A stretch of DNA of 20,488 bases from Octopus sinensis. Lineage: Eukaryota. Location: contig NW_021823973.1 of assembly GCF_006345805.1 (NCBI RefSeq), positions 1 to 20,488 of the forward strand. Direction: 5' to 3'. Positions 1-20,488 of the stretch are shown here, piece by piece. The translations under genes and the position numbers were made by a program. The notes beneath the pieces were generated by a model. The model did not search any database, was not told where the DNA came from, and worked only from the letters and a program-made list of their open reading frames with translations. The first letter of the stretch is position 1. Every line of letters starts with the position of its first letter.

Positions 1-313
1 CTTGTGAATCCATATTGCTGTATACATCAATACAAGTTAACAGCCATGAAAAAGAATCATTGGAACTCGAAAATCTAAAATAATCAGAAAAAGGGAAATT
101 AATTATCGATATTACAGTTTTTGTAAAAATCCAAAAATATTACATAAATGATGAAAAAATCAGAAAAAGCACCTTTTAAGATCGATTAAATCCATTTGAA
201 ACCTTTCATTTGGTTTATTAGCAAAAACGTGAAATTCTGTATCATGGTCCTTTAAAGGTCCAGAAAAGCGGCAAATGTCACAGTTGATAACAACATCACG
301 GACGATTTCACGT

Positions 314-1528
314 TTAATAAAGCAGAGAAACTTCTTCCACTACTAGAAATTGTTCCTTGCTAAAAAAACTAGTGAGTGGATATTTTCTTGTTTTTATATT
401 TTTATCGAAATCAATTTTAATTGTAACATTATCTCCAATTGTGATATCTTTTTTTCGAAAATTTTTGTTTGCGTCTTCTGTAACTTTTCTTTTATACTTT
501 TCATTATGAGTTTTTACTTCTAAGGATAATTCCGTTTCTTCCGATTCTGAGTTAATCTCTTCTTCTGCGCCTCCACATGGCAAAATATTAAAACCCGTTA
601 TTCCGTAAAATAGACTGGGTAAATAAAAAGAGACTAACCAAAATTGTGACTTTCCAGTTGCGCGATGACAAGTTATGTTGTATTTATACACCACCTTCTG
701 TAGAATTTCTCTCCACCTTATAGATTCTGTTGCGAACAAAGTCTTCCCCAACCAACGTTTGAGAGTTTGGTTATATCTTTCTATTTGTCCTTGAGATTGT
801 GGGTGCCTTGGTCTTCCATATATCGGAGTTATTTTCCAATCATCAAGAAGTTTTGAAACTTCTTTGTTGCGGAATTCCTTTCCATTGTCCGAATGAAAAT
901 AAATTGGAGGACCGACAGTCTGGAATAAACTCTCAATTGCATTATAGATGCTTTGTGATGTTTTATTCTCTAACGCGAATGACCATGCAAACTTTGTGTA
1001 TGCATCGATGACAGTAAGTATCCATTTAAAATTGTCATTATTTGCAGAATACCGCCTTAGATCTATACAGTCGGCGATAAATCTTTCGTATTTTTTTTCC
1101 ACAGAAATCATTCTGATATTTTCACAAGTACTTAAAGAGTTAAATGATTGGCACGGTATGCATTTTGATACAAAATCACGAATTATACATTGTTTAATTC
1201 CAATATATTTTTGAGAAATTAGATAACACATTTTATTGAACCCAGGATGTCCTTCATTATGTTCATCACAAAGAATAGATTGAATCCTTTCATGTTCAAA
1301 AGGACATATAACAATTTTATGTGTTCCTGATTTGGAATAAGAGAATAATTGATCGTCTGCAAAATGAAGAGTTTTACACTTTCTTCGAATTGTTCGCTTT
1401 TTGGTTTCTGTCATTCCAGGTTCATATTTTTTAGACAATAGATATAGTAAAATAGAATCATATTCTCCTTTGCTATTGATGTGTATCGAGCGCACCATGA
1501 ACAGTTTAAAATTTATTCCCAAAATCAT
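314..1528 (-). CDS. Ginger/GIN-type DDE integrase-like transposase (KRBA2/SCAND3-like); probable start is MVRSI at 1498; probable 24-nt intron at 615-638
   Basis: 404-aa ORF with integrase HHCC zinc motif (EHNEGHPG...SKCIPCQ), rve core motifs (ERFIADCIDL, WILTVIDAYTKFAW, HSDNGKEF, RPRHPQSQGQIERYNQTLK) and a C-terminal IGDNVTIKIDF segment. No gag, RT or RNase H next to it, which favours a Ginger DNA transposon over an LTR element. The C-terminus looks shorter than the paralogous remnant at 19140-19317. Confidence 0.88.
   Translation of the reverse strand: MILGINFKLFMVRSIHINSKGEYDSILLYLLSKKYEPGMTETKKRTIRRKCKTLHFADDQLFSYSKSGTHKIVICPFEHERIQSILCDEHNEGHPGFNKMCYLISQKYIGIKQCIIRDFVSKCIPCQSFNSLSTCENIRMISVEKKYERFIADCIDLRRYSANNDNFKWILTVIDAYTKFAWSFALENKTSQSIYNAIESLFQTVGPPIYFHSDNGKEFRNKEVSKLLDDWKITPIYGRPRHPQSQGQIERYNQTLKRWLGKTLFATESIRWREILQKVVYKYNITCHRATGKSQFWLVSFYLPSLFYGITGFNILPCGGAEEEINSESEETELSLEVKTHNEKYKRKVTEDANKNFRKKDITIGDNVTIKIDFDKNIKTRKYPLTSFFSKEQFLVVEEVSLLY
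615..638 (-). other. Putative 24-nt spliceosomal intron in the Ginger integrase
   Basis: Minus strand GTTAGTCTCTTTTTATTTACCCAG (GT...CAG, pyrimidine-rich). Removal turns TGKSQFWLVSFYLPSLFYG into TGKSQFCLFYG, the usual integrase TGxSPFxLxYG spacing. Confidence 0.65.
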
Positions 1529-1559
1529 AATAATTTGGAGTGATAAATCCGATTTATCA

Positions 1560-1602
1560 CTCCGGACACTTAGAACTGGCCCGGACGCTATAACTTACGA
1601 CA
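1560..1602 (-). mobile_element. Candidate 5' terminus of the Ginger element (TGTCG...)
   Basis: Minus strand reads TGTCGTAAGTTATAGCGTCCGG from 1602, about 100 bp upstream of the probable ATG, with a repeated CCGGAC motif. Ginger ends begin with TGT. No matching opposite TIR found. Confidence 0.35.
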
Positions 1603-2251
1603 ATAACTAATTTGTGACTCCCGTTTTCAACACGATAATAAAGGCAGTCATTTAATAGTATAAAAGATTTTGACTTGGTCAAAAGCCTTCTTTCCTAATA
1701 TCTATTTCTTGTCTTTACATCGATCCCTTGGAGAATTGACTTGATTTGATCATATTCATTGTTATTTCTTATATAACTTCTTTTGTTTTGGAAAACCAAA
1801 CGTGAACAATCCATAGTATATAGCAGCGGTTCTCAACCTTTTTTAGACTGGGGACCACTTTTGAACTATAAAATTTTGTGGGGACCACCTTAAATAAAAT
1901 AAACATTTTTTGGTATTAGCGCACAATTTTTGACCTCGTCAGGGCCAGGTTTAGACATGTTCGAATATTTATTATAAAAATAACATGAACATTATGAAAA
2001 TAACAGAAAATTTAATAGTAATTTAGTGAGATTTCTGATCTTGTTTGTTCAGAATAATTTTACTTATATCAGGCTCTATGTTCGACAAAGCTACTCGCAT
2101 ATCATCTTGTACCCGTAGTCTATTTCTATATTTTGTTTTTAGAAAAGTCAGACACGACATCGCCATTTCACAGTGATAAGTAGTGGGGAATGCAAGTATT
2201 GATTCCAATGCAGTTTTACTCAAAATGGGGAATTCTTTCGCCATCTGACAC

Positions 2252-2284
2252 CTAACAATAAAAAGTAATTATTAATGAGAATAC
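2252..2284 (-). other. Putative 33-nt intron in the hAT transposase
   Basis: GTATTCTCATTAATAATTACTTTTTATTGTTAG. Splicing gives LLDFW-CQMAKEFPIL, matching hAT FWxxxxxE(Y/F)PxL spacing. Contains an in-frame TAA. Confidence 0.8.
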
Positions 2285-3266
2285 CAAAAATCTAATAATG
2301 AAGTACATTTGAAAATAATCTGAGCAGACTGATTACATTGAAGTTCAATCAAGCTCTGCTGAAAATTGAGTTCCTGATATTCTTTAAATGAGGTCAAGAA
2401 AGGTTGAACGATCCAGTTTGGAATTGGGTCTTCAACAGGAAAATAATCATCAAATTTTGTCTTGAGATTTTCCAGATGTTTGATTATCAGACTTAGAAGA
2501 ACATTATCCGGTGGGTTGTGTCCGAGATGATATTCAAGCATTGGGAACATTGATGTTATTCCTTTTTTTATTTTCATTATCCACAATAATAACTTTTTTT
2601 AAAAGCCATTATTATTTGAGTTTGGAAAATTCGATAATTAAGTGGTCGAGATCGAATATAGTTTATCACTTTTACAATAGTGTTTAGTGTTTCTCTTAAC
2701 GACGAACACATAGTTTTTGAACAAAGTGCATATTTGTGCAATGCACAATGTCTTGTAATAATATCAGGAACCAAATCCTTAATACGAGTAACAAGTCCAG
2801 ATTGATGACCAATCATCGCAGGTGCACCATCAGTACATATAGATCCAACTTTATCTCATTGGATTTTATTCGTCTTCATAAAATTGTCAAAAATATTAAA
2901 GATGTCCTCTCCACGAGTGTGTCCATCCATCTCCAAACAAAATAAAAACTCATCAATAATATTCTCATCATCAACAAAGCGAACATAGGACACAAGCTGA
3001 CAGACGTTAGAAATGTCAGTTGACTCGTCCAATTGAATACTTATTCTGCATTTACTTTTATTGATTCTTTCAATTAATTGCTCCAGGATATCAGATGACA
3101 ATTCTGAAATTCTACGGGAAATTGAATCGTTGGATAATGGTATGTCCTTAAGTTTGGTAACTGCATCCGGACCAAACAAAATTCGAGCCATTTCAAGAGC
3201 CACTGGTTTGATTAACTTTTCACCAGAATTATGTGCAGCTTTGTTTTTTGCGATAATCATTGAGAC

Positions 3267-3296
3267 CTATTTGTTTTAGATATAAATTAAAATTAC
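3267..3296 (-). other. Putative 30-nt intron in the hAT transposase
   Basis: GTAATTTTAATTTATATCTAAAACAAATAG, phase 0, with a CTAA branch-like motif and in-frame stops. Splicing gives LEASYA-VSMIIAKNK, the Buster LEASYxVSxxIAKxK motif. Confidence 0.82.
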
Positions 3297-3677
3297 AGCA
3301 TATGATGCTTCTAATCTCGGTTATTCTTGAGATTTATTAAACCACTCAAGCTTTGGCTGTGAATCAAACTTCGTTCTTTTGACTTTAAAATATTCATGTG
3401 AGGAAGAATTTTCTGGGTGTACAGACTCTTTGTGGCGCCTAAGTTGAGAAGGTTTCAGTGAATTGTTTCCCAAAATTTTATGGCAAATCATGCATTTTGC
3501 CTTTAATTCATTATTTGGGGCAATGAATTTAGTGAATCCAAATTGTACGTAGGAATCCGACCAAAGACGACGATTCTTGTTAACCATAACTAGAATGATA
3601 AACCACGCTAATCAAATCAGATTAATTTCAATGTTTTTGATTTATACTTAATTGTACAATTAGTTTTAAATTTAATA

Positions 3678-3798
3678 CAGTGAAACCTCTCGAATCCGCT
3701 GCTTCTCGAATCCGCCGCTTCTCGAATCCGCTTGTTTTAATCAAAAATTTGAAATTTCCTATGAATGATTCTTGAATCCGCTTGTTTCTCGAATCCGC
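3678..3798 (+). mobile_element. Tigger/pogo left TIR with subterminal repeats
   Basis: TA (3676-3677) followed by CAGTGAAACCTCTCGAATCCG. TCTCGAATCCGC recurs at 3688, 3704, 3720, 3770 (1 mismatch) and 3787. Confidence 0.75.
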
Positions 3799-3894
3799 TC
3801 CTCAAGTATTATGAAAAATAATTTTTTATCTAATTGTAAGTTAAATTAATTAACATTTTAAAATTTTCATTACACGTTAAATTGTATTTTTGTG

Positions 3895-4933
3895 ATGCTT
3901 CGCTGTGTTAGACTTTCTGTCAACGAAAAAATTTCTATACTACGTTATATTTCTGACAACCCATTCGTTTCTGCACCTCAAATTTCCAGGATTGTTTCTT
4001 CACGGTTAAAAAAGAAAATTTCTCCGAGAACTATAAACGACCTTAAATCAAAATCGGACCTTTTGAATAGGACTGACATCAAAAAATTAAACCTAACGAG
4101 AATTCCAAAACTCAAATTTAATGAAATTGATGTAGCGATGATAACATGGATTAACTTAATGGAATCTAGTGGAGCAATTCTATCAGATTCGATGTTAATT
4201 GCAAAAGCTCTTAAGTTTGGAAAAAATTTTCCAGAATTTAAAGCAAGTCGTGGGTGGCTAGAAAAGTTTAAATTACGAAATGGTATCAAGTTAAGAAAAT
4301 TACACGGAAACAGTGGATCAGTAAATCATGATGAAAAATCTATTACTGATTTTAATGAAACAATGAGTTTAAAAATTGAACAATATGGATTGGACAATGT
4401 TTATAATGCAGATGAAACTGGTGTTTTTTACAAGGCGATTCCTTCCAAAAGTGTGTGTACCAAATCACGGCCTGGAATAAAGTTGTCGAAGGATCGATTT
4501 TCGTTACTATTATGCGCAAATTGTTCTGGTTCCGATAAAAGAAGGCCTGTGATGATAGGAAGATTCAAAAGTCCAAGGTGTTTTAAAAATTTCAACATTG
4601 GAAAATATGTTACCTACACCCATTCCAATAAGGCATGGATGAACCGTGAAATTTTTAACAAGTGACTCAGTGATTTTGATTGTGAACTTGCAAAGAAAAA
4701 AAGAAAAATTCTACTTGTAATAGATCAATGTCCATCTCATCAAATTATTTAATAATTATACTTAGGAAACACTTATTGAAGAGGAATCAAATGAGAAAAA
4801 AGTTGATCTCTCAGAAGCCTTCAGAGCTCTAGAGATTATTAAAACTTATGCTTCTCAGGTAAATGCAGATATAGATGATCATGAAAATATTATGCGAATT
4901 GGGGAAATGTTAAGAAAATCAATTAAAAAATAA
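3895..4933 (+). pseudogene. Tigger/pogo transposase (HTH-psq, CENP-B HTH, DDE_1), internally deleted
   Basis: RLSVNEKISIL HTH, FKASRGWLEKFKLRNGI, VYNADETGVFYK, KDRFSLLLCAN, NKAWMNREIFNK then TGA for Trp (4663) then LSDFD...LLVIDQCPSH. The QPLD region is missing; a C-terminal EAFRALEIIKTY frame ends at TAA 4931-4933. Confidence 0.9.
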
Positions 4934-4936
4934 AAT

Positions 4937-4999
4937 TGGTCCAATTTAACGCATTTAGTGGTCCAATTTAACGCATTTAGTGGTCCAATTTAACGCATT
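4937..4999. repeat. 22-bp tandem repeat, 2.9 copies
   Basis: TGGTCCAATTTAACGCATTTAG at 4937 and 4959, with a 19-nt partial copy at 4981. Confidence 0.95.
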
Positions 5000-6259
5000 C
5001 AAGCTTAGAATCTTTCCTTTTGTTATTACATCAAGCATTCGTAATTTTATCGAGGGTTAAAATTCTAAAAAAAGTAAAAAATGTCACACTCACCAGAATA
5101 AACGGTTTTTTATTGCGCTTGTGTAATTAAAATTTTCAATTTAGACATATAACACAATACAAAAAAAATATAACAAAATTGATTTAGGGTTAATTTAATG
5201 ATCCCTTTCGATATCGACAAAGAAAAATCACGGTTATCTTTGCAAAATATGCCGTATTTAAAAAAACGGTTTTTTTTTGCACCTAGTGTATAAAATATTA
5301 TTTAAATTGCCTCTCGAATCCGCCGACCACTAAAAATTTTCTGGGGACCACGGTTGAGAACCCCTGACCTAAATGATGAAATTTCAAATAATTTAACCAT
5401 TAAAAGAAACTACATCCCGAAATATTCCTTTGAATCCATTTAAATATATAAATAAAGGTAAACCAAATAAAGACAACATCGCTACATAATGGATCAACAG
5501 CGTGGTCACACGTGCCTTAATTCATTAGTTTTGCCATTGAAAATTAAATAATTAAACAATATTTAATTAAAAATGAACTATATTTTAATTAAAACACAAT
5601 TTTAAATATCATTAGTTCTCATGCATTACATAAAAATAAAGTCTCGAATAAGTTTCTGATCCAGAGGAAAAAAATTCAAATAAAAAGACTATATTTCGCC
5701 ACTTAATCCTACCAAAAATATTTAAATCCAAATAAAAATGTAATTGATATTTATTCCAGCTATCTCTTTTTGGCTTTTTATCCGCCAATTTCTGCCAGGC
5801 TCATGGCTGGAATACAGCGTCTGTGTACTCTACAGGTTTCACTGATGTCTCTTGGTGGCTACTTTCTCACTCAGTCGCTCATTAATTTCCTCAATATCTA
5901 TTAAAATAATCGTTACGTGATTCACCGCCGTAGTTGAAAGGTTGCCTTTACTGGAAACTCGATCTTGACGAATGACGCCACCATGATTCTAAGTACCAGA
6001 TGAATCTCGGATGGAGGAACGTGTAAAATCCTAGTCTAGAAACAGCCGAACGCCAATGAATAAAAATAAAAGAAATTTAAAAAGAATGAGCACCTTCATT
6101 CATTCCGGATTAATTAGATTTACTAGCATACTCGTTCTCTCTCTTGTTCTTGCAAAACTGTGTGGCTGGCACATGCAAAATCTTAGGCACATAAACACTT
6201 GTTAAACCTCCGGAGCAAACCTCAGGAATAGAATATGCAAGAAAGATTTAATCGTTGAA

Positions 6260-6350
6260 AAAGTTGGCCTCGAAATTAATCTGAAAAATATGAGATCACT
6301 AATTTGAATCCTAGTCAAGCTGATTTGGGGTTTATCATAAATGAGTATGG
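6260..6350 (+). pseudogene. Possible decayed non-LTR RT remnant (RT domains 6-7)
   Basis: KVGLEINLK followed about 15 codons later, in another frame, by DLGFIINEYG, resembling GLxINxxK...YLGxxI. Short and degenerate. Confidence 0.28.
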
Positions 6351-6640
6351 ACACACCATCATGACGTTAAAATAACTTGAAAGGAAGATCTATAAATGTT
6401 GTGATCACCAATATTAAAATTCTGTAGGAAAAAATCTTCTTGTTTTACTGGACGCACATGACGAACTGTTCCTCCTAAAAAGTATATATTTCTGACTAGG
6501 CTTATGTATTTTATACGCTCTGCTTCATGTGTCCAATGAAAATTTAAATTATTTAAACTCAGAATGATAACTCGAGTTTGTTCCGAAATATTTGCAACAA
6601 TAATTAGTTTATTGTAAATATTTTTCTTCTGAAACTAAAA

Positions 6641-6768
6641 AAACGGTGTTTGAAAGATGAAAAAAAGTGTTTCAAAAAATGAGAAATTTTTTATTTTTGA
6701 CAACGATCGATGCAAAAATACATTGTTTGATATGCAACCAGTTAATCGCTATACCAAAGAAACATTAA
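6641..6768 (+). pseudogene. SPIN/GTF2IRD2-like hAT N-terminal zinc-finger remnant
   Basis: With small shifts reads KRCLKDE.KVFQK.(TGA=W)EIFYF..TTIDAKIHCLICNQLIAIPK, resembling RVFQxxWExxYF...CLICxxxIAVxKE. Confidence 0.55.
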
Positions 6769-7156
6769 CGTATAGAACATTGTTGTACATGATGAAATCG
6801 GATTTATCAAAAAGAGCAGCCAAATACATTAATTAATTGGAGATACGGTTATTGGAATTTGGGGCATCTACAGTGGCCGACAACAAAATTTAAAAGATTT
6901 AAAATAAAATTATTTGCAATAAGGAAATCAATACGAAAAAATACCTAGAAAATCGAGTTACGTCCATGAAAAAAGAAGTTTTAACTTTATGAGGCACGCG
7001 GGGAAATGTAAATTCATTAAATGTCACCGTCCGCTGAACGGACCACGCCTTTAAATGAAACAATATCAAAATGTCATTTTCATTAATTCTATCCATAAAA
7101 TATGAAAAACTTATGGAATTAACCGATATATGCAATTATCCGATATTGCAAAAAAA

Positions 7157-7348
7157 TCAATAATTTTTTGATTCAGATAATAACATAATTTCTTCTCTAT
7201 TCTTCAAAATCCATGAAACTTGAGACTGAGAACAGTTGAATCTTGCAGATAGAGTTGCCTGAGTTTGGCCTCCTTGAATAAACAAATTGATTATTTCCAA
7301 TTTTTGAGAAAGTGTAAGATCACGACGTAACGAAAATGACATGTGCAA
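7157..7348 (-). pseudogene. pogo/Tigger HTH-psq DNA-binding domain fragment
   Basis: RRDLTLSQKLEIINLF...QATLSARFNCSQSQVSWILKNREEI is a typical psq-type HTH. No CENP-B or DDE continuation is recognisable. A TA-CAGTGG terminus-like site lies at 6869-6876. Confidence 0.75.
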
Positions 7349-7470
7349 TAATAATTAACTTGTACTAAACCTTATTTTAAAGCCTAACCTAACTCGAGAA
7401 AAACGCCTATAAAGCTTTTGCTTTTATAAAGCCCTAATTTTAAAGCTTATAAGATTTAAAATTATCTTTA

Positions 7471-10400
7471 TTTTTTTTTTTTTTTTAAATTTATATTTTC
7501 ATTTATTAATTAATGTCAGGTAATAATTCAGAGAAGAAATTGATTTGAGAAATCAATTGAGGAGCCCGCTGCCTGTATGGAAAGCGAGTTCCCTCGGAGT
7601 ATGGCTATTCCGATCCTTTGTCTTAGCCATACTCCTTCACGAGGATCATTTTTCTTTGTGGCGAGCATTCTTCGAGTTCGCGCAAGAACTCGGCAGTCGC
7701 TGGGCCAACAGCTCCTGATGACTCAGCCGCAACAGGGGTGAATCTGTAGCGGTCCCCGAGGAAGGAATATTTTTGGTTTTAAGGTTTTCCGCGATTGAGG
7801 CAGCTGCTCCAGGTGTCTGAACCGATTTAAGGAGATTCGTGCTTGAGTAAGTATCGACGCAAGTTGCGTCCCAGACCAAAGATCGTCCGGAGTTGAAAGG
7901 AAAAGAGTCATCCCGTCAGGTCTTTTTCCATCACCTCGATCGAGACCCATGGTTCAAGCTGTGCTGGGAAGCCTGCAGCCTTCAGAGCTCTGACGATCAC
8001 GTCGTTCAGAGCGGCGTGACGTGGTCCTCTTCCGGCGGATCTCCTGCAGGATAGGGGTGCAATCCCTTCGCATCGACCGTTTTCCCGCAGCGGCATCGGT
8101 GCTCCTGGCAAACGTCTAGTCCAAGTCTTTGTCCGATTCAATCCTCAAAGAATCGTCGTCAAAAAAGTCCCGAGATTTGGGCAAGGGATTGCACCAAGCC
8201 ATGCTCCGCTCCCTCCACTTGAGGCTGACACCAGGCAAGCAAGGCGATGTTGATTTGCTTCTTTTTTAAGCCCTTCTGAAATTTTGGAGCAGACAATGTT
8301 ATCCCAGTTCCTTTGTTTCGTTGTGTCTTCGGGGATTTTGAGTCCTGACCCGTTCCAATCCCGGCAAGCTTCATCAAATGACTCATTCCAGCGAAGTCCA
8401 ATAGTGTGACGAAGGACTTGCCGTGTCAAATGGTTGCAGCTTGAGAGAGACGAAAGATATGCCGGGTACGCGACCTCCAGCGCCGATCTTAGACCGACAC
8501 CCCCAAATCCAGAGGGAAGCTTACATTGCTTCCAACCGAGTTCGTCGAAGCGGACGTTGATTAGTGACTCAACAGTTTGTTTGAGAGATTTGTCTATCGA
8601 AAGTAGACTGTCGTAATGTTCGTGGCAGGGTGAACTTCGCAGTAGGTATAAAAGCTTGGGTAGTCCGATGTTGTTTCTCATCAGGAAGAAGGATGTGTGA
8701 GAGTCGAGGCATGACAATCTTTTTGCGAGGCGAGACAATTCTTCATTTTTAGAAAGTAGATGGTTCCTGAGTTCGTCTTCACTGAGTGGACATCCAAGGA
8801 AATATAGTTTATCAACTGGCACAGTCGGGATCCCGGGAAGCAGTTCGTTGAAAACTCCTTGATAGAGAGAAAGTCGTGGTGTTTGAGTATGAGACATTTA
8901 TTAACTCTGATTTGTTAATATTGATGTCCAATCCCAAGTGTTTTAATGCGGGAAGTGCTTGACGTAAAGAATTGTATGTTTCCTCGAATGATCCTCCAAT
9001 TGTGGCATCGTCGAGATACCAGAGATTTAGTTGTGCGTCAATTGATCTCACAAATCATCAATTGTCAGGGCAAATAAGAGGGGTCCGAGCGGATCTCCCT
9101 GCTGGACACCAGTTTTTGATTTGATGATTTCATCATCAAAAACCAGAGACGTGTTTCTCCGTATGACAATTTAACAAGAGGGAAAAGCATGGGAGCCCTC
9201 TTCCAACACGTTTCCATAATGGAGTCTCTTCTGAGAGAATTGAATGCATTGGTTATGTCCAATTTGATTCCAATGCATTCGTTTGCAGTATTCTTCTGTG
9301 TGAAGAAACGCCTTGCCGCATGAACCGCTGCCTCACATCCGTTCTGGATACTAACACCCATTTGTTCTGGGAAGAACTCCGCACCGAGTGGGCGGCTCAC
9401 GAGGGTCGAAGCAATCTTCGCTGCGAGTCTTCTGAAATAGTTTCCGACCGCAATGGGGCGGATTCCTCCGTTGGGTTTTTTGAACGCGAGTAGCCTTGCG
9501 GAGAAGAGCAATTCTCTGGCATACTCCGGGATGTCGCCATTCACCATTTTCCTTATTAGGTCCGTGATCGATTTAACAAGACAGCGTCCTGCTTCCGAGG
9601 TGTAGGTGGACGTTAGGTCCTTGATATGGCCGGGGCGTAACCCATCCAAGCCTCCGCTGCTGCTAGCGGCAAAGGAAGCGATTCCGCGCCGCACTTCTGA
9701 TTCGGTAATCATAATCTCTTGGGTTCCTTCAGGATTCGAGAACTTTACATAATCACTCGGTGCACTTGGGTGCTTCTGAATTAAGGTATTCAGGACCTCG
9801 GGGGTGCTAGACAGCACGGTGTTCATCGGACGTGATAACCCGTAGGGCTGCCCGCACATCGCCCTCCAGAAGTTTCCGATTCACTCGCTCCTTCAGTTTG
9901 TTGGGGGCATCTTTGGTGAATGCTCCTCTGGTTTTGACCGCATTGGCAATAAGTGGCTGTTCAAGTATTGCGTGTATGCTATGACTGCCGTAATTCAATA
10001 TTCTTCCTTTCAGTTTCCCGGTTAAGTTTAGCCGGGGGTTTGTTTCTTTACTCTGGTTATCAGATTCCGTTGTAGGTGTTCCGAGTGCAACAGGTGCGAA
10101 GCATATAAGTTTTAGCCAGGATTCCCAGCTGTCAGAGGACAGTGCGTTGTCAATGAGGTCTGAGAGGCACGTTGCTGCGGCAATACGTGCTCCTTTTGGG
10201 ATTTTTACTGGGATTTTCCTGGCTTTCCGGAGGTTCGAGATCTTCAAGAGAATGTGGTCAGTATGTGGTGATGTAAAGTTTGGCTGGGCTGTTGTTTCCC
10301 GCCTGGGGACCTCGTTTCCAATACAAGGGGGGCACTGCCAGCTTGACAGCGTCTCGGCGCAGGCTTTGCTCATTTTTATGCAGCCCAAATGGGCGAATGA

Positions 10401-10567
10401 TTCACATGGCGTGCAGTTAATTCCAAATTTCCTGATATTCGACTGCCCACAAAAGAGACATGCCCGAGTTGTCCTCAGTGGCTTTGTTCCTCGTGCTTCG
10501 TCTTCGCTTCGTTCTTTATTTACCATCTGAGGTTTCCGTTAATCACACCACAGCACACCAATTTGAA
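7471..10567 (-). mobile_element. Apparently full-length CRE-like (RLE-type) non-LTR retrotransposon
   Basis: Short 5' UTR, single long ORF, AATAAA (7502-7507) then A16 tail (7471-7486). Imperfect flanking direct repeat TTATAAGATTTAAAATT (7447-7463) vs TTATAAAGATTTAAAATT (10568-10585). Clearly more GC-rich than the flanks. Confidence 0.85.
7528..10526 (-). CDS. CRE-like polyprotein: PHD finger, RT, CCHC finger, restriction-like endonuclease (about 1000 aa after repairing about 10 single-base indels)
   Basis: PHD C4HC3 (C23,C26,C38,C41,H46,C49,C65,C68; 10323-10460); [10 protein letters not shown]; RT motifs [36 protein letters not shown] (YLDD 9007-9018), GFGGVGL; [17 protein letters not shown]; RHAALND; GKRPDG...VWDATCVDT...KTKKY...PVAAES...[11 protein letters not shown]. 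No in-frame stops in the repaired frame. Confidence 0.9.
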
Positions 10568-10829
10568 TTATAAAGATTTAAAATTTACATTAAAAAACAA
10601 AACAATGTCAAAAACAAAATCCCATTAAGCTTTTCAGTTTCCAAAATATGTACGCCGGTTAATTTGTTTCCTTAATCGTTTCTATTTTTTTTTTTAAGAT
10701 ATAAATCCTCCTGAAACTGTGCTGACCTTAATAAATTGTCGCATCTAGCCAATTTTGAGTGTATAGTGGTTTTTTGTATTTTTTCAATAAATCAGAAAAT
10801 TTTATATAGGAAAGTACCAATTGTGATTT

Positions 10830-11040
10830 GGCAACTTCGAACAGACTACGAGAGGAAGGGCCAATGTATTTATGAAGTCTCGACTGCTACAGGAATGAAA
10901 ACTCTGCCATTCCCCCATTCAGCATTTTTCGCGCTTAATTGTTTTCCCATTAACATTTCAGAAATAATCGTTTTAATTCGAAAGGATTTTTTGCCGTCTT
11001 CAAGGGAAATTGTCTGTCAATCCGTTAGAGACAGTGTCAG
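10830..11040 (-). pseudogene. Heavily decayed CRE-like endonuclease fragment
   Basis: Minus strand gives DTVSN...IKREKC*..GRVFIPVAVETS..IGP, resembling DT...KxxKY...FxPVAVETxGxxGP. Several stops. Confidence 0.4.
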
Positions 11041-12520
11041 AAAATTAATTAATTTGAAATTTGTTCATTAATAACTAAGTAAACGAAAGTTCAAGAACAA
11101 AATTAGATGCGAGTCATGTAAGTAACTACATATCTCGACGAAAAGAATTTTTATTATTGTTTAATTTAAAATCAGTTTTTGAGTGTATCTTTTGTTAAAG
11201 AATCCAAAAATAGAAAGATTGGTCATTAATAAACACCATCCATATCACTAATTAAATAATTTTTTTCTTTAATTTTCTAAAAATCGATAAAGGGTACGCA
11301 AAAAAATATTTGATGCTAACAAATACACGAACCAAAAAGTTTGAGAATTACTGTTTTAATACGTTCTTCTAAGATCGTTAAATTATAAACCTCAATCTGT
11401 TGACAGTTATTCTTCAATCCACCCATTTCTGTATTCGTAAAAAAAATTAATGAATTTTACATTAAAATCATATTTTTATAATAATTAAACATTTGTTGTG
11501 CAAATTTTTAATTTTTAGTAAAATTAAAGAATGTAATTATTCGGCGTGTATTTTATTCGGACTGTGACATATATTTCAAGTTAGCACCCAACGTAGTACA
11601 CGATGGGGTACATTTGTCTTTACTTTTTTTTCTACTTTACAAATAAACTTTATCAATAAAAAGAAATAAACTAACTAATTAATTCCCAAGTCCTAGGCCT
11701 TCAAAATGTACCAAGGATAGAGATCTTATCGTAGACCACAAGTTGGTAAAGACAATTTTCTCGAATTTCGGGTTTCTCATTGGTTTGATTTCTGTGAAAT
11801 TAACTAATAGACAAACTTGGTCAAATGACTGTCCAAAAATGTTACCAGTGATCTTTACAAATGGGGACTATCTGCAATCATAGTTATAAATGCTTGCAAA
11901 GAAACAGATTCACAACTACTTAAATATTTCAAAACCTTTCCATCCTCCACAAAAGGTTCTCTGTGTTTCTGCGAAGTTTTATTGCTCTGCTTCGCTTGTA
12001 ATTAAAATAAAGTTAATTTTTTATTAATGATTATTTGATTATCTTAATTTTTAATGGCAAACATAATAAATTGAAACACGTGTGACACGCTATCAAATTA
12101 GTTTGTTGTACTGTCACTATTATTTTGTTCAACTTTATATTTCTTTATGTAATTTAATTCAAAAGGAATATTTTGTGATGTAATTTCTTTTAATGTTTAA
12201 GTTATCTGAAATTTCATCCTTTTATGTCATATTTTTCGATTTTATTCCTTTAATTTGTTTCTTTTACTTATTTTGACATCTCTGACAAACTATTATTGTT
12301 TTTTTATCTTTATTCATCCTATTTTATGCGATGGGACGCAGATTAAGATACTACAAACTGATTCTTACATGCATTTTTGTGCGTACTCGCGACACACTCA
12401 AATACAACTCCAAATGTGGTTTTCTTTTTCTATAATGAGGGCAAGACCTAAGAACAACGATGACTTTATGTCTGCAAGATCCATAAACTATATTCTTTAA
12501 AAGGGAAAGAAGTCTATACC

Positions 12521-12627
12521 TTTCCAAGTTCAATATGGGAATTTCCAAATTCAATATGGGATTTCCAAGTTCAAAGTGGGATTTTCCAAATTCAATATGG
12601 GATTTTCAAGTTCAAGGATTTTCAAGT
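12521..12627. repeat. About 20-bp tandem array, about 5.5 copies
   Basis: Consensus ATTTCCAA(G/A)TTCAATATGGG with units at 12521, 12541, 12561, 12581 and 12602. An inverted 46-bp copy lies at 15351-15396. Confidence 0.92.
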
Positions 12628-12722
12628 CGGTTATTGAATTCATTTATTAATTTAAATCGCCTTACATTACAAAATGTACGTTAATAAAAAGAAAGAATTA
12701 GCTGAAAAAATAAAAAAAATTG

Positions 12723-12795
12723 GGATCACATTAAACAAACGCCCCCAAATTTACACATATTAAACAAACGCCCCTAAATTTATACATGTCAAACA
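12723..12795. repeat. 29-bp-period terminal-repeat array (AAACAAACGCCCC core), probable Merlin end
   Basis: Core at 12733 and 12762 plus a degenerate third unit; same unit as 14863-14912. Confidence 0.75.
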
Positions 12796-13009
12796 TTCGA
12801 CGAAAACATTAAAATAATGTAAAACTAAAAATCAAATTTATAAATAAATACTATACTTTAGAAACAAGTTTATTGAACAACATAATAATTTTTCAAAAGC
12901 TCCATTAACTTTTCAAAAGTTGAACCTGAACCTGTTCGTATTGATAATGTGGTCTTGTATTTGAAACAGTTTTGATTCTAACATTTCCAAATATATTGGT
13001 CAGATAAGG

Positions 13010-14657
13010 CAGTGTTCTCAACCTTTTTTTCCCTGAGGCCCCATTCAGGGTCATATAAAATCTCAGGCCCATTGCCTTTAATAAAACTTTGATAACAAAA
13101 AATATTTTATTAACATAAAAAATCTATTAAAATGTCAATTGACTACATGCTCTTGATGTCTATCTATCAATTTGTCAAGTTGAATTTCCAGATCTTGGTT
13201 CAACCTCAAAGTAAGTCTCCTCTCTTCTCAATCTGCAATTGATTGCGTTTTTTTGTGAGTAAATCGTTTGTTGCAGAAAATCCTGTCTCAACAACCAAGT
13301 GGTGGGAAAGCCACGTACAAACGGAACAACTTTTTCAAAGAGTAATGGATGAATCGATTCTACTTTCATCCATCCAATAAGCCATCCTTTCAATATTTCA
13401 TTAATACTTTGTTCTCCTTCAGTTCAAGAAGTTCTCCAGCAATAATAGGATCAATGTCTTTTCACTTAATACGTCAAAATGTGCTATATCTATAATCCAA
13501 CTAGGCGGATTCATTTCGATGATATCTTTAAATCTTCTAGTCATATCTTCTTTCAAGCATTTCAAGTGGTCAGTGCAGCTTGCGATTACTTCTGAGCCGG
13601 AGCAGTTTTGGCAAAATTACAAAAAAAAGCAAATTCATTTTTTTGAAGATGCATCTTCCAGAGACATAACTTGTTCAAAAAAGAGCGTACTTTCTCAGCA
13701 CTATCTATCAGATTGCATTTCGCCCTTGCAGTGGGTCATGTTCAGTTGGTTGACATGTGCGAATAAGTCAGCAGGTAAAAAATCCTTGCTTTTGTATCGT
13801 GTTATTTATCACTGAAAACAAAGTCTCAGCTTTATCTTTCTGTTCTTGCTACAAGCTGGTGTTTTCATGTCATGAACAAAAATAAGAACCATATCCCACA
13901 TTTCAGCAAGACGAACTAGGGAATTTCCTTTGAAAGCCATCTCACTTCAGTGTGCATGAGGAGTCTCTGGTGGTCCTCATGTTCACATAAATGTTGAAAT
14001 GGCGGTCATGCAAAGCATTGGCTTTGACAAATTCACTGTTGAAACAGCGACTTTCAATGCATGTTCCATGTCATCATTGAGAGATTTAGCACAAAGATGT
14101 TCTCGATGGATGATGCAATGAATTGCCAATATGAGGGCAAAGTTTTTTATTTAGCTACAAAGCCATTCTGTTTGCCGGTCATAGCGCTGGCACCGTCTGT
14201 TGCAATCTGCAACAGATTTGACAGAGGGATCCCATTATCGTACAGATAGTCGTAAACAGCCGCATATATAGTGTCGCTTCGTTTGTGTCAATCAAACTTT
14301 TTTATAAATAACATTCTTCATGAATTGCCATTGCATCAATATATCGGACATAAGTAAGTAATAAGGCAGAATTGTTGATTGTTGTTCATCAATTTGTAGT
14401 GAGAACTTAGAAACTTTTAATTTTTCCACAAGCTGTTTCTCGAGGTTTTCTGCCATTTCAATTTGCCTTCTCCCACTGTGTCATTAGACAATGGGATTTA
14501 GAAAATACGTCTTAGAAATTTGGATTTAGCCAATGGATTATTAGTATTAGTATTAACATATTTTCTTTGAGGCCCACTCCAGGCCAATTAAATCTCAGGC
14601 CCATTTCAAAATTTCTCAGGCCCACAAGGGGCCTGGGCCCAACGTTGAGAAACACTG
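13010..14657 (-). mobile_element. Second Buster-type hAT, non-autonomous, 1648 bp
   Basis: Perfect 8-bp TSD AGATAAGG (13002-13009 and 14658-14665, fits NNNTANNN). TIRs CAGTGTTCTCAACC / CAGTGTTTCTCAACG. Subterminal AGGCCC repeats at both ends. Confidence 0.93.
13140..14510 (-). pseudogene. SCAND3/ZBED5-like hAT transposase remnant lacking the BED finger
   Basis: Across frames: IPLSNDTV, FSLQIDE, IATDGASAMTG, IHCIIHREHL, LMHTEVRWLSKG, TLQGRN, FPTTWLVETGFS. Many frameshifts and stops. Confidence 0.88.
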
Positions 14658-14862
14658 AGATAAGGTACGCTTGAAAACCCAAACCATTTCTTTTCTGCAG
14701 TAAACACACATCATTTTTGATTTCATTAGTTTTTTTGCCTTAAAAAATGATATTATCCCAATTGTATCACTTCCTAGAAGTTCTCTTAAAGTTGTTTTGT
14801 ATGTACTACCTACAATAAACATGGGAAAAGTTATAATATAATTTTTTATAACATCAATATAA

Positions 14863-14947
14863 CACATATTAAACAAACGCCCCTAACTTTACACATATTA
14901 AACAAACGCCCCTGGGGGCGTTTGTTTTATGTGATCCAAAATTTGTT
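14863..14947. repeat. Abutted inverted terminal repeats forming a hairpin
   Basis: Two 29-bp units end at 14912, then TG, then the inverted unit GGGGCGTTTGTTTTATGTGATCC. Perfect 13-bp stem 14900-14912 / 14915-14927. Confidence 0.9.
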
Positions 14948-15371
14948 GACCGTTTACGAAAATGATGGGGATTGGAATCAAGTTGCATGTTCTCTCGGAA
15001 TAAAAAGAACAACTGCATACAGGTGGATAAAAGAAGGCTTTAAGGATGATTTAAGAGGTGGTTTTCGATATTCAAAAATTTCAAATACCGTACGAGATTA
15101 TATGCAAGAAATGGTCGAGTCAAATCCGAAAATTACTTGCAAACAATTGGCTGCAGAGATCCAAGATAAGTACGGAATAAAAGTGTCAGGTGAGTGCGTT
15201 CGCCTGCATCTTGATTCGCATATGTATACCATAAAAAACATAAGATTCGAACCTGAAAAAAGCAACTCAATGCAGAACAAAGAGAAGCGCAAAAGATTTT
15301 GTGAAAAGCTGAGATGGCAAGAAATGGTTTTTTTCAAATATTTTAAAATTAACTTGGAAATCCCATATTGA
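14922..15371 (+). pseudogene. IS630/Tc1-mariner-like transposase DNA-binding region, truncated before the DDE domain
   Basis: VACSLGIKRTTAYRWI HTH, RGGFRYSKI linker, VESNPKITCKQL, KVSGECVRLHL, YTIKNIRFEP...NKEKRKRFC. Similarity ends near 15320. Confidence 0.8.
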
Positions 15372-15409
15372 ATTTGGAAAATCCCACTTTGAACTTATAT
15401 GCTATGCGC

Positions 15410-16118
15410 GCTAAACATATTCAAAACGTTGCTTGATTTAAAAAGTAGAGAATTATGGGCTCGAAAGTTTATCCACCTAACCACCGAATATGAAAAATTA
15501 GAAACGAAAAAAATATTCTTTAATAATTGATATAAGAATTAAATAAAAATAATCGTGCAGAAACACGAAATAGAAAGACAAGATTTTTTATTAAAAAAAT
15601 TCGCATTTGGAATTAAAACAATATTTAGATCAACATATATTTGCGAAAAGTCATTCACAAAGATGAATTCAATAAAATTAAAATTGAGGACTCAGGTAAC
15701 CGACGAAATTCTTAATTCTTGTGTAAAATTAAAAAGAGAGAGAGAGTAAAATGTAAAATCACGATCCAAGAGAGTTTTCTTGGCTCCTGGAACGTCTGTC
15801 GATTGCTGTGATCCGAGGGAACGGCTTCGCCATTCGCGAGGCTGGTCGGGTGTCTCGTGAGGCCTTTAATTAACTTAGCTATCTTTAATTTCTTTCTTGC
15901 TTTCATTAATTAGTTGTAAAATAAAAAAAAATTAAAAATGACTAATTATTTCCCGAGTTAATAACACTGTCAAATGAAATACAAGGACAATCGTCGCATT
16001 AATTATTTTATAATTTTTATGTTTAAATTTTCTTTTATGTTTTCTTTAAAAAATATTTTTATAAATTGCTGTTTAAGTAAAAAGTGACTCTTTGCCACAA
16101 AAAGGTTGCTGACCCTTG
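15410..16118 (+). mobile_element. 3' end of a SPIN/GTF2IRD2-like hAT (dimerization domain and right TIR), interrupted by a CRE copy
   Basis: LLDLKSRELWARKF, FRSTYICEKSFTKMNSIKLKLRTQVTDEILNSCVKLK, resuming after the insertion as MTNY..ELITLSNEIQGQSSH* (stop 16000-16002). TIR-like GGTTGCTGACCCTTG at 16104-16118. Confidence 0.8.
15736..15927 (+). mobile_element. 5'-truncated CRE-like copy A (family 2) with TSD
   Basis: HDPREFSWLLERLSIAVIRGNGFAI from 15760. Flanked by AAAATTAAAAA at 15725-15735 and 15928-15938; removing the insert restores the hAT codons GTA AAA TTA AAA ATG ACT. Confidence 0.82.
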
Positions 16119-16716
16119 CACATAGGCATATTGAATTTCCAAATATTATGTTTGAAGATGATATTTTGCGACAACTTGAGTGTCTGACTTCCGAATATCG
16201 TTATGGCTGTTATATTTCTTAATTTTGAGGCTTTTTATAATTAGAAGATATGACTACTTCCATATGAAAGAAATAAAAAAATGATAAATATTAGTACTTA
16301 ATAGTCTATTGCGGACACAGTTTTGTCGTCAAACATCATCTCATTGGTCGGACATTATCGTTTAACACGCAGAAAATCAAAGAAAAACGTTCGATAATCA
16401 GCAAATACCAAAACTTTTCACCTATAGAAATTTATTTACTACTAAAACTATTTTTTTAATTATCTGATTATCTACAAGAACTATAAAAATTTTCATTAGA
16501 AGAGTACAAAATTTCATCTCTTTTTTAAAAAACGTTTTTGAAAATTTTGAATATTTTTCAATCGCATTGGCAAATTCAGCAAGTATAAAAAGAGAAACTT
16601 TTTAACTTTCTGTATTTATTTGAGGGATAATTGAAGCATTCTAATTTTGTTAACAGTTTGTCAAAATTATTCTAATGACAGGTACAGTGTAGGGAATTGA
16701 CGTTTTAAAGCATTTA

Positions 16717-16878
16717 ATTATTATTATTATTATTATTATTTAAAGACCAATACGGGCAAGCCAGTTAATTATAGTTAATCCCGTGATCGCCGATCCAAAC
16801 GAGGGAGATCCTTCTGAAAGGTTCAATCCTTCCCGCAAGATCGGCCTGAGACGACGATGTCCCAGGGTCTGAGAAGCT
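16717..16878 (-). mobile_element. 3' end of a LINE-like element with a (TAA)n tail
   Basis: GC-rich patch reading ...GLTIINWLARIGL* on the minus strand, followed directly by about 8 TAA repeats (16717-16742). Confidence 0.45.
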
Positions 16879-17020
16879 AAATTCAATGAAAACTTTTAAT
16901 AAAATTCAATATCATACTTTAAAAATTTGTTGAAATTACGACAGAAGCACTTCCATGCTCGAGAAAAAAAATTTTCTCCTTCAAATTGAAATTCTTTGAA
17001 AATGGTTGTCAATATTCGTT

Positions 17021-17365
17021 CCACCTGTTTGGACACGTTCTCGCTGGGAAATCTCGCTCTATCCGCCGCCAATCCTGGGCACGCTTCGAGGCAGGCCGAG
17101 GACCGAAAGATTCTCAAGTACGGCCACCTCTCCAACTCGCTGTTCTTTACTCCAATTGCCGTGGAGTCCTCCGGGATCTTCGGCCCCAAGACACTCCGCT
17201 TCCTTCGCTCGCTCGGTCGACGGATTTCAAGAACAAGCCACGATCCAAGAGAGTATTCTTGGCTCCTGGAACGTCTGTCGATTGCTGTGATCCGAGGGAA
17301 GTTCCTGAAAAACTGGCCGGGTGTCTCGTGAGGTCATTAATTAGCTTAGCTATCTTTTTACTTTT
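17021..17365 (+). mobile_element. 5'-truncated CRE-like copy B (family 2), endonuclease C-terminus
   Basis: TCLDTFS...AEDRKILKY...FTPIAVESSGIFGP...LGRRI...LERLSIAVIRG. Positions 17239-17300 match 15760-15821 at 61/62 nt. Confidence 0.88.
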
Positions 17366-17378
17366 ATAAATCACATTA

Positions 17379-18514
17379 CAGTCAAACCCCGCCCCAACAA
17401 CAACCCCGCCTTGGGGCACCCTCGCTTTTTGGGGCGATTTTATTTTTTAGTACATTTTTCATAAATAATTTCCAAATTTGGAAATTATCAAAACCCCACT
17501 ATGGGGGACTTTACTAATTTATTTTAATATTGTTACATAATAATTTTGTGAATAATATTATTTTTGAACATTTGATATTTATCTTTGTGTAATGTCTTCC
17601 AAGATTTCTATTGAAACAAAAATTAAAATTGCAAAGTGTCTACAAACTTCTTCTGTCTACTATTTCCCGAATGAAAAAAAACATTTCTTCTTTCATTAAT
17701 ACCGGATCAGTCATTTCAAGATTAGTTCAAATAGATGAAGTTGAACAAGCTTCTAATGAAATAAATCAATTTGAAAAACTTGACGAATTAACTTTTAATG
17801 CTTTTCGTCGATTGAGGGAAGATTCCTTTTCTATTTCGGGTACATTAATCAAAGCCATCGCGAAAAAAATATCGACAAAATTTGATTCTCGAACACCTTT
17901 TAAAGCCTCAAACGGTTAGTTAGACAGATTTAAGAAGAGACATGATCTGGTTTTCAAAACCATTTCTGGTGAAAAAAAATTTAGCAGACAAAAGTAATTT
18001 GTCAAATTTTTTCTTTCAATTTGATAATTTATTGTAAACTTATGGTCATGAAAATATTTTTAATTGCGATGAAACATCTTTGTATATGTTAAAAAATTTC
18101 CTTCAAGATCATATGTAGAATCGATAGAAGCATGTCATGGTACAAAATTCAGTAAAGAAAGAGTAACAGTTCTCCTTTGCTGTAATGTAGCAGGAAAAAA
18201 ATCAAGACCTCTTGTTAGTGGAAAATACAAATCACCTCGTTGTATGAAAAGTTGGCTTAATTATATCTGAACATATATTTTGATTGTGAAAAATTCGGTA
18301 TTTTATATTTAGCGTCAAAAAATTCCTGGATGAACAGAGAAATTTTCAAAATGTGGCTATCAAAAATTAACGACGACTTTCTCTCACAAGATAGAAAAAT
18401 AATTTTAATAATGAATAATGCTACATGCCATTCTTTATTGGAATACACAAATGTTAAAATGTTTTTTCTTCCGAAAACACAACATCTTTGATTCAACCTC
18501 TAGACGGTATAATA
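17379..18514 (+). mobile_element. Second Tigger/pogo element, decayed and 3'-truncated
   Basis: TA-CAGTCAAACCCCG left end (17377-17391). ATG at 17592. FKASNG(TAG)LDRFKKRH, IFNCDETSLY, KERVTVLLCCN, WMNREIF...IMNNATCH, TTSLIQPLDGII; cut off at 18515. Confidence 0.85.
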
Positions 18515-19317
18515 TGTCACAGGCGCTACCGGTTACCGAGCGCTACGGGTTACTGAATGCTCAAATTTAACATTTAAATAATTTTTTATAAAAATTAAAC
18601 CTAAATTTTTTTAGTTATTATATTTAAAATTAATAAATATATAATTCAATATTTTTAAAAGGCGCAGCATTTGATAATTTTTAAATAGATAATTTACCAT
18701 GCGTATTCTATAAAATTTTCTTGATGCCTCGCTGTTTTGTCAAAACTGTACAAGAATATGATCATATAGTTAAAATATTGGAAGAGCAGGGGATCATTGG
18801 AATATCTAAACAAAAAAATACAGATTAACTCGAAAGTCCAAGAATTTTACTTTCATTACCGGGCGGCTATATCTTAAAGACTCACGTGGAAACCATAAAA
18901 TAGTCATTTCTGCAGACAATCATGAGGAGATGCAATTAGTGGCTACGCAAATTCATCAAATGACTCATTGCGGACATAACACGTTGGAAGAGTTTTGTAA
19001 TCAGAGATATTTTTTTGTTAAACGCGAAATCATCAGGAAAGTAGTATCGCAATGTGTATGTCGATTTGCGACACCACTAAAAATAGTTGATCCTGAAAAC
19101 CACATTATAGCCTCACAACCAAATGAGATCTAAAACGTAGGTCAGGGTTCAGAAAGATTTTGGGACAAATTCATCCTTAGCTCTTCAAAAATTCGAGTCT
19201 CCATACGGAGACATTGTACAAATTTCTAGTATATTGTCAAACAATATTGTCGAATTACGAATGTCCGACGGAACAATGAAAAAAAACCACATGAAACGAA
19301 TCAAAAAAAATAAATAA
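18515..19317 (+). mobile_element. Second Ginger-type element, catalytic core deleted
   Basis: TGTCACAG terminus with GCGCTAC(C/G)GGTTAC twice (18523, 18540). ATG 18724 MPRCFVKTVQEYDHIV parallels MVRSIHINSKGEYDSIL of the first Ginger. IHQMTHCGH...SQCVCR zinc motif, then a jump to VRVQKDFGTN...KRIKKNK*. Confidence 0.75.
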
Positions 19318-19599
19318 AGATCAAAAATAATTAAAATTTTAGTTATAATCCATAAAAAGTTTTTTTCAATTTCTGTGTAACGTTATATGAAAATTTTAAA
19401 GCCTTAGTGCTTAAACGTCTTACGCTTATTCTTGAATTAAATCTGTAGTATATACATTAGAATTGTTTTTATGTAAGATAACAATTATTAAATCTTAATA
19501 AATATATTTTATTTTAATATAGTATTTTAAAGCAAGTTTTTGTGCATTATAATTTTAACAAATTAAAAAATATCATAAAAAAATTATAACTTTTTTTAC

Positions 19600-20488
19600 G
19601 TGTTTGACGATAAAAAGAGGGCAATAGCCTCTGCGAAAATGTCCCCTGGTCGACTTTGTCACGCAATCACCCTGGATGAAACCCTACTAGCAATTAAAAG
19701 ATGCAAGTACAACGCACCGGGTTTTGATTACATACCCATCCGAGTCTTCAAAGAGGCCCCGATAAGCCTAGTCAAGATAACAACGATACTTTTCAATGCC
19801 AGTTGGGAGACTGGATACGTCCCGAATGCATGGAAGAAAACCGTGGTACGAATGATTCCAAAGGCAGGGAAACCTAAAGACCGTGCAGAAAATTTCCGAC
19901 CCATAAGTCTCATCTGCTCCATATCAAGAATCATGGAACGTATAATCTTTAACAGATTATCTATTCTCGTGGAGGGTCAGGTTACCTGGCTAAAGAACAA
20001 TGGGGTTTCCGACGTGGGAAGTCCTGTGGAAACTGCTTTGCCCAACTGGAAACGCAAATCTCGAGGGCCCTTACACACAAGATGGGGATGACAGCTGTTT
20101 GTCTGGACATTTCAAAGGCGTTCGACAGCGTTTGGCACCTAGGCCTCCTGGAAGGATCATCAGTATCCATCCGGGGCAAAGGACTGTCAAATGGCTAGAG
20201 AATTTCTTACACATGCGAAAGTCTTTTATCAGATGTGGTAACCGGACCTCGGATACAATCAATCTAAGGAGGGGAGTGCCCCAAGGGTCGGTCCTGAGCC
20301 CTCTACTTTTCAACTTATACGTTGCCGACATGCCGAAACCAGTAAATCCGGAGAGTCTACTAATTATCTATGCGGACGACATATTGGTTACAGATCTGTC
20401 GCGATCCAAGGACCTCTCTTGGAAAAGGCTGAGGGAATATATAGCGAGGGTTGAGTCTTGGGCTACGGAGAAAGCCCTCTCCTTAGCA
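19600..20488 (+). pseudogene. Non-LTR reverse transcriptase (Jockey/CR1/L2-like), 5'-truncated, continuing beyond the window
   Basis: APGFDYIP, IPKAGKP..NFRPISL, QWGFRRG, LDISKAFDSVWH, GVPQGSVLSPLLFNLY, YADD (20369-20380). Two -1 shifts in G/A runs (near 19975 and 20152); no stops in the repaired frame. Confidence 0.92.

What the first reader, a model, noticed from the sequence alone, without database searches (positions are those of the whole stretch)
2252..3296. Two ultra-short introns (30 and 33 nt) in a Buster hAT transposase
Seen: two AT-rich GT...AG segments with in-frame stops, whose removal exactly restores LEASYAVSMIIAK and DFWCQMAKEFP. With the 24-nt Ginger candidate this suggests DNA transposons here carry miniature introns, and all three lengths are multiples of 3. 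Inference: the elements have adapted to, or gained introns in, a host with a tiny-intron spliceosome. That would mark long vertical residence and could block horizontal transfer to hosts that cannot splice such introns.
Basis: partly seen in the sequence, partly recalled or inferred. Interest (0 to 1): 0.72.

Follow-up and report, generated by a model that had tools for sequence, protein, structure and literature searches.

The report
Tiny introns in a Buster transposon
The window holds a dead copy of a recently active Buster-type jumping gene whose transposase gene is interrupted by 27-33-base introns, which fits a host whose own genes have 23-26-base introns: most likely a dicyemid parasite of octopus, although sister copies are filed in databases under Octopus sinensis.

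Summary
On the minus strand, a 30-nt segment (3296..3267) and a 33-nt segment (2284..2252) both start GT, end AG and contain in-frame stops. Removing them restores LEASYAVSMIIAK and DFWCQMAKEFP.

They are family features, not damage to this copy. Four other independent insertions, 98.8-99.5% identical, carry the same segments plus a third of 27 nt, which the window copy lost in a ~295-bp deletion. In the family consensus, all four in-frame stops lie inside the 30- and 33-nt segments. After removal, a 590-aa transposase remains that aligns without gaps to 22 Buster homologs at all three junctions. One copy (L004) still has an intact exon set.

Cellular genes beside sister copies, one SK-channel-like and one Raptor-like, have 26- and 23-nt GT..AG introns and very divergent proteins. 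The 24-nt Ginger segment in the window is likewise an exact 8-residue insertion relative to 27 homologs.

Among animals only dicyemids and myxobolid myxozoans have such introns. The sister contigs are labelled Octopus sinensis, the host of Dicyema japonicum, so parasite DNA in the octopus assembly is the likeliest source.

Splicing was not shown with RNA. I rate this a new member of a known kind, of moderate interest.

The parts
1816..1823 (-). 8-bp target site next to the 3' TIR (CTATATAC as read on the element strand; fits nnnTAnnn)
   Evidence: All five copies have different 8-bp flanks with TA at positions 4-5. In L001 (GGCTATAC) and L004 (TTCTAAAT) the 8 bp are duplicated on both sides.
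1824..1838 (-). 3' terminal inverted repeat of the Buster element (CAGCGGTTCTCAACC on the + strand)
   Evidence: Similarity among all five copies ends exactly here.
2023..3587 (-). Transposase coding region of this copy, now a pseudogene. Exons are interrupted by mini-introns 1 and 2 and carry the lesions listed below.
   Evidence: The best hit is 97% identical ('ZBED8-like [Octopus sinensis]'), followed by FAM200C/ZBED5/ZBED8/SCAND3-like Buster relatives with E-values down to 1e-120.
2252..2284 (-). Mini-intron 2 of the finding (third in the gene): 33 nt, GTATTC...GTTAG, phase 2, two in-frame TAA
   Evidence: It is identical in all five copies, and removing it gives a gap-free ...DFW|CQ... 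alignment with 22 homologs.
2594..2600 (-). A7 homopolymer that shifts the frame. Copies L004 and L005 have A8, which keeps the frame (MAFKKKLLLW).
2619..2620 (-). Junction of an internal deletion of about 295-297 bp specific to the window copy. The deletion removed the RW-motif region and the 27-nt mini-intron (GTAAAATTTTTATTAATTTATTTAAAG).
2856..2858 (-). TGA nonsense codon private to this copy (TGG, Trp, in the other four copies)
3267..3296 (-). Mini-intron 1: 30 nt, GTAATT...AATAG, phase 0, two in-frame stops
   Evidence: It is present in all five copies, with private changes in three: L001 T>C, L004 last G>T, L005 a 2-bp deletion.
3321..3323 (-). TAA nonsense codon private to this copy (AAA, Lys, in the other copies)
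3588..3677 (-). 5' untranslated, subterminal part of the element
   Evidence: aligned to L001 9584-9673 and to L004.
3678..5324 (+). pogo/Tigger-like insert that splits the 5' end of the Buster element. It has HTH_Tnp_Tc5 and DDE_1 domains, is internally deleted, and has TGA at a Trp codon.
   Evidence: The left TIR is CAGTGAAACCTCTCGAATCCGC; the right end is not a clean inverted TIR.
5325..5366 (-). 5' terminal 42 nt of the Buster element, with TIR CAGGGGTTCTCAACC
   Evidence: It matches L001 9388-9429. The 8 bp beyond it do not repeat the target site seen on the 3' side.
314..1528 (-). Neighbouring Ginger-like stand-alone integrase ORF (rve and H2C2 zinc-binding domains).
615..638 (-). 24-nt mini-intron candidate in the Ginger-like gene (GTTAGTCTCTTTTTATTTACCCAG, phase 2, no in-frame stop)
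   Evidence: It encodes WLVSFYLP, an exact 8-residue insertion relative to all 27 aligned homologs.

Best explanation
The element is a Buster-group hAT DNA transposon that was active recently in a genome whose spliceosome handles introns of roughly 23-33 nt.

Its transposase gene has three real U2-type GT..AG mini-introns of 30, 27 and 33 nt, in phases 0, 1 and 2. They must be spliced out to give a 590-aa transposase, because two of them carry in-frame stops. The window copy is a decayed insertion of this family that still shows introns 1 and 3 of the gene.

The closest relatives in other organisms are uninterrupted at these positions. The introns were therefore most likely gained, or shrunk to host size, in the lineage of this tiny-intron host.

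The host is most likely a dicyemid (Dicyema-like) kidney parasite of Octopus sinensis. Its DNA appears to have been assembled and annotated as part of the octopus reference genome.

Shown: the anatomy, conservation among copies, dependence of the open reading frame on removal, collinearity with homologs, and tiny introns in neighbouring cellular genes.

Inferred: actual splicing, intron gain, and the dicyemid identity of the host.
For: (1) Five independent insertions were compared: the window, L001 (same locus as L003), L002, L004 and L005. They have different flanks and 8-bp nnnTAnnn target sites, duplicated on both sides in L001 and L004. All share the mini-segments at the same positions, and the copies are 98.8-99.5% identical.

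(2) The family consensus, with the A8 run, has exactly four in-frame stops over 1863 nt, all inside the 30- and 33-nt segments. Removing the segments leaves an open 590-codon frame. Copy L004 has no indel and no premature stop in its exons. Its only lesion is a change in the last base of intron 1.

(3) The spliced consensus aligns without a single gap to 22 Buster homologs at all three junctions.

(4) All segments start GT and end AG. The chance of this is about 7e-7 for the three Buster segments. Their 5' ends are all GTA, matching the reduced 'GTa ... AG' signal reported for D. japonicum (PMC13644364).

(5) Host context:
- The SK-channel-like gene in L003 has a 26-nt GT..AG intron. Removing it shifts the frame so that the protein aligns to solved SK/IK channels over residues 13-409 of 410.
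- The Raptor-like gene in L004 has two 23-nt GT..AG introns. The alignment to Raptor 6zpn_A is gap-free across one of them.
- The SK-like protein has no close relative anywhere. The only near-identical hit is its own O. sinensis record, and the next best hit is 33-38% identical. This fits the fast-evolving proteins described for dicyemids (PMC2222250).

(6) Within the window itself, a second and unrelated transposon, Ginger-like, has a 24-nt GT..AG segment that is an exact 8-residue insertion relative to 27 homologs.

(7) Literature:
- Dicyema introns average 26.2 +/- 1.9 nt (PMC2222250).
- The median is 27 nt, with about two-thirds under 30 nt (PMC6543705).
- Among animals only dicyemids and myxobolids have introns under 30 bp (PMC13644364).
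- D. japonicum lives in O. sinensis, and its genome is 36.7% GC and 49% repeats (PMC6736024).
- The loci studied here are 32-38% GC and transposon-dense.
Against: - No transcript evidence was obtainable. No spliced product of this family is in the protein collections searched, and exact look-ups of window ORFs found nothing.
- The Buster introns (27-33 nt, 82-93% A+T) are longer and much more A+T-rich than the three cellular introns seen (23-26 nt, 43-58% A+T).
- The window has no cellular gene. Its attribution to the tiny-intron genome rests on the near-identical Buster copies, two further shared repeats and the Ginger intron.
- No dicyemid reference sequence could be compared, so the dicyemid identity is circumstantial.
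- The majority state of the homopolymer is A7 (3 of 5 copies), which breaks the frame. I assume A8 is ancestral, or that A7 is partly a long-read homopolymer error.
Confidence: 0.78

Rival explanations
1. The element sits in real octopus chromosomal DNA. The Buster and Ginger families entered the octopus by horizontal transfer from its dicyemid parasite and kept the donor's mini-introns as a signature. In the octopus they would be spliced poorly or not at all, and would be mobilised in trans.
For: All sister contigs are deposited and RefSeq-annotated as Octopus sinensis, some of them long (up to 522 kb). Parasite and host are in intimate contact (PMC6736024). The family has few, young copies, and no close copy is labelled from another octopus species.
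Against: Two of the four independent sister loci carry cellular genes with 23-26-nt introns within 10 kb of the element. The surrounding DNA, not only the transposon, is therefore of the tiny-intron type. The SK-like gene has no ortholog in any other cephalopod. Transposition to five or more sites needs a working transposase, which needs these introns to be spliced.
Confidence: 0.08
2. The segments are not spliced. They are small junk insertions that killed the master gene, and the family is a non-autonomous lineage moved by some other transposase.
For: There is no RNA evidence. Every copy except L004 has inactivating lesions. Most copies have the frame-breaking A7 run.
Against: Three independent random insertions would not all begin GT and end AG (about 7e-7). 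They would not be the only interruptions of an otherwise open 1.77-kb frame, and they would not match the intron size of neighbouring cellular genes. An unrelated transposon in the window shows the same feature.
Confidence: 0.06
3. The host is a tiny-intron organism other than a dicyemid, for example a myxozoan or a ciliate associated with octopus tissue.
For: Tiny introns also occur in myxobolid myxozoans, ciliates and microsporidia (PMC13644364). No dicyemid sequence was compared directly.
Against: The standard genetic code is used. TAA ends the Buster ORF exactly where homologs end, which argues against ciliates that read TAA as Gln. The transposon repertoire is animal-like, and the SK-like protein matches animal SK/IK channels best. 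Myxozoan genomes are reported as relatively transposon-poor, whereas D. japonicum is 49% repeats and lives in O. sinensis.
Confidence: 0.06
4. Assembly or sequencing artefact: the segments do not exist in the organism.
For: The sister contigs come from a long-read assembly with evident 1-nt indels.
Against: The same 27-33-nt segments occur at the same positions in five separately assembled loci plus a duplicate contig (L003 = L001). The 33-nt one is identical in all of them. Long-read errors do not create identical 30-nt insertions.
Confidence: 0.01

Closest known systems
Buster-group hAT transposons (TcBuster, AeBuster1) and their domesticated relatives ZBED5/ZBED8/FAM200/SCAND3
   Same: - Full-length homology with E-values down to 1e-120.
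- An N-terminal BED-type zinc-finger signal and a C-terminal hAT dimerisation signal.
- Conserved LDESTD, CTDGA, RWLSRG and CE motifs.
- 8-bp target sites fitting nnnTAnnn, and short TIRs starting CAG.
   Different: The gene is interrupted by three mini-introns of 27-33 nt. The 22 relatives aligned here are continuous at those positions. As far as I know (from memory), the characterised active Buster elements have uninterrupted ORFs.
Intron-containing hAT elements (BuT2 of Drosophila buzzatii with a five-exon transposase gene, PMC3942097; from memory also Ac and Tol2)
   Same: These are hAT transposases that need host splicing, with intron size and signals resembling those of the host.
   Different: Those introns are of ordinary length, tens to hundreds of nt. 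Here they are 27-33 nt, at or below the roughly 30-bp limit long assumed for animals (PMC13644364). BuT2 belongs to a different hAT group.
Dicyemid mini-introns in cellular genes (Dicyema acuticephalum 26.2 +/- 1.9 nt, PMC2222250; Dicyema sp. median 27 nt, PMC6543705; D. japonicum, PMC6736024 and PMC13644364)
   Same: They share the length class, GT..AG ends and a reduced 'GTa' 5' signal, and the encoded proteins are divergent. The flanking SK-like and Raptor-like genes here have 26- and 23-nt introns.
   Different: Published dicyemid introns sit mostly at ancient conserved positions in cellular genes. These sit in mobile elements at positions with no counterpart in relatives, so they are probably gains. 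The Buster ones are somewhat longer and much more A+T-rich. I found no description of introns in dicyemid transposons in the papers searched.
Tiny introns of ciliates, where introns of 3n length tend to carry in-frame stops so that unspliced mRNA is destroyed (Paramecium; recalled from memory, Jaillon et al. 2008)
   Same: These are tiny introns, and two of the three Buster introns are 3n with in-frame stops.
   Different: The 27-nt Buster and 24-nt Ginger introns are 3n without stops. The sample is far too small to claim the same selection, and the organism here uses the standard code and looks like an animal.

Membership tests
hAT superfamily, Buster group | 8-bp target-site duplication with consensus nnnTAnnn (a Buster signature; criterion recalled from Arensburger et al. 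2011) | tested here: met
   The flanks are CTATATAC, GGCTATAC, CTATACAC, TTCTAAAT and AGCTAAAC, all with TA at positions 4-5. The 8 bp are duplicated on both sides in L001 and L004. The window copy's 5' flank does not repeat it.
hAT superfamily, Buster group | Short terminal inverted repeats | tested here: met
   CAGCGGTTCTCAACC is present at both ends of L001 and L004. In the window it lies at 1824-1838 and, as CAGGGGTTCTCAACC, at 5366-5352.
hAT superfamily, Buster group | Closest homologs are Buster-type transposases or Buster-derived genes | tested here: met
   FAM200C-, ZBED5-, ZBED8- and SCAND3-like proteins at 36-46% identity, with E-values from 1e-84 to 1e-120. No phylogenetic tree was built.
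hAT superfamily, Buster group | BED zinc finger and hAT C-terminal dimerisation domain (Pfam) | tested here: inconclusive
   zf-BED scores 18.5-20.6 bits against a cut-off of 20.6. Dimer_Tnp_hAT scores 19-21.3 bits against 21.4. The reference homologs P0002 and P0010 score just as weakly, so these models are poor for this clade.
hAT superfamily, Buster group | Catalytic D, D, E and the RW motif conserved | tested here: met
   The consensus has SIQLDESTD, ICTDGAPAM, SEIRWLSRG and TTYHCEMAMS, matching P0002 and P0010. The catalytic roles are assigned from general knowledge of hAT transposases, not tested. No solved structure matched by sequence.
U2-type spliceosomal intron | GT at the 5' end and AG at the 3' end | tested here: met
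   This holds for 3 of 3 Buster segments, the Ginger segment and 3 of 3 cellular segments. Each has exactly one GT..AG placement among its 2-4 equivalent placements.
U2-type spliceosomal intron | Removal restores the reading frame and collinearity with intron-less homologs | tested here: met
   Buster; Ginger; Raptor-like and SK-like.
U2-type spliceosomal intron | Present in the functional ancestor of the gene, not private to one copy | tested here: met
   Shared by five independent insertions.
U2-type spliceosomal intron | Absent from the mature mRNA | not testable with these tools
   No transcript data for this organism could be reached.
U2-type spliceosomal intron | Branch-point signal | tested here: inconclusive
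   There are A-rich stretches a few nt upstream of the AG (CTAAAACAAATAG, TTTAAAG). This fits the weak A run described for D. japonicum, but A-rich sequence is expected anyway in 82-93% A+T segments.
Dicyemid (Dicyema-like) nuclear genome as the source | Cellular genes with introns of about 20-30 nt | tested here: met
   A 26-nt intron in the SK-like gene (L003 4748-4773) and 23-nt introns in the Raptor-like gene (L004 18194-18172 and 17837-17815). This covers only three introns in two genes.
Dicyemid (Dicyema-like) nuclear genome as the source | Highly divergent protein sequences | tested here: met
   The best non-self hit of the SK-like protein is 33-38% identical, with no cephalopod ortholog. 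The Raptor-like fragment scores only 125-140 bits against solved Raptors.
Dicyemid (Dicyema-like) nuclear genome as the source | Sequence identity to a Dicyema reference (genome RDEW00000000, transcriptome GHAB00000000) | not testable with these tools
   No dicyemid nucleotide collection is searchable here. The accessions come from PMC6736024.
Octopus nuclear genome as the source | Orthologs in other octopus species, and ordinary long introns | tested here: not met
   The SK-like gene has no close relative in any other cephalopod. Its introns and those of the Raptor-like gene are 23-26 nt. The only octopus link is the label of the deposited contigs.

The most novel reading that the evidence does not exclude
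The Buster and Ginger families really do reside in octopus chromosomes as well as in the parasite, having crossed from dicyemid to host. In that case the mini-introns would be a built-in donor signature that reveals the direction of transfer. They would also largely disable the elements in a host that cannot splice 24-33-nt introns, so intron size would act as a natural barrier to transposon spread between a parasite and its host.
Probability: 0.07. Interest if true: 0.85.

Novelty: new member of a known kind. Interest (0 to 1): 0.5.

Why it matters
1. It gives clean, sequence-level examples of probable intron gain in mobile elements. The lineage concerned is known for having some of the shortest introns of any animal, and its described introns are mostly ancient ones that shrank. 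A young transposon family with three introns absent from relatives makes the origin of mini-introns directly testable.

2. An element whose transposase can only be made by a spliceosome that handles introns of about 30 nt is tied to such hosts. This is a concrete way in which host gene architecture could limit horizontal transposon transfer.

3. There is a practical consequence. Contigs and RefSeq proteins filed under Octopus sinensis ('ZBED8-like', 'small conductance calcium-activated potassium channel protein 2-like') look like parasite sequences. That matters for octopus gene catalogues, for studies of transposon content, and above all for any screen for host-parasite horizontal transfer, where such contigs would produce false positives.

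Tried and rejected
- Alternative genetic code. TGA falls at a Trp position and TAA at another conserved position in the window copy. Rejected: the other four copies have TGG and AAA there, so these are private nonsense mutations. The ORF also ends at TAA exactly where homologs end.
- Ciliate-type TA-bounded eliminated sequences. Excision at TA...TA in segment 1 would remove 28 nt and break the frame, by inspection. Rejected.
- A fourth intron at the A-run (a 32-nt GT..AG candidate). It would delete KLLLWIMKIKKG, which is homologous to KISLWKRRIQGG in P0002. Rejected in favour of an A7/A8 length difference.
- Tc1-like copies in the window and in L002. They show ordinary 1-nt frameshifts and stops, with no mini-introns.
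- The window's GC-rich LINE as a host marker. The best hits are only 42-46% identical. The named cephalopod hits are all O. sinensis, which does not discriminate.
- Exact look-ups of three window ORFs to find the source record or sequencing samples. Nothing is on record.
- Rfam scan of the window: no RNA family.
- Solved-structure search with the spliced transposase: no match by sequence.
- Pfam on the full consensus: sub-threshold only.
- The Raptor-like gene near L004 18060-18000. It has an in-frame TAG and a 15-residue excess, but I found no convincing GT..AG solution, so it is left unresolved.
- Literature searches for dicyemid DNA in octopus assemblies, or for introns in dicyemid transposons. 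Nothing was found in the library.
Full report
**1. What is at the coordinates**

The finding lies in a gene on the minus strand, with ATG at 3587 and stop TAA at 2025..2023. Both described segments exist exactly as stated.
- The first is 30 nt at 3296..3267: GTAATTTTAATTTATATCTAAAACAAATAG, with two in-frame stops.
- The second is 33 nt at 2284..2252: GTATTCTCATTAATAATTACTTTTTATTGTTAG, with TAA TAA in frame.

Deleting them yields LEASYAV|SMIIAK and DFW|CQMAKEFP.

The protein is a Buster-type hAT transposase. A search of 5.8 billion proteins gives one 97%-identical hit, 'ZBED8-like, partial [Octopus sinensis]'. Hundreds of FAM200C/ZBED5/ZBED8/SCAND3-like proteins follow at 36-46% identity, with E-values down to 1e-120. 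Pfam gives only borderline BED-finger and hAT-dimerisation signals, and it does the same for reference homologs.

The window as a whole is a mosaic of transposable elements:
- a Ginger-like integrase at 314-1528(-);
- the Buster copy;
- a pogo-like insert at 3678-5324(+);
- a 50%-GC LINE at about 7500-10540(-);
- Tc1-like and further LINE fragments.

It contains no cellular gene.

**2. The window copy is dead, but the segments are not part of the damage**

The 97% hit led to a second genomic copy, L001. Its cluster mates led to three more independent loci, L002, L004 and L005. L003 is the same locus as L001, 99.97% identical with flanks included. All are contigs of the assembly deposited as Octopus sinensis (GCA_006345805.1).

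The five copies are 98.8-99.5% identical. Each ends at the same TIR (...GGTTGAGAACCGCTG) and is followed by a different 8-bp site with TA at positions 4-5. The 8 bp are duplicated on both sides where both ends are present: L001 GGCTATAC, L004 TTCTAAAT. These are therefore separate, recent transpositions of one Buster family.

Relative to the others, the window copy has:
- a private TAA at 3323..3321;
- a private TGA at 2858..2856;
- an internal deletion of about 295-297 bp at 2620/2619;
- an A7 run at 2600..2594, where L004 and L005 have A8.

In contrast, the 30- and 33-nt segments are in all five copies, and the 33-nt one is identical in all. The four copies without the deletion also share a third segment of 27 nt, GTAAAATTTTTATTAATTTATTTAAAG.

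**3. Are they introns?**

Four lines of evidence bear on this.
- The family consensus with A8 is 1863 nt from ATG to stop and has exactly four in-frame stops. All four lie inside the 30- and 33-nt segments. Removing the segments leaves an open frame of 590 codons.
- Copy L004 has no indel and no premature stop in its exon set. Its only visible defect is G>T at the last base of intron 1.
- The spliced consensus aligns to 22 Buster homologs with no gap at any of the three junctions. The 27-nt segment has no stop, and leaving it in would add 9 residues where all homologs have a fixed 13-residue spacing.
- All three segments start GT (in fact GTA) and end AG. They are 82-93% A+T against 66% for the exons, and they lie in phases 0, 1 and 2. 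Allowing for the 3-4 equivalent placements of each boundary, the chance that all three are GT..AG is about 7e-7.

I conclude that these are spliceosomal introns of the element's master gene. What is missing is RNA. No spliced product is present in the collections, and no sample-level look-up succeeded.

**4. Whose genome is it?**

Octopus genes are not known for introns of this size, so I examined the flanks of the sister copies.

In L003/L001, 5 kb from the element, lies a gene annotated as 'small conductance calcium-activated potassium channel protein 2-like'. Its annotated ORF stops at 4792. However, a 26-nt GT..AG segment at 4748-4773 (GTAGCATACCTGGTCATTCTCTTTAG) shifts the frame precisely into the rest of the channel. 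The spliced protein aligns to solved SK/IK channels over residues 13-409 of 410. This protein has no close relative in any database entry other than itself. The next best hit is 33-38% identical, which is not what a real octopus ion channel should show given the other sequenced cephalopods.

In L004, 6-7 kb from the element, a Raptor-like gene runs through several frames. Two 23-nt GT..AG segments, at 18194-18172 and 17837-17815, restore the frame. The alignment to Raptor 6zpn_A is gap-free across the second one.

Within the window itself, the Ginger-like integrase contains the 24-nt segment GTTAGTCTCTTTTTATTTACCCAG at 638..615. It encodes WLVSFYLP, an exact 8-residue insertion relative to all 27 aligned homologs.

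So two unrelated transposons in the window, and two cellular genes beside sister copies, all show GT..AG introns of 23-33 nt.

**5. Which organism?**

According to the literature, among animals only myxobolid myxozoans and dicyemids have introns under 30 bp (PMC13644364). Published figures for Dicyema fit:
- Introns average 26.2 +/- 1.9 nt, and the proteins are highly divergent (PMC2222250).
- Another Dicyema has a median intron of 27 nt, with two-thirds under 30 nt (PMC6543705).
- In D. japonicum the splice signals are reduced to 'GTa' and 'AG'.
- The D. japonicum genome is 67.5 Mb, 36.7% GC and 49% repeats, and the animal was collected from the renal sac of Octopus sinensis (PMC6736024).

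The loci here are 32-38% GC and transposon-dense. The standard genetic code and the animal-type transposons and channel argue against a ciliate.

The most economical reading is that these 'Octopus sinensis' contigs are dicyemid DNA co-assembled with the host, and that the window comes from that same tiny-intron genome. It could have been taken from the octopus record or from a dicyemid assembly, and I cannot tell which. I could not compare the sequences with a Dicyema reference, so this step is inference. I put it at about 0.7-0.8.

**6. Mechanism proposed**

The element is transcribed from its own promoter. The host spliceosome removes the three mini-introns, and the 590-aa transposase cuts and pastes the element at nnnTAnnn sites. 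That transposase has the BED-type N-terminus, the LDESTD / CTDGA / RW / CE motifs and the hAT C-terminal domain.

The relatives are continuous ORFs at the three positions. Many were called as single ORFs on 2-4-kb metagenome contigs. The introns were therefore probably gained, or acquired and then shrunk, in the host lineage.

All three introns are followed by exon GT (...AG|GT), so each could have arisen by insertion next to a pre-existing GT. This is a hint only.

**7. Comparison with what is known, and novelty**

hAT transposases with introns are known, for example BuT2 with five exons (PMC3942097). Dicyemid mini-introns are also known. I did not find either of the following described in the searches made:
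- mobile-element genes carrying host-sized mini-introns in this lineage;
- dicyemid-type genes inside the O. sinensis reference assembly.

I therefore rate this a new member of a known kind, of moderate interest for three reasons:
- it makes intron origin in a tiny-intron animal testable;
- it suggests a splicing-based restriction on where such transposons can function;
- it flags probable mislabelled sequences in a reference genome.

**8. Loose ends**

- All four transposon introns are multiples of three (24, 27, 30, 33), while the three cellular ones are not (26, 23, 23). The nominal chance is 0.012, but the test is post hoc and the sample is tiny.
- The transposon introns are far more A+T-rich than the cellular ones.
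- In the window copy, the sequence beyond the 5' TIR does not repeat the target site.
- One stretch of the Raptor-like gene remains unresolved.

Noticed in passing
L003 3779-5037 (= L001 about 3723-4980); L004 18374-17204 (minus): Cellular genes on contigs deposited as Octopus sinensis have 23-26-nt GT..AG introns and very divergent products: an SK-channel-like gene, annotated in truncated form by RefSeq, and an unannotated Raptor-like gene. These contigs look like parasite (dicyemid-type) DNA inside the octopus reference assembly.
   Followed up: partly
window 615-638 (minus), inside the ORF at 314-1528: The Ginger-like integrase has a 24-nt GT..AG segment encoding WLVSFYLP, an exact 8-residue insertion relative to 27 homologs. 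It has no in-frame stop, so retaining it would only add 8 residues.
   Followed up: yes
L001 10001-13146 (gene model of P0001 / XP_029654905.1): The RefSeq model is chimeric. It starts at the Met just after mini-intron 1. Its last ~50 residues are not encoded by the Buster copy and appear to be spliced in from downstream DNA, where fragments of a second hAT lie at L001 12212-13218.
   Followed up: partly
L004 8669-11026: This copy of the Buster element has both TIRs and a TSD on both sides. After removal of the three mini-introns, its 590-codon frame has no indel or stop. The only lesion seen is G>T at the last base of intron 1. It is the best candidate for a recently active copy.
   Followed up: partly
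L001 9388-9514 and 9515-9641; L004 about 8690-8942: The 5' subterminal region of the element, about 127 nt and including a degenerate copy of the TIR (AAGCGGTTCTCAATC), is tandemly duplicated.
   Followed up: no
window 3678-5324: A pogo/Tigger-like insert splits the Buster 5' end. It has the left TIR CAGTGAAACCTCTCGAATCCGC, several TTCTCGAATCCGC repeats at about 3695-3800, an internally deleted transposase with TGA at a Trp codon, and a right end that is not a clean inverted TIR.
   Followed up: partly
window 5367-5374 versus 1816-1823: The 8 bp outside the 5' TIR of the window copy do not repeat the 8-bp site on the 3' side, unlike in L001 and L004. This suggests a rearrangement after insertion, or that the two ends belong to different insertions.
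   Followed up: no
window about 7500-10540 (minus) and 16900-17420: A 45-50% GC non-LTR retrotransposon, with a PHD-finger ORF and a reverse transcriptase broken by frameshifts, sits in about 30% GC surroundings. Its best relatives are only 42-46% identical, and the only named cephalopod hits are 'uncharacterized protein [Octopus sinensis]'.
   Followed up: partly
window 615-638, 2252-2284, 3267-3296; L001 10794-10820: All four transposon mini-introns are multiples of 3 (24, 33, 30, 27 nt) and 67-93% A+T. The three clear cellular mini-introns are 26, 23 and 23 nt and 43-58% A+T.
   Followed up: partly
L004 about 18060-18000 (minus): The Raptor-like gene has an in-frame TAG and a 15-residue excess relative to solved Raptor. 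No convincing GT..AG segment of matching length was found. This may be an assembly error or an atypical intron.
   Followed up: partly
window 2594-2600 and the same site in the other copies: The homopolymer is A7 in three copies (frame broken) and A8 in two (frame kept). Together with the scattered 1-nt indels in L002 and L005, this may partly reflect long-read homopolymer errors rather than real mutations.
   Followed up: no
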